A program made the position numbers and the translations under genes. The notes under the pieces were generated by a model. That model was not told the origin of the DNA, ran no database searches, and saw only the letters and a list, made by a program, of their open reading frames with translations. Of a stretch of DNA of 64,000 nucleotides, positions 1 to 64,000 are shown one piece after another; position 1 is the stretch's first letter; the number at the start of each line of letters is the position of its first letter. The DNA is from an uncultured delta proteobacterium (GTDB lineage: Bacteria > Desulfobacterota > Binatia > UBA9968): the NCBI GenBank assembly GCA_963727625.1, contig CAVSHR010000008.1, positions 128,001 through 192,000 of the forward strand. Reading direction: 5' to 3'.

Positions 1-730
1 ATACGTCGGCATTAATCCCGTGGTGGTCCACGGTGGCGGGCCGCAGATCGACGTCGTGCTCGACCGAATGGGCATCACGAGCCGCTACGTGCGCGGCATG
101 CGGGTCACCGATAAAGAAACTCTCGACATCGTCGAGATGGTGCTGGTCGGCAAGGTCAACAAAGAGATCGTTACCCTGATCAATCAGCATGGCGGCATGG
201 CGGTGGGCTTGAGCGGCAAGGACGGAGGGCTGATCGTGGCGAAAAAAATGAACGTGACCGTGGCGTCGAAGAACGGTGAGTCGCCGGAAATCATCGACAT
301 TGGCATGGTCGGCGAGATCATCGGCATCAATCCGCTGGTGATCGAGTCGCTGGACCAAAACAAATTCATTCCGGTGATCGCGCCGGTGGGCGTCGGTAAA
401 GAGGGCGAGACTTATAACATCAACGCCGATCTGGTGGCCGGCGAGATCGCGGAGGCCCTGCACGCCGAGAAGCTGATGCTGATGACCGACGTGGAAGGCG
501 TCAAGGATAAGAAAGGCGCGCTTTTAAGCACGCTCAAAGAGAACCAGGTGCGCAAGATGATCCAAGAAGGGGTCGTCGGCTCGGGCATGATTCCAAAAGT
601 CGAATGCTGCATTAACGCGCTCAAGGGCGGCGTGGAGAAGACCCATATCATCGACGGCCGGGTGAAGCATGCCGTGTTGTTGGAGATTTTCACTAAAGAG
701 GGCGTGGGGACGGAGGTCGTGCGCAAGTGA
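1..730 (+). CDS. argB: acetylglutamate kinase (5' end lies upstream of the window)
   Basis: [32 protein letters not shown] motifs; first gene of arg operon. Confidence 0.96.
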
Positions 731-1920
731 TGAAAAACCGCGATGTCGCCGCGCTGACCGAAAAGTATGTCGCTAAAACTTACGCCCGGACGCCGATCGC
801 CCTGGTCAAAGGCAAAGGGACCAAAGTTTGGGATGCCAACGGCAAGGAATACCTCGACTTTCTCGCCGGGATTGCGGTCAACAGTCTCGGCCACTGCCAC
901 CCGGCGATCGTCAAAGCGATCAAGCGTCAAGCGCAGACACTGCTTCATGTGTCGAACCTCTATCATATCCAGCCCCAGTCCGAGTTGGCGCGGGAGCTGT
1001 GCCGCCATTCGTTCGCTGACCGGGTGTTTTTCTGCAACAGCGGGGCCGAGGCCAACGAAGCGGCGATCAAGTTGGCGCGCCGTTACGGGTCAGAGAAGTT
1101 GGGCGGCAAATATGAGATAATTTCCACCCATAATTCCTTTCATGGCCGTACGCTGGCGACGCTGACCGCCACCGGCCAGGAAAAAATCCGCGCCGGTTAC
1201 GATCCTCTGCCTGCGGGCTTTCGCCAGGTGCCCTACAACGATCTCGGCGCGATGGAAGCGGCCATCGACGTACAGAAAACCGTCGCCATTCTGGTCGAAC
1301 CGATCCAGGCCGAAGGCGGCGTCGTGGTTGCCAACGAAATTTATCTGCTCGGCTTGCGCGAACTGTGCGACCATCATGGTTTGTTGTTGATTTTTGACGA
1401 GGTGCAAACCGGCATGGGCCGCACCGGCAAACTTTTCGGTTACGAGCATTTCGGCGTCAAGCCGGACATCATGACTCTGGCCAAGGCTCTGGGCGGAGGC
1501 TTGCCGCTGGGTGCGATGTTGGCACGCGAGGAGGTTGCGGCCAGCTTCGGACCGGGCAGCCACGCTTCAACTTTCGGCGGCAATCCGGTCTCCTGCGCCG
1601 CTGGCCTCGCAGTCATGGCGACGCTGATCAACGGCGGCGTGCTGAAAAATTGCGTGCAGATGGGAAAGTATCTAGCCAAGTCCCTCGAAGCGCTGAAGAA
1701 GCGATTTCCATTCATCCGCGAGGTTCGCGGCAAGGGACTGCTGATCGGGGTGGAGCTAACCATCGACGGCGCCAAGATCGCCGAGGGCTGTATGCAGGAA
1801 GGCTTGCTGATCAACTGCACAGCGTCCAAAGTGCTGCGCTTTACGCCGCCGCTGACGATCACCAAACGCGAGATCGACCGCGCCATAGCGATATTGGAAA
1901 CGGTCCTCGCGCGCCAGTAG
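730..1920 (+). CDS. argD: acetylornithine aminotransferase (class III PLP)
   Basis: FCNSGAEANE, SFHGRT, FDEVQTGMGRTG, AKALGGG, HASTFGGNP; ATG at 730 overlaps the argB stop. Confidence 0.95.
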   Translation: MKNRDVAALTEKYVAKTYARTPIALVKGKGTKVWDANGKEYLDFLAGIAVNSLGHCHPAIVKAIKRQAQTLLHVSNLYHIQPQSELARELCRHSFADRVFFCNSGAEANEAAIKLARRYGSEKLGGKYEIISTHNSFHGRTLATLTATGQEKIRAGYDPLPAGFRQVPYNDLGAMEAAIDVQKTVAILVEPIQAEGGVVVANEIYLLGLRELCDHHGLLLIFDEVQTGMGRTGKLFGYEHFGVKPDIMTLAKALGGGLPLGAMLAREEVAASFGPGSHASTFGGNPVSCAAGLAVMATLINGGVLKNCVQMGKYLAKSLEALKKRFPFIREVRGKGLLIGVELTIDGAKIAEGCMQEGLLINCTASKVLRFTPPLTITKREIDRAIAILETVLARQ

Positions 1921-1942
1921 GCCGGCGCGCCAACGTCGTGAC

Positions 1943-2944
1943 ATGAGCAAGCGTGATTTACTGAATTTCGAGGGCCTCAGCCGGCGCGAATTTGACGGCA
2001 TTCTCGGCCTCGCGGCCAGCCTCAAGCGCAAGCAAAAGCGCGGCATAGCGCACCGGCTATTGGCGGGTAAAAGCCTCGCCATGCTGTTTGAAAAACCGAG
2101 CTTGCGCACCCGCGCGACTTTCCAAACCGGCATGAGTCAGTTGGGCGGGAATGTGATCTTCTTGGGCCCGGCGGAGGTCGGTCTCGGTACCCGCGAGGCG
2201 CCTGCTGATTGCGCGCGCAGCTTGGCGCGCTGGGTCGATCTTATCACCGTGCGCACCTTCGCACAGAAAACACTCGAAGAGATGGCTGCGTATTCGTCGG
2301 TGCCGGTGGTCAACGCTTTGACGGATCTCTATCATCCGTGCCAGGTTTTGGCCGATTGTCAGACCCTGCTCGAACACAGCGGCAGGCTCGACGGCTTGAA
2401 AATTGTTTTCGCCGGCGACGGCAATAATATGGTGCACTCCTGGCTGGAAGCGGCGGCGATCGTGCCGTTCTCGTTCACCCTAGCGTGCCCCAAAGGTTAC
2501 GAACCCAACGGGACAATTTTACAGAGGGCGCGCGCCGCCGGCGCAGACGTCACCGTCACGCAGTCGCTTGAGGAAGCGGTGCGCGGCGCGGATGCAATCT
2601 ATACCGACGTCTGGACCAGCATGGGACAGGAAGACGAGGCGAAAGCGCGGCGCCAGGCTTTCCGCGACTACCAGGTCAATAGCGGCATCGTCGGGTTGGC
2701 AAAAAAAAACGCGGTGGTGATGCATTGCTTGCCGGCCCATCGCGGCGAAGAGATTACCCACGAGGTATTGGAGAGCCCGCAGTGCGTCGCCTTCGATCAG
2801 GCGGAAAATCGGCTGCACGCGCAGAAGGCCGTGATGGTGTGGTTGTTAATCGGGTTCAAACGTTCAAGAGTTCAAGGTTCAACGAGTGCAAAGAGGCAAA
2901 TTCGCAAGCGAGAAGGCGCTAGAGGAAGAAAGCTTCGACAATGA
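1943..2944 (+). CDS. argF: ornithine carbamoyltransferase, with basic C-terminal extension
   Basis: [29 protein letters not shown] motifs. Confidence 0.95.
2854..2891 (+). repeat. short tandem array of GTTCAA cores inside the argF 3' end
   Basis: GTTCAA at 2854, 2862, 2870, 2877; degenerate GTGCAA at 2886. Confidence 0.8.
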
Positions 2945-4142
2945 AGGTCAACAAGGTGGTATTGGCCTACTCGGGTGGTTTGGATACATCGGTCATTTTG
3001 CTCTGGCTCAAAGAGCAATACGGCTGCGAGGTTATCGCGTTCTGCGCCGATCTGGGTCAAGGCGAAGATTTACAGGCGATCAAACGCAAGGCGATTAAGA
3101 CCGGCGCCAGTAAGGTGGTGATCGGCGACCTGCGCGAAGAGTTCGTCAAGGACTACGTTTTCCCCATGCTGCGTGCCAATGCAGTCTACGAAGGATCATA
3201 CTTACTCGGCACGTCGATCGCCCGGCCACTGATCGCCAAGGGGCAGATCGACGTCGCGCTGAAAGAAAAAGCCGACGCGGTTTCCCACGGGGCCACTGGG
3301 AAGGGCAACGATCAGGTGCGTTTCGAGCTGACCTATTACGCGCTCAAGCCAGACATCAAAGTGATCGCGCCTTGGCGGGTGTGGGATTTAAACGCGCGCT
3401 CAACCTTGATCGACTACGCGCGCAAGCACGGCATTCCCGTGCCGGTGACCAAGGCCAAGCCTTATAGCACCGACCGAAATTTGTTTCATATCAGTTACGA
3501 GGGCGGCATTCTGGAAGACCCGTGGAAAGAGGCGCCGGCCGACATGTTCGTGTGGTGCCGCTCGCTGGAACAAGCGCCGAATCGCGCGGAATATATTGAA
3601 ATCGATTACCGGCGCGGCGACCCGGTGGCGCTCAACGGGCGCAAATTGTCGCCGGCCAATTTGCTGGCGCGCCTCAACAACTTCGGCGCCAAGCACGGCA
3701 TCGGCCGGGTCGACCTGGTGGAAAACCGCTATGTCGGCATGAAGTCGCGCGGCGTCTACGAAACCCCCGGCGGCACGATCCTGCACGCGGCACATCGGGG
3801 CATGGAATCGATCACCATGGACCGGGAAGTGTTGCGGCTGCGGGATTCCTTGATCCCGCGTTATGCCGAAATGATTTATTACGGCTATTGGTTCGCGCCC
3901 GAGCGCGAGATGCTGCAGAAAGCCATCGACGCGGCGCAAGCCAACGTCAGCGGCCGGGTGCGGCTAAAACTCTACAAAGGCAATGCGATGGTGGTCGGGC
4001 GCAAATCGGATAATTCGCTTTACGACCCCAACATGGCCACATTTGAAGCCGACCGGGTTTACCAGCAGGCCGATGCCGAGGGCTTCATTCGTCTAAACGC
4101 TCTGCGCCTGCGGCTGCTGCGCTTGCGCAAGGCCAAGCGGGG

Positions 4143-4146
<4 letters not shown>
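2941..4146 (+). CDS. argG: argininosuccinate synthase
   Basis: [33 protein letters not shown]. Confidence 0.98.
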
Positions 4147-5534
<1,388 letters not shown>

Positions 5535-5969
5535 ATGAAAAAAGTCTTGCTCATTGCGGCAATGCTGGCCGTGGCAGGCATGGGGTGCGGCAAAAAGGGA
5601 AATCCGCTCGCTCCCGAACTGGCGGCGCCGAAGACTATTACCAATCTCACGGCGCGCTCCGGTCCGAACGGCGTTATCCTCACCTGGAGCAGGCCCACCG
5701 AATATGTTGACGGATCCTCCTTGAAGGATCTGGCGAGCTTCGTCATTTTTCGCAAGGAAGTCTCATCGAGCTGCCCCGACTGCCCGGTGCCTTACCGCCA
5801 GCTGACCACCGTCAACGTCGAGGACCGGCAACGGTTCTCGCAACAAAAACAGTATCGTTATGACGATCAAGAAGTGCGTCAGAAGGCGATTTATCGCTAT
5901 CGCGTCTCGTCGCAGCTGCTCGACGGTTCCCTGAGCGCGCCCTCCAACGAAGTAGAAACCGCGAGGTGA
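5535..5969 (+). CDS. lipoprotein with LptM/LppL-like N-terminus, FN3-like domain and CxxC
   Basis: Signal peptide with GMG-C lipobox followed by CGKKGNP; LTW...YRYRV...S.PSNEV FN3-like pattern; CPDC. Confidence 0.7.
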   Translation: MKKVLLIAAMLAVAGMGCGKKGNPLAPELAAPKTITNLTARSGPNGVILTWSRPTEYVDGSSLKDLASFVIFRKEVSSSCPDCPVPYRQLTTVNVEDRQRFSQQKQYRYDDQEVRQKAIYRYRVSSQLLDGSLSAPSNEVETAR

Positions 5970-7243
5970 TCATGAATCATTTTGAATATCGCAACGGGGA
6001 AATGTTCGCGGAGGGCGTGGCGCTCAAGCGCATCGCGCAGGAGGTCGGCACGCCGGCCTATGTTTACAGCTTGGCGACGCTGACGCGCCACTATCGGGTC
6101 TTCGACCAGGCTTTCGCTAACACGCCGCATATCGTCTGCTATTCGGTAAAGGCCAACTCCAATCTGGCACTGCTCAAAGCGTTCGCCAATCAGGGCAGTG
6201 GCTTCGATATCGTCTCTGGCGGCGAGCTGTTTCGCGCCCTCAAAGCGGGCGGCGATCCGAAAAAGATCGTTTTCTCGGGCGTCGGCAAGAAGAAAGACGA
6301 GATCGGGTACGCGCTCGACGCGGGAATTTTGATGTTCAACGTCGAATCGGACGAGGAGCTGACTGCGCTCAATGAAATCGCGGCCGGAGTGGGTAAAAAG
6401 GCGCCGATCAGCTTGCGCGTCAATCCCGACGTCGATCCGCAGACCCATCCCTATATTTCCACCGGAATGAAAAAGGCCAAGTTCGGCGTCGACATCAAAA
6501 AGTCGCTGGAGACGTATAAAAGGGCCGTGTCGCTAAAAAATATTGACGTCGTCGGCGTCGATTGCCACATCGGTTCGCAGCTCACTTCGCTGACGCCGTT
6601 CGTGGATGCCCTGGCCAAGGTGCGCGAGTACCTGGATCGCGTGCTCGCCGGCGAGATCAAGAAAGACGGCGCGCAGATTCGTTATCTCGATCTCGGCGGC
6701 GGCCTGGGCATCAACTATCACGACGAGACGCCGCCGTTGCCCGAAGAGTACGCCAAAGCGATCATCCAAGGCCTCGAAGGACTGGGCGTTACGCTGATCT
6801 TGGAGCCGGGCCGGGTGATCGTCGGAAACGCGGGGATTCTTCTCACCGAAGTGCAGTATTTGAAAGAAACCGAAACCAAAAAATTTGTTATCGTCGACGC
6901 CGGCATGAACGATCTGATTCGGCCGGCGCTTTACGGCTCCTATCAGGCGATCCAGCCCGTGGTCAAAACCAAACGCGCGAAAATAGTAGCGGACGTGGTC
7001 GGGCCGATCTGCGAGAGCGGCGACTTTCTTGCCAAGGATCGCGAGATCGCGCGGCCGCTGCGCGGCGATTTGATAGCGGTGATGAGCGCCGGCGCCTATG
7101 GCTTTACCATGGCCTCGAATTACAACTCTCATCCGAAGCCGCCGGAGGTGCTGGTGGATGGCGATCAATATTATGTTGTGCGCAAGCGCGAAACCTTGGA
7201 TGACCTGATCAACGGCGAGGTCATCCCGGCGTCGCTGCAATAA
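5966..7243 (+). CDS. lysA: diaminopimelate decarboxylase
   Basis: YSVKANSN, HIGSQ, DLGGG, EPGR, GPICESGD, GAYG. Confidence 0.97.
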   Translation: MIMNHFEYRNGEMFAEGVALKRIAQEVGTPAYVYSLATLTRHYRVFDQAFANTPHIVCYSVKANSNLALLKAFANQGSGFDIVSGGELFRALKAGGDPKKIVFSGVGKKKDEIGYALDAGILMFNVESDEELTALNEIAAGVGKKAPISLRVNPDVDPQTHPYISTGMKKAKFGVDIKKSLETYKRAVSLKNIDVVGVDCHIGSQLTSLTPFVDALAKVREYLDRVLAGEIKKDGAQIRYLDLGGGLGINYHDETPPLPEEYAKAIIQGLEGLGVTLILEPGRVIVGNAGILLTEVQYLKETETKKFVIVDAGMNDLIRPALYGSYQAIQPVVKTKRAKIVADVVGPICESGDFLAKDREIARPLRGDLIAVMSAGAYGFTMASNYNSHPKPPEVLVDGDQYYVVRKRETLDDLINGEVIPASLQ

Positions 7244-7247
7244 GCCG

Positions 7248-7279
7248 GTTCAAGGGTTCAATCGTTCAAAAGTTCAAGG
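7248..7279 (+). repeat. (GTTCAANN)x4 octamer array filling the lysA-dapF spacer
   Basis: GTTCAA at 7248, 7256, 7264, 7272 (exact 8-bp period). Confidence 0.85.
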
Positions 7280-7281
7280 TT

Positions 7282-8103
7282 ATGGAACTCGAATTCACCA
7301 AGATGCATGGGGCGGGCAATGATTTTGTTTTCCTCGATTGCCTGAAAGGAAATATCCATCCTCTGGACGCGATCGCCAAGAAACTCTGTGATCGCCGCTT
7401 CGGCATCGGCGCCGATCAGTTGCTGACCATTCATCCCTCGAAAGTCGCCGACTTCAAAATGGAGATTTACAACGCCGACGGCAGCCAGGTGGAGATGTGC
7501 GGCAACGGCATTCGCTGCTTCGCCAAGTATGTTTACGATCACGGCATCACCAAGAAGCGTGAACTCGAAGTGGAAACCCTCGCCGGCATCATCCGCCCGC
7601 GCATGGTCGGTGAACTGGTCGAGGTCGACATGGGCGAGCCGATTCTCGAAGGGCGCAAGATTCCGGTGGATGCCGATGGCGAAATCAAAAATCGGCCCCT
7701 GGTCGTGGACGGCAAGAGCTATGAGGTCACCTGCGTTTCCATGGGCAACCCGCACTGCGTGCTTTATCTTGACGATATCGACTCGCTCGATTTGGAAAAG
7801 CTCGGGCCGAGCTTCGAGCACCACCCGTTCTTTCCCAAGCGCGTGAACACGGAGTTTATCAAGATCATCGGCCCGAGCGAAGTGAAAATGCGCGTCTGGG
7901 AACGGGGCGCAGGGGAGACCTGGGCCTGCGGCACCGGTGCGAGCGCCGTGGGGGTCGCCGGCGTCATCACCGGACGCACCGAGCGCATGGTTACGATTCA
8001 TCTCAAGGGCGGCGATCTGTTGATCGAATGGCGCGACAACAACCGCGTCTATATGACCGGCGGCGCTGAAGAGGTGTTTCACGGCAGGGTCAAGATTTCC
8101 TAG
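7282..8103 (+). CDS. dapF: diaminopimelate epimerase
   Basis: FTKMHGAGNDF, EMCGNG, SMGNPH, ERGAGETWACGTG. Confidence 0.97.
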   Translation: MELEFTKMHGAGNDFVFLDCLKGNIHPLDAIAKKLCDRRFGIGADQLLTIHPSKVADFKMEIYNADGSQVEMCGNGIRCFAKYVYDHGITKKRELEVETLAGIIRPRMVGELVEVDMGEPILEGRKIPVDADGEIKNRPLVVDGKSYEVTCVSMGNPHCVLYLDDIDSLDLEKLGPSFEHHPFFPKRVNTEFIKIIGPSEVKMRVWERGAGETWACGTGASAVGVAGVITGRTERMVTIHLKGGDLLIEWRDNNRVYMTGGAEEVFHGRVKIS

Positions 8104-8114
8104 GAGATTAATTT

Positions 8115-8993
8115 ATGTTTAGCGGTTCCATGGTTGCGTTGGTGACGCCGTTCAAAGACGGCCAAGTCGATTGGCCGAGTCTCGAAGGGCTGATCGAGTT
8201 CCATCTGCAGAACGGCACCCACGGCATCGTGCCCTGCGGCACTACAGGCGAGTCGGCGACGCTCAGCCACAAGGAGCACGACGAAGTGATCCGCGCGGTG
8301 ATCAAGGCGGTCAACCAACGGATTCCCGTGATCGCCGGCACCGGCTCCAATTCAACCGAAGAGGCGGTGCGTCTCACCCGCGAGGCGGAAAAATCCGGCG
8401 CCGACGGCGCGCTGATGATTTCTCCCTATTACAATCGGCCGACTCAGGAAGGGATCTATCAGCACTATAAAAAAGTCGCTTCCGAGGTCGGCATCCCGAT
8501 CATCGTCTACAATATCCCTGGCCGCACCGGCTCGAAGATCGAACCGGAAACTCTGGCGCGCCTGGCCGAAATCAAGAACATCGCCGGCGTCAAAGAAGCC
8601 ACCGGCTCGGTGGATCAGGCGATCGACGTGATTCGCCTGTGCGGCGATCGCCTGGCAGTCTATTCCGGCGAGGACTCTTTGATCTATTCGCTGATGGCTC
8701 TGGGCGGCAAGGGCGTGATTTCGACGGTGGCCAACGTGGCGCCCAAGGAGACCGCACAGCTCGCCGACGCCTGTTTGAAAGGAAAGTGGGAGCGCGGGCG
8801 GAAGCTGCAGTTTGAGCTCATCCCGTTGATCCGCAGTCTATTCATCGAAACCAACCCGATCCCGGTCAAGACCGCGCTGGCTCTGATGGGCAAATGCAGC
8901 GGCGAGCTGCGCCTGCCGCTGACGCCGATGGCTGAAGGAAATCTGCAGAAGCTCAAGCAGGCGATAAGCGATTTTGGGCTTCTGAAAAACTGA
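8115..8993 (+). CDS. dapA: 4-hydroxy-tetrahydrodipicolinate synthase
   Basis: GTTGES, PYYN, YNIPGRT, GVKEA, NPIPVK. Confidence 0.97.
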   Translation: MFSGSMVALVTPFKDGQVDWPSLEGLIEFHLQNGTHGIVPCGTTGESATLSHKEHDEVIRAVIKAVNQRIPVIAGTGSNSTEEAVRLTREAEKSGADGALMISPYYNRPTQEGIYQHYKKVASEVGIPIIVYNIPGRTGSKIEPETLARLAEIKNIAGVKEATGSVDQAIDVIRLCGDRLAVYSGEDSLIYSLMALGGKGVISTVANVAPKETAQLADACLKGKWERGRKLQFELIPLIRSLFIETNPIPVKTALALMGKCSGELRLPLTPMAEGNLQKLKQAISDFGLLKN

Positions 8994-9796
8994 TGGCGCT
9001 CGGCATAATCGTCTGCGGTGTCGGAGGGCGGATGGGTGGCGCGGTGGTCCGTGCGCTTCAGCAGTCTGCAGCTCTGAAGCTTCTCGCGGCCGTCGATCGG
9101 GCCGGCAGCGCGCGATTGGGCAAAGACGCCGGCGAAGTGTCCGGCGCGGGTCATTTGGGGATTCCCGTCACAGACATGCTCGGCAATGCGCTGAGACCAA
9201 ACAGCGTTATCGTCGACTTCACTAACCCGGAAGCCTCGTTGGGTTTCCTCCGCAGCGCGGCAAAAAAGCGCATGCCCATCGTCATCGCAACCACCGGCTT
9301 CAATGCGACGCAGCAGGCGGAAATCAAGCGGCTGGCCCGGCGCACGGCGGTGCTGTTATCGGCCAATACCAGCTTGGGTATAAACGTCCTCGTGTCGCTC
9401 TTAGGCAAAGCAGCGAAGATGCTCGGCGACGACTACGACGTCGAGATTGTCGAAGCGCACCACCGCTTCAAAAAAGACGCGCCCAGCGGCACGGCTCTAG
9501 CGCTAGGACGTTCCGTAGCCGACGCGCTCGGCCGCGACCTCGACAAAGTTGCGCTCAACGGGCGCAATGGCATTGTCGGTGAGCGCAGCAAAAAGGAGAT
9601 TGCGCTCTTATCCGTTCGCGCCGGCGACATCGTCGGCGAGCACATGGTGATTTTCGGCGGCATCGGCGAGCGCCTCGAATTCATCCATCGCGCCCACAGC
9701 CGCGACACGTTTGCGCGCGGTGCCCTGCGCGCCGCCCAGTGGCTCGCCAAGCGCAAGCCGGGGCTTTACGGCATGGAGGATGTGCTGGGGCTGTAG
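8993..9796 (+). CDS. dapB: 4-hydroxy-tetrahydrodipicolinate reductase
   Basis: GRMG, DFT, ATTG, EAHHRFKKDAPSGTA. Confidence 0.97.
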   Translation: MALGIIVCGVGGRMGGAVVRALQQSAALKLLAAVDRAGSARLGKDAGEVSGAGHLGIPVTDMLGNALRPNSVIVDFTNPEASLGFLRSAAKKRMPIVIATTGFNATQQAEIKRLARRTAVLLSANTSLGINVLVSLLGKAAKMLGDDYDVEIVEAHHRFKKDAPSGTALALGRSVADALGRDLDKVALNGRNGIVGERSKKEIALLSVRAGDIVGEHMVIFGGIGERLEFIHRAHSRDTFARGALRAAQWLAKRKPGLYGMEDVLGL

Positions 9797-10035
9797 CCGT
9801 TCTTAATTGCACTATCTGCAGCCGTCCGGCGGCCGAGTCTCAGCCGAGCTGGTTCAGGCAACCGACTGACCTAATATCGTTGAAAAAGCTTCTTAAGCGA
9901 CGGCCTTATAAGAGGGGAAGTTTTTCGCGCCCACGCCAAAAACCGATTATAATCCTCATGCGGCCTGATTGTGGAAGCGCTTTAAGTCGGCATGAATATG
10001 AGTCTTAAGGTGTCAGCTGGTATCGGATTCCGCCC

Positions 10036-11565
10036 GTGACAAAGCAGAAAAAACCTCGCGTGCTGGTCTTTGTGGTGGCGTACAATGCCGAGCGCACGAT
10101 TGAAAGTGTTCTCTCGCGGATTCCAGCTAGCCTATCCGAGGGCTATGAGGTCGAGATTCTCGCCATTGACGACGCTTCACGCGATCGCACCTTCGAGGTC
10201 GGCCACAAAATCAAATCGGCCGGCTCGCTGTCTTTGCCGCTGCGCGTGCTTTTCAATCCGATCAACCAAGGCTATGGCGGCAACCAGAAAATTGGTTACC
10301 ACTACGCAATCAAGAATGAGTTCGATTTTGTCGCGCTGGTTCATGGCGATGGCCAATACGCCCCCGAAGCTCTCCCGGATCTGTTGAAACCCTTGGCTCA
10401 GGGCGAGGCCGACGCGGTGTTCGGTTCGCGCATGCTCAGCCGGGGCGCGGCATTGAAGGGCGGCATGCCGCTCTACAAGTTCGCCGGCAATAAGATTCTC
10501 ACCTGGTGCCAAAACCGTTTGCTGCGCACCCATTTCAGCGAATTTCATTCCGGCTATCGGGTCTACTCAGTGGCCGCCCTCAAACAAATTCCGTTCGATC
10601 GCAACACCAACGATTTTCATTTCGACACGGAGATCATCATTCAATTGTTGATCGCGGGCATGCAGGTCCGCGAGGTTTCGGTACCGACCTACTACGGCGA
10701 TGAGATTTGTCATGTCAATGGAATTCAATACGCCTGGAACGTCCTCAAAGCGACGCTCAAATCGCGGGTGCATGATTTCGGCATATTTTACGACAGCAAG
10801 TTTGATTGCGGCCCGGGATATGCCGCCAGCGTTCACTATGGACTCAAGATAGATTTTGACAGCCCGCATAGCGCGACTCTCGACCTCGTTCCAGCCGGAG
10901 CGAAAGTGCTTGATCTCGGTTGCGTCGGCGGTTATATGAGCGCGCTCTTGGAGCGCGAGCGCGGCTGCCAAACCACCGGTGTGGGCAAATTCCCCCTGGG
11001 AGCGAACGTCAAATTGAGCCGATTCATCGAGCATGACCTCAACGACGGTGTTCCCGAGGTGAACATCGCGGAGTACGACTACGTCTTGCTGCTTGACGTG
11101 ATCGAGCACCTGAACGTTCCGGAGATCTTTTTCGACCGCCTGCGCGAAGCCATGAAGTACTGTATCAAAACGAAATTGATCATCAGCACGCCCAATGTCG
11201 GGTTTTTTATCGTTCGGTTGATGCTACTACTGGGGCAGTTCAACTATGGCAAGCGCGGGATTCTCGACATGACCCATACCCGGCTCTTTACGTTTTCGTC
11301 GCTGCGCCAGTTGCTCGAACAACGGGGTTTCCGGATCGACAGCTCGCGCGGCATCCCCGCGCCGTTTCCGGTCGCGTTCGGCAACAACCGGGTCAGCCGC
11401 TTCCTGGTGGCGGCAAATAAGGCGGTGTTGCGAATCCTGCCCACGATATTTTCCTACCAAATACTCGTCGTCGCTCAGCCGCAACCTTCGTTGGAGTTGC
11501 TTTTGCGACGCGCGGAGGACGAGTCCTCCGCGCGGGCAAATACAATTGAATCGCCGCCGGGTTGA
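10036..11565 (+). CDS. GT2 (DPM1-like) glycosyltransferase fused to class I SAM methyltransferase-like domain
   Basis: AYNAE, IDDAS, NQGYGGNQK, VHGDGQY; C-terminal VLDLGC, LDVIEHL, STPN. Confidence 0.88.
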   Translation: MTKQKKPRVLVFVVAYNAERTIESVLSRIPASLSEGYEVEILAIDDASRDRTFEVGHKIKSAGSLSLPLRVLFNPINQGYGGNQKIGYHYAIKNEFDFVALVHGDGQYAPEALPDLLKPLAQGEADAVFGSRMLSRGAALKGGMPLYKFAGNKILTWCQNRLLRTHFSEFHSGYRVYSVAALKQIPFDRNTNDFHFDTEIIIQLLIAGMQVREVSVPTYYGDEICHVNGIQYAWNVLKATLKSRVHDFGIFYDSKFDCGPGYAASVHYGLKIDFDSPHSATLDLVPAGAKVLDLGCVGGYMSALLERERGCQTTGVGKFPLGANVKLSRFIEHDLNDGVPEVNIAEYDYVLLLDVIEHLNVPEIFFDRLREAMKYCIKTKLIISTPNVGFFIVRLMLLLGQFNYGKRGILDMTHTRLFTFSSLRQLLEQRGFRIDSSRGIPAPFPVAFGNNRVSRFLVAANKAVLRILPTIFSYQILVVAQPQPSLELLLRRAEDESSARANTIESPPG

Positions 11566-11591
11566 TGCAAACCAGTGAATGCAGGTCGCTA

Positions 11592-13250
11592 TCATTTGGA
11601 TGAAGCATAAGGAATGCGAATTGAATCCACATTCTGATCTGTCATCGAATAAATAAACGGCTCTGTTTTCTGAGGCAGAATGTTGGCCCGAGTCAAGCCG
11701 GCCTCGAACGCGAACTCCGCAAAAAGCTGTTCCAGCGGCCGAGGCGACTTATCGTATCTTCCTTTTTTGCCGGGGAGTTTCATCGCAAATAAAGTCGAGA
11801 ACCCATCTGTCAGATCTTGGCTTGTGAGTGAATGCTGATTTTTTGAGATCGGCTCGTTTATCACGATTCTTGAGCCATGATCCCCGTGCAAAAGAATGAT
11901 CGAGTCGTCATATACCCCTGCCGCTCGCATCTCATCGAACAGTTCGTCCAATCGCAGATAAAGGCACGCAATTGCTCGAAATACTGTTGATAGCGCTCTT
12001 TTCGTGAGGCAATCGTGTTAAATGGAGGTTGGCTAAATAGACCTCTGTAATTCCACAAGAAGGCTCGATTCGGTGGCCGGATCGAACAGTCAGACAGAGC
12101 AACGTATGGGTAATGCGGGAATTATTAAATGCGCAAATAACGCTGTTCCACGCGGCAAGGACAGGATATCATTCCACAGGAGCTTCAAGTCTGCCAGGGT
12201 ATTAAGAGAATCAGTCCTAGTCCGTTCAATGTTGAGTGCCCACGTCCACGGAGATACTGAAGTCGCCAAGGCGGGAAACTTTGATTGGAACGACGAATAG
12301 AACACGTAAATTATCGCGGAAACGATGAGAGACTGACTGAAGGAACCGAGAATACAGCACTTGAAATTTCTGAGCGAATAGGCAAGTTAAGTTTTGCGAA
12401 GTTCTTTAAAGCACCCCAATGTCGTCTCGATGCAGCGACAATGACCACCGGCGAATCTGAACAGTAGTCGATCCATCCCGGCGAGAGCACCTCAATGTGA
12501 TAATTTCTCTCGGATAACAAGTTTAAAATATTTGTTGCGTAATAAAATATACGGACCTCCACCGCTGTATAAGACGCAGTAGGGTTAGCTTCGAGCCGCA
12601 AAATTTAGCATGTTCGGTATGGACAAATGGGTATTGAAATAGTGACTAAAAGCGCCGCCGAACAGTTGAAACCCATTTTTCAGATAAAACTGGGTGATCA
12701 AATTCTTGGTTGCAAGCCCTCCCTCAATATCGGTCGGAATGCCCTCGATGCCGATATGTTCGTCCAATATCAGATGAATAATGCGTGGAGGAGCATGAAC
12801 GCCTGGCTTGCTGATGCGCAAAAAGCGAATCGCTGTTCTTCGAGGGCAGAGCTAATTGAAACACCGTGACGACAAAGAAAGTCGAAAAAACCGCCGTGGC
12901 GATCGTGTAAAATTTCTCTTTTAAAAACAGGCATAGAACAAACGTTTGCATTCCGGTGAAAAGCAAGAGAGCTGTCCATTCATCTGACCCAATCTTGCAA
13001 GTTGAGCGGGGTGAACTGAAGATCGATGAAGGCAGTTATGAGCACGGCCATAACCAACCCTGAGACGACCCGTCCTCCGAGCAGCATGGCGACCGAACAG
13101 ATCATCGCCAAAAGGAGTAATCCGCCGAGCGCGATCAATGTTTCGGCGCATGCCAAGCAGTAGGAGTTATAGTTTAAAAACACCAGGAAAGGCGTAATTA
13201 AAATTAGCGCCGGCAATAATGAATATTTGTGTCTTAGTGGAACGAGTCAT
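11592..13250 (-). pseudogene. membrane protein with sulfatase/alkaline-phosphatase-superfamily domain (possibly NoeB-like), split by about 6 frameshifts
   Basis: Consecutive minus-strand fragments: TM segments (12724-13216), PPRIIHLILDEHIG (12585-12821), FAHLIIP (12090-12305), IILLHGDHGSR (11592-11951); may be sequencing error. Confidence 0.65.
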
Positions 13251-13303
13251 TAATCGTTAGGCGGTCGCGCTACCATCGTTTGCGATTTCAAAATCGCCAG
13301 CTC

Positions 13304-14717
13304 TCAGGTGTTTTGCCGCCTTGTGTACGAGACTAACAAACGACCCGTGGAAGAAACAATTTCAGTGTCGAGGATTCTTGTCCTGCGGCCGAGGTCGTTC
13401 AAGAACGCTTCCTTGGTGTAATCCGGAAAAATATCATCACGACGGCGCAGCAGAGACTGGACCATCGGATCGCTCTTCGGAACAAATTCGATCACGCCCC
13501 GAGGCGCCAAAGCGGATGAGCCAGTCAAGCAATTGGTCAAGGGGAACGTTGCGAGATATCGCGAGATGATGAATGAACGCTAGGGCGAGGATTGCGTCCG
13601 CCGACGCGCGGGCCCGAAGGCCATAGCGTTCTTGCTCCTGCCAACCCTGGTTCGGAGAAGGATTGGCTGCATCAAAGAACACCGGTTGAAAGCTTAAGTT
13701 TTTTTCTCGGGAGCGCGCGAAGGCAAGCTCCAGCGCGCCCTGGTCGTAATCAAACCCAACCGCATATTCAGCCCCGGCCTCGAGGGCAGCCACACAATAG
13801 TCCCCCGTGTTGCAGCCGAGATCCCATATTAGCTTTGGCCTCTCCCGGCGGACGAATTCACTAACGAATCGTTTCTTGTGCTCGACTTCTTCCGAAGAAT
13901 AACTATGGGTCTTGGCATACTCTTGCCACACGGTTTTCCCTGTATCGGCGGGTGTGAGTTTGCTGATCCATGAACTCAATTTTTGAAGGACCCGCCGAAA
14001 TGCAGCGAGCGATAACGCGTTTTTGGGAAGACTCTCTTTTTCTAATTTTACGTTGTCACTTTCCACGGATCGCTGGAAGAAAGATTGCAGCACGACATGC
14101 GCCAACACATTCCAGCGTATATGGTGGCGCCATTTCAAGAATCGGGAAAGCTCCTGGGCTTTGATCCCCTCCTGAGTTCCCCGGTACCACGCATTGTGAG
14201 GAACTCCAAACAGGGCGCGCAGCAACAATGGGTTCAAGAACTGTTCGCAAAATTGGCGATGGCCGGTCCAAATTTCCCCAGGGCGGTAGCGGCGAAAAGA
14301 CAAATGATCGATGAAAACCGGTCGCACCCCTTGAAATTGAATATTGTAAGCGCTCGCGTCGGTCAGGGTAACGCCGAATTCGAGGGCGGCTAACTGGATA
14401 TCGAGATGCAATAGGGCAGCGGCTTTGAGGGCAGAGAAGGGCCATTCATAGGGATATGAAATGAATCGCAATCGCGGTATTTGAAGCACATGTTTGGTGT
14501 CTTGGGGAAATCGGGCTCGAAGGTCGCCAGCATCGGCGCGTTCGAAAGGGAGTAGTAGGTTATCTGCTATGAGTCTTTGCAGGAATCCCGTTGTCTCGAC
14601 AAATTCAAACTCATGGGCGCCGGGTGCGGCGACCGTCCTGAAAATTTGACCGTCAAGCTCGTACACTCGACCGGACGGGTCGCGAAACGATCCGGGAAGC
14701 GGATGGATGTCATTCAT
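13304..14717 (-). CDS. NoeA-like protein: N-terminal kinase-like region plus C-terminal class I SAM methyltransferase; one frameshift near 13505
   Basis: GSFRDPSG, ISYPYEW, DASAYNIQF, FIDHLS; WDLGCNTG, LAFIHHL; C-terminus continues in ORF 13304-13540 (VIEFVPKSDPMV). Confidence 0.75.
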
Positions 14718-14953
14718 GGATCTCGTTCTTGGGGAGGCAAATTGTCTTCTTGATCGCGTTTGTGGCGAAATAGACCCATAAAACTCCTCCAATAGAGTTT
14801 TATGATTACGGCAACGCCGGCGATCCCGCCAAACAGCAGTTGCAACATCATGCTTCCGCTGCCGGGGTCCAGATACGCAAACGCCTGGTCGGTGAAGACA
14901 AGCATGTAGAGGCCTATAAATACAGACACGATCCGAAATGAAATTTGCTTCAT
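14714..14953 (-). CDS. small membrane protein with signal peptide and YLDPGSGS motif
   Basis: AFA|YLDPGSGS, then TM helix and W/basic tail; ATGA overlap with the next gene. Confidence 0.8.
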   Translation of the reverse strand: MKQISFRIVSVFIGLYMLVFTDQAFAYLDPGSGSMMLQLLFGGIAGVAVIIKLYWRSFMGLFRHKRDQEDNLPPQERDP

Positions 14954-15065
14954 GACTATCGTCCTTTGTTTCGTGTCGCCCTTGCCAAAATTACCGTCAA
15001 ATTTGGCGACCTAGTTACGGATGATTTGACCGATCCGGGTCGCATCGCACCAATTCACGGGTTAC

Positions 15066-15094
15066 TTGACGGGAAAGTGCTGAACATTTACTGT
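15066..15094 (+). promoter_or_regulatory. putative sigma70 promoter of the glycosyltransferase operon
   Basis: TTGACG-N17-TACTGT. Confidence 0.4.
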
Positions 15095-15289
15095 TCGCCG
15101 ATTATAGCCGATGGTCCATACTCTGGGTAGTAAAAATGGATGTTGAGAATCCTCCCGGGCCGGTTTTGGCTCGAAGAGCCGGGACTGTTGATCGGGCTGC
15201 TCGGCTTTTAAAAATAATACTGGCGATATCCTCCTTGATCGTTTAATATGCTGATTTGTATGAAGTTTTGTCTCGCGAGGATGGTCTAA

Positions 15290-16423
15290 GTGAGTAAATC
15301 GGCGCGGCGAATCAATGAGCAGGTGGGAATCGACCTACGCGGCGTCGGTCGTATCCCGGTCGACAACGCGGAGGCTGCGCTGCGATTTTGCCAGGCACTG
15401 GCGCGCCAAGTCACCGCCGAGGCCACGTCGGTTGGTGTGGAACCATGTCATGATATTTCCGATATTGAACCAGGCGGGTCGGCACAAAGCACTGCGCAGC
15501 CAGAGTTGTCAGTTGTCCTACCAGTCTATAACGAAGCGGAAAATATTTCAGTACTGTACGAAAGGCTGATTAGCGTGCTCGAGAGAGAGAATTTCGATTT
15601 CGAGCTTCTATTTGTAGACGATGGCAGCAACGACGAAAGCGCGCAGAAGTTAAATGACCTCGAAGCGTCGGATGAGCGCGTCGTCGTGATTGAGCTGGCT
15701 CGTAATTTCGGTCATCAGGTCGCGATCACGGCCGGGCTCGATTTCGCTCGCGGCAAAGCCGTTGCGGTGATGGATGCGGACCTGCAAGATCCGCCGGAAG
15801 TGTTGCCCGAATTTATTAGCAAATGGCGCGAGGGCCACGACGTCGTTTACGCGGTGCGCGTGCAGCGCAAGGAAGGTTGGCTCAAGCGAGCCAGTTATAA
15901 AGCTTTTTATCGCTTACTCCGCCATGTATCGAATATCGATATTCCCCTCGACGCCGGCGACTTTTGCGTGATGGATCGCCGCGTCGTCGATTTGCTCAAA
16001 AGCATGCCGGAGCGAAACCGCTTTGTGCGCGGCATTCGCAGCTGGGTAGGGCTCAAACAAGTTGGAGTAACGTTCCAGCGCCAGGCGCGGCACGCCGGGA
16101 AATCGAAGTATACGTTCTTTGGTTTATTGCTTTTGGCTCTGGACGGACTGATTTCTTTTAGCTACGTCCCGTTGCGTATCATTACGTTCTTGGGGTTAGT
16201 AGTATCTACGCTTTCAATTTTGCTGGCGCTTTTTTACGTGACGATAAAGCTTCGGTTGGGGCTCAATCCGCCTGGATTCGCGACAATCATTGTCGCGATC
16301 TTCTTCCTTGCCGGAATTCAACTGATCACGCTCGGCGTGATCGGCGAATACGTCGGGCGAATCTTCGAAGAGGCGAAGCGACGGCCCTTATATGTTGTGC
16401 GCCGCTTACCCGGACTTCGTTAA
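15290..16423 (+). CDS. GT2 polyprenol-phosphate glycosyltransferase (GtrB/ArnC-like) with N-terminal extension
   Basis: LPVYNE, VDDGS, RNFGHQ, MDADLQDPPE, two C-terminal TM helices, GEYVGRI. Confidence 0.92.
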   Translation: MSKSARRINEQVGIDLRGVGRIPVDNAEAALRFCQALARQVTAEATSVGVEPCHDISDIEPGGSAQSTAQPELSVVLPVYNEAENISVLYERLISVLERENFDFELLFVDDGSNDESAQKLNDLEASDERVVVIELARNFGHQVAITAGLDFARGKAVAVMDADLQDPPEVLPEFISKWREGHDVVYAVRVQRKEGWLKRASYKAFYRLLRHVSNIDIPLDAGDFCVMDRRVVDLLKSMPERNRFVRGIRSWVGLKQVGVTFQRQARHAGKSKYTFFGLLLLALDGLISFSYVPLRIITFLGLVVSTLSILLALFYVTIKLRLGLNPPGFATIIVAIFFLAGIQLITLGVIGEYVGRIFEEAKRRPLYVVRRLPGLR

Positions 16424-17616
16424 TGCGCATCTTGATGCTCAATAACGAATTTCCGCCGTTGGGCGGGGGTACGGGAACGGTCAATCGTGCCATACTCGAG
16501 CAATTCGCCCGCGTCCCCGGACTAGAAATTGACCTGGTGACGTCGGCGTTGGGGAGCCGACCGGAGGAAGAAGTTTTCGCGAGCAACATCAAGATCTACA
16601 AGGTGCCGGTACGAAATAAAAATATCCATCACTCGTCGAATCGAGAACTGATCGAATATTTTTTTCGTGCGCTGCGCCTCGCTTTGAAATTTTCTCGACA
16701 ACGCTCCTATGATCTAAGTTTCGCGTGGAGTGCCGTGCCCGCCGGCGCAATCGCGCTGGCGCTGCGTCGTCTTGTCGGACTGCGCTACATCGTGCGCGTC
16801 TGCGGTCCCGACATTCCTGGCTTCGAGCGTCGTTACCAATCCCTTCATCGTTTTTTGTCGCCGGTAATACGCCGGATCTGGCGCGGCGCGGAGCGAGTGG
16901 TCGCGAAATCAGAGCGCGAAATTGAATTGATCCACGCGCTAGATTCTGCATTAAACTGCTTGCTGATCCCCAACGGCGTCGACCTCGATGCCTTCAAACC
17001 AAATGCGAGCATGGATGAAAAAGAGCCGCTACGTATCCTCTGCGTCGGCCGGCTGATCGAGAGAAAAGGGCAACACCACTTGATCGAAGCGGTGAAAAGG
17101 CTCACCGATGACGGGATCGACGTCGAACTCGATCTTATCGGAACCGGGGATGCCCATTCCGATAACGAGGCTCAAGTCGTCCGGCTTGGACTAACCGATC
17201 GGGTTCATTTTCGTGGCTACGTGCCGCGCGAAAAGATCGCTGAGCACTACGCCGCTGCACACGTGTTTGTGCTGCCGTCTTACAACGAGGGCATGAGCGT
17301 GGCGCTTCTCGAAGCGATGGCCTCGGGACTCGCAGTTGTGGTCACGCCAACCGGGGGCACTCCTGAACTGGTGGCGCCCGAGGTCAACGGACTCATTTTC
17401 AATTGGGCCGACGTCGACGGTTTGACGGCGAGCCTGCGTCGCTTGGCGCGAGATCGTTCCATGGTAAGTCGGATGGGCGAGGCATCGCGAAAGCGGGCGG
17501 GCGATTTTTCCTGGGACCGAGCCGCGAGCCGCTATATCGATCTGCTGAATAGACTATCCGCGGCGATTTCCTCTTCTGACGCGCGTCTCAGCGCCGAGGC
17601 AAAGCACAAGGCTTAA
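16423..17616 (+). CDS. GT4 family glycosyltransferase
   Basis: EFPPLGGG, IPNGVD, VGRLIERKG, EGMSVALLEAMASG. Confidence 0.92.
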   Translation: MRILMLNNEFPPLGGGTGTVNRAILEQFARVPGLEIDLVTSALGSRPEEEVFASNIKIYKVPVRNKNIHHSSNRELIEYFFRALRLALKFSRQRSYDLSFAWSAVPAGAIALALRRLVGLRYIVRVCGPDIPGFERRYQSLHRFLSPVIRRIWRGAERVVAKSEREIELIHALDSALNCLLIPNGVDLDAFKPNASMDEKEPLRILCVGRLIERKGQHHLIEAVKRLTDDGIDVELDLIGTGDAHSDNEAQVVRLGLTDRVHFRGYVPREKIAEHYAAAHVFVLPSYNEGMSVALLEAMASGLAVVVTPTGGTPELVAPEVNGLIFNWADVDGLTASLRRLARDRSMVSRMGEASRKRAGDFSWDRAASRYIDLLNRLSAAISSSDARLSAEAKHKA

Positions 17617-17619
17617 CCC

Positions 17620-19517
17620 ATGTGCGGTATTTGCGGCCAACTTGCCTCGGACCCGGCGCGGGGCGCGGATAGCGATCTGCTACGGCGGCTTAACATGACC
17701 ATCCGGCATCGCGGACCGGATAGCGAAGGTTATCACGTCAAAGGCACCGTCGGTCTTGCCATCTCCCGCCTCGCCATCATCGACGTCGCCGGCGGCCAAC
17801 AACCGATCACCAACGAGGACGGTTCCATCATCGTCGTTTTTAACGGCGAAATTTATAACTTCCGTGAATTGCGCACTGAGCTGGAAAACCTCGGCCATCG
17901 CTTCCGCACCCGGAGCGATACCGAAATCATCGTGCACGGCTACGAGCAGTGGGGCGATGCGGCATTGCCGCACTTTAACGGGATGTTCGCCATCGCGCTC
18001 TGGGATGAGCCGCGTCAACGTCTCCTCCTCGCGCGCGACCGGATGGGCAAGAAACCGCTTTACTGGCACTGGTCGAAACATGGCCTGCTGTGGGGTTCGG
18101 AGGCCAAAGCCGTTTTGGCGGCGCCGTGGGTGGAAAGACGCGTCAATCCAGTTGCATTACATCACTATCTCACGCTTCAATACGTTCCCGATCCGCTGAC
18201 GATCTTCGACGGCATGAACAGACTTCCCGCGGCGCACAAGCTTGTGGTCGAGCGCGGCGGTGAACCGCAGGTGTCGCGCTGGTGGCAACTCGAGTTTGAG
18301 CCGAAATGGCAAATCGATGACACGGAAGCCATCGAACAGACGCGTAAATTTTTGGCGGCTGCCGTAGAGCGTCGCTTGATCTCAGAGGTGCCGCTCGGCG
18401 CGTTTCTCAGCGGCGGCATTGATTCCTCGACGATCGTCGCGCTCATGGCCGAACGGAGCAGCAAGCCGGTGCAGACTTTTTCGATCGGCTTCGAAGAAGA
18501 ACGCTACTCCGAAACTCCCTATGCGCGCCAGGTCGCGGATCGTTATCACACCGATCATCATGAGTTCGTTTTTCGCGCTGAGGATCTGATCCGTGTGATC
18601 GACGAGTCAGTCAGCGCGTTCGACGAGCCGCTCGCCGATCCCGCGGCTCTGCCGCTCCTGGAGCTATCCCGACAGGCGCGACAGTCGGTGACGGTCGCGT
18701 TGTGCGGCGACGGTGGCGACGAGACGCTCGCCGGTTATCGCCGCTATGCCGTCGACGGCCTGCTTCGGCCTTATTCGGCGCTGCCGGCGTGGCTGACGCA
18801 ACGAGCCGTCCCGGCGATGATGCGCCATGTGCCGGAACCCACCTGGATTCCGGAAGACCGCAATCCGATTACCGGATTGAAAAGACTTGGTCAATTCTCC
18901 AAGACGACGCCCAAGGCTTCATTGGTCCGTTGGGGCTCGTATTTTTCACAGGAAGAAAAACTTTCACTCTACACCGAATGTTGGCGCGATAAATTCTTAC
19001 AGACCGATAGCGCCGACTGGCTCTCCGGCGCTTATGACGAGGCGCACGCATCGAGTCTGCTCGACCGCACGCTCTATGCCGATCATGTGACGTATCTGTC
19101 CGGTGATCTGCTGCCCAAGACCGACCGCATGACCATGGCACATTCGTTAGAGGGCCGGTCGCCGTTTCTCGACGTCGAATGGGTCGAATGGACGGCGCGC
19201 TTGCCGGAGCGTTTTAAAGTCCGCCGCATGGCAGGGAAATGGCTGCTCAAGGCCGCTTTTGGCGAGATGCTCCCGCCGGCTATCTGTGCCCGTGGCAAGC
19301 AAGGGTTCGGCGTGCCAATCGGGCACTGGTTCAAGAACGAGCTTCATCATTGGGCAAGAGATCGTCTACTCGACAACCGTTCCCTGTCGCAATGGTTCCG
19401 TCAGGCGGAGATGGCGCGCTTGCTGAACGAGCACGACAGCGGCAAAGCCAATCACGGAAAGAAACTCTGGGCGTTGCTATCCTGGCGGTTTGGTCGAAGA
19501 AATACCTTGCGCAGTAA
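17620..19517 (+). CDS. asnB: asparagine synthase (glutamine-hydrolysing)-like amidotransferase; probable frameshift near 19478
   Basis: MCGI, HRGPD, FNGEIYN, RDRMGKKPLY, FLSGGIDSS, GDGGDE, KQGF; alternative-frame ending LAVWSKKY* abuts the next ATG at 19517. Confidence 0.9.
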
Positions 19518-20297
19518 TGTTTAGGATTTTTGACTTTGGCTCCAACTGGGAAGATTTTTCAAAGCGGCACATTGATCGCCGGCGGTTGGAAGCGGCCTGC
19601 GAATCTTTGCGGTCTTTATTGGCCAAAGAGAATATCGAGGGAAAGAGCTTTCTCGATGTTGGTTGCGGCAGTGGTCTTTTTTCGATCGCCGCGCATCAAC
19701 TCGGTGCAACAAAAGTGGTTGGCATTGACGTTAATCCTCGTTGTATTGAAATTTCTCAAAGCAACCGCGATCTTTTGGCTCCCGGTTCGCCGATCGAGTT
19801 TTATATCGCTTCGGCTTTGGAACCCGAAAAACTCCAGCGCTTCGGAAATTTTGATCTCGTCTACGCTTGGGGTTCATTGCATCATACCGGGTCGATGTGG
19901 GACGCCGTTCGTAACGTCTCAAAATGCGTCGCGCCCGAGGGAACCATGATTTTGGCGATTTACAACAAACACATCACCTCGCCGGTGTGGAAAGCGGTTA
20001 AATGGATCTACAATCAAGTGCCCGGATTAGTCCAGCAGGTTGATGATCTTGATATTCGCGGGAATTATTTACGTTGCGAAATTCCTCATCACTCGAAGCA
20101 ATCCGTTAAAGAAAGAACGCGGCATGGATTTTTGGTTTGACGTAATTGATTGGGTTGGCGGTTATCCATACGAGTATGCAACGCCGGCGGAGATAGAGCG
20201 GTCCGTCTGTGACCGTGGATTCTCGCTCCAGCGCTATATCCCAGCTCAGGTTCCAACAGGATGCAACGAATTTGTCTTTCGCAAACTCCTGACATGA
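19517..20297 (+). CDS. class I SAM methyltransferase; frameshift near 20038
   Basis: FDFGSNW, FLDVGCGSG, WGSLHHTG; continues as RGMDFWFDVIDWVGGYPYE...GCNEFVF. Confidence 0.85.
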
Positions 20298-21400
20298 AGA
20301 TCGCCTACTTCGTCGACAACTTGCGCGGCGACGGAACCCAGAGCGCGTTGACTCATCTGGTTCAGGGTCTCGCTAGCCGAGGTCACACCCAAAAAGTGCT
20401 GTGTCTAAACGACTCGTACGACGAAGAAGTCGTCAACGAACTGCGGAGCGCGCCGGCCGAAGTTCGAATGGTGGGCAAAACGGCCTTGGCAATGGGGTTT
20501 GGTTTAATGTCGACCAAGGCATGGTTGGGTCGCGAGAAATTCGACGCAGTAGTGACCATGCTTTTTGCTGCTGACGTCATCGGCCGTCTTCTAGCACGCT
20601 GGAGCGGGGTTCCTCGGATTATCTCGTCGCTGCGCGCTCGAAATGTGCACTATTCGCGGTTACAACGTTGCCTCGTTCGGGTCACGATGGATGCAGCGGA
20701 TGCTGTCGTTATCAACAGTCCGCACTCGAGGGAGTTCGCGATTGACGCGGAAGGGGTCCAGCCGGATCGTATTGTTTTTATACCTAATGGAGTTCAGGTC
20801 ACCAAATACGCCAAGCCAGTGTGTCAAGAATCATTGCGTGACAAGTTAGGTTTATCCACTCAAGGATATTTGCTTGGATGTGTTGGCCGGCTAACGAAAC
20901 AAAAAGGCATTGACGTCTTGCTAAAGGCGCTTTCGCTAATGAACAAGCCAGATTTCAACTTGGTAGTTTTTGGAGCCGGTGAAGAGGAAGCCTCGCTAAG
21001 AACTCTTGCTCTCAAGCTAGGTTTGGAGTCACGGGTGCATTTTGCAGGATATCGTCGTGATCTTCCAAGTCTGCTTGGTGCTTTGGACCTATACGTTCAT
21101 CCGGCTCGATTCGAAGGCATGCCCAACGCTCTACTGGAAGCCATGGCGGCGGCTTGTCCCATCGTCGCCACAGCAGTCGACGGTAATCGCGAGTTAATCG
21201 AAGACGGAAAACACGGATGGCTGGTACCGCCGGAGGACCCTGGTGCTCTCGCGACAACGATTAGTGCAGCCTTGAGCGATCTCGACGACGCTCGATGTCG
21301 CGGAAACGCCGCGCGGCAACGGGTTCGCGAGAGCTTTAGCGTTGATAAGATGATCAACGGTTGGGAAAACATCCTGATGGGAAAACAACCGCAGTCATGA
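20294..21400 (+). CDS. GT4 family glycosyltransferase
   Basis: IPNGV, VGRLTKQKG, EGMPNALLEAMA; ATG at 20294 overlaps the upstream stop. Confidence 0.92.
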   Translation: MKIAYFVDNLRGDGTQSALTHLVQGLASRGHTQKVLCLNDSYDEEVVNELRSAPAEVRMVGKTALAMGFGLMSTKAWLGREKFDAVVTMLFAADVIGRLLARWSGVPRIISSLRARNVHYSRLQRCLVRVTMDAADAVVINSPHSREFAIDAEGVQPDRIVFIPNGVQVTKYAKPVCQESLRDKLGLSTQGYLLGCVGRLTKQKGIDVLLKALSLMNKPDFNLVVFGAGEEEASLRTLALKLGLESRVHFAGYRRDLPSLLGALDLYVHPARFEGMPNALLEAMAAACPIVATAVDGNRELIEDGKHGWLVPPEDPGALATTISAALSDLDDARCRGNAARQRVRESFSVDKMINGWENILMGKQPQS

Positions 21401-22497
21401 GAGAAACTTTGCTTTCCTTTCTCTCTTGCCCTGAATGTGGGTCAGGATTCGATCTAACCGTGCTGGTTAAAGAAGATGATCGAATCATAGAGGGCTTGCT
21501 GCACTGCGTCGCAACTCGCCATGTCTATCCCGTCGTGCGCGCGGTGCCTCGAATCCTGGCGTCCGCCTTTGGACAGGAACCCCAATTTACCGCTAAACAC
21601 AGGGCTCTCATTGCAACGTACCGCAGTGTTGCTTCAACTCCTACTGAACCGGAAATAGAACAGACAAAAAAAGGCTTTGGACGGCAATGGACCACGTATC
21701 AGGTCCAACGGTCCGACGAAGATCTCGCTTATTTTCAGTCCAAGACTGGTGTGACTCCGTCCTATTTAAACGGAAGATTGGTGCTGGACGCCAGATGTGG
21801 GAGCGGCCGATACGCCGAAGTGGCGGGGGAAGCGGGGGCAGTTGTCGTTGGAGTCGATCTTAGCGCTGCCGTTGAAACCGCGGCATCGAGTACATCACAT
21901 CTACCGAACGTGCATATCGTCCAATCCGATATATTCCGTCTTCCCTTTAAGGCACAGGCCTTTGACTTTATTTATTCAATCGGCGTTTTGCACCATACAC
22001 CCAACACGAAACAAGCTCTGTCTAGTTTAATTCCGCTGTTGACCGATTCCGGAGAGATCGCCATATGGTTATACCCGAGATGGCCGGCGCCGGTTGAATT
22101 ATACAATCAAATGCTTCGAGCCGTAACTACGCGCATGAGTCACGAAATGCTGCATCGAGTGGCTGTGTCCATGGAACCTATTGGTCTCTTGAAACTGAAA
22201 CTTCTAACGTCCAGCCAATCATGGAAAAGAGTTTTAGGTCAATTATTACGAGGAGTGACCATTGGCGTGTCATATCATCCCGACCGCGAAATTCGCATCT
22301 GCGATACGTTCGACTGGTTCTCGCCACCGTATCAATGGCATCATACAGATACCGAAGTTGAGTCGTGGTTGCGAGAGTTTGGTTTCAGTCAAATCGTTAA
22401 TCTGTCTAAAGGGCAGAGCCATTTTCAATATAACTACGGCAACGGCGTTAACTTTAAGGCCGGACGTATCGCGTTAACCAATCGATCAATGAGCTAA
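21397..22497 (+). CDS. Trm112-like domain plus class I SAM methyltransferase
   Basis: LSCPECG...EGLLHC...YPV, FGRQW, VLDARCGSGR, SIGVLHHTP, TFDWFSP. Confidence 0.85.
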   Translation: MRETLLSFLSCPECGSGFDLTVLVKEDDRIIEGLLHCVATRHVYPVVRAVPRILASAFGQEPQFTAKHRALIATYRSVASTPTEPEIEQTKKGFGRQWTTYQVQRSDEDLAYFQSKTGVTPSYLNGRLVLDARCGSGRYAEVAGEAGAVVVGVDLSAAVETAASSTSHLPNVHIVQSDIFRLPFKAQAFDFIYSIGVLHHTPNTKQALSSLIPLLTDSGEIAIWLYPRWPAPVELYNQMLRAVTTRMSHEMLHRVAVSMEPIGLLKLKLLTSSQSWKRVLGQLLRGVTIGVSYHPDREIRICDTFDWFSPPYQWHHTDTEVESWLREFGFSQIVNLSKGQSHFQYNYGNGVNFKAGRIALTNRSMS

Positions 22498-22501
22498 TAT
22501 T

Positions 22502-23461
22502 ATGATTTGGCCAAAGTCTCGCGAGGGGTCTCCAGGGTTTGCTCCCGTGGTTAGACGACAGCGAACTAAAATCGTTCAGCTAACGATACAGCTTATCGTT
22601 GCGGCAACGCTTCTGTGGTTGATTTTTAGGTCGATCAAACTCGATAGCGATGGCTTTGTGCAGGCTGTTGAGAACGCGTCGTTATTGCTGCTATTGAGCG
22701 CGGTACTTTGCTTTAGCGCTTCGGCGATCTTGAAATCACTTCAGTATTGCATGTTATTCCCACGCTCGCTGTCCGGCAGTTATATTGCCGGATTGGTTCT
22801 TTCCCAAAACGCTCTGCTAACTTTTTTGCCCTGGAGAACGGGAGAACTAAGTGTTCCTATTCTCCTACAAAAGGACCATAACGTTTCCTTGATGAAAAGT
22901 GCCTCTGCGATCCTAATCGTGCGGTTTCTAGATTTCTTGGTCGTTGTTCTCGTGACTATCATTGTAAGCCGGAATTTGCCCTTTCGGATAGAGTTCGCCA
23001 ACGCGATTTATGGCCTCGGCGCAGCTATGGCTCTAGTGGGTTTGATTTACTTAGTCTGGCGTCGCTTTCGATTGCAATCATTGTTTAGTGGATTTGTATT
23101 TACCATCAATCCGATTCGAAATCCGCTTCAGTTTGGCGTTCTGATTGTCCTTTCGGCCGGCGTCTTTGTTGTGTCCACACTCCAGTCTACTTTTACGCTG
23201 CGAGCCTTTGGGCTTCCTGTGTTGTTGCCCGAGGTCGCTCTGCTCAACGCTCTCACGCTACTAGCGGCGATTTTACCGATACACCCGCCGGGAGGGTGGG
23301 GAACCATTGACTCGATTCAGATAGCAATTTTACAGTACCTGCACTATCAACCTGAGCATTCGGCGCCCGTCATTTTGGTTGCGCACTGCTTCTACACGCT
23401 TTTGTTAGTTGTTGGAGGAAGTCTTGGATGGATTCTCCGAGTAAAAAGCTTGCCGAGATAA
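22502..23461 (+). CDS. lysylphosphatidylglycerol-synthase-TM family membrane protein (putative flippase)
   Basis: Multiple TM helices, FLPWRTGEL, RFLD, PPGGWGT. Confidence 0.75.
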   Translation: MIWPKSREGSPGFAPVVRRQRTKIVQLTIQLIVAATLLWLIFRSIKLDSDGFVQAVENASLLLLLSAVLCFSASAILKSLQYCMLFPRSLSGSYIAGLVLSQNALLTFLPWRTGELSVPILLQKDHNVSLMKSASAILIVRFLDFLVVVLVTIIVSRNLPFRIEFANAIYGLGAAMALVGLIYLVWRRFRLQSLFSGFVFTINPIRNPLQFGVLIVLSAGVFVVSTLQSTFTLRAFGLPVLLPEVALLNALTLLAAILPIHPPGGWGTIDSIQIAILQYLHYQPEHSAPVILVAHCFYTLLLVVGGSLGWILRVKSLPR

Positions 23462-24204
23462 GACGGTGGTTGTCTATTATTTCAGATGCCGAGAGCTTGG
23501 AAGCGCCGCAACGTGATTTTATTGGACACCGTGACATAATTACGCGAAATCTTTCAAGATATCATTTCGTCGCACCGCACGTATTTGGACGCCTGGTTGA
23601 GGTCGGCTGTGGTCGGGGTTACGGTCTCGACGTTCTGGCGCCGAAGAGCAGTGCGCAAGTGGGTATCGATATCTCGTCTAAGTTCTTGAGCGACGCGCAG
23701 CGAGATCACCCTGAGACTGTGTTTGTTTGTGCTACCGGTGACGCATTACCGCTGGTAAGCGATAAATTTGATTCGGTCATAGCTTTTGATGTTGTCGAGC
23801 ACACCCAAGACGATGTTGCGTTTCTTGCGGAACTAAGACGAATAGCTCGTCGCAGTGCCTTAATCGCGATTTCTACACCGAATAGGTTGATATCCTCCGG
23901 TAACAGAAAAACGCCCTTGAATTCATTTCATGTTCGAGAATACCTAGCATCAGAGTTCCATGATTTGCTCAAAGACAATTTTCGTTCGGTGGAAGTATTC
24001 GGACAATTTGACCAAGAGACCTCGGGCCTTTCTCGAAACGGGATGCTTGATCGGATTCCGATTCGCTGGAAATACTTTTTGCCACATAACGTACAATCGC
24101 TTCTAAGTGTTGCAATAAGGCCTCCGCTTCGCCTTGAATCTTGTCGGTTTCTCAACAACAATCTTGAACGCGCGCATACTTTTGTCGCTTTGTGTCGGAC
24201 TTAA
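23428..24204 (+). CDS. class I SAM methyltransferase
   Basis: RYHF, VEVGCGRGYG, FDVVEH, ISTPN, FHVREY. Confidence 0.88.
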   Translation: MDSPSKKLAEIRRWLSIISDAESLEAPQRDFIGHRDIITRNLSRYHFVAPHVFGRLVEVGCGRGYGLDVLAPKSSAQVGIDISSKFLSDAQRDHPETVFVCATGDALPLVSDKFDSVIAFDVVEHTQDDVAFLAELRRIARRSALIAISTPNRLISSGNRKTPLNSFHVREYLASEFHDLLKDNFRSVEVFGQFDQETSGLSRNGMLDRIPIRWKYFLPHNVQSLLSVAIRPPLRLESCRFLNNNLERAHTFVALCRT

Positions 24205-24417
24205 ATTCGCAAAATCATTCAAGCGGGGCGAGAATTATAGACCGTGTTCGTTATGGTTGCTGGCAGGTCAATCCTATTACGACAAGCGAGAAAAGATGAA
24301 TTTGTTCCGGAGCGAACGAGATCTCGTCGAGATCTCCCGACTCTTTTCGGTGCGGTGGACCTAGCCGTGAACGATAATTGTCTCAACGAGAATGGAATAG
24401 TTTAGGGGTGATACGGG

Positions 24418-25215
24418 GTGAGAGACTCCAGCTACACCGATCCATTCGGTAGTCATAAAAGATTTATACGATATGAGTATCGTATGGCTTTGGATCGTAT
24501 TTTGCCCATCTTATTCAAATGGGGCATCGAGGTGAATGGACGAAGAGTGCTCGATCTCGGCTGTGGCGCGGGTGGTCTGACAGTAGCGTTAGCTGAGAAC
24601 GGTGCCCACTGCTTGGGAATCGATCTTATTCCTTCCCAGATCGAACAAGCTTCGCGCTTTGCCTCTGAACGGCGTGTTAGCGTCGAATTTCTGGCTACTG
24701 ATGTTCTCAAATTAAATGAACTCGACAGAGCTTTGGATAGGCGTTCATTCCAATTGATTGTGCTGTCAGAATGTGTCGAGCATTTAGTGGACCGTGAAAA
24801 CGTAAAGTTCGTATTGAGTCGAATAAAGAAGTATTTAACTCCCGACGGTCTTGTGTATGTGTCCTTCCCGCCATGGTTCAATCCCTATGGTGGCCACCAG
24901 GCCGGTTGGCCAATAATTCGCCGCATCCCCTGGTTTCATCTGATGCCGACGCGAATTCAGCAATTGATTGCTCCTGCGCAAGTAGGGCATTACCTTAAGT
25001 TTTGTCAAGAGCTGAATCATTTAACGATTAGCTCTTTCGAGAGGATAACCGGACAAGCAGGACTGAAAGTCGTTAGGAAAGAATTATTTCATTTGCGGCC
25101 GGAGTATTACTGGCGTTATCGAGTTCCGACAATACGGTCGTCAATAATCGGCAGGATTCCAGCTCTCCGGGAAATTACAACCACGGGAGCTTTCTATCTC
25201 CTTGCAGCGGAATAA
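24418..25215 (+). CDS. class I SAM methyltransferase
   Basis: VLDLGCGAGG, ECVEHL, FPPWFNPYGGHQ. Confidence 0.88.
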   Translation: MRDSSYTDPFGSHKRFIRYEYRMALDRILPILFKWGIEVNGRRVLDLGCGAGGLTVALAENGAHCLGIDLIPSQIEQASRFASERRVSVEFLATDVLKLNELDRALDRRSFQLIVLSECVEHLVDRENVKFVLSRIKKYLTPDGLVYVSFPPWFNPYGGHQAGWPIIRRIPWFHLMPTRIQQLIAPAQVGHYLKFCQELNHLTISSFERITGQAGLKVVRKELFHLRPEYYWRYRVPTIRSSIIGRIPALREITTTGAFYLLAAE

Positions 25216-25218
25216 ATC

Positions 25219-26861
25219 GTGTCAGCACCCATTGATCAAGCCCCCTATGATTCTACCGATTCGGTTAGTCCACGGCGGTTATCTGTGAGCCAATTGGAAA
25301 TGAGTATCAAAATACCGCCGAAGGAGAGGATGAGCTACACCAGTGTTTTGTGGAAGGTGGTCTCAATATGTTTTGTTCTTTTGTTGATATTCGCTTCGAC
25401 CGTAAAGCTCGAAAGTGTGCCTCCCCTATGGTGGGATGAAGGCTGGACCCTATCGGTGGCTCGTCACTGGGTTGAAGAAGGGTTCTACGGGAGGTTGTTG
25501 CTGGGGAACCAGGTCGCCCCGGGCCTAGAAGCGCATTTCACAGTTACAGCCCCTATTGCGTTGTCTTTCTGGTTATTTGGCGTTGGTGTGTGGCAGGGTC
25601 GATTGGTCGGAGTGCTCTTCTTTTTCGGAACGACTGTCCTCTTTTACCGGTTGGCTATTCACCTCTATGATCGTTGGGTGGCCAACCTGACTCTGGTGGC
25701 GTTATTTCTAATGGCCATTGCGCCGCAATGGCATCCCGTCGTAATGGCCAGACAAGTCCTGGGCGAAACGCCCATGCTGTTTTTTTTGTTGGCCGGTGTT
25801 TTCTCTTTTACTTGGCAATTTCTCGTAACTTGTGCTTTTTCCCCTTTGCAGTAACATGCTGGGCGATTGGCACTTTGACCAAAGCGCAAGCTTTTCCGTT
25901 CTGGGCAGCATCTTTACTTCTACCATTGATGTTGATGGTTTCTTCTCGCCAGTGGAAACATGCGATTCTTGTTTCCTCGGGGTTTTTTTTCTCGCTTCTA
26001 ACTGCAAAGTGTATTTCCTTTTTACAAAGACTAATTCTTGCGCATCATACCCTGCCGAGTCCAGGCGTCACGGGTATCTACGATGTCTTGGCCTTTGTTC
26101 CAGACAGTGACGTCCGATTGAGAGCTCTCCAAGTATCGGTGTTTCTTTTGCCTACGATTATTGGGGTAGTTTACGCTTTCCGCGAATTAAAGTTAGGCAA
26201 ATGGCGCGAGTCCAGAAGCGCCGTTGAAGTTGGTCGTATGATGCTCTTGGGGTTCGTTGGTAGTTGGTTGACGTGGTACATGTTTTCGTCAAACGGCCAC
26301 CCTAGATACGCCTTTCCGGCTAGCTTTGTTGGGAGTATCTTCGTCGCGAAGCTGCTGCACGATCTTTTGGATAACAAATCTCAGATCTTTCAGTGGCGCA
26401 AAACAGCTCGTTCGTCAAATTTTCTAAACCGACATTTGCACCCTGAGCGGTTACTGGCAATATTGCTGATTGGCTTTTGGGCAATACCAACGATACGAAT
26501 GCTTCATAAAGTGTATTTTATCGACGCTGATCACTCTGCCTTGGAAGTTGCCCACTTTCTGAATACTCAAACGCCCGATGCCACGGTCGTGGAAACCTAC
26601 GATAGTGAAATCCAGTTCCTGCTTAAGCGTCCGTATCATTTTCCGCCCGATCAGATAATCGTAGATTTGATTCAACGAGCCATAGTCGGACACAAACGAA
26701 ATGTGGTGATCGGGTATGATCCTTTGCTCGCGGATCCAGATTACCTAGTGATCGGTGAGTTCATAAAAGGTTTAAGACTTTACGATCCTGTCCTTCAGAC
26801 CGATGCATTCCGTTTGATCAAGACGTTTGGGCAATATGATGTGTACAAACGGGTGCGATAG
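25219..26861 (+). CDS. GT-C fold (ArnT/PMT-like) membrane glycosyltransferase; frameshift near 25795
   Basis: WWDEGW, GVWQGRL, RQVLGE in ORF 25219-25854; continues in polytopic ORF 25674-26861 (LTK, PRY). Confidence 0.75.
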
Positions 26862-26909
26862 TGTGAGCTGTGAACACCACGTAACTCGCTTGCACCCGTG
26901 TTGCTTTCA

Positions 26910-29900
26910 TTAGTTTGTATTCCTCGTATCGTCAACTGTGAGAGGTGTGGTACCGACGAGGCTAAACTTATTCCGTTTAGTCTGGTTGTAGACCTCCACG
27001 GTTACGGTACCGGCGCTCAGTCCTGGACGCGGCCCGCCGATGCTGGTCGCGTCGGTGGGATAAGGAACAGTTAGACTGGTTCCGCTACCGGAAGTGGCGC
27101 GGGCCTGAGCGATAGCCAGACCGTCGCGAACGAAGTTAACGACGGGCAACCCGAAGCCCAGATTGGCAAAGCCACCGCCGGTGATCGTGAAAGCGGTAGG
27201 TGGAGCAGCTAAGTCTATTGGATTGGGGGTAATCGAGCTTACGCTGGGCGTAGCGCGTGTATCGTTGACGGTTAGAGGAGTAGTACCGATAAGACTGAAA
27301 CTGCTCGGTCCAGACTGGTTGTAGACCTCGACGGTTACCGGACCGGCACTGAGTCCTGGAGCGGCCCGCCGATGCTGGTCGCGTCGGTGGGATAAGGAAC
27401 GGTGAGACTGGTTCCCGTGGTAGAAGTGGCGCGGGCCTGAGCGATAGCCAGACCGTTGCGAGTGAAGTTTACTACGGGCAGGCCGAAGCCCAGATTGGCA
27501 AAGCCACCGCCGGTGATCGTGAAAGCGGTAGGTGGAGCAGCTAAGTCTATTGGATTGGGGGTAATCGAGCTTACGCTGGGCGTAGCGCGTGTATCGTTGA
27601 CGGTTAGAGGAGTGGTACCGATAAGACTGAAACTGCTCGGTCCAGACTGGTTGTAGACCTCGACGGTTACCGGACCGGCACTGAGTCCTGGACGCGGCCC
27701 GCCGATGCTGGTCGCGTCGGTGGGATAAGGAACGGTGAGACTGGTTCCCGTGGTAGAAGTGGCGCGGGCCTGAGCGATAGCCAGACCGTTGCGAGTGAAG
27801 TTTACTACGGGCAGGCCGAAGCCCAGATTGGCAAAGCCACCGCCGGTGATCGTGAAAGCGGTAGGTGGAGCAGCTAAGTCTATTGGATTGGGGGTAATTG
27901 AGCTGACGCTGGGTGCAGCGCGCGTATCGTTAACGGTCAAAGTCGTGGTACCGAGGGGGCTGAAACTGCTCGGTCCAGACTGGTTGTAGACCTCGACGGT
28001 TACCGGACCGGCACTGAGTCCTGGACGCGGCCCGCCGATGCTGGTCGCGTCGGTGGGATAAGGAACAGTTAGACTGGTTCCCGTGGTAGAAGTGGCGCGG
28101 GCCTGAGCGATAGCCAGACCATCGCGAACGAAGTTAACGACGGGCAGGCCGAAGCCCAGATCGGCAAAGCCGTTGCCGGTGATAGTGAACGTGTCGGTGG
28201 TGAAGCCAGGTCAATGGGATTCGGTGTAATCGAGCTAACTTCCGCCGCGGCGCCAGTCACCGTTACTGACGCACCATCTGCACCGGTGAAATTCACGTTA
28301 CCAGCAAATGTTCCTAAAGTGGTCGGCGCAAAACGCACTGTAACGTTCTGACTCTGGCCGGCACTGAGACTATAGGTACCCCCCGACACAATCGAGAAAG
28401 GCGCGTTAGTCGTGGCATTTCCCGCAAATATCCCGCCGCCGGTATTTGTGACGTAATATTGTTATCGCTGGAGCCCCCCAGGCCGACGCCGCCAAAATTG
28501 ATAGAGCTTGGTGTGACCTCAATGGTCGGGTTTGCGACATTGACGGTAATTTTGTCGTTGCCGGGGAATGTAAGGGTATAAGTTCCCGTCGCGCTCGGCG
28601 TCCATTGACCGGAATAGATTCCGTCTCCTGCCGCCTGATCGGCGCCGGCGCCGTCGTCGAGCAGCGTTACCGAAGAATTTCCCGGACTGACAGTGACGTA
28701 GACACTGCCATTGGGGTTGGCGCAATTGATATTTTGAAATGCGAGACCCACCGGTACACCCGGCGATGCGCTGATCGTGCTGTTGATCGGCTGTAAGCGT
28801 GTTTGAATGACTTTGTTGGAGCAGGTCATGGCGCCGTTGGCGTTGATCCGCTTTCCGCTGATCGTATTCGACATGGAGCTGACGGTATCGCCGCCGGCCA
28901 AAATCAGGTTTTTAATTGCGCGCCAATCCCGGTTGGGATCTTGAGCTTTGAGAAGAGCTGCTAAACCGGATACATGGGGAGTCGCCATCGACGTGCCGTC
29001 CAGCGATGCGTAACCGCCTCCGGGAACGGTGCTTAGGATGCCTTGACCGGGCGCGCCGACATGCACCGTGTGGCGGCCATAGTTTGAGAAACCGGCTTTG
29101 CCATCGTTGCTTTTGGTCGCGGCCACGCAAATGATATTAGCGAGGAAATAGTTGCAGGGATAAAATGGCGTCAGGTCATTATTCTGCCCGATGCCAAGCC
29201 AATTTCCGTTACCCGCCCCGGCGATGAATAGAATCCCGCTCTGGCGCTGCTCGTCGATGGCGTCATACAGCGCCTGTGAATTCTCATCTCCGCCCCAGCT
29301 ATTGCTGGTGGCGACAATGTTGACGCCACGCGCCTTCATGTCTTTGACATAGTCCAAGCATTCGATGGCTCCTTCGGTGGTCGCCGATCCGTTGGCATCG
29401 AAGAATTTGCACGCCAGCAGCTTAACGTTCCAGTTGACCCCGACCACACCGATACCATTGTTGCCCACCGCACCGATGGTGCCGGCCACATGTGTGCCAT
29501 GGTAGTGATCATCCATCGGATCAGAGTTGCCATAGGCCACGTTGATGCCGAAGCAATCGTCGACGTAACCATTGCCGTCATCGTCCACCCCATTGCTGTT
29601 GCAGTCGGCCGAGTTGCGAAACATGTTGGCCGCCAAGTCCGGGTGAGTGTAGTCGATGCCGGTGTCGATCACGGCCACCACCGCATCGCTGCTGCCGGTG
29701 GTAATATTCCATGCGCCGGGGGCGTTAATTTTGGTAAGACCCCACAAGCTGCCGAAACTCGGATCGTTGGGGATGGCGGTTAGTTCGGGTTTGGCAGTGA
29801 GCCTGAGGATGTAGTTGGGCTCGGCGTACAGTACGTTGGGATCTTGTTCCAGAGCGTCGATGGCGTCCTGAACCGACACGTTGGCGGCTAACTTCATCAC

Positions 29901-30131
29901 TTCGAGTCCGGGAACGGTTTTAAAGGCTCTTTTACGATTGCCGAAGACCCGAAAGCGTGCCAGATCCTTTTGCGACTGCTCGACGCCAGTACGAAATCTG
30001 ACGATGACCTCGCCGGAAACATATTCGGGCCCTTGTTTCTGCGATTGGGCGGCGTACTGCGAGCTCGAGCGCGTGTCCAATACCAGAAGGCCAAGTAGGA
30101 AGAGAACGGTAAGGCCGATCCGTTTGGTCAT
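26910..30131 (-). CDS. secreted S8 subtilase with choice-of-anchor-like and Ig-like domains and four IPT/TIG-like repeats; frameshifts near 28455, 28195, 27360
   Basis: Signal peptide, prodomain (YAEPNY), triad VIDTG / HGTHVAG / GTSMATPHV, LLDDGAGADQAAGDGIYSG; ORFs 28069-28389, 27335-27940 and 26910-27149 continue the protein. Confidence 0.85.
26913..28242 (-). repeat. four tandem ~333-bp (111-aa) coding repeats
   Basis: Equivalent GAGCT anchors at 27235, 27567, 27900, 28232 (spacings 332/333/332); near-identical DNA. Confidence 0.95.
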
Positions 30132-30676
30132 GGGAGCCTCCTGAAAATGACTTTTTCTGCACTAGCCGATGCGACCCGTGCAATATGAAATGGTTGCGTG
30201 AGCGCTTGTATCTGCATGCCGCCCGGCTTCGGTCGCTTTTCGATAAACGAGACCGTAAGTATGCTGTCGCTTCGTTGCGCGCTGGTGATCTCTATTTCAT
30301 AGCCGCCCGTAGGTTTTTCGCCGAGAAAGACCGCTATGATCAATTCGTTGCTAAAATCCATGGCTGGCGGCGGCGGCGAATTTGATTGGATCGACACATG
30401 CTTTTGCCACAACTTCTGCCATTCGGCTCTGTTGCGAATGACTGTTTGCAGGGACTCGCGGATGCCACTTCGATAGCCTTTCGCAACGGTTTGGAAAGAC
30501 AGTGGACTTGCTGACGCCATCTTGCTTTCCGCAGCGGTTAGAGAAACGAAAACAAACAAAATTGAAGCAAGGAAAACATGGCTCTTGCCCAACCGCCGCG
30601 GCCTCGCGATAACCGTAAAATACGGGCGCAAATTCGACATACTATGAAGTTGCTTCATGAGCAAAAGCCGATCCAA
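30128..30676 (-). CDS. PrcB C-terminal domain protein (protease complex subunit); start uncertain
   Basis: DFSNELIIAVFLGEKPTGGYEIEI ... QALTQPFHI; ATGA overlap with the subtilase gene. Confidence 0.8.
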   Translation of the reverse strand: MDRLLLMKQLHSMSNLRPYFTVIARPRRLGKSHVFLASILFVFVSLTAAESKMASASPLSFQTVAKGYRSGIRESLQTVIRNRAEWQKLWQKHVSIQSNSPPPPAMDFSNELIIAVFLGEKPTGGYEIEITSAQRSDSILTVSFIEKRPKPGGMQIQALTQPFHIARVASASAEKVIFRRLP

Positions 30677-31127
30677 TTAGGAAAAAGGGATCGAGAGTTC
30701 CCTTGATTTCCTCAGATCTCGCTAAAGTTCCACCAATGGCAAACTCTTGGTGCAGCCCCCGGCTTAACCGGCTGACATGGTTCGCCACCGTGTTGGCATG
30801 CTTATCGGTGCTTGCTCCGAGGACTCCCTTATAACTAAGGCAATGCTTGGTCAAGTCCTCCGTGTTAGGTTTATCGAATCGTTTTTCGGGTTCGAAATTT
30901 TTCCAAAAACTGCGTTACTATGAACGCGATGTTCGAATTGTTTGAAAGTTGACGAAGAGCTCTCAATAGTCGGTAGATTCTAGGTTCCAACGACAAGCCT
31001 ACTTTGGGAGAGCGTTGCAAGGTCTGCCAACATGTTTCCGGGGGCCGACGATGTGAAAAGGCTTATCTCATTGACGCTGGTAATTCGGCTGATTTGCCCA
31101 GTCGAACAAACTTACGCGGCCTAGGCG

Positions 31128-31218
31128 GTTTTTGACTCTCCCTAACCGGGCCTTTTGCACTGTGACAATTCGCCGTTAGATAGGGCTACTTTAATGGTCG
31201 AACTCGACAAGGTCGTGT
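31128..31218 (+). repeat. decayed duplicate of the glyQS promoter, RBS and first 8 codons
   Basis: Matches 32855-32943: ttttgactctc...aattcgc..ttagatagg...tttaATGGT; MVELDKVV vs MVDMDKIV. Confidence 0.85.
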
Positions 31219-31404
31219 ACGCGAATTCGGCAATCCGCCAGCATTTTCAGGACTTCTGTTGTGTTTAGGGGGACTCCTTGCGTATCGGAAGAGATCCATT
31301 CACTATTGGGAATCGGCCACTAGAAGAACATCGTAGGTGCCACCGCTGATTCGGCCGGAGTTACAGCACGCGCCATTGTAGACGCACCGGTTCAACCTTT
31401 CGCA

Positions 31405-32622
31405 ATGTCGGATAACACGATCGCAAAGTTCTACAGATTGATTTTAGCGGCGCTGGTTGCAGGCTCCATCATCTTCCATTTGGCGATCCTTTGGGAGAGT
31501 CGAAAGGAAATTGCCGCAGGCTACGGCGACTTCATCATCTTTTACACCGGCGCACAGATCATTAATGACGGGAAGTCGAAAGAACTGTTCAAGGTCGAAA
31601 CACAAAATGCCTATCAAGCAAAATTCGATGTTCCACAACTGGAATGGCCTTTGCCGTTTAATCACGCGCCGTATGAGCTGATCCCTTTTTTGCCGTTGGC
31701 CCATTTGTCTTATCCGGTAGCTCATGCCATCTGGTCGGGTCTGAATTTACTATTTTTAATCATTATGCTCCGATGGCTTCTGCCGTATGTTCATTCGCCG
31801 CATAGTTTCTTCATTGGAGCATCGGTCCTCGGCTGGTTTCCCACCATGGAGGCGCTGAGGATGGGGCAAGATTCGATCCTATCAACCTTGCTTTTGCTAG
31901 CCGTTTTTGTTGCTTTAAAGCGCCGCCGCGACGGTTGGGCGGGCTTTCTTTTAGCGCTCGGGCTTTACAAACCGCAGCTTGTCCTGCCGATGGCGGGTGC
32001 CTTCCTCGTCGGACGTCGTTGGACCAGTTTGGCAGCGTTCAGCATCACTGGCGCAGTACTCGTTGCTGTCTCCCTCGTCATGGTGGGATGGCAAGGTGTT
32101 TTCGACTTCGTATCGATTTTGAGATCGATGGGAGATTATTCCTTTATCATCTATCCGCGAAATATGCCCAACCTCAGAGGGTTATTGAATGTCACTTTCG
32201 AAGCGCTAAATCTTAAAATGGCGGCAGGTGCAGTAGCGGTTGCAATCTCGCTCGCTCTCTATGGGCTGTGCTTGTACCTTTGGCGACAGGAAGTCGATGC
32301 ACAGGATCCCGCATTCGACTTGATGTTTTCGCTGACTCTTGTGACGACGGTTCTTGTTAGCTATCATCTCTATGCCCATGATTTATTCCCTCTCACACTT
32401 TCTCTAATCCTGTTTTTTCGTTATGTAAGCTCCGGCTGGGTAAGCCATCGGCTTATATCCAACGCATTTTTCTGTCTTGTGATTATTCTTTTTCTTCCTG
32501 TGGCACCGCGTTATCTGATCGAATTCAAGTCGTTGGGGTGGGGAGCTATACCCATGCTGGTCCTATATGCACTACTGAGTCTAGAGATTTTTCGACATAG
32601 GCGGATCCAACTTGCAGAATAG
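31405..32622 (+). CDS. GT87 family (GT-C) membrane glycosyltransferase
   Basis: GDFIIFY, PFNHAP, MGQ, YKPQL, HLYAHD; polytopic. Confidence 0.85.
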   Translation: MSDNTIAKFYRLILAALVAGSIIFHLAILWESRKEIAAGYGDFIIFYTGAQIINDGKSKELFKVETQNAYQAKFDVPQLEWPLPFNHAPYELIPFLPLAHLSYPVAHAIWSGLNLLFLIIMLRWLLPYVHSPHSFFIGASVLGWFPTMEALRMGQDSILSTLLLLAVFVALKRRRDGWAGFLLALGLYKPQLVLPMAGAFLVGRRWTSLAAFSITGAVLVAVSLVMVGWQGVFDFVSILRSMGDYSFIIYPRNMPNLRGLLNVTFEALNLKMAAGAVAVAISLALYGLCLYLWRQEVDAQDPAFDLMFSLTLVTTVLVSYHLYAHDLFPLTLSLILFFRYVSSGWVSHRLISNAFFCLVIILFLPVAPRYLIEFKSLGWGAIPMLVLYALLSLEIFRHRRIQLAE

Positions 32623-32858
32623 AACGTGCAATTGAGCAGTCGCTCTAAATTTCTGCCTATTCAACACCCGCTGAAGGTCCAAACTGCCGTGGAGTGCCGT
32701 TTCATCATCGTCTGAACAACTGGTCTCCGTCACCCGCCCAAGGCTCTGAATGTTGCCTGCTGAAGCATTCTGTTTCGGTGCTGCAAATGAGAAGAATAGG
32801 GGAGCGTAGTCGGTTTGGAGATAAAAAACTTGCTTTTGCATCGGCTGAAAGCGTAGTT

Positions 32859-32887
32859 TTGACTCTCTCTCCCCTATCCATTACATT
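32859..32887 (+). promoter_or_regulatory. sigma70 promoter of glyQS
   Basis: TTGACT-N17-TACATT, ~30 bp upstream of the ATG. Confidence 0.65.
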
Positions 32888-32918
32888 GTTGGAATTCGCG
32901 CTTAGATAGGAATTTTTA

Positions 32919-34370
32919 ATGGTAGATATGGACAAGATCGTGTCGCTGTGCAAGCGGCGCGGGTTTATTTTTCAATCAAGCGAGATTTACGGCGGGACGG
33001 GGTCGTGCTGGGATTACGGTCCGCTCGGCGTGGAGCTCAAAAACAACGTCAAGCGCGCCTGGTGGCGCGACAACGTGCAGAGCCGTCCCGACATGGTCGG
33101 CCTCGACTCTTCGATCCTCATGCATCCCAGGGTCTGGAGAGCGAGCGGCCATCTGGATCACTTCACCGACCCGATGGTCGATTGCCGCGCCTGCAAGCGG
33201 CGCTTTCGCGCGGACAAGCTCGAGGACGAAGTCTGGCTGCACTTTTGCGAGGCGACCAAGGGGAACAAGTTCAACATCCCGGGCGGCGAGGCGTGCAAGC
33301 ACTGTTTCCGAAGGCGCGCCCTTTGCCCGGCCTGCGGCAAGGGCGAGTTGACCGCGCCGCGCCAGTTCAATCTCATGTTCAAGACTTTCATGGGGCCGGT
33401 GGAAGACGAGGCGGCGGTGACTTATCTCCGTCCGGAAACCGCGCAGGGAATTTTCGTCAACTTCGACAACGTGCTCCAATCCATGCGTTTGAAGCTGCCT
33501 TTCGGCATCGCGCAGATCGGCAAAGCGTTTCGCAACGAGATCACGCCCGGCAATTTCACGTTTCGCACCCGCGAGTTCGAGCAGATGGAGATCGAGTTCT
33601 TCGTCATGCCCGGCACCGATGAAGAATGGCACCAGCGCTGGACCGACGAGCGCTTTGCCTGGTATCCCCGCTACGGCATGCGCAAGGAAAACCTCCGTCT
33701 GCGCGAGCATGAAAAGGACGAGCTTGCGCACTATGCCAAGGGAACCGCGGATATCGAGTATCTGTTCCCGATGGGCTGGAGCGAACTCGAAGGCATTGCC
33801 AACCGCACTGACTTCGACCTCAAGCAGCACGCCCATTTCAGCGGCAAGGCGCTGGAATACTTCGACGAGGAGAGCAAGCAAAAAATCGTTCCCTTCGTCA
33901 TCGAGCCGTCGGCCGGAGCCGACCGCGGTGCTCTGGCTTTTCTGGTCGACGCTTACAAAGAAGAACAGGTCAAAGGCGAGAAGCGCGTGCTGCTTAACTT
34001 TCATCCCGAGTTGGCGCCGATCAAGATCGCGGTGCTGCCGCTGCTCAAGAAAAATCCGCGCATCGTCGAGACCGCACACAAGCTCCGCACCGATCTGCTC
34101 AAGCGCTGGCATGCCGTCTACGACGACACGGCTTCGATCGGTCGTCTTTACCGGCGCCAGGACGAGGTCGGCACGCCCTTCTGCGTCACGGTGGATGTGC
34201 AGTCCGTCGGCGACGACAAGTCGGCCGCCGATGGAAAAGTCACGATTCGCGACCGTGACAGCATGGGGCAGGTGCGTGTCGATATGGCGAAGCTTCCGGC
34301 GGTTGCGGAAAAGCTCATGGACGGCGGCTGGGCCGAAGTCTTTCGTGATCACGGCATCGCCAAAGACTAG
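32919..34370 (+). CDS. glyQS: glycine--tRNA ligase (alpha2 type)
   Basis: [57 protein letters not shown]. Confidence 0.97.
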
Positions 34371-34447
34371 CGCGCCGCGCGACCGTCGGCGCCGGCGCAA
34401 ATCGAAGGGGCACAGCGATTCTCCGTTACTATCATCGCGTCAAGTTT

Positions 34448-36193
34448 TTGATCGACCGTTACCGCCGGTTGTTGATTCTCGGTCTGATCTCGCTGGTGGC
34501 CACGGACCTCGCCGGCATCACCCTGCCGTGGCTCATCAAAGACGGTGTCGACGCGGCGTTGCGCGCGTCGGAGGCCGATAGCTCGCTGATTCGCTATCCG
34601 CTCATGATTCTTGGCGCCGCGGCGCTGCAAGGATTTTTCCGCTATTGCTGGCGTATCAATATTCACGGTTTCTCGCGCCGCTGCGAAGCCGATCTGCGCG
34701 AGCGGGTCTTCAGCCATCTGCAAAAGCTGCCCCTCAGCTACTTCCAGTACACCAAGACCGGCGATCTGATGTCGCGTTTGACCAACGACATCCACGCCGT
34801 GCGCGAGCTCATGGGGTTCGGCTCCCTGGCGATCGTCGACGCCGTCGTGGTGATTATTTTTAGCCTGATGCTGATGATTACCATCGATCCCTGGCTCACT
34901 CTGTGGTCGATGATGGCGATGCCGGTGATTCCGATCGTCGTGCGTTTCTTCGGCCGGCAAATTTTTCGCTGGTCGCGCGCCACCCAAGAGCAGCTGAGCG
35001 TCATGAGCGAGTGCGTGCTGGAAAATTTTTCCGGCATCCGCGTCGTTCAGGCCTACGCCCAAGAACAAAATCAGATTCGCGGCTTCGACGCGATCAGCGC
35101 GGAGTACCGGCGCAAAACCATGTGGCTGGCGACGCTCTGGGGAGTTTTCTGGCCGCTCATGCAGGTGATGGCCGGGCTGGCGGCCACGGTCGTGCTCTGG
35201 CTCGGCGGGCGCCAGGTTTTGCAAGGCACCATGACCCTGGGTGAGTTCGTCGCCTTCAACGGTTACCTCGCCATGCTCACCTGGCCGCTGATGGCGATCG
35301 GTTATACCGCCAACCAATATCAACGCGGCACCGCGGCGCTCACACGGCTCGCCGAGGTGCTGGATGCGCCGATCTCGCCGAGATATGAATCTTTGCCGGC
35401 GTCGAACGGCGATGAGCCAGTGCAGGGTGCGATAGAATTTCGCAACCTTACCTTTGCCTACAATTCGAACCAGACGCCGATCCTCAAGAATCTAACCCTC
35501 AAAATCCCCGTGGGGAAAATCTGCGGCATCATCGGCGAGACCGGCGTGGGGAAGAGCACGCTGGTGAATCTCTTGCTGCGGCTCTACGAGCCGCCGGATC
35601 GGACGGTTTTCGTTGACGGCGCCGATATCAAACAGACCGACCGCCATCGGTTGGAGAACGCCATCGGCTATGTCTCCCAGGATATTTTTCTTTTTTCCGG
35701 ATCGGTGCGGGAAAACATTCTGCTCGGCGCTGAAAACGGCGGGCCGCATCGAGTCGAAGCGGCGGCGCGGATTGCCCAGCTCTTGCCGACCATCGAGTCT
35801 TTCGGCGCGGGCTTCGACACCGTCATCGGCGAGCGCGGCGTGCGTTTGTCCGGCGGACAAAAACAGCGCACGGCTCTGGCGCGCGCGATCATCAAGGAGC
35901 CGCCGATCCTGATCCTCGACGACGCGTTTTCGAGCGTCGACGTCGAGACCGAGGAGGAAATACTTCGCGCGCTCCAGCAGTTCATGCGCGGCCGCACGAC
36001 GCTGCTGATTTCGCACCGGATCTCGACGGTGCGCGCCGCCGACATGATCGTTTACCTGCGCAACGGCGCAATCATCGAGCAGGGCACCCATGACGAGCTG
36101 CTCGCCCGGGGCGGCGCCTACCGCGAGCTCTACCGCCGGCAAAGTTTGGCGCGCCAAGTCGAGACTTTGGCAGGGAGCGAGGAGCGGCGGTGA
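34448..36193 (+). CDS. ABC exporter half-transporter (TMD+NBD), subunit 1; start uncertain
   Basis: TGDLMSRLTND, GETGVGKST, LSGGQKQR, ILDDAFSSVD (degenerate Walker B). Confidence 0.93.
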   Translation: MIDRYRRLLILGLISLVATDLAGITLPWLIKDGVDAALRASEADSSLIRYPLMILGAAALQGFFRYCWRINIHGFSRRCEADLRERVFSHLQKLPLSYFQYTKTGDLMSRLTNDIHAVRELMGFGSLAIVDAVVVIIFSLMLMITIDPWLTLWSMMAMPVIPIVVRFFGRQIFRWSRATQEQLSVMSECVLENFSGIRVVQAYAQEQNQIRGFDAISAEYRRKTMWLATLWGVFWPLMQVMAGLAATVVLWLGGRQVLQGTMTLGEFVAFNGYLAMLTWPLMAIGYTANQYQRGTAALTRLAEVLDAPISPRYESLPASNGDEPVQGAIEFRNLTFAYNSNQTPILKNLTLKIPVGKICGIIGETGVGKSTLVNLLLRLYEPPDRTVFVDGADIKQTDRHRLENAIGYVSQDIFLFSGSVRENILLGAENGGPHRVEAAARIAQLLPTIESFGAGFDTVIGERGVRLSGGQKQRTALARAIIKEPPILILDDAFSSVDVETEEEILRALQQFMRGRTTLLISHRISTVRAADMIVYLRNGAIIEQGTHDELLARGGAYRELYRRQSLARQVETLAGSEERR

Positions 36194-38013
36194 TCAGCGA
36201 CCCACAACAGGAAGACGAGATCCTCGGCAAAGCCTACGACGCCCGCTTGATGGCGCGAATGCTGCGCTATCTGCGGCCCTACTGGAAACTGCTGGCGGTG
36301 TCGCTCACTTTTTTGATGCTGCAGACCGGCACTCAGCTGCTCGGCCCCTACATCACCAAGATCGCCATCGACCGTTACATCGCGCAGCAAGATCTGCGCG
36401 GCCTCGATCTCGTGGCTCTGGCCTATCTGGGCGTGGTCGTGCTCGGCTTCGTCGTGCTGTTCGTGCAAACCTACACCACGCAATATACCGGGCAGCGCGC
36501 CATGCATGACCTGCGCATGGATATTTTTTCCCACTTGCAGAAACAGGACCTGGCTTACTTCGATCGCAACCCGGTGGGCCGCTTAATGACGCGGACGATC
36601 AACGACGTGGAGACGCTCAACGAGCTTTTCAGCACCGGCGTGGTCGGTCTGTTGGGCGATGTATCGATGGTCTTCGGCATCGCCGCGATGATGCTTTGGC
36701 TCGACTGGCAATTGGCGCTGGTTTGTCTGGCGGCCTTTCCGGTGATTCTCTACATCAGCCGGTTTTACCGCCGGCGCGCCCGCGAAGTTTACCGCGAGAG
36801 CCGTTTGGTTCTCGGCCGCCTCAACGCGGACTTGCAGGAAAACATCGCCGGCGTAGCGACGATTCAGGCCTTCGGCCAGGAAGCGAAAATGTACCGGCGT
36901 TTTCAGGATGTCAACTTTCGCTACCGCGACGTGCTGCTGCGCAGCATCCGTTACAACGCGCTGTTTTTTCCGGTGATCGAATTGTTCAGCGCGCTGAGCG
37001 TCGGCCTGCTGCTGTGGTACGGCGGGCACCAGATTCTCGCCAATGCGGTTCAGGCCGGCGTGTTGGTCGCGTTCATTCAGTACATCCAGCGCATGTACCA
37101 GCCGATCCGCGATCTGGCTGAAAAATATAACATCATGCAGGCCGCCATGGCGTCATCGGAGCGGATTTTCGCTTTACTCGACACTCCCGAAACCGTGAAG
37201 AACCCGGTGCATGGAAAAAAACTCGAGGGCTTCGCCGGCGCCGTCGAATTCAAGGATGTCTGGCTTTCTTACCGGGCAGGGGAGCCGGTGCTCAAAGGCA
37301 TTTCGTTTCGCGTTTCCACCGGCGAAAAGGTCGCATTAGTCGGTGCCACCGGCGGCGGGAAAACTTCGATCATCTCGGCGCTCTGCCGCTTTTACGACGT
37401 CGAGCGCGGCGCGGTCTTGGTCGACGGCATCGACGTGCGCGAGTGGAACAAGCAGGAGCTGCGCCGCCACTTGGGGTTGGTGTTGCAGGATGTTTTTCTC
37501 TTCTCCGGCGACATCGCCAACAACATCTCGCTCGGCGATCCGCGCATCGGCGAGCAACAAATACTAGACGCGGCACGGCGCGCCCATATCGCGCCGTTTA
37601 TCGATAAGCTGCCGAAGGGTTATCGAGAAGCGGTGCAGGAACGCGGTTCGACGCTGTCCCAGGGGCAGCGCCAATTGTTGTCCTTCGCGCGCGCACTGGC
37701 CTTCGATCCAAAAATTCTGATTCTCGACGAGGCGACCAGCTCCGTCGACACCGAAACCGAAATGCTGATTCAAGAGGCGCTCGACGAGCTGCTCAAAAAC
37801 CGCACCGCGCTGATCATCGCCCATCGACTGTCGACGATCAAAAACGCCGACCGGATTTTAGTGATTCACAAAGGCGAGATTCGCGAACAAGGGAACCACG
37901 ACGAACTTTTGGCCAAAGGCGGGCTCTACGCCAAGCTACACGACTTACAGTTCCGCATGCCGGAGCGCGCTACCCCGGGCACGGATCCATCGGTGTTGAC
38001 GTCCGAAGTGTAA
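36190..38013 (+). CDS. ABC exporter half-transporter (TMD+NBD), subunit 2
   Basis: PVGRLMTR, GATGGGKT, LSQGQRQ, ILDEATSSVD, IAHRLST. Confidence 0.93.
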   Translation: MISDPQQEDEILGKAYDARLMARMLRYLRPYWKLLAVSLTFLMLQTGTQLLGPYITKIAIDRYIAQQDLRGLDLVALAYLGVVVLGFVVLFVQTYTTQYTGQRAMHDLRMDIFSHLQKQDLAYFDRNPVGRLMTRTINDVETLNELFSTGVVGLLGDVSMVFGIAAMMLWLDWQLALVCLAAFPVILYISRFYRRRAREVYRESRLVLGRLNADLQENIAGVATIQAFGQEAKMYRRFQDVNFRYRDVLLRSIRYNALFFPVIELFSALSVGLLLWYGGHQILANAVQAGVLVAFIQYIQRMYQPIRDLAEKYNIMQAAMASSERIFALLDTPETVKNPVHGKKLEGFAGAVEFKDVWLSYRAGEPVLKGISFRVSTGEKVALVGATGGGKTSIISALCRFYDVERGAVLVDGIDVREWNKQELRRHLGLVLQDVFLFSGDIANNISLGDPRIGEQQILDAARRAHIAPFIDKLPKGYREAVQERGSTLSQGQRQLLSFARALAFDPKILILDEATSSVDTETEMLIQEALDELLKNRTALIIAHRLSTIKNADRILVIHKGEIREQGNHDELLAKGGLYAKLHDLQFRMPERATPGTDPSVLTSEV

Positions 38014-38036
38014 GGGCCACCGGCCGTCGCCCCTAC
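38010..38036 (-). repeat. GTAG-type REP-like palindrome between convergent genes
   Basis: Minus strand reads GTAGGGGCGACGGCCGGTGGCCCTTAC. Confidence 0.6.
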
Positions 38037-38041
38037 ACGAT

Positions 38042-39259
38042 CTAGATGATTTCTAATTGCCCACCGGAGCGGAGCCCGGGAAAAATCCTCCCCAACTCCC
38101 GCTGCCCCATGTGGCGCGCGAGCAACTCGCTGCAGACCGAGCGATAGTCGGTGGTCAAGGCGAGATCGCGTCCTTCATAGAGCACTTCCGGCGCGAGGCC
38201 CGGCCAGCGGCCGTAGACTTTGCCGCCGCGCACCTTGCCGCCGATCACAAACATCACGTTGGCGTGGCCATGATCCGTGCCGCGGTTGCCGTTCTCCCGC
38301 GCGGTGCGGCCGAACTCGGACATGGTTACAAGGATGACATCCTCGATCCGGTCGCCCAGGTCTTGATAGAAGGCAGCGAGGCCGGCGCCGAGTTCTCTCA
38401 GCCGGTTGGCCAATTGTCCGGTGGCGCCGCCTTCAGCGACGTGGGTGTCCCAACCTTCGATCTCGGTGAACGCGATCTCCAGCCCGACATCGGCTTTGAT
38501 CAGACGGGCGATTTGCTTTAACCCGATGCCGAATCTTCCCTTCGGGTAGGTTGCGGTGCTCGGCGGTATTCTGTCTTCGATCGCGCGCAAGCGCGTCATG
38601 GCCTCGAACAAGCTGTTGCCGCCCTGACGAAACAGCGGGTCGGCCGAAGCGGCGTAGAGTTTCTGTAGGACCGGCGCCATTGCTGGGTTGTGCAGGCGAA
38701 ATTGTTCGATCGACGAAATCGACAGGGTGGGCGCACTGCCGGCCATCATGCGCGGTGTTGGCGCTCCGACTGCGACGCCGCGAAAAGGCGAGTCGGCGGC
38801 GGGTTTTTCATTGAGATAACGATTGAGCCAGCCGTCAGGCGTGCTTTTGACTCCCGGCGTGCCGAGCTCCATGTAGTCCTGGGCGTCGAAGTGAGAGCGG
38901 GTATTGTCCGGCGAGCCGGCGGCGTGAACGATCGCTAGCTGGCCCTTGTCGTAAATCGTTTTAAGCGGCGCAAGGGCAGGATGTAGGGCGAAATAGCCGT
39001 CGAGATCGACTGCTCGCTCTTCGCCCGCGCCAGGCTCAGCGACAGCGATACTCGGCCGCAGCGCGTAATAGGCGCGGTCTTTGAAAGGCACGACGACATT
39101 GAGCCCGTCCATGCCGCCGCGCTGGAAGACCACAACCAGTACTTTGCCGCGGCCGCTTTGCTGCGCGGCGGCTGCACGCACCAAGAAACCCGGCGGCAGG
39201 CCGAGCGCGACAAAACCAAGCGCGGTGGATTTGAGAAACGTTCGGCGCGAGGCGTCCAT
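38042..39259 (-). CDS. DUF1501 family protein with Tat signal
   Basis: SRRTFLK, FQRGGMDGLN, RSHFDAQ, GWDTH, SEFGRT, GTDHG. Confidence 0.9.
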   Translation of the reverse strand: MDASRRTFLKSTALGFVALGLPPGFLVRAAAAQQSGRGKVLVVVFQRGGMDGLNVVVPFKDRAYYALRPSIAVAEPGAGEERAVDLDGYFALHPALAPLKTIYDKGQLAIVHAAGSPDNTRSHFDAQDYMELGTPGVKSTPDGWLNRYLNEKPAADSPFRGVAVGAPTPRMMAGSAPTLSISSIEQFRLHNPAMAPVLQKLYAASADPLFRQGGNSLFEAMTRLRAIEDRIPPSTATYPKGRFGIGLKQIARLIKADVGLEIAFTEIEGWDTHVAEGGATGQLANRLRELGAGLAAFYQDLGDRIEDVILVTMSEFGRTARENGNRGTDHGHANVMFVIGGKVRGGKVYGRWPGLAPEVLYEGRDLALTTDYRSVCSELLARHMGQRELGRIFPGLRSGGQLEII

Positions 39260-39265
39260 GCTGCT

Positions 39266-40678
39266 TTACCTCCGTTGAAACTCCGGCGCGGCCAAGAGCA
39301 ACGCCAGGGTGTCTATGCCGTGGGTTTTGGCCAGCGCTGCGCGCGTCGAGGGCGACAGGGAGTCAGGCGCGACCAAACGGATAAACGGCTGGCTCTGGCG
39401 CAAACTGTCAAGCTCGACACGCGCGCCGTTAATGCGATTGTTGACTAAATCGTGAGCGAAATTGATGCGCGTGAGCAACATCTCCGGGCTGATCCAAGCC
39501 GCGCCGGCATCCGGATAGCCGGTGGGTGGTTGCGCCAAGAATAGCGGTTCGCCCATGCGGCCGAGATAGCGCAGCAGCTGCGGCGTGATTTTGGTTTCGG
39601 CGTTTGTCAGTCGCAAGGCGCTGGCCGTGAACTCCACGGGTTTTTTCACTTTGGCTTGATAAGCGTCAGGTGAAAAAAAATCCGCCGAGTCGATGATGCT
39701 TCGAACCAGCGTTCGAATATCGCCGTCGCTCTGGTGAAACACGGCGGCGGCGCGATCGACCAAAGCCGCCGGCGGATCGTCGGCGACGAAGCGGCGCACC
39801 AGTTTGGTGGCGATAAATTTAGCGGTTGATGGATGGCGCGCCAAAAGATCGATGACTTTGATGCCGTCTTCGATGCCGCCGCCGGCCGCAATGCGCACGC
39901 CCAAAACCGTCTTGGCGCCGGGGTCATGCAGCCGCGGTTCGAAATGAAATGCCGCGTCGCCGCGCGGCCGGCGCAGGGTCCAACCGGTGAAGCAGCGCGC
40001 CACCTCGCGCACGTCTTCCTGGGTGTAGCCGCCATCGACTCCCAATGTATGCAGCTCCATGATCTCGCGCGCATAGTTTTCGTTGATGCCGCGCCGGCGC
40101 CGGTTCATCGGATTGCGCGCGGCGACGCTGTTAGGGCTCGCGCTGAGCCAGTTGTCAAGAAAGAAAAGCATGGCCGGGCTTTGCGCGGTGGCAAACAGGA
40201 GATCGCGAAACTTGCCCAGGGCATGGGGCCGGATGGTATCGCGGTCGTACGCGGTCATCAGCCAGCGGTCGGCGCCCTTGGCGGCGAAAACATTGAAATG
40301 ATTGCTCCAGAAATCGACCATCAGCTCATAGAGTTGGCGCTGGCTGTGCACGGCGCGCAGCAGCCGCGCCTGTTGCAGCTCGTAGATGATGAAGCGCGGC
40401 GCGTTCATGCCCCCAGCCATCGCCATGCCCCGTTGTTGAGCGACCTTTGGCGGCGGGTAAAGCTCGTACAGCTCGCGGCTGTTCATGCGCATGGTCTTGA
40501 GCGTCGCGACTCGCGCTTCAACGGCGCTGTCGGAGACGCTTTCAGCGGCGATCTGCTCGTCGAGAAAAGCACCGAAGCCGAGCCGGTTCACCTGTTGAAC
40601 CGTTTCGGGCGTCGGCCCGAAGCTGGTGCGGTTGAGAAAATGGATCACTCTTTGCTCGTGGCTGAGCGGCGCGCTCAT
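39266..40678 (-). CDS. DUF1800 family protein
   Basis: FWSNHF, SPAMLFFLDN, NENYAREIMELHTLG, YTQEDV, FQRR end. Confidence 0.9.
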   Translation of the reverse strand: MSAPLSHEQRVIHFLNRTSFGPTPETVQQVNRLGFGAFLDEQIAAESVSDSAVEARVATLKTMRMNSRELYELYPPPKVAQQRGMAMAGGMNAPRFIIYELQQARLLRAVHSQRQLYELMVDFWSNHFNVFAAKGADRWLMTAYDRDTIRPHALGKFRDLLFATAQSPAMLFFLDNWLSASPNSVAARNPMNRRRRGINENYAREIMELHTLGVDGGYTQEDVREVARCFTGWTLRRPRGDAAFHFEPRLHDPGAKTVLGVRIAAGGGIEDGIKVIDLLARHPSTAKFIATKLVRRFVADDPPAALVDRAAAVFHQSDGDIRTLVRSIIDSADFFSPDAYQAKVKKPVEFTASALRLTNAETKITPQLLRYLGRMGEPLFLAQPPTGYPDAGAAWISPEMLLTRINFAHDLVNNRINGARVELDSLRQSQPFIRLVAPDSLSPSTRAALAKTHGIDTLALLLAAPEFQRR

Positions 40679-40680
40679 GG

Positions 40681-41331
40681 CTAATCCTTTTCCCGTCTTT
40701 GAAATTTTTCGCGCAAGCGTTCGCGCAGATTGTTTCGCTCTTGATCCTTGCCGCGCTCTCTCAAATCGCGCAGTTTCTCTCGGGCTTCCCGTTTTTCTGC
40801 CGGCGATAACCGGTCGAAACGCGCGCGCGCTTTTTCGCGCAACTCATCGCGCTCGCGGCCGGAAAAGCGCTCGCGCCGTTCCTGTAATTTGTCCCTCAGC
40901 TCCCGGCGGCGCTCCGGCGGTAAATTGCGCAGGGTTTGCATGCGCCGTCTGAGTTCTTCGCGGCGCTTGGCCGGCAGCTGGCGCCAGCGCTGCCAGCGTT
41001 CCTGCAAGCGCCGCCGTTCGGCGGGCGTAAATTTTTGCCAGCGCTCGAAGTTGCGCCGGGCGATGGATTGATCTTCCGGCGAAAGCCGGCGCCAGGTTTC
41101 AAATTTCTTCTGCAGCTCGTCCTTTTCGGCCCGCGGCATATTTTGCCAGCGGCGATAACGCTCGCGCACTTCCTGTTTTTCTTCCGGTGTCATGCGCTGC
41201 CATCGTTCCAGTGCATCCCTATCGGCTTGGGCCAACAGCGCGCGCGGCGGCAGAGGCTGAGCCCAGACCGCGACGGGGACAAGCAGAGTCAATAGCCAAA
41301 CAAAGCTCAGATTTCTCAATAGCGGCTTCAT
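40681..41331 (-). CDS. DUF3106-like secreted helical-repeat protein
   Basis: Signal peptide; repeated W(Q/R)x(M/L/F)(T/S/P)xE units. Confidence 0.75.
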   Translation of the reverse strand: MKPLLRNLSFVWLLTLLVPVAVWAQPLPPRALLAQADRDALERWQRMTPEEKQEVRERYRRWQNMPRAEKDELQKKFETWRRLSPEDQSIARRNFERWQKFTPAERRRLQERWQRWRQLPAKRREELRRRMQTLRNLPPERRRELRDKLQERRERFSGRERDELREKARARFDRLSPAEKREAREKLRDLRERGKDQERNNLRERLREKFQRREKD

Positions 41332-41594
41332 TTAACCGTCTCCTTCTTTTTCCCAGGCGCGCCGGGCGGCGGCACGCCGCTCTTGACCAGCTCGTCGGTA
41401 CTCTCGAGATTTTGCATATCCTGAAGCATTTCCATTTGTTTGATCATTTCCATTTCTCGGAGGAATTCCATCATTTTAAGCATCTCACGATCGGGCGGGT
41501 CATCCTTGGCCCCGGCCGACGCGGCCGTTGGAGCCGTCAAGACCAGACATAGAATCAATCGGCTAAGCGAATTCATGTCCCGTGCGCGGCTCAC
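41328..41594 (-). CDS. small secreted hypothetical protein
   Basis: Signal-like N-terminus, Met/Glu-rich helix; 4-bp overlaps with both neighbours. Confidence 0.6.
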   Translation of the reverse strand: MSRARDMNSLSRLILCLVLTAPTAASAGAKDDPPDREMLKMMEFLREMEMIKQMEMLQDMQNLESTDELVKSGVPPPGAPGKKKETVK

Positions 41595-42109
41595 GCGGCA
41601 TTGCCCTGGCTGCCCATGAATTCCAGCAGATCAAGATTATCGAGCACGTCCATGGCCTTGAAAAATTCCAAGTTTTCCGCCACCGGTAGCACTTCCATCA
41701 TCTCGGCATCATCCTGGGCCAGCTCGTTGGTCGACCAGATGCCTCTGCCCAGAGTAAAAGTCATGGCAAGCGCGACGATCGCGGCCGCGGCGAAGACCGG
41801 CACCAGGCGCGGCTGATAAAAAGCCGCGAGAGCTTGGCGCCAACTTTTCTGTTCCGCCGTGCCGTCCAGTTTGTCGCGCAGCTCGCGATTGTAATCAGTC
41901 CAAAACGAAGGCGGCGGCTGGTCGGTTTTAACCGTCAGCGGCAGCAGCGAGCCGAGCTCTTGCAAGTAGCCGGCGCAACCGGCGCAGTTTTGTAAATGCG
42001 CTTGCAGCGTCGCGCCCTCGGTTCGGTCAAGCTCGCCATAATGGTAAAGCACGAGATTCTCTTCCAGTGCTGCGCATGGGGCGGAAAGGATTTTGTTTGG
42101 TTCTGCCAT
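41591..42109 (-). CDS. zf-HC2 anti-sigma factor
   Basis: HLQNCAGC motif, single TM helix, directly downstream of the ECF sigma. Confidence 0.85.
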   Translation of the reverse strand: MAEPNKILSAPCAALEENLVLYHYGELDRTEGATLQAHLQNCAGCAGYLQELGSLLPLTVKTDQPPPSFWTDYNRELRDKLDGTAEQKSWRQALAAFYQPRLVPVFAAAAIVALAMTFTLGRGIWSTNELAQDDAEMMEVLPVAENLEFFKAMDVLDNLDLLEFMGSQGNAA

Positions 42110-42118
42110 CCGGGCCTC

Positions 42119-42778
42119 CTAAGCAAACTCAGCCAGTCGCTGTCTAAGCGTGGTCACGGCGCGGTGCAAGTGCACCTTGACCGTGCCTTCGGCGGTCTCC
42201 ATCAATTCGGCGATCTCTTTGATCGACAGTCCCTGGTGATTTTTCAGTACGAAGGCGGTGCGCTGTTTCGCCGGCAGCTGCACCAACGCTTCGCCTACCC
42301 GCTTGGATATTTGCCGGGCCAAAACTTGCTGGTCGGGCAAAGGGGGCTTTTCACTTTGGTGTGATGGTTCCACTTGGTTCTCGACGGTCTCGTCGAACGG
42401 GTCCGCCGGGGCGCGTTTCTGACGGCGTTTATAATCGAGACAGAGGTTGACCAAAATGCGGTAGAACCAAGTATAAAAACTCGACCGGCCGTCAAAAGTT
42501 TTGAGATTGACGAAGGCTTTCAGAAACGCCTCCTGGGACAGATCCTTGGCATCCTCGCGGTCGCGGGTAAAATCGAAAGCGATGTGGTAGGCCTTTCGTT
42601 CATGGCGCTTCACCAGTTCCTCAAAAGCGCGGCGATCGCCTTGCCGCGCCGATGACACCAGCTCCTCATCCCCAGGGTTCACAAACGGACTCCAATCTAT
42701 CGCTGTTGCATCGCCGCAGAGGCCAAGAAGGAGCCGGCGGCGAGCACGGTTGGCCTCTACCGAGGCAGTGGGAGTCAC
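42119..42778 (-). CDS. ECF sigma factor
   Basis: AFEELV, DLSQEAF, SFYTWFYRI, LSIKEIA, GTVKVHLHRA; GGGAG RBS before GTG. Confidence 0.92.
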   Translation of the reverse strand: MTPTASVEANRARRRLLLGLCGDATAIDWSPFVNPGDEELVSSARQGDRRAFEELVKRHERKAYHIAFDFTRDREDAKDLSQEAFLKAFVNLKTFDGRSSFYTWFYRILVNLCLDYKRRQKRAPADPFDETVENQVEPSHQSEKPPLPDQQVLARQISKRVGEALVQLPAKQRTAFVLKNHQGLSIKEIAELMETAEGTVKVHLHRAVTTLRQRLAEFA

Positions 42779-42791
42779 GCCTGCTCCCTTG

Positions 42792-42962
42792 TCAGTTCTT
42801 TAGCGCGTCTTTAGCTAAACGGCCAAACTTCCGATGATCGTGTTGCGGCCCATGCGCCTTGGCGGGAGTGATCTTATCTTCTTCCGCGCCGACCGCGTCG
42901 CCGGCAAACACCATTGGGGCCGCGGCCAAGCCTGCCGTCATGATCGCTAAACCCATTATCAT
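42792..42962 (-). CDS. small secreted hypothetical peptide (56 aa)
   Basis: GAGGG RBS, signal-like MIMGLAIMTAGLAAAPMVFA; lies between the ECF promoter and the sigma gene. Confidence 0.45.
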   Translation of the reverse strand: MIMGLAIMTAGLAAAPMVFAGDAVGAEEDKITPAKAHGPQHDHRKFGRLAKDALKN

Positions 42963-43009
42963 ATTTGTACCCTCGTTCTGAATCGCCGGTCTTACCGGTT
43001 TGAAACGAT

Positions 43010-43037
43010 TAGACGCTTCGGCTCCCAGGAGGTTTAC
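43010..43037 (-). promoter_or_regulatory. putative ECF sigma (auto-regulatory) promoter
   Basis: GTAAAC-N16-CGTCTA on the minus strand fits the AAC...CGT ECF consensus. Confidence 0.65.
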
Positions 43038-44066
43038 AAGATCGGCATAGGCTGATTTTTTGTCCCGGTACAGTTCTTCCGCCAACCTGAAAAGTTCCGC
43101 GATCTTACCAACTTAAGCTTGTTCCGCCGTCGTGGCGGCAAGTTTGGCCAAGAGCCAATGGTCCTACCATCAGCGCTGTGGGGAACTGGCAAGCCGCCGC
43201 CACTCGGTTATCAAAGCGCTTTGGCATCTTGTACCAATGCGAATGAGGCAGGTTCGTTTGCCCCGCTGGCTGGGTGTTGCGGGAGGCTTACGGTATTTTT
43301 TTCTTCCGCTCCATTCCATGCCCACGCTGCCACTGCCGCGGCTGCTCGGATCACCTATAGGTGCAGCCAGGGGTCTTCCCTCCCCCTCGCACTTGCAGAA
43401 TCATTCGCACCCGAGCCGGTTGCGCAATCGGTTTGTACTTTTCAATCTTTCTGAGCGTCCCAATAGGCTGATCGCAACTTCATGTCTCAAATCCTGTTGT
43501 ATTCAGAATCACTGATCTTGAACAGTCGGTGTTGGTCAGCGGCTGCGAGCGCTAAAATGATCGATCGTCGCCAGTCCAGAGGTGCAGTGTCTGTCCAGTG
43601 CCATACGCGGCCTCGCAAAAAAATCGCAGTCCGCGCGAACTCGGCATGGTTAGGGACCTTAGGGTCGCTGGCCACTCCCGAATTACAGAGCGCAATGCGA
43701 TTCATCTACGGAGATGCGATAGGAAAATTACAACGATCATTAAATTTCCTGCCGTGATTACTTTGCTGGCTGGCAACGGCTAAGACTTTGCCCAAGGATC
43801 AGAGTCTGTTCGCCAAGTGATTCGCGACCAATCAGTGACCGCCGCGCGTCATTTGCTCGGGCTACGCTACCGTCGGGGCGGCATGACCGAACATTACGGC
43901 ATGGAGGTCCGTAATCCCACAAAAGCCCGCGGCAAGATTGGCCCTCTTTGGGGTCGAAATCGGTGCCTCGTTGTATGAGCTTGGGCTCCGGCTTGTCTAT
44001 GAACGCCTGGCTGCATCGACACGAAAGCATAAAGTCGGGGGCTAAGTTCGGCCACAAGCAAGTGAA

Positions 44067-44095
44067 TTGACAAGCAGGAATGGCTTCGGTACCTT
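44067..44095 (+). promoter_or_regulatory. sigma70 promoter of the leader ORF and metal-uptake operon
   Basis: TTGACA-N17-TACCTT. Confidence 0.7.
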
Positions 44096-44108
44096 CGTGA
44101 TCAAGTCA

Positions 44109-44399
44109 ATGTTTTCAATGGAACAAGACAGCGGTCGCCGGCTGATTGGCGCAATCCTATTAGCCTTCTTGGTTTTTCTACCGCTACACCATCACGCTTT
44201 TACGCCAACGACACAGGTCGCGAAAGAATGCGCATGCGTTCACGGGACGCGTACGCAGATGTTTTTACATGCCGATCTACCGACGGTCGCGCCGATTTTT
44301 CTTGTCACAGCTTTTGCCACACAATATGTATTTTTTTGGGCCGGCAACTGGTCCACTCAAAAAAAGGTCCGCGGTCCCCCCACTGCTCTTTCCGTTTAG
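44109..44399 (+). CDS. DUF2946-like leader peptide: signal/TM, HHH, CxCxH, C-terminal RGPP
   Basis: LLAFLVFLPLHHH...ECACVH...KVRGPPTALSV*; start at 44109 or 44118 because the TTG at 44067 is the -35 box. Confidence 0.75.
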   Translation: MFSMEQDSGRRLIGAILLAFLVFLPLHHHAFTPTTQVAKECACVHGTRTQMFLHADLPTVAPIFLVTAFATQYVFFWAGNWSTQKKVRGPPTALSV

Positions 44400-44426
44400 C
44401 TCGATCAACTATCCCAGCTAGTTTTT

Positions 44427-44476
44427 CGTCCTCTTTAGAGCCATTCGCGCGCTAAAGAGGGGACGTCATTTGTCTT
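44427..44476 (+). terminator. hairpin with U-rich tail between the leader ORF and the OM barrel gene (possible attenuator)
   Basis: cctctttag (44430-38) pairs with ctaaagagg (44452-60), extendable via cgtc/gacg; followed by tcatttgtctt. Confidence 0.5.
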
Positions 44477-44492
44477 GGAGGGGGGGCATTTT

Positions 44493-45776
44493 ATGGTGTT
44501 ATCCTTGTTACGGATGCCCGTGTTGAGCGCATCCGCTTTTGTCAGTTTTTTATTGCTTGTTCCGGTGCTGTGTTTCGCTCAAAGCTCTGAGATCGAGGCG
44601 TTGCGTTCGGTCGTTGACGGATTACAGCAGCAACTGCAAAAGGCCTTGCAGCGAATCGATCAACTGGAAAAAGAAAAGTCGGTTACGGCGGAGAAGATCG
44701 ATCGAGTGCAATCTGCGACTTCGACAGGGGTGGGAAATGTCGAAAAATCCGTACAGTCGCTAAAAGCTGCGCCGGCAGCTTTGAACCCGAGCATCGGAAT
44801 GGTGCTGGATGCCAATGTTTCGCAGAAGTCGGCAGAGGGAGGTAATTTCAATTTTCGCAGTGCGGAGATCGGACTTTCCGCATCCGTCGACCCGTTTGCT
44901 AGGGTGTACGGGTTTATCAACGGTACTTCGGACGGTGTGGAAGTGGACGAAGCGGCCGCGATTACAACTTCGCTGCCGTGGAACCTAACCGCGAAAGGGG
45001 GTCGATTCCTGGCCGATTTCGGGCGCTTCCCCAAGGTTCATGAACATGAACTGCCGTTCGTGAACGAGCCGCTGTCAGTGGAAAGAATGATCGGCGGGGA
45101 AACCCAGGCGGACGGGGTGGAGATGAATTACCTCTTTCCAACGCCATTTTTTTTGAGAGCGACAATCGGCGGATATAACAAGATAGGAGAGGGAAACGAT
45201 AGGGTAGACAACACAAATTTACGGTCGTGGAGTCGTTTCACCTACCTCGCCCGGCTCAATACTTATTTTGATATCACCGACAATCACAGTATCGAGTTAG
45301 GCACTAGCCATGCTTACACGCCTTCGCTGCGTCTTCCTGGCGATAGGTTTGGCGGAAATCGGATTCTCAGCGGCATAGATTTGACTTATCGCTATCAGCC
45401 GTTGGACAGCGTCGTGTACCAGGGATTAACTGTAGGCTCGGAATTTTTTCGCAACAGCGAGCGGATCGGGTTCGACGACGGTTCCAAACGGCGCCAATCC
45501 TACGGCGGCTATAGCTATGCCGAATTGAAGCTGAACAAGAATTGGTCTACGGGTTTTCTCTTCGATTATGCTCCTAGCATCGAAAGCCCCGGCAAGAAAA
45601 CCATCGGCTACTCGCCGTTTCTCACTTGGAATATGAGTGAATTCAATCGCTTGCGTTTGCAGTTCACACACATGGACGACCGCGTTCGTGAAGACAAGGC
45701 TGATCGCGGGAATCAGGTGTTTCTCCAATGGACCACGGTTATTGGAGCGCATACCCACGGCTTTCTTGGCCGCTGA
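44493..45776 (+). CDS. outer-membrane beta-barrel with N-terminal coiled coil (metal-uptake associated)
   Basis: Signal peptide, coiled coil, LNPSIG, SVDPF, HEHELPF, SEFNRLRLQ, terminal GAHTHGF. Confidence 0.75.
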   Translation: MVLSLLRMPVLSASAFVSFLLLVPVLCFAQSSEIEALRSVVDGLQQQLQKALQRIDQLEKEKSVTAEKIDRVQSATSTGVGNVEKSVQSLKAAPAALNPSIGMVLDANVSQKSAEGGNFNFRSAEIGLSASVDPFARVYGFINGTSDGVEVDEAAAITTSLPWNLTAKGGRFLADFGRFPKVHEHELPFVNEPLSVERMIGGETQADGVEMNYLFPTPFFLRATIGGYNKIGEGNDRVDNTNLRSWSRFTYLARLNTYFDITDNHSIELGTSHAYTPSLRLPGDRFGGNRILSGIDLTYRYQPLDSVVYQGLTVGSEFFRNSERIGFDDGSKRRQSYGGYSYAELKLNKNWSTGFLFDYAPSIESPGKKTIGYSPFLTWNMSEFNRLRLQFTHMDDRVREDKADRGNQVFLQWTTVIGAHTHGFLGR

Positions 45777-45800
45777 GGATTTTCGGAAGGAGGTCTAGTT

Positions 45801-46730
45801 ATGAATAGCAGACTGTTGAGCCATAAAAACTGGAACATAATTTTGGCTGCTTTGTCTATTCTCGTCTTACAATCAGGTGCGGTTTTTGCGCAACAGATTC
45901 GAGTCGTGGCCACTTTTCCCGATCTCGCCGATATTACTCGGCAGATCGGCAAAGACTTGGTCAACGTGGATAGTCTCGCAAAAGGGGTCGAGGATCCGCA
46001 CGGCGTGCCCATGAAGCCGAGCTTTGTTCCTCGACTCAACCGTGCCGACGTGCTGGTTCTCACGGGCTTGGATGACGAGCATTCTTGGCTGCCGGCGCTT
46101 CTGGAAGTGGCCGCTAATCCCAAAATTCTTCTTGGCCGGCCGGGATATATAGACTGCTCAGCGGGTGTGCCGATACTTGAGGCGCCCGCATTGTTGGACC
46201 GATCGGAAGGTGATCTTCACCCAAAGGGAAATCCCCACTACTTGTTGGATCCTAATAACGCAAAAATTGCGGCACGGAACATCGCCGCCGGCCTTTCGCG
46301 AAACTTTCCTCAGCATCAGCAGGTTTTTGATAAAAATCTCAAAGCTTACCTCACGGAGCTCGACGGTTGGATCGTTCGCTGGGCGAAAATCGCGGCGCCG
46401 TTGCGTGGCGTCAAGTACGTCGAATACCATCCAGAGTGGGTTTATTTCGCCAATCGCTTTGGACTGAAACGGATCGGCAGCGTCGAGCTAAAGCCAGGCA
46501 TTGAGCCGACGCCGAACCATCTGGTTCAACTTGCTCGGCAGATCAAGCAGGAAAAGGCTCAAGTGTTGATTTACGGCGCGCAAAATCCGCGCATCCCCCA
46601 ACAGATGCATGGCGAAACCGGCATTAAAGTCCTGCGCCTTTACACCAGCGCGGGCGGCCGCCCGGAGACTGATAGTTACATCAAGTGGATCGATTATACC
46701 GTGCGCAGCTTAGTTCAAGCGGTGAGTTGA
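45801..46730 (+). CDS. Zn/Mn-type metal ABC transporter substrate-binding protein
   Basis: EDPH, HPKGNPHYLLDP, YH, ELKPGIEPT. Confidence 0.9.
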   Translation: MNSRLLSHKNWNIILAALSILVLQSGAVFAQQIRVVATFPDLADITRQIGKDLVNVDSLAKGVEDPHGVPMKPSFVPRLNRADVLVLTGLDDEHSWLPALLEVAANPKILLGRPGYIDCSAGVPILEAPALLDRSEGDLHPKGNPHYLLDPNNAKIAARNIAAGLSRNFPQHQQVFDKNLKAYLTELDGWIVRWAKIAAPLRGVKYVEYHPEWVYFANRFGLKRIGSVELKPGIEPTPNHLVQLARQIKQEKAQVLIYGAQNPRIPQQMHGETGIKVLRLYTSAGGRPETDSYIKWIDYTVRSLVQAVS

Positions 46731-46734
46731 GTTC

Positions 46735-47463
46735 ATGAAGAAAGCAACGGATACCGATGCGGTCCTAGCCACCAGAGGCGCGGCTCTGGGCGTCGACCTC
46801 GTGCCGCTGGTCTCACTCCAAAACGTCAGCCTGGGATACGGTTCGACTCGGGTCTTGATCAATGTCGACTTAACCGTCTATCCCGGAAACCTCGTTGGCT
46901 TGGCGGGGCCTAACGGTTCCGGCAAAACGACTCTTTTCAGGACGATTCTCGGCTTCTTGCCGGTGCTGGGCGGAACGCTTTCGCGCGGATGCTCGCTGGC
47001 CAATTTCGGGTACGTGCCGCAGAGCACGGCGCTCGACCCGCAGTTTCCACTGAGCGTCGGTGAAATCGTCGAAATGGGCGCCTATGGCCGTGTTGGTCCT
47101 TGGCGCCTTTTTCCGGCACATGAAACGAAACGAGCCGCGCAGGCATTGGAGCACGTGGGCATGGGGCATGTTCAAAAGAAATCCTTTTTTGCGCTCTCCG
47201 GCGGCCAAAAGCAACGCGTCCTAATCGCACGCGCGTTGATGGTCGACCCGAAAATCATGGTTCTCGATGAGCCACTTTCGGGAGTCGACGAGGAATCGCG
47301 GCGCAGCATCACCGAGCTGCTGATCGAGTTGGTTCGTGCGAGCGGTCTCGCGGTATTCTTTTCCAGCCATGATTTGGAAATGGTGCAGCGGGTGGCCGAC
47401 AAAATAGTTCGCGTCGATAGTGGGAGGGTTTTGGTCGAGGAAAGGCGGTCGCATTCGTCATGA
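46735..47463 (+). CDS. metal ABC transporter ATP-binding protein (ZnuC-like)
   Basis: GPNGSGKTT, GYVPQ, LSGGQKQRVLIARAL, LDEP, SHD. Confidence 0.92.
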   Translation: MKKATDTDAVLATRGAALGVDLVPLVSLQNVSLGYGSTRVLINVDLTVYPGNLVGLAGPNGSGKTTLFRTILGFLPVLGGTLSRGCSLANFGYVPQSTALDPQFPLSVGEIVEMGAYGRVGPWRLFPAHETKRAAQALEHVGMGHVQKKSFFALSGGQKQRVLIARALMVDPKIMVLDEPLSGVDEESRRSITELLIELVRASGLAVFFSSHDLEMVQRVADKIVRVDSGRVLVEERRSHSS

Positions 47464-48908
47464 ATAGTTTTCTGGAAATCATGAGTCCTTCCTACCTGCT
47501 CTTCCCCGCGCTAGTCGGCACGCTGATCATGGGGGTCGTCTGCCCGCTTATCGGATCTTTTCTAGTGTTGCGCAGAACGATTTTTCTAGGCTTGACGCTC
47601 CCCGAAATCGCCGCCGCAGGGGTGTCGTGCACCTTTTGGTTGCAGCAAGTCGGAGTCTTGCCACAGCTCGCACAGGGCGAGCGAGGCATTGGCATGATCG
47701 GCTCTCTAGTGTTTACTTTCCTGGGGATGGGCTTATTGGGTTATCTGGAGCAGCGCGGTAAGGGACTGGCCGAAGCCCGGCTCGCGGCCGCCTATGCGTT
47801 TGCCGGAGCTTTGACCATTTTGTTCATGGTGTTCAATCCGGCCGGTCAGATTGAAGTGCTCAACCTCCTCAAGGGTGAGGTCATCGCCTTGACGCGTGGC
47901 GAGCTCAAGCTCGTAGTTGCGCTGTTCGGCGCAGTCGGCGTTGCCATGCTGGCGTTCCGCCGCGAATTTCTTTTGACCTCGTTCGATCGCGACCTGGCTT
48001 TTCTGCTCAAGGGGCGGCAGATTGTCTGGGATATATTGCTCTATCTGCTCGCCGGCTTGATCATAGCGATCGGCGTGATCATGGCGGGACCGTTGTTGAT
48101 TTTTGGTTTTCTAGTGTTGCCAGCGCTCGCGGCCAAACCGCTGGCCAAACGCATGAGTACCTACCTGCTGCTTTCTTCCTTGCTCGGATTCGCGATGGCG
48201 TTTATGGGTTTCTACAGTTCGGTGCGCCTGGATCTTCCCCTGGGTCCGAGCGACGTGGCCCTGGGCTGCTGCTTGATTTTTGGCGCCTATGGGTTAGGCA
48301 GGATAACAACCCGGAAAGCGGCCGCGTCAGTCGTGCTGATTGGCTTGGCTATGACATTGAGCGCTTGCGGCGCCCGCGTAGCCACAAGTCCGGTGCCGGA
48401 GGCCAAAGCCATTCATGCCGAGCAACTCTGGTTGGCCAAGGTGCGGAACAGCACCGCGCTGCCGTTGCTCTTGCCGACCGCCAATCCGCTCCGCTCGCTT
48501 GCCGAGATGGCCGGCAAGACTTCATCGAATTACCGGGAGAGCGTGATGGATTTGTTGCGTGAGAATTTGCAGGCTGAGCTCGTCTTGAAAGGCTTCGACA
48601 TTTCTCGTCCGGAGGACAAGGACGCGCGCTTCCCGCCGTTTCCCGCGGATAACCTAAGCGCCGCGCGCATGGCTCGCGAGGGAAAACTATCGGGGATGGT
48701 TTTCGTAAGCGAGATTTACCGGTGGGAGGGCGAAACGCAAAGGTTTGTTCGCGCCCTCGTGGATTTCAAACTTGTGCGCATCGATGACGGTGCGATCGTC
48801 TGGCAGCGACGGGTTCAGCGCGCTGTTCCAACGCCCAGCGCGACCAATCTCGCGCAGGCCTCGGCCGACGCTGTCAAAGCGATCATGCGGGACCTGTTTC
48901 CCAGCTGA
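47460..48908 (+). CDS. metal ABC permease (ZnuB-like) fused to a C-terminal lipoprotein-like domain
   Basis: ABC-3 pattern LRRTIFLG, SFDRD, FLVLPA; then LSA-C and ~180 soluble residues. Confidence 0.85.
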   Translation: MNSFLEIMSPSYLLFPALVGTLIMGVVCPLIGSFLVLRRTIFLGLTLPEIAAAGVSCTFWLQQVGVLPQLAQGERGIGMIGSLVFTFLGMGLLGYLEQRGKGLAEARLAAAYAFAGALTILFMVFNPAGQIEVLNLLKGEVIALTRGELKLVVALFGAVGVAMLAFRREFLLTSFDRDLAFLLKGRQIVWDILLYLLAGLIIAIGVIMAGPLLIFGFLVLPALAAKPLAKRMSTYLLLSSLLGFAMAFMGFYSSVRLDLPLGPSDVALGCCLIFGAYGLGRITTRKAAASVVLIGLAMTLSACGARVATSPVPEAKAIHAEQLWLAKVRNSTALPLLLPTANPLRSLAEMAGKTSSNYRESVMDLLRENLQAELVLKGFDISRPEDKDARFPPFPADNLSAARMAREGKLSGMVFVSEIYRWEGETQRFVRALVDFKLVRIDDGAIVWQRRVQRAVPTPSATNLAQASADAVKAIMRDLFPS

Positions 48909-48921
48909 AAAGGCAAAAGCT

Positions 48922-49671
48922 ACGTCAACCATCTGGTCCTATAGCCTCGCCAGCGTCATCCTGGTAAGCCTGCTGTCACTCGTCGGCATCGCCTTTGTCT
49001 CGATCAGCGAGCGCCGACTGAATCAGCTCATTTTCGTGATGGTCGGTCTCGCCGTCGGCAGCCTGTTCGGCGATGCTTTTATCCACCTCCTGCCACGGTC
49101 CTTCGAGCAGTCGCCGAATCACTTGCGTGTCTCGCTGGCGATTCTCGCCGGGATTTTCGCATTTTTCGTCCTGGAAAAATTTCTCCTCTGGCGCCATGAG
49201 CACGTCCTGGAACCCGGCCACGCGGTCCATCCGGTCGGATACATGAACCTGGTCGCCGATGGGCTGCATAATTTTATCGACGGCGTGATTATCGGCGCTT
49301 CTTATCTTGTCAGCTATCAAACCGGCGTCGCTACGACGCTGGCGGTAATCTTTCACGAAATTCCCCACGAGCTCGGCAATTTCTTTGTCCTGCTGTACGC
49401 CGGATTTACAAAAACCAAGGCACTGTTTTTTAATTTCGTCTCGGCGCTGGCGGCGATCTTGGGCACGGTGATCGCGCTCGTCATCGGCTCTGAAATGCAG
49501 AACTTCGCGCAGATGATGCTACCCCTCGCGGCGGGCGGATTTATTTACATCGCCGGTTCCGATCTGGTTCCCGAGCTCAACAAAGAGGTGCGGCTGTCGA
49601 AATCGCTGGTGCAAATGGTTTCGATCGGCGCGGGCATCGGTTTGATGTTGTTGCTAGCGCTCGTGGAATGA
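48922..49671 (+). CDS. ZIP family metal transporter; start codon uncertain (ACG)
   Basis: DAFIHLLP, DGLHNFIDG, HEIPHELG, GGFIYIA. Confidence 0.9.
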   Translation, partial: TSTIWSYSLASVILVSLLSLVGIAFVSISERRLNQLIFVMVGLAVGSLFGDAFIHLLPRSFEQSPNHLRVSLAILAGIFAFFVLEKFLLWRHEHVLEPGHAVHPVGYMNLVADGLHNFIDGVIIGASYLVSYQTGVATTLAVIFHEIPHELGNFFVLLYAGFTKTKALFFNFVSALAAILGTVIALVIGSEMQNFAQMMLPLAAGGFIYIAGSDLVPELNKEVRLSKSLVQMVSIGAGIGLMLLLALVE

Positions 49672-49681
49672 AAGGAACTCC

Positions 49682-52387
49682 ATGAAAACTTGGTCTAGAT
49701 TCCCCGACTTTGACTGCGTCCGGTTAGTGCGGTGGACGTTACTCCTCTGCAGCATCCTGTTTTTCACCCGAGGAAATGTCTTCGGCGAGGTCGCTGGCGA
49801 ATCGCAAATCACCCGCGCGACGCTCAAGAACGGTCTGCGTGTCGTGATCGTTCGCAACGCGCTCGCGCCGGTGGTGACCACGGAAATCAATTACCTGGCC
49901 GGATCCAACGAAGCGCCCGACGGCTTTCCCGGCATGGCCCACGCCCTCGAACATATGATGTTTAGGGGCAGTTCGGGGCTGACGTCGGCTCAGCTCTCCA
50001 GCCTGATCGCGGCCATGGGCGGAAGTTTCAACGCCGATACCCAGCAGACGGTGACGCAATATTTTTTCACCGTTCCAGCGAACGATCTTGAAACCGCGCT
50101 GCATATCGAATCGTTGCGCATGCGCGGCGTGCTAGCGACCGACGCGCTGTGGGAGCAGGAGCGGGGCGCCATCGAACAGGAGGTGGCGCAGGACCTGTCC
50201 AATCCGCAATATTTGTTTTACTCGCGGCTGCTCGAGCAAATCTATGCCGGCACGCCCTACGCGCACACCGCGCTAGGCACCCGGCCGTCGTTTGATAAAA
50301 CCACAGGCCTGATGCTCAAGGATTTTCACCGAAAATGGTACGCGCCCAATAACGCGATTTTAGTGATCGTTGGCGACGTGAATCCAACCCAAGCGCTCGC
50401 CACCGTCAAGCGGTTGTTCGAGCCGATTCCGGCCCGTTCTCTACCGGCGCGACCAAAGATCGTCCTGCCGCGGCTGAAGCCCGGCAAAATCGAAATTGAT
50501 TCCGACCTGTCCTACGGCTTGGCCGCCGTTGCGTACCGTCTGCCGGGCTACAACGACGCGGATTTCGCCGCTGGGATCGTCTTGGCCGACGCGCTCGATA
50601 GCCGCCGCGGCGAACTGTACGGGCTCGCCGCCGAGGGTAAAGCGCTGTCCGGCGGATTCGACGCCAGCGCCTTGCCCGCCGCCGGCTTCGGATACGCCAA
50701 TGCGGCGTTTTCCCACGGCCAAGACAGCGCGGCGTTGGTCGATGAACTCAAGCGCATTGTCGCGGGCTATGTCGCCGACGGCATCCCCGCGGAGTTGGTG
50801 GAAGCGACCAAACGACACGAAGTGGCGGAGGCGCAATTTCGCAGAAATTCCATCGCGGGATTGGCCGCCGAATGGTCCCAAGCGCTGGGGGTAGAAGGGC
50901 GGCGCTCGCCGGACGACGATATCGAAGCAATCAAAAAAGTTACGGCCGACGACGTCAACCGCGTTGCGAAAAAATACTTGGTTAATGAAAACGCGCTCGT
51001 CGTGGTCATGACGCCGCACGAATCCGGCGAGGCCGTAGCAGCGCAGGGTCCACGTTCGGGCGGCGAATCTTTTACGCCCAAAGAGACTAAACCGGTGCCG
51101 CTGCCAGCCTGGGCAAAAAAAGTGCTTGCGCCATTGGCTGTGCCGGCATCTGCCGTCCATCCGATTGATACGATGCTGCCCAACGGTTTGCGTCTGATCA
51201 TTCAACCCGAATCTATCAGCGATACCGTGAGCGTCTACGGCCGGGTGAAACACCGCGCCGAGCTGCAAGTGCCGCCGGGCAAGGAAGGGACGGAGCAGAT
51301 TCTTAGCAGTCTCTTCTCTTACGGTTCGACTCAGCTCGATCGACTCGCTTTCCAACGAGCCCTCGATAAGATCGGTGCCAGGGTTCATGCCGGCACCGGG
51401 TTTTCACTCGAAGTCTTACCGGACGATTTTGCACGCGGCGTGGAATTGTTGGCCGATAATTTGCTGCATCCCGCGCTTCCCGAGGCCGCGTTCAAGGCGG
51501 TCCGGCAGCGCACGGGTCAAGCCGTGGCCGGTCAACGGCTCAGTCCGATCTACCGTTCGGGCCGGGCGTTCCTTAAAGCGATCTATCCTGAAAATGATCC
51601 GACTCTGCGCGAAGCGACGCCGGAAACCGTGGCATCGATTACGCTCGAAGAGGTGCGTCATTATCATCAAGCGGTCTTCAGACCCGATCTCACAACGATT
51701 GTCGTCATCGGTAAAGTGACGCCGGAACACGCGCGCGCCGTCCTTGAACGATATTTCGGCGCATGGCAGGCCAGCGGTCCAAAACCGAAAACCGAGCTGC
51801 CGCCGGTGCCGCGCAATGGCGCCGCCACAATCGTGGTGCCGGATCGAAGCCGAGTCCAAGACGAGGTCACGCTCGGTCAAACTTTCGGATTGACCCGCCG
51901 CGACGCCGACTACTATCCGCTGCAGCTCGGTTTGAACGTTTTATCCGGCGCCTTCTATGCGACGCGTTTATACCGCGACCTGCGGGAGCAAAGCGGACTG
52001 GTTTACTCAGTGGGGGCTGAGCTGGAATCGAGCAATTCCCGATCTGTGTTCGTCGTGTCCTACGCCTGCGATCCGGTCAACGTGACCAAAGCGAGAGCGA
52101 TCGTCGAGCGCAATCTGCGCGAGATGCAGCGCAAACCGGTGACCGCCGCCGAATTGTTGCAAGCGAAAACTTTACTTTTGCGGAACATCCCGCTGTCCGA
52201 ATCGAGCACGGGTGAGATCGCGGCGGGATTGCTCGATCGGGCCACCCGAGAGCTGCCGCTCGATGAACCGATGCGCGCAGCTTCACGGATTAAAGATATG
52301 ACGGCGGCCGATGTTCAAGCCGCATACGCGAAATGGCTCAAGGTCGAAGAGCTTGCCGAGGTCGTGCTGGGGCCAGAGCCCAAGTAA
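49682..52387 (+). CDS. M16 (pitrilysin-family) zinc peptidase
   Basis: GMAHALEHMMFRG (HxxEH), WYAPNNA, duplicated two-half architecture. Confidence 0.92.
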   Translation: MKTWSRFPDFDCVRLVRWTLLLCSILFFTRGNVFGEVAGESQITRATLKNGLRVVIVRNALAPVVTTEINYLAGSNEAPDGFPGMAHALEHMMFRGSSGLTSAQLSSLIAAMGGSFNADTQQTVTQYFFTVPANDLETALHIESLRMRGVLATDALWEQERGAIEQEVAQDLSNPQYLFYSRLLEQIYAGTPYAHTALGTRPSFDKTTGLMLKDFHRKWYAPNNAILVIVGDVNPTQALATVKRLFEPIPARSLPARPKIVLPRLKPGKIEIDSDLSYGLAAVAYRLPGYNDADFAAGIVLADALDSRRGELYGLAAEGKALSGGFDASALPAAGFGYANAAFSHGQDSAALVDELKRIVAGYVADGIPAELVEATKRHEVAEAQFRRNSIAGLAAEWSQALGVEGRRSPDDDIEAIKKVTADDVNRVAKKYLVNENALVVVMTPHESGEAVAAQGPRSGGESFTPKETKPVPLPAWAKKVLAPLAVPASAVHPIDTMLPNGLRLIIQPESISDTVSVYGRVKHRAELQVPPGKEGTEQILSSLFSYGSTQLDRLAFQRALDKIGARVHAGTGFSLEVLPDDFARGVELLADNLLHPALPEAAFKAVRQRTGQAVAGQRLSPIYRSGRAFLKAIYPENDPTLREATPETVASITLEEVRHYHQAVFRPDLTTIVVIGKVTPEHARAVLERYFGAWQASGPKPKTELPPVPRNGAATIVVPDRSRVQDEVTLGQTFGLTRRDADYYPLQLGLNVLSGAFYATRLYRDLREQSGLVYSVGAELESSNSRSVFVVSYACDPVNVTKARAIVERNLREMQRKPVTAAELLQAKTLLLRNIPLSESSTGEIAAGLLDRATRELPLDEPMRAASRIKDMTAADVQAAYAKWLKVEELAEVVLGPEPK

Positions 52388-52405
52388 ACCGCGCGCGACG
52401 AAATT

Positions 52406-53191
52406 TCAATTCCCCGGTACGCGCCGTGAGGCATAGACGAAATAAACGCCGGCTAGAATGAACGGAAGGCTCAAGAGCTGCCCCATGTTCAAGGGCAAAC
52501 GCTGCTCAAAAAAAACTTGATTTTCTTTGACGAATTCAATCATGAAGCGGGCGAAAAAACAGCTCGCCAGGGTCGCGCCGAAAACTCTGCCGGGAAATTG
52601 TATGATCGCGGTCTTCCAATAGGCGTAGTACATGGCGCAAAACACCGACAAATATGCGATCGCCTCATAGAGCATTGCCGGGTGGCGCGGGATGTCGTCG
52701 ACGCGCGCGAACACGACGGCCCAGGGCAGGTTGGACGGCGTGCCGATGATTTCGGAATTGAAAAAATTGCCGATGCGAATCAGCGCAGCCGCAAGCAAGC
52801 AGGGGAGGGTCAGACGATCGGCGAGCTCGATGAAGCTCATGTCCCGGTGTTTTTTGCGGAAAAGATAGAGTGCAATCATAACGCCGGCAAAGCCGCCGTG
52901 ACTCGCCAGTCCACCGTGCCAGAGCATAAGAATTTCCCACGGGTGCGCCAGATAGTAATCGGGCTGGTAGAGTAGGACATGGCCGAGCCTGGCACCGACG
53001 ATGGTGCCGATCATCAGATAGAGAAGCAGATCCGACAGAGTGCCGGGATCGCGCCGCTCCCTGCGATAGATCTGCGTCATGATCTGAAAACCAAGGAAAA
53101 AGCCGAGCGCGAAAAATAGCCCGTACCAGCGAAGCTCGAAGGGACCGAGACGAAAGATCGCCGGGTCCATGTCCCACACCCAATGCAGCAT
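52406..53191 (-). CDS. lgt: prolipoprotein diacylglyceryl transferase
   Basis: RWYG, GARLGH, GLASHGG, RIGNFFNSE, RHPAMLYE, MGQLLS. Confidence 0.95.
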   Translation of the reverse strand: MLHWVWDMDPAIFRLGPFELRWYGLFFALGFFLGFQIMTQIYRRERRDPGTLSDLLLYLMIGTIVGARLGHVLLYQPDYYLAHPWEILMLWHGGLASHGGFAGVMIALYLFRKKHRDMSFIELADRLTLPCLLAAALIRIGNFFNSEIIGTPSNLPWAVVFARVDDIPRHPAMLYEAIAYLSVFCAMYYAYWKTAIIQFPGRVFGATLASCFFARFMIEFVKENQVFFEQRLPLNMGQLLSLPFILAGVYFVYASRRVPGN

Positions 53192-53300
53192 CTTGAACGT
53201 TAGGGTAGCAGCTTTTGCCGATTACTGAAGATCGGTGGCGGGGTAGATTTGACTCCGGGCGTTGCTTTTGCTGGCGCATCAGCTTTGCTATAGTCCGGCC

Positions 53301-54473
53301 ATGTCCTCGATTCTGATTAAAAACATCGGCGCGTTGGTTACCGGGAAACTCGAAAGTCCGCTTCGGCAGGCGGATTCAATCTTCATCAAAGACGCCGTTT
53401 TCCAGGCGATCGGCAACGGCTTGAAACAAGCGGCCGATCAGACCATCGACGCCAACGGCATTACGGCGATTCCGGGATTGATCGATTCCCACTCGCACCC
53501 GTCCATCGGCGAATACACGCCGGCGCAGAATTCCTTGGGCTGGATCACCAATTACATGCACGGCGGCGTGACCTCTTTAGTTTCAGCCGGTGAGCTGCAT
53601 CTGCCCGGCTTGCCACTGCCGCCCGACGCGCGCACGGCGCTGTCCGTCGCCATCGTCACGAAGAAATGTTACGACAACCTGCGGCCGTCGGGCGTGAAAG
53701 TTCACGCCGGGACATTGCTGCTGGTGCCGGGTTTAACTGAAAAAGACTTCGATGAGATTCACTTCCTCGGTATCAAGCTGGTCAAATTCATCTTCTACGA
53801 TTACAGTTTGCTGCCCAACGGCGAGGCCAATCGCTACGTCGAGTGGGCGCATGCGCGCGGCATCAAAGTGAAAATTCATTCCGGCGGCGTGTCGCGCTCG
53901 GGTGTGAGCCAGGTGGCCGGTTTCGACATGGTGCAAAAGATCAAGCCCGACATCATCGGCCATATCACCGGCGGGCCGATCCCGATGCCGGAAGAAGACA
54001 TGCTGCGTATCGCCGGTGAGACCGAATGCTTCATGGAAATCTGCACCTCGGGCAATTATCGCTTGGCGCTCAGCCTCGCTCGCGCGGTCAAGGCGAAAAA
54101 TTTACATCATCGCGTGCTCATCGGCACTGACACGCCGGGCGGCACCGGCATCGTGCCGCGCGGCATCTTGCGCGAGATTGCGTTTCTCTCATCGGTCGGT
54201 GAATTCGAACCGGAAAAAGCGATCTGCATGGCCACCGGCAACGTCGGGCGCGCGCATGACTTGAACATCGGCATCCTCGAGGAGGGCCGGCCGGCGGACC
54301 TGGTGCTGCTGCACAAGATCACCGGATCGGTCGCCAAGGACGCGCTCGAGTCGTTCGCCAAAGGCGATCTGCCGGGTATTTCTCACGTCATCATCGACGG
54401 CGTGATTCGAGTTGCCGGCCGCAGCCAGCAAACCCCGCCGCCGGAGCGCGGCGCGATACAATCTTGTTGTTGA
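53301..54473 (+). CDS. amidohydrolase, enamidase-like
   Basis: PGLIDSHSH, SAGELHLPG, HSGG, GHITGGP, GTDTPGG. Confidence 0.8.
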   Translation: MSSILIKNIGALVTGKLESPLRQADSIFIKDAVFQAIGNGLKQAADQTIDANGITAIPGLIDSHSHPSIGEYTPAQNSLGWITNYMHGGVTSLVSAGELHLPGLPLPPDARTALSVAIVTKKCYDNLRPSGVKVHAGTLLLVPGLTEKDFDEIHFLGIKLVKFIFYDYSLLPNGEANRYVEWAHARGIKVKIHSGGVSRSGVSQVAGFDMVQKIKPDIIGHITGGPIPMPEEDMLRIAGETECFMEICTSGNYRLALSLARAVKAKNLHHRVLIGTDTPGGTGIVPRGILREIAFLSSVGEFEPEKAICMATGNVGRAHDLNIGILEEGRPADLVLLHKITGSVAKDALESFAKGDLPGISHVIIDGVIRVAGRSQQTPPPERGAIQSCC

Positions 54474-54486
54474 GGGAGAATTTCAA

Positions 54487-55467
54487 GTGATCGAATTCGA
54501 TTTCGGCGTGGGACTTTTCCCCACCGAACCACTGCAAAAAATGATTCACCTGGCCAAGGTGAGCGAGGAGTCGGGATTCACCCACGTCTGGGTCGGTGAT
54601 TCCCATCTGATCTGGCGCGAGGCCTACGTCAACATGGCGGCGATGATGCTGAACACGACCAAGGCGAAGTTCGGCACCGGCGTCACCAATCCGCTGACGC
54701 GCCATCCCTCGGTGCTCGCCAGCGCGTACGCGACGCTGGAAGAATACGCGCCCGGCCGCGTGATCGTCGGCATCGGTCTGGGCGACAGCTCGGTGGAAAC
54801 CATGGGGCTCAAGCCGTCGACGCTGGCCAACTTCGAAAAATCCATCCAACAGATGCGCGAGCTTCTCGCCGGCAAAGAAGCGGAGCTGCCGTCGGGGAAA
54901 ATTCATTTGCTCCACCCCTGCAAGGGAAAAGTGCCGATTTACATTGCTGCCAGCGGGCCGAAGATGCTCGAATTATCCGGACGCATCGCCGACGGCATCA
55001 TCGTCCTGGTCGGGGTGGCCGATGAATATATCGCCCACGCAAGGGAAAAAATCGCAGCGGGGGCGAAGGCGGCGGGACGGAAATTGGAAGATATTTATTT
55101 GGTCCTGTGGGTTCCCTGCGCGGTTTCCGACACGGCGCCGGCAAAAGACGCAGTGAAAGCCCATGTGGCGCGGGTGGTGGCGCATCCGCTGCCTTACGTA
55201 TTGGACCCCAACGAACAGAAAGTGTTGGAGGAAATTCGTAAAACCTACGACTACTACCATCACATGGACCAGCAGGCGAATCACGCCGAAGTCATCCCCG
55301 ATTGGCTGGTCGACAAGTTCGCCGTGGCCGGCACCGTGGAGCAATGCCGCGCGCAGATCGAGCGAATCAAAAAAACCGGCGTCCAACAGATCGCGATCAT
55401 TCCATACAGCGCGCCGGGCGGGAGCCGAGAGGAGACGATTCGCGGCTTCGCCAAGGCGATGAGTTAG
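54487..55467 (+). CDS. LLM-class flavin/F420-dependent oxidoreductase (Mer-like)
   Basis: WVGDSH, GTGVTNPLTRHP, GIGLGD, AASGPKML. Confidence 0.88.
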   Translation: MIEFDFGVGLFPTEPLQKMIHLAKVSEESGFTHVWVGDSHLIWREAYVNMAAMMLNTTKAKFGTGVTNPLTRHPSVLASAYATLEEYAPGRVIVGIGLGDSSVETMGLKPSTLANFEKSIQQMRELLAGKEAELPSGKIHLLHPCKGKVPIYIAASGPKMLELSGRIADGIIVLVGVADEYIAHAREKIAAGAKAAGRKLEDIYLVLWVPCAVSDTAPAKDAVKAHVARVVAHPLPYVLDPNEQKVLEEIRKTYDYYHHMDQQANHAEVIPDWLVDKFAVAGTVEQCRAQIERIKKTGVQQIAIIPYSAPGGSREETIRGFAKAMS

Positions 55468-55527
55468 TTTCAATTAGTGTGTGGCGGGTTTCCGATTCCG
55501 CGCTGGATTCCTTAGAAGGAGGAAGAA

Positions 55528-55920
55528 ATGAAAATTGTTCACACGATGATCCGCGTCAACAATCTCGATGAAAGCTTGAAATTTTACTGCGACGGTCTGG
55601 GCATGAAACTCTTGAAGAAACGCGACTACGAGTCGGGCCGGTTTACCAATGTCTTTGTTGGTTACGGTTCGGAAGATACCGACGCGGTGATCGAGCTCAC
55701 CTATAACTGGGATACCCACAAATACGATCTCGGCAACGGCTTCGGCCATATCGCCATCGGCGTGCCGGATGTCTATAAAGCCTGCGATGAGTTACGCGCC
55801 AAAGGCGTCAAAATCACCCGCGAGCCCGGCCCGATGAAGCATGGCAGCGGCGCGAATGCCATCGCTTTCCTCGAAGATCCGAACGGGTACAAAATCGAGC
55901 TGACCACGAGGGCGGAATAA
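55528..55920 (+). CDS. gloA: lactoylglutathione lyase (glyoxalase I)
   Basis: HTMIRV, IELTYNW, GFGHIAI, DPNGYKIEL. Confidence 0.95.
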   Translation: MKIVHTMIRVNNLDESLKFYCDGLGMKLLKKRDYESGRFTNVFVGYGSEDTDAVIELTYNWDTHKYDLGNGFGHIAIGVPDVYKACDELRAKGVKITREPGPMKHGSGANAIAFLEDPNGYKIELTTRAE

Positions 55921-55946
55921 CCGGCTGCGCTTTCGCTAATTTAAAA

Positions 55947-56309
55947 ATGGCGCGAATTATCACAAAACCCACGGTCATTCCCGCGGCGGGGGAGCCGCCG
56001 AAGATCATCGAAGAGTTTTTCGGCAGGGTGAATTCACAGACTTCGGCTTTGAGTATCGCCAAGATGACCAGCCCGTCTGGCTGGCGCGAGCCCGGGCAGA
56101 CGCCTGAGTTCGATGAATACACGGTCGTGTTACGCGGCGAATTGCAGGTCGAGACGCGAGCTGTGGTTCACAAAGTCGGCGCCGGACAGGCGATTGTGGT
56201 CAACGCCGGAGAGTGGGTGCGCTACAGCACGCCGGGAGCCCAGGGCGCCGAATACCTCGCAGTCTGTTTGCCGGCATTCTCGCCTTTGACTGTGCACCGT
56301 GACGATTAG
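55947..56309 (+). CDS. cupin domain protein
   Basis: IEEFFGRVN, EPGQTPEFDEY, EWVRYSTP. Confidence 0.85.
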   Translation: MARIITKPTVIPAAGEPPKIIEEFFGRVNSQTSALSIAKMTSPSGWREPGQTPEFDEYTVVLRGELQVETRAVVHKVGAGQAIVVNAGEWVRYSTPGAQGAEYLAVCLPAFSPLTVHRDD

Positions 56310-56333
56310 CTCACCGGCGAGGTAGCGGCCGGG

Positions 56334-57254
56334 TTACTTCTTGATGATGCGATAGCCGGCGTTGTCGAGCATATTATAGAGCTGGATAATTTCTGTCGTC
56401 GGCCGGTAACCTACATCTCCCAGCGTCGAGCGTAAAAACGAATCTTTCCACTTGGGATGGCCGGTGGAGTCCAAAGATTGCTTATTGAGCAGAATCAGCA
56501 GCACCAGTTTCTGCAGCGTCGAGGCGTAATCGTGCTCAGCCCGATTTCGCGTCATGATTACCGACGGCACCGCGTGAGTGTCGAAGGCATCGGCCCAACG
56601 ATAAACCGATTTTTCGATCTTCTTTTTCGGATAGATTTGCTCCAGTCCGCTGTCGGCGGGCAAGGCGACAAAGTGAAAGCTCCCATCGAGATTGTGAAAT
56701 GCCGGCACCGGCGCGCCGCCGACGAAGATCAAGGCATCAATCTCGCCTGCGTCAAGCTGTTTGACGGCTTGATCGGGTGGGCTAAAGACATGATCGACCG
56801 TCAGGCCGAAGCCCGCGAGTAAAACTTCCGCAGTGAGCGCCGATCCGCTCTTTTCCGGGCCCACCGCGACCCGCTTTCCTTGCAGCTGTTGCAGTGATTT
56901 GATGTCGGGGCTCCTGGCGATGACGTGAATTTCCTCGAGGTAGAGATTCAGAACGACTTTGGCTTCTTGCAGGACGTTAAGGCCGCTTTCTTTGCGCATG
57001 ATGTCGGCGACGAACTGCAGGACGTCCAATTGCAAGATCGCCAGGTCGACTTTGCCGGCGCCCAGCAAATTGATGTTGTCGAAGGAGCCATTGGTCTCGA
57101 CGATTTCAACAGGGATGTGTTCTTTCTCGGCGATCTGTTTGATGTCCTGAGCTACCTTGAAGTAGGTGCCTTCACGGGAGCCGGTGGCGATGGTGAGCGC
57201 CAACGCCTGTCCGTAAACCAGCAGAGCCATTAGTACCGCGCAGAGTGTTTTCAT
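56334..57254 (-). CDS. TAXI family TRAP solute-binding protein
   Basis: IATGSREGTY, GSFDNI, LYLEEIHV, SGS; signal peptide from MKTL. Confidence 0.85.
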   Translation of the reverse strand: MKTLCAVLMALLVYGQALALTIATGSREGTYFKVAQDIKQIAEKEHIPVEIVETNGSFDNINLLGAGKVDLAILQLDVLQFVADIMRKESGLNVLQEAKVVLNLYLEEIHVIARSPDIKSLQQLQGKRVAVGPEKSGSALTAEVLLAGFGLTVDHVFSPPDQAVKQLDAGEIDALIFVGGAPVPAFHNLDGSFHFVALPADSGLEQIYPKKKIEKSVYRWADAFDTHAVPSVIMTRNRAEHDYASTLQKLVLLILLNKQSLDSTGHPKWKDSFLRSTLGDVGYRPTTEIIQLYNMLDNAGYRIIKK

Positions 57255-57305
57255 GGTGATTCTCCGATTCGCTGCCGTTCGTCGGTCCGTGGCCGTAAAC
57301 ACACT

Positions 57306-57791
57306 TTAGAAAAGCCGCGCGACGAAGAAAATTCCGACCATGGCAAATGCCAGGGCCAACTTGAGAGCGGCGCCGAGCACAATTCCGAGGGTTGCGCCAA
57401 TCCCGGCGCGCGACGCCTGCCTTAGACTTTTCTGAGCCATAAGCTCGCCGATGACCGCGCCGATAAAGGGGCCGAACACAACTCCGGGAAAGCCTAAAAA
57501 AATTCCCACAATCGTGCCCAGGAGGGCGCCAATGACGGCATACTTGGAGGCGCCGAATTTTTTCGCGCCGAACATGGTCGCCCAAAGGTCCACACCCATG
57601 GTCAGCAGGGTGATGACGGCGATGACGATGATCGTTCCGAGGCCGACGTATTTGAATCCCTCGGCCCAGGCCGCGAGCAAGAGGCCGGCGAAAATCAGCG
57701 GCGCGCCGGGCATGGCCGGAAAAACCAGGCCGACTAGTCCGGCGATGACCAATAGCATCGCGACAATCCAGAGTAAGAGAATGCTATCCAT
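57306..57791 (-). CDS. DUF456 family membrane protein
   Basis: PAMPG, AKKFGAS, GPFIGAVIGEL. Confidence 0.85.
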   Translation of the reverse strand: MDSILLLWIVAMLLVIAGLVGLVFPAMPGAPLIFAGLLLAAWAEGFKYVGLGTIIVIAVITLLTMGVDLWATMFGAKKFGASKYAVIGALLGTIVGIFLGFPGVVFGPFIGAVIGELMAQKSLRQASRAGIGATLGIVLGAALKLALAFAMVGIFFVARLF

Positions 57792-57822
57792 CCGGTGATT
57801 TAGGGAGACTGGAATTGCCGGC

Positions 57823-58563
57823 CTAGCGCGGCGGATGTGCTGCTTGGCCGATGGGCCCAGCCTCCGTCACGGGTTCTACGGCCAGCCGCTGCGCGATGAT
57901 CTTATAAACGTCGGGTGAGAAACCAAGGCCAAAGTGAGTGGTACGAACCTCGATATGTTCGACATTCAAGGCGTTGTGATCGATGCAGGCTTGCCATGCC
58001 ACCATCGCGTCTCGGCGTGAATAGATGGCGATTACGGGGGTGTTGAAAGCAATTTTGTTGCGCCTTTCTACTTCGGCGGCAATTTCGTCGACATCGATAC
58101 CACGTTGACGAAGCCAATTGGCAACTACGGTATATTTGGGTCCGCCGACGACCGGCGTGCCGAGGGTAATGACCCGGCCGATCAGATCGGCGCGCTCCCG
58201 CGCCAGCTCGCGCGCGAGATAGCCGCCGAAGCTCCAGCCGATGAGATGCACTCGTTGCTTGTTGCGGCGAGCCAGCGATGAGACCCGCTTCAAGATCCTC
58301 GGCAGCAACTCGGACGTTTCGCCGTTATTGCGTCCGAGACCCCAGCCCCGGGCGTGGTAGCCGAGCATGAGGAGATAACTTTTGAGTATGGCGGTCGAGC
58401 CGTCGCCAGCGCCGTAGCCGGGTAGAATGAGCACCGGATGGCCGTGGCCGCGCGGTTGCAGGGCGAGAGCCGGAAGGCGCAGCAATAGGCGCGGCAGTTC
58501 GATTAAGCCGCGCGCTTCGCGAATCAAGCGAGAAGGATCGGGAGGCTCGAAGAGGTCGGTCAT
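57823..58563 (-). CDS. alpha/beta hydrolase
   Basis: PVLILPG, GWSFGG nucleophile elbow, TLGTP, D...H triad. Confidence 0.88.
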   Translation of the reverse strand: MTDLFEPPDPSRLIREARGLIELPRLLLRLPALALQPRGHGHPVLILPGYGAGDGSTAILKSYLLMLGYHARGWGLGRNNGETSELLPRILKRVSSLARRNKQRVHLIGWSFGGYLARELARERADLIGRVITLGTPVVGGPKYTVVANWLRQRGIDVDEIAAEVERRNKIAFNTPVIAIYSRRDAMVAWQACIDHNALNVEHIEVRTTHFGLGFSPDVYKIIAQRLAVEPVTEAGPIGQAAHPPR

Positions 58564-58875
58564 GTATCGCTTCTATAGGTCAACTGGCATTGCCCGTCAG
58601 TTTACTGCGACAGCGGCCGAGAAACAACTTCCTGAGTTTTCCGCGGTGTTCCGCATTGGCGTCGCCAAGCCTGGGCAAGGGATTGAGCTCACGGGATCTT
58701 CAAACCCTTGGCAAGGCTCGTGTACCTGAGCTCGGCGAGCAGTTCTTGCTTCATCCGACCGGTATCGGCAACGACGAAAGTGAGGCCCGTGCCAACAGTA
58801 GATGGAGTGAGCGGCGCGGCGGTATGGAATATCGTCGCGTCGATTTTGCAAATAATCGCGGCGCTTTGGTGAGCT

Positions 58876-59564
58876 TTATGCCGTCAGCGAGCGAAATAGT
58901 TTCGTCTTCCCCGGAAATGGGCAGAGGGTTTCGATCGTGCACGCGGGACATTTAGGTTTTTTGGCCAAGCAGACGCGCCGGCCGTGGAACTGCATCAGAT
59001 GACAGAAGCGCACCCGTTGTTTCTCGGGCACGATGGTCATCAAGTCGGCTTCGATCTTGTCCGGGTTGGTCTGTTTGGTGAGGCCAAGGCGCTGTGACAA
59101 TCGCATGACGTGGGTGTCGACGCCGATGGTTTGCCGGCCGAAGGCGTTGCCGAGCACGATATTGGCCGTCTTGCGGCCGACGCCGGGCAGGCTAACCAGA
59201 TCCTCGAGCTTATCGGGCACTTGGCCGCCGAAGCGCGCGACCAGCTCGCGGCAGCAGTTCTGAATCGACCTGGCCTTGTTGCGATAGAAATTGATCTTGC
59301 CGATGGCGCGTTCCAAGTCCGGCAAAGGTGCCTCGGCATAGTCTGCGGCGCCGCGGTATTTTTCAAAAAGCTCGTCGGTCACTTGGTTGACCAGATCGTC
59401 GCGCGCCTGGGCGGCGAGGATCAGCGCGATCAGAAGCTCCAGCGGATTTTTGAAGTCGAGCGCGAGCTCGGCATCGGGATGAACTTTCTCGAAGCCGACC
59501 AAGAATTTTCTTCATGCGCGTTTTGGTCGCTGGTCGGCGCTTTGCTTTTGCGCGGAGTGGTCAT
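58876..59564 (-). CDS. nth: endonuclease III; indels in the 5' region
   Basis: LPGVGRKTAN HhH, VDTH, C-x6-C-x2-C-x5-C; N-terminus MTTPRK.../MKKILGR lies out of frame. Confidence 0.93.
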
Positions 59565-59623
59565 TTTAATTTTCACGGGATTTATGTTAGCAAAAAGCGA
59601 CCGATAAAGGGAGGAAATGTTCC

Positions 59624-59884
59624 ATGGATGCTAATGCTTTGGCGGCTGCAAAACAAACTATCCGAAAGCTCAAAAAAGATAAGGCGGAAATTCTCGGCTC
59701 GACGCGGGATCGCAAAAAGCTTAAAAATATTCAGCGCCAGGTGAGGCAGCTGAAGCGCCAATCGCGAGTGCTCGGCAAGGAAAAGAAAGCCGAAGCGGCA
59801 GCCATGGCAGCCGCAGCGGCTGCGCAAGCTGCGGCGGAAAAAGCCGCGGCAGCTGCAAAACCGGCGGAAGCGCCCGCCCAGTAG
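59624..59884 (+). CDS. small basic coiled-coil protein with Ala-rich tail
   Basis: Strong GGGAGG RBS; K/R-rich helices. Confidence 0.7.
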   Translation: MDANALAAAKQTIRKLKKDKAEILGSTRDRKKLKNIQRQVRQLKRQSRVLGKEKKAEAAAMAAAAAAQAAAEKAAAAAKPAEAPAQ

Positions 59885-59891
59885 AAGGTGA

Positions 59892-60952
59892 GTGGTCATG
59901 GCCCCGCCGCCTCGCCTGCGCGGCCGCGGATCAGTAAGTAATCCGAAAAACCGCTTTGAATCAGTCGAGCGGGTGCCGGACCCGGCCTACGAGTTCGACC
60001 AGACCTCTGCGCCGCAGACACAGTTTTTTCCCGACCACAGCAAATCGATTATCGCTTACAACGAAAGTCCCGATGTCGGCTTCGATGCCAGCATCAACCC
60101 CTATCGAGGCTGTGAGCATGGCTGCGTCTATTGCTATGCGCGGCCGTCCCATGAATATCTCGGCTTTTCCGCCGGTCTGGACTTCGAGACCAAGATCATG
60201 GTCAAGGAGGACGCGCCTGAGCTATTGCGCCGCGAGCTCTCCGGGCGCGCCTGGAAACCGCAATGGGTCGCGCTGAGCGGCAATACCGACTGCTATCAGC
60301 CGGCGGAGAAGAAACGCAAACTGACGCGGCGTTGTCTGGAAGTCTTGCTCGAGTTTCGTAATCCCGTGGTCATCGTCACCAAGAATTTCCTGGTGACGCG
60401 CGATATCGATATCCTTCGGAGCTTGCGCGCTACGACTGCGTCGCGGTGACGATTTCTTTGACCACGCTCGATCACAAATTATCTTCTTTGCTCGAGCCGC
60501 GCGCGTCGCGACCGGCGCGGCGGCTGGCAGCGATCAAAACGCTTGCCGACGCGGGAGTCCCGGTGGGATACCTGCAAGCGCCGATGATTCCCGGTCTCAC
60601 GGATTCTGAGGCTCCGGCCATCGGACTGGCAGCGGCGCAGGCGGGAGCCACGTTTTCCGGCTACGTCGCCTTGCGCCTGCCTTTCGCGGTGAAAGTCTTG
60701 TTCGAGCAGTGGCTCGACCGGCACTACCCTGACAAGAAAACTAAAATTCTAAATCGCGTGCGGGAAATCCGCGGCGGCAAGCTCAACGATCCGAATTTCA
60801 AATCGCGCATGCGCGGCGAGGGTATTTATGCCGAGCAGATGGCAGAGCTGTTTCAATTGGCGCGCAAAAAATCGGGAATCACCGCGCGCTGGCCGAAACT
60901 GACGACCGAGCATTTTCACAGAGCCGGAGTGGATCAGCTGAATCTATTCTGA
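59892..60952 (+). CDS. PA0069-family radical SAM protein; frameshift near 60420
   Basis: NPYRGCEHGCVYCYAR, TDCYQP; continues as ISLTT...LEPRAS...RMRGEG...QLNLF. Confidence 0.9.
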
Positions 60953-61001
60953 CTCGACTCATTCTCGCCCGATGTTTCGCGGATTGGCACGACCGAAGAC
61001 C

Positions 61002-61055
61002 GAGCCCTCCAGAGCGAAGACGGCGCGCCCGAAACCGCACTTCGCTCGGACGCTC
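61002..61055. terminator. imperfect inverted repeat between convergent genes
   Basis: gagcgaag / cttcgctc core extended by tcc/gga and gagc/gctc. Confidence 0.4.
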
Positions 61056-61121
61056 AAATTTTAGATCTCGTAGTTTCTTTTGTGATTTGAAATTCGCGAT
61101 TTGACATGCCGCAGGGCGGCG

Positions 61122-61472
61122 TTAGTCGCAATAGTATTCGATCTGATAGCCGTTGGGATCGGAAAAATAGATCGCGTCTTTGCCGCGCCGCCCGTCGATT
61201 TTGACGTCATGCTGCTTGAGCCTTTGCTCGATTTTCTTGAGCCCCGCCGCCGTTACTTTGAAACCGATATGCTCGAGAGCTTGGGCGCCTGACGTGCGCG
61301 CCGAGCTTTTGACGAAATTGATCAGGTCGCTGCTGCCGGGCGTGGTCAAGAAGAGCATCTTGGGCGGATGGCGAAAGGCGATCTTCATTCCCAAGACGCC
61401 GATGTAAAACTCTTCGGTCTTTTTCAGGTCGCGCGCTTTAAGCGCGATGTGGCTCAGTCCTTTTTTGACCAT
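61122..61472 (-). CDS. VOC (glyoxalase/bleomycin resistance) family protein
   Basis: LSHIAL, EHIGF, YFSDPNGYQIE. Confidence 0.88.
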   Translation of the reverse strand: MVKKGLSHIALKARDLKKTEEFYIGVLGMKIAFRHPPKMLFLTTPGSSDLINFVKSSARTSGAQALEHIGFKVTAAGLKKIEQRLKQHDVKIDGRRGKDAIYFSDPNGYQIEYYCD

Positions 61473-61618
61473 GATGTCTGATCTCCCGTCAATCTATTCC
61501 CGACCGGCATTCCTGTATAACTCACCACCGCCGGGGGAATCAAATTGTCGTGCGATACTTTTACAAGGATAAGGAACCTTGGTAGGGTACAAATTCCCGC
61601 TCCGAAGGTGAATCTCCA

Positions 61619-62953
61619 TTGAGCTTTTACACGTTATTCCGTGTGCGCGCGACTCGACCGAGGATTTTCTACGGTTGGTATATCGTGGCTGTCGGCTTCC
61701 TAGCTCAAGTGAATTGCGCATTTCACATGTCGAGCACGCTCAGTGTGTTTCTCAAGCCCTTGACCGAGGACTTGGCGGTTTCGCGCGGATTGTTTTCCTT
61801 GCTGCGCTCGGGAGAAATTCTCATCGCCGGAGCGTTGGCGCCGCTGGTGGGACCGCTGGTCGATCGCTACGGCGGACGGTGGTTGATGACCGGCGGCGCG
61901 CTCGCCGCTGGGGTGGGTTTCATCTTGCTCAGTCAGGTCAGCGCGTTTTGGCAGTTTCTATTGGTGCGCTGGGCCTGTATCGCCGTCGGCGGCGTGCTCA
62001 TGTGTCAGATGATCGTGAGCGTGACCATATCTCGCTGGTTCGTGCGCAAACGCGGCCGCGCCATTGCGATCGCGAGCCTGGGGCAGGGCATGTCCAAGGT
62101 TCTGATCCCGATCGTCACGGCAACACTCTTCATTTGGGTGGGTTGGCGTTCGACCTGGGCGATCTTCGGCTTGCTGACCTTGTTTCTCGTTGTCCTGCCC
62201 GCCGCACTGCTCATGCGTCCGGGTCCGGAGGAAATGGGACTCAAGCCCGATGGCATCGATGCGCCGTCCGAGCCCGCTACGGATACCGCTTTGAAAGACG
62301 GCGTCAGGTCGCGACGTCGGAGCGCACTGGAAGAAACATTCTGGTCGCGGCGCGAGATCATCGGCACGCGCACGTTCTGGATCATATGTTTCATGTACGG
62401 CATGGCCAATGTCGGCATTGCCGGACTCAATCTTCATGTGTTTGCTTACATTACGGATATCGGATTTAGCACGCTGGTGGCGGCGACCACGCTGACGATC
62501 ATCGCTTCGACGCAAATGGGCTCCACTTTAGTCTGGGGTTATATCAGCGAACGAATGGACATTCGCCATGCGAGCATGACGATGTTTCTTATCCAGGCCA
62601 CCGGGTTGCTGCTCGCGATTACAGCTGTTCATGTGCTCGCATTGTATGCCGGTTTTTTTCTCTACGGCATCGGTTTAGGCGGCAGCTTTGTGCTCCAGGA
62701 GCTGATTTGGGCAACTTATTTTGGCCGGCTCTCGCTCGGCAATGTGCGCGGTCTCGGCACCCTCGTGACCTACACTTTCGGCGCCGCCGGAGCGCCGTTT
62801 TTTGGATTTGTCCACGACGTAACAGGCAGCTATCGGTCTTCGTTTTTTGCTTTCGCCGCCGCTCTCGTCGTGTCGGCAATCCTGAGCGCCGCGGTGCGTG
62901 CGCCCAAAAAACCGGGCGGGGTTGGATTGACCCCGCGTCAGGACCAAGCATAA
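61619..62953 (+). CDS. MFS transporter
   Basis: IFYGWYIV, GPLVDRYGGR, WFVRKRGRA, about 12 TM helices. Confidence 0.9.
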   Translation: MSFYTLFRVRATRPRIFYGWYIVAVGFLAQVNCAFHMSSTLSVFLKPLTEDLAVSRGLFSLLRSGEILIAGALAPLVGPLVDRYGGRWLMTGGALAAGVGFILLSQVSAFWQFLLVRWACIAVGGVLMCQMIVSVTISRWFVRKRGRAIAIASLGQGMSKVLIPIVTATLFIWVGWRSTWAIFGLLTLFLVVLPAALLMRPGPEEMGLKPDGIDAPSEPATDTALKDGVRSRRRSALEETFWSRREIIGTRTFWIICFMYGMANVGIAGLNLHVFAYITDIGFSTLVAATTLTIIASTQMGSTLVWGYISERMDIRHASMTMFLIQATGLLLAITAVHVLALYAGFFLYGIGLGGSFVLQELIWATYFGRLSLGNVRGLGTLVTYTFGAAGAPFFGFVHDVTGSYRSSFFAFAAALVVSAILSAAVRAPKKPGGVGLTPRQDQA

Positions 62954-62983
62954 TGAAATCGGTATCGCTTCACCGGTACTGAC

Positions 62984-64000
62984 ATGGCAAACCCTCCGCA
63001 CACCGGCGTCGAACTGCGCACAGAAGGGCCGCGGGACGGCGTGTTCAAACTCGCCATTGCGGGCCGGCTCGACTCCAGCACCACGGGCGGCATTTGGCGC
63101 CAAGCGACGGCTGCCGTCAGCGGCGTCAAGGTTCCAAATATCGTCGTCGACGCCAGCGCGATCAACTATTGCGACGGCGCCGGCATCGCTTTGCTCGTGC
63201 AACTGCGACGACTGAAAAGCGAAGCCGGCGGCACCCTGCAAATCGACGGTCTCCGTCCCGAGTTCGCCAAGCTGCTCAACGACAGCATGCCGCACTCGCA
63301 CGCCGAGGTTAACCGCGAGCAAACGCGCGGCGGGCTTGCGGAGGAGATCGGCGAGGCCACCGTCGAGCTGTGGCTCGACATTCACGCTCTCATCGGATTC
63401 GTCGGAGAACTAACCATGGGCTTGGCCTACGCCGTGGTCCATCCGCGCCGCGTGCGCTGGCGCGACGCCTTGCGGGTAGCCGAAGCGGCCGGCGTCAACG
63501 CCTTGCCCATCGTCGCGCTGGTCAGTTTCCTGATGGGCTTGATCATGGCTTTCCAGGCCGCCATTCCGTTGCGTCAATTTGGCGCGCAACTTTTCATCGC
63601 CAACTTGATCGGGCTCTCGATGCTGCGCGAGTTGGGCCCGCTGATGACCGCGATCATCTTGGCCGGCCGTTCAGGCTCCGCCTTCGCTGCCGAGATCGGC
63701 ACCATGAAGGTGCGCGAGGAAATCGACGCGCTCAAGACGATGGGGCTCGACCCGGTGCGCTTCCTGATCGTCACACGGGTGATCGCGGCGGTGTGTATGA
63801 CCCCGCTGCTGACCATCTTTGCCGATCTCTGCGGATTGATGGGCGGATCTGTCGTAATGCTATCGCTGGGCTTTCCCTTGATCACGTACTTTCACCAGCT
63901 CCAATACGCGGTGAGTTACGGTTCACTGGTGGGCGGCTTGGTTAAGGCGTTCAGCTTCGGCATTTTAGTCGCCGGCATCGGCTGCCTGCGCGGTTTGCAA
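62984..64000 (+). CDS. mlaE: MlaE-family ABC permease with N-terminal STAS domain (runs off the window)
   Basis: Read from DNA: AGRLDSST, YCDGAG, GVNALPIV, LRELGPLMTAIILAGRSGSAFAAEIGTMKVREEIDAL. Confidence 0.9.
   Translation, partial: MANPPHTGVELRTEGPRDGVFKLAIAGRLDSSTTGGIWRQATAAVSGVKVPNIVVDASAINYCDGAGIALLVQLRRLKSEAGGTLQIDGLRPEFAKLLNDSMPHSHAEVNREQTRGGLAEEIGEATVELWLDIHALIGFVGELTMGLAYAVVHPRRVRWRDALRVAEAAGVNALPIVALVSFLMGLIMAFQAAIPLRQFGAQLFIANLIGLSMLRELGPLMTAIILAGRSGSAFAAEIGTMKVREEIDALKTMGLDPVRFLIVTRVIAAVCMTPLLTIFADLCGLMGGSVVMLSLGFPLITYFHQLQYAVSYGSLVGGLVKAFSFGILVAGIGCLRGLQ

Follow-up and report, generated by a model that had tools for sequence, protein, structure and literature searches.

A candidate zinc-responsive leader of the metal-sensing arrest-peptide type at the head of a zinc-uptake operon from uncultured Binatia

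Introduction

Bacterial zinc uptake is considered to be under the transcriptional control of Zur, and, to our knowledge, the metal-sensing arrest peptides tested so far, namely CruR and CutF, respond to copper. CruR (Bp2923) of Bordetella pertussis, a member of the DUF2946 family (PF11162), is reported to arrest in a manner that keeps its operon on until the metal, copper, relieves the arrest, and the family is described as maintaining a spacing of 45 residues, fixed to within 1–2 residues, between a Cys motif and a RAPP motif (PMC9426467). Such a logic, wherein arrest keeps the operon on and the metal relieves the arrest, suits an uptake system. The CutF-like class, as presented by Ozturk et al. 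2023 (PMC9973294), already takes in versions with His-only clusters encoded beside Ni/Co genes and hence is not restricted to copper; zinc and ZnuA have no occurrence in the main text of that paper. More generally, RAPP and RGPP are reported to cause a robust, EF-P-refractory arrest in several contexts and, arrest peptides apart, to be selected against in proteomes (PMC12992588). In the survey of Fujiwara et al. 2025, the metal-related downstream genes described are those coding for TonB receptors, YcnI, PCuAC and PepSY. That survey is stated to have excluded downstream genes annotated as unknown, a category in which the porin described below would be counted, and neither zinc, ZnuA nor ABC transporters are named in its main text (PMC12992588). 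A full-text literature search for papers on an arrest or leader peptide that responds to zinc at znu genes retrieved none.

Here we describe a small open reading frame (ORF) from an uncultured member of the Binatia that, on balance, is probably a cis-acting leader peptide of the RAPP/RGPP arrest class, controlling a zinc-uptake operon post-transcriptionally. The family that it typifies is probably a new, zinc-responsive variant of the metal-sensing arrest-peptide leaders.

The leader ORF and the operon that it heads

The window analyzed here is a 64,000-nt stretch from the genome of an uncultured delta proteobacterium (GTDB lineage Desulfobacterota; Binatia; UBA9968; contig CAVSHR010000008.1 of assembly GCA_963727625.1, positions 128,001 to 192,000), and all features discussed below lie on its forward strand. 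The leader ORF (44109..44399) codes for 96 aa, from an ATG at 44109 to a TAG at 44397–44399, and sits in a frame that is open over 44067–44399 from a TTG. The ORF list offers GTG 44097, ATG 44118 and TTG 44067 as alternative starts, and no Shine–Dalgarno (SD) sequence was seen upstream of the ORF. On re-reading the sequence, the ORF, its HHH, CACVH, RGPP and tail, and the complementary stretches named in a preliminary description of this DNA were all recovered at the same positions.

From the N-terminus onwards, the predicted leader peptide displays an Arg-Arg pair just before a hydrophobic helix (residues 8–23; codons 44130..44177), which is delineated by the AlphaFold2 model and by the family consensus. 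In that model this helix is the only one, the rest being coil with no folded domain (pTM 0.30), an architecture that fits a nascent-chain sensor. By eye, the sequence offers no clear small-x-small cleavage site; hence, the helix is probably a signal anchor, which is likelier than a cleaved signal peptide. There follow His27-His28-His29 (44187..44195), Cys41-Ala-Cys43 (the CxC motif, 44229..44237, within CACVH codons at 44229–44243), and, 44 residues beyond the CxC motif, Arg88-Gly-Pro-Pro91 (CGC GGT CCC CCC; 44370..44381). With the geometry reported in PMC10951233, the expected arrest point would place 44376–78 in the P site and 44379–81 in the A site. The ORF closes with a tail of five pyrimidine-rich codons specifying T A L S V (ACT GCT CTT TCC GTT) and the TAG (44382..44399). 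Its 96 aa, a Pro-Pro that ends 5 residues from the C-terminus and an intergenic gap of 93 nt all lie within the size and position rules for CutF-like ORFs.

Upstream, a candidate promoter (44067..44095) is formed by a −35 element TTGACA (44067–72), a 17-nt spacer and a weak −10 element TACCTT (44090–95). The preliminary description had read this as a sigma70 promoter. In its favor, AATTGACAA, the 17-nt spacer and TAnnTT are kept in the window and two related loci while the flanks diverge; against it, the −10 is weak and a consensus promoter scan of the window did not call it.

The first gene of the operon (44493..45776) codes for a porin-like protein of the outer membrane, 427 aa long, in which a signal peptide and an N-terminal coiled coil accompany a barrel of ~16 strands. 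It has no Pfam or NCBIfam match, and a PDB sequence search gave none at E≤1; the best Foldseek matches of its AlphaFold2 model (pLDDT 66) are OmpT, OmpU, OmpF, OprP, OprO and DcaP, with E-values from 3e-10 to 1e-7. It is followed by genes for a ZnuA-type binding protein (45801–46730; Pfam ZnuA, 6e-50), an ABC ATPase (46735–47463; ABC_tran, 3e-28), an ABC-3 permease with a C-terminal extension (47460–48908; ABC-3, 1e-31) and a ZIP transporter (ending at 49671, its start being uncertain; Zip, 6e-48). These Pfam matches bear out the earlier assignment as a Zn/Mn-type ABC and ZIP operon. The NCBIfam models AztC, ZnuA, MntC, AztB and ZupT all scored below their own cut-offs for the operon proteins; indeed, the binding protein falls below those of AztC, MntC and ZnuA alike, leaving the metal specificity uncertain, and Cu, Co, Ni or Cd would also be possible occupants of a His2Cys2 site. 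The source genome codes for three FUR-family proteins, and thus ordinary Zur control may also act; a search for a Zur box in 43900–44130 found no inverted repeat of at least 10 nt within 30 nt.

The association of leader and operon is a recurrent one. A ZnuA gene lies downstream of the leader in 21 of 26 public loci, and the remaining five comprise three that run off the contig, one without downstream sequence and one featuring MerC and NlpC/P60 genes. The ORF is thus conserved upstream of the orthologous operons, its absence there being an outcome that the preliminary description had named as speaking against its reading. One related genome bears a second copy of the leader at the head of a MerC-DUF3299-ZrgA-ABC-FtsX operon; this ZrgA-type operon is a second type of zinc importer, unrelated to Znu.

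The leader family and its conserved residues

Homologs of the leader are present in 22 of 41 related genomes, a tally that takes in one unpublished genome. A HMMER search of 1.84 billion representative sequences yielded 110 proteins matching the leader at E≤1e-3, and the family profile yielded 118 matches, all unannotated and none with a precomputed Pfam domain. The leader itself has no Pfam or NCBIfam match, and Rfam over 43000–45000 gave no match at E≤1. In the ESM Atlas the nearest clusters were unnamed, and DUF2607 appeared only at rank 13; it was set aside, as the leader has no match to the Pfam DUF2607 model. Judged by its sequences, then, this is a genuine and hitherto unannotated family, and its hosts are Binatia, Acidobacteriota, Verrucomicrobiota and other soil phyla. 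A kinship with DUF2946, as raised in the preliminary description, received no backing from profile searches: the DUF2946 HMM matched 0 of 61 family members at E≤1 and gave no match at E≤0.01 in a six-frame search of the source genome, and over 201 genomes of the phylum it returned 5 weak matches, 2 of them over the cut-off, to long open frames or frames with stops.

We collected 215 family proteins, with motif counts taken mostly over 212 of them; the related loci were gathered with a 10-sequence alignment, as a 61-sequence alignment offered no stretch conserved enough. Across the family, conservation is highest at two His, two Cys and the R[A/G]PP close to the C-terminus. CxC occurs together with R[A/G/S/D]PP in 212 of the 215 proteins, the latter motif being RAPP in 161, RGPP in 48, RSPP in 2 and RDPP in 1. 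In the 61-sequence alignment H29, C41, C43, R88, P90 and P91 are invariant and H27 is conserved at ≥90%, and the N-terminal region has the consensus RRxIxAxLLLxVFFLPLH, leading into the motif LPLHxH. Consequently, the HHH and CxCxH motifs singled out earlier need to be trimmed. The outer two His of the former are conserved, but the middle residue is variable (Phe in 108/212, His in 2/212); the CxC of the latter is invariant, but its His is not (H in 128/212, Q in 49/212). The distance between the CxC and the Arg is 44 residues in 207 of 212 proteins and 45 in a further 4, although the sequence in between is poorly conserved. A spacer that keeps its length and not its sequence is typical of a distance ruler rather than of a fold. 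The tails after R[A/G]PP are mostly of 2–5 residues across the family, with the five-residue length of our leader seen in 131/212.

Predicted pairing of the ORF end with the porin Shine–Dalgarno

The porin gene is preceded by the SD sequence GGAGGGGGGG (44477–86), the whole initiation region with the ATG (44493–95) covering 44477..44495. Both the minimum-free-energy and the centroid folds predict a long-range helix whose 5′ strand, GGUCCCCC (44374..44381), covers Gly-Pro-Pro codons and whose 3′ strand is 44480–44487. The pairing of the C run of the RGPP codons with the G run of the ribosome-binding site, which had been suggested earlier, is thus seen in the minimum-free-energy fold. This helix would enclose an intergenic hairpin (44427..44465; −17.2 kcal/mol), with an anti-SD-like 5′ arm and an SD-like 3′ arm, that can be formed in 27 of 27 loci (−9.2 to −27.6 kcal/mol).

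The SD is predicted to pair with the ORF end with a probability of 0.77 in the window and of 0.74 on average over the 27 loci, 25 of which reach 0.37 or more, these loci being related to each other so that all such counts overstate independence. In the other two, which have two-residue tails, the SD pairs with the intergenic region and not with the ORF end. Over the 27 loci the mean energy for opening the SD is 13.0 kcal/mol in the free transcript vs 7.3 kcal/mol when a ribosome footprint is masked; it is 9.8 kcal/mol with a shuffled ORF end and 7.1 kcal/mol when a different coding segment takes its place. In 23/27 loci, opening costs >1 kcal/mol more in the free than in the masked state, with the footprint-masked SD still needing ~7 kcal/mol to open. 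The region from the Arg codon to the start codon folds better than its shuffles (mean z −2.17; 18/27 loci below −1.64). Codon usage points the same way at the RNA level: the Leu and Ser codons of the tails are all-pyrimidine in 50 of 66 cases (76%) vs 514 of 1809 (28%) in the downstream gene. As the folds predict that the SD is paired with the Gly-Pro-Pro and tail codons, and as the tail is pyrimidine-biased, a ribosome stalled at RGPP should free the start site. In these models the arrest site would thus overlap the very structure in the RNA by which the start site downstream is occluded.

With wider flanks, the fold in the window is no better than its shuffles (z −0.78; −0.27 without the ORF end), and in the window itself a shuffled ORF end left SD occlusion no lower (13.8 vs 11.0 kcal/mol). 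The pairing there rests largely on C-run/G-run composition, and Pro-Pro codons in general are prone to matching an SD. The covariation of helices that had been proposed as a check yielded no consensus pairs with RNAalifold on a MAFFT alignment of 25 of the 27 loci, the two with two-residue tails being left out; the variable intergenic region aligns poorly, and thus covariation is neither supported nor refuted by this result. Finally, the preliminary description had pointed to mutually exclusive folds, based on the complementarity of gtcccc (44374–79) and ctcttt (44386–91) to aaagaggggac (44454–64) in the 3′ arm of the hairpin. The complementarity exists, but the fold joining the RGPP codons to that arm reaches −24.7 kcal/mol vs −42.5 kcal/mol for the nested one.

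Proposed mechanism and alternatives

From the above features we infer the arrest itself, zinc as the ligand, the release rather than the strengthening of arrest by the metal, and the site of sensing; the direction of control has precedents both ways, since copper relieves CruR arrest and enhances CutF arrest. In the mechanism that we envisage, the N-terminal helix would insert as a signal anchor during synthesis, and at the arrest point the CxC would stand 47–49 residues, and the HxH 61–63 residues, from the peptidyl-transferase center. The arrested ribosome would cover the Gly-Pro-Pro and tail codons that otherwise pair with the porin SD, leaving the start site exposed and the operon on. When zinc is plentiful, the four ligands might clasp the metal beyond the tunnel or translocon, thereby exerting a pull on the chain; this pull would relieve the arrest, whereupon the ribosome would terminate, the long-range helix would re-form over the hairpin and initiation would be blocked. 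In its most specific form, which we offer tentatively as possible rather than probable, the leader would be the first nascent peptide to sense zinc: a split His2Cys2 site, made up of an HxH at the membrane face and a CxC exactly 44 residues before the arrest motif, would close on Zn(II) only while held by the ribosome, and the resulting pull would release the RGPP arrest and shut the porin-ZnuABC-ZIP operon through SD re-pairing, beside or instead of Zur.

Other interpretations differ from this in the output, the role of the peptide or the sign of control. It is conceivable, though unlikely, that the arrest occurs as proposed with an output like that of CruR: the stalled ribosome would shield the transcript from Rho or hold a paused polymerase, its release would lead to premature termination, and SD occlusion would be secondary. 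Such is the mechanism reported for CruR, the closest characterized analog (PMC9426467). The intergenic region between leader and porin genes, which is pyrimidine-rich and 73–121 nt long across the loci, would accord with it, and the conserved hairpin together with a U-rich tract could be a pause site. This tract (UCAUUUGUCUU; 44466..44476), with 5 U in 8, lies between the hairpin and the SD and is semi-conserved as TTTnTCTT in one of the alignments. However, the specific pairing of the ORF end with the SD and the pyrimidine-biased tail point to control at initiation. The two outputs are compatible with each other.

Still less probable is that the leader is a stable small membrane protein of zinc uptake, be it a metallochaperone at the periplasmic face or a partner of the porin, with R[A/G]PP as a structural or sorting motif and the RNA pairing as a by-product of Pro-Pro codons beside a strong SD. 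The His and Cys ligands with a membrane helix would suit a metal-handling peptide, its gene is strictly co-located with uptake genes, and composition largely explains the pairing in the window. Yet the 44-residue spacer keeps its length and not its sequence, the structural model of the leader lacks a folded domain, the tail has a synonymous codon bias, which operates on the RNA, and the same leader heads two unrelated types of transporter; moreover, RAPP/RGPP is reportedly counter-selected outside arrest peptides (PMC12992588).

The hairpin had been described earlier as U-tailed, and while it recurs in every locus, at least 5 U in 8 nt within 0–2 nt of the stem, as in a terminator, are seen in only 12/27 loci (two of which have 7) and a terminator scan of the window did not call it. 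Classical attenuation of the opposite sign, with hairpin and U tract as an intrinsic terminator, the free ORF end as an antiterminator acting via the 3′ arm, and an RGPP stall favoring the terminator and turning the operon off, could draw on that complementarity and on those 12 loci, but is very improbable given that in the window the antiterminator fold falls 17.8 kcal/mol short of the nested one, 15/27 loci are without a proximal U tract, the hairpin went uncalled and the predicted ensembles join the ORF end to the SD instead of the hairpin.

Returning to a zinc-relieved arrest that exposes the porin start site, a leader family with ligands of its own would bring both zinc and uncultured soil lineages within the scope of metal sensing by nascent chains. 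If true, a ruler of 44–45 residues, shared beyond the reach of the DUF2946 model, would represent a general design for co-translational metal sensing, its geometry having been recruited again, or invented anew, for a second metal in soil phyla that have been little studied. The fixed 44-residue spacer also gives a handle on the distance of the metal site from the peptidyl-transferase center that is relevant to CruR and CutF too. Further, the association furnishes functional leads both for an unannotated porin family and for ~200 small ‘hypothetical proteins’ without a Pfam family.

Comparison with known systems

The leader shares features with each of three sets of described arrest peptides. 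ApdA, ApdP, ApcA and the set of Fujiwara et al. 2025 likewise combine a C-terminal RAPP/RGPP, a small secretory or membrane protein and a regulated gene downstream, but ApdA, ApdP and ApcA are described as monitoring protein localization, not metals (PMC10951233, PMC12992588). CutF of Rhodobacter capsulatus is reported to work by a stalling that melts an RNA structure shielding the downstream SD, as we propose for the leader; in contrast to the uptake operon here, it controls a detoxifying oxidase, with copper enhancing the stalling (PMC9973294).

The resemblance to CruR, put forward in the preliminary description, holds at the level of design. CruR, too, is described as a small exported leader ORF heading a metal-import operon, and DUF2946 proteins similarly display a Cys motif, a fixed spacer and then a RAPP a few residues before the stop; the CxC-to-Arg spacing of 44 in our family compares with 45 for CXXC-to-RAPP in DUF2946 (PMC9426467). 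The two differ in the Cys motif itself, which is CXXC in DUF2946 and CxC in the leader, with the latter adding a conserved HxH, and in length (145 aa vs ~96 aa). They differ likewise in the regulated genes, namely a TonB-dependent transporter in the case of CruR, and a porin, ZnuABC and ZIP, or else a Zrg-type system, in that of the leader. Whereas CruR is found in Proteobacteria, responds to copper and acts through Rho termination, the leader is found in Binatia and other soil phyla, with zinc as its predicted metal and SD occlusion as its predicted output.

The leader peptide and its family

The leader ORF (ATG at 44109, stop TAG at 44397-99, forward strand) encodes 96 residues. Two arginines and a hydrophobic stretch come before LPLHHH (His codons 44187-95) and CACVH (44229-43); a stretch of little conservation leads from there to VRGPP (Arg codon 44370-72, Pro-Pro codons 44376-81), and five further codons precede the stop. 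In the 93-nt intergenic region that follows on the same strand, a hairpin (44427-65; -17.2 kcal/mol) is succeeded by a U-rich tract and then by GGAGGGGGGG (44477-86), which is located seven bases 5′ of the ATG of the porin gene at 44493. The preliminary description of 44067-44495 agrees with the sequence as read, and the stretches that it named as complementary are so. Consensus scans of the window called neither the promoter nor the hairpin; a AATTGACAA block followed by a 17-nt spacer and TAnnTT is kept in two relatives with diverged flanks, and a promoter with a weak -10 is plausible there. No Shine-Dalgarno (SD) sequence is seen in the window 5′ of the leader ORF.

The leader ORF is conserved, which marks it as a real gene: a six-frame search recovered it at 32-70% identity in 22 of 41 related genomes (18/24 in genome family f1, 3/5 in f2 and 0/11 in f3), a tally that takes in the unpublished genome G005, on which no other claim depends. 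HMMER returned 110 proteins at E≤1e-3 from 1.84 billion representatives, among them one false hit (P0102, a 423-aa repeat protein), while a profile search of 5.8 billion proteins returned 118 at E≤1e-5, all named only “hypothetical protein” and none with a Pfam domain. When the window protein is aligned with 60 of the 110 HMMER matches, H29, C41, C43, R88, P90 and P91 are invariant across the 61 sequences, L24, P25, H27, G46 and R48 show conservation of 90% or more, and the spacer between CxC and the arginine keeps its length but hardly its sequence. In the whole collected set, 212 of 215 proteins combine CxC with R[A/G/S/D]PP (RAPP 161, RGPP 48, RSPP 2, RDPP 1), the CxC-to-Arg spacing is 44 residues in 207 and 45 in 4, and the tail after the prolines is five residues in 131 and two in 47. 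The motifs originally proposed, HHH and CxCxH, have to be trimmed, as neither the middle histidine of the former nor the histidine of the latter is conserved in these proteins. An AlphaFold2 model built with the family alignment shows one helix (residues 8-23), the rest being coil (pLDDT 70, pTM 0.30).

Genomic contexts point to zinc import

A scan of one genome per species yielded 26 leader loci, mostly from Candidatus Binatia or “Deltaproteobacteria” MAGs, with one locus each from Acidiferrales, Chloroflexota and Udaeobacter and two from Syntrophobacter-like bins; in all 26 the leader frame ends in R[A/G/S]PP plus 2-6 residues. The usual gene order 3′ of the leader is a protein of ~415-440 aa without a Pfam family, ZnuA, an ABC ATPase, an ABC-3 permease of ~490 aa and, lastly, a ZIP transporter or an amidohydrolase. 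Of the 26 loci, 21 contain ZnuA. In three of the others the contig ends within the first gene, one lacks downstream sequence altogether, and L027 carries MerC and NlpC/P60 in place of ZnuA. This exception is informative, given the three leader paralogs that the related genome G014 bears within 10 kb (L040, G014:C4:72500-90500). There, copy 1 (1585-1881) precedes a 165-aa protein without a Pfam family; copy 2 (2419-2715) precedes MerC, DUF3299, ZrgA (“zinc uptake protein”), an ABC ATPase, FtsX/MacB and NlpC/P60, a composition corresponding to the Vibrio zinc importer ZrgABCDE; and copy 3 (10781-11179) precedes a porin-ZnuABC-ZIP operon followed by a cation-efflux (CDF) gene. Thus, the leader family heads importers of two unrelated types, whose common denominator is zinc. 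Because the binding protein of the window operon scores under the NCBIfam cut-offs for AztC, MntC and ZnuA alike, zinc is inferred as the probable metal from ZIP, ZrgA and the thiolate ligands.

About 650 nt 5′ of the leader lies another open frame (43119-43454, forward strand; VFFSSAPFHAHAAT...ESFAPEPVAQSVCTFQSF) that looks like a decayed second family copy. In BLASTP it aligns with the family member P0066 at 30% identity (E 3e-6), a gap of 17 residues spanning the CxC region, and TGA GCG TCC CAA occupies the place of the R-A-P-P codons. As the family profile does not match it at E≤0.01, we treat it as no more than a lead; a possible origin is the leader of a Zrg-type operon, such as that of G014, that has since been lost.

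The first gene of the operon (44493-45776, forward strand) is modeled as a signal peptide, a long coiled coil and a barrel of ~16 strands (pLDDT 66), with general and specific porins, DcaP included, as its best structural matches. Its N-terminal coiled coil resembles that of DcaP, and it shows a conserved C-terminal WTTV(I/L)G(A/S)HTHGF motif. Apparent frameshifts split the gene in four long-read MAG loci (L010, L020, L031 and L034) and are probably sequencing errors. The ABC-3 permease (47460-48908, forward strand) bears a C-terminal extension of ~200 residues without a Pfam match, beginning with a lipobox-like LSACG; its total length is ~482-494 aa in most loci, while L017 has a 299-aa permease followed by a separate ORF, and in L029 the extension matches HEAT_2. 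A 390-aa amidohydrolase (Amidohydro_1/3) replaces the ZIP transporter as the last gene of the operon, 3′ of the Znu genes, in L016, L018, L032 and L044. 

Upstream, a divergent cluster (39266-42778, reverse strand) codes for an ECF sigma factor, a zf-HC2 anti-sigma factor, DUF3106 and DUF1800; the sigma gene also adjoins the leader in the relatives L002-L004, L008 and L040. The ZIP gene is followed by a 901-aa double M16 peptidase (49682-52387, forward strand), which we mention because its best NCBIfam matches are the EF-P 5-aminopentanol modification-associated YfmF and YfmH models and EF-P bears on proline stalls; its scores are far below the cut-offs (114 bits vs 285 and 98 vs 250), and the resemblance is probably generic M16 similarity.

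Predicted pairing between the end of the leader ORF and the porin SD

When 44355-44500 is folded, both the minimum-free-energy and the centroid structure pair GGUCCCCC (44374-81), from the Gly and Pro-Pro codons, with GGGGGGGC (44480-87) inside the SD, and the helix encloses the intergenic hairpin; these folds contain the pairing of C run and G run that had been suggested. The other suggested fold, of the ORF end with the 3′ arm of the hairpin, reaches only -24.7 kcal/mol vs -42.5. As for the U-tailed hairpin, a terminator-like U tract follows it in 12 of 27 loci and is missing from the rest.

These 27 loci (the window and L009-L034, with downstream starts picked by SD score) are related, and the following statistics therefore overstate their independence. 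The SD pairs with the stretch from Arg codon to stop with a mean probability of 0.74, and of at least 0.37 in 25/27; in L027 and L028, with two-residue tails, it pairs instead with the intergenic region. With a tail of only two codons, a CCUCC-like stretch is seen 3′ of the stop (L028). Opening the SD costs on average 13.0 kcal/mol in the free mRNA vs 7.3 with the mRNA masked as far as 16 nt beyond the first base of the P site (a difference of >1 kcal/mol in 23/27), 9.8 with the ORF end dinucleotide-shuffled and 7.1 with another coding segment of the same gene swapped in. From Arg codon to start, the RNA folds better than its shuffles (mean z -2.17; 18/27 below -1.64; window -2.31). All-pyrimidine Leu/Ser codons make up 50/66 in the tail vs 514/1809 in the downstream gene; the tail is thus under selection at the RNA level. 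Against this model count the window with wider flanks (z = -0.78), the shuffling of its ORF end, which did not lower SD occlusion, and the RNAalifold result, which shows no consensus pairs in an alignment of 25 loci. In the window, the occlusion is carried by the C run and the G run.

A predicted mechanism

RAPP and RGPP arrest ribosomes in several peptide contexts and are EF-P-resistant (PMC12992588). Arrest at RGPP would put the P and A sites over 44376-81, the very bases of the predicted SD pairing. An arrested ribosome, with the pyrimidine tail at its mRNA entrance, should hence free the SD of the porin gene; once a ribosome reaches the stop and leaves, the long-range helix should re-form. 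At arrest, C41/C43 would be 47-49 and H27/H29 61-63 residues from the peptidyl-transferase center, by estimate either shortly outside the exit tunnel or on the outer side of a docked translocon. In the Bordetella pertussis copper leader CruR, arrest is reported to last while metal is absent, keeping the operon on, and to be relieved when the nascent chain binds metal (PMC9426467); the Rhodobacter capsulatus leader CutF, which controls a detoxifying enzyme, has the opposite sign (PMC9973294). We adopt the sign of CruR, as it is the sensible one for an importer: zinc would close a His2Cys2 site and relieve the arrest. The mechanism as a whole is a specific prediction, testable at the bench.

Relationship to known metal-sensing leaders

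The preliminary observation of a leader at this locus holds, and its interpretation as a metal-sensing, ribosome-stalling leader is largely supported by the comparative evidence, with several details corrected. The class is known: leaders of the DUF2946 type (CruR, CutF) detect copper by means of a Cys motif and a proline motif at the C-terminus, a catalog of “CutF-like” proteins beside metal genes includes His-only clusters beside Ni/Co genes (PMC9973294), and a 2025 survey describes RAPP/RGPP small secreted proteins 5′ of TonB receptor, YcnI, PCuAC and PepSY genes, leaving out downstream genes annotated as unknown (PMC12992588). The main texts of these two papers do not mention zinc or ZnuA, though their supplementary lists may still include the present family, and full-text literature searches found no zinc-responsive arrest peptide. 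The family shares the architectural rules of the DUF2946/CutF-like leaders; however, it gives no match to the DUF2946 HMM, the check proposed at the outset, and has CxC in place of CXXC along with an added HxH. Hence, we rate it as a new version of a known class.
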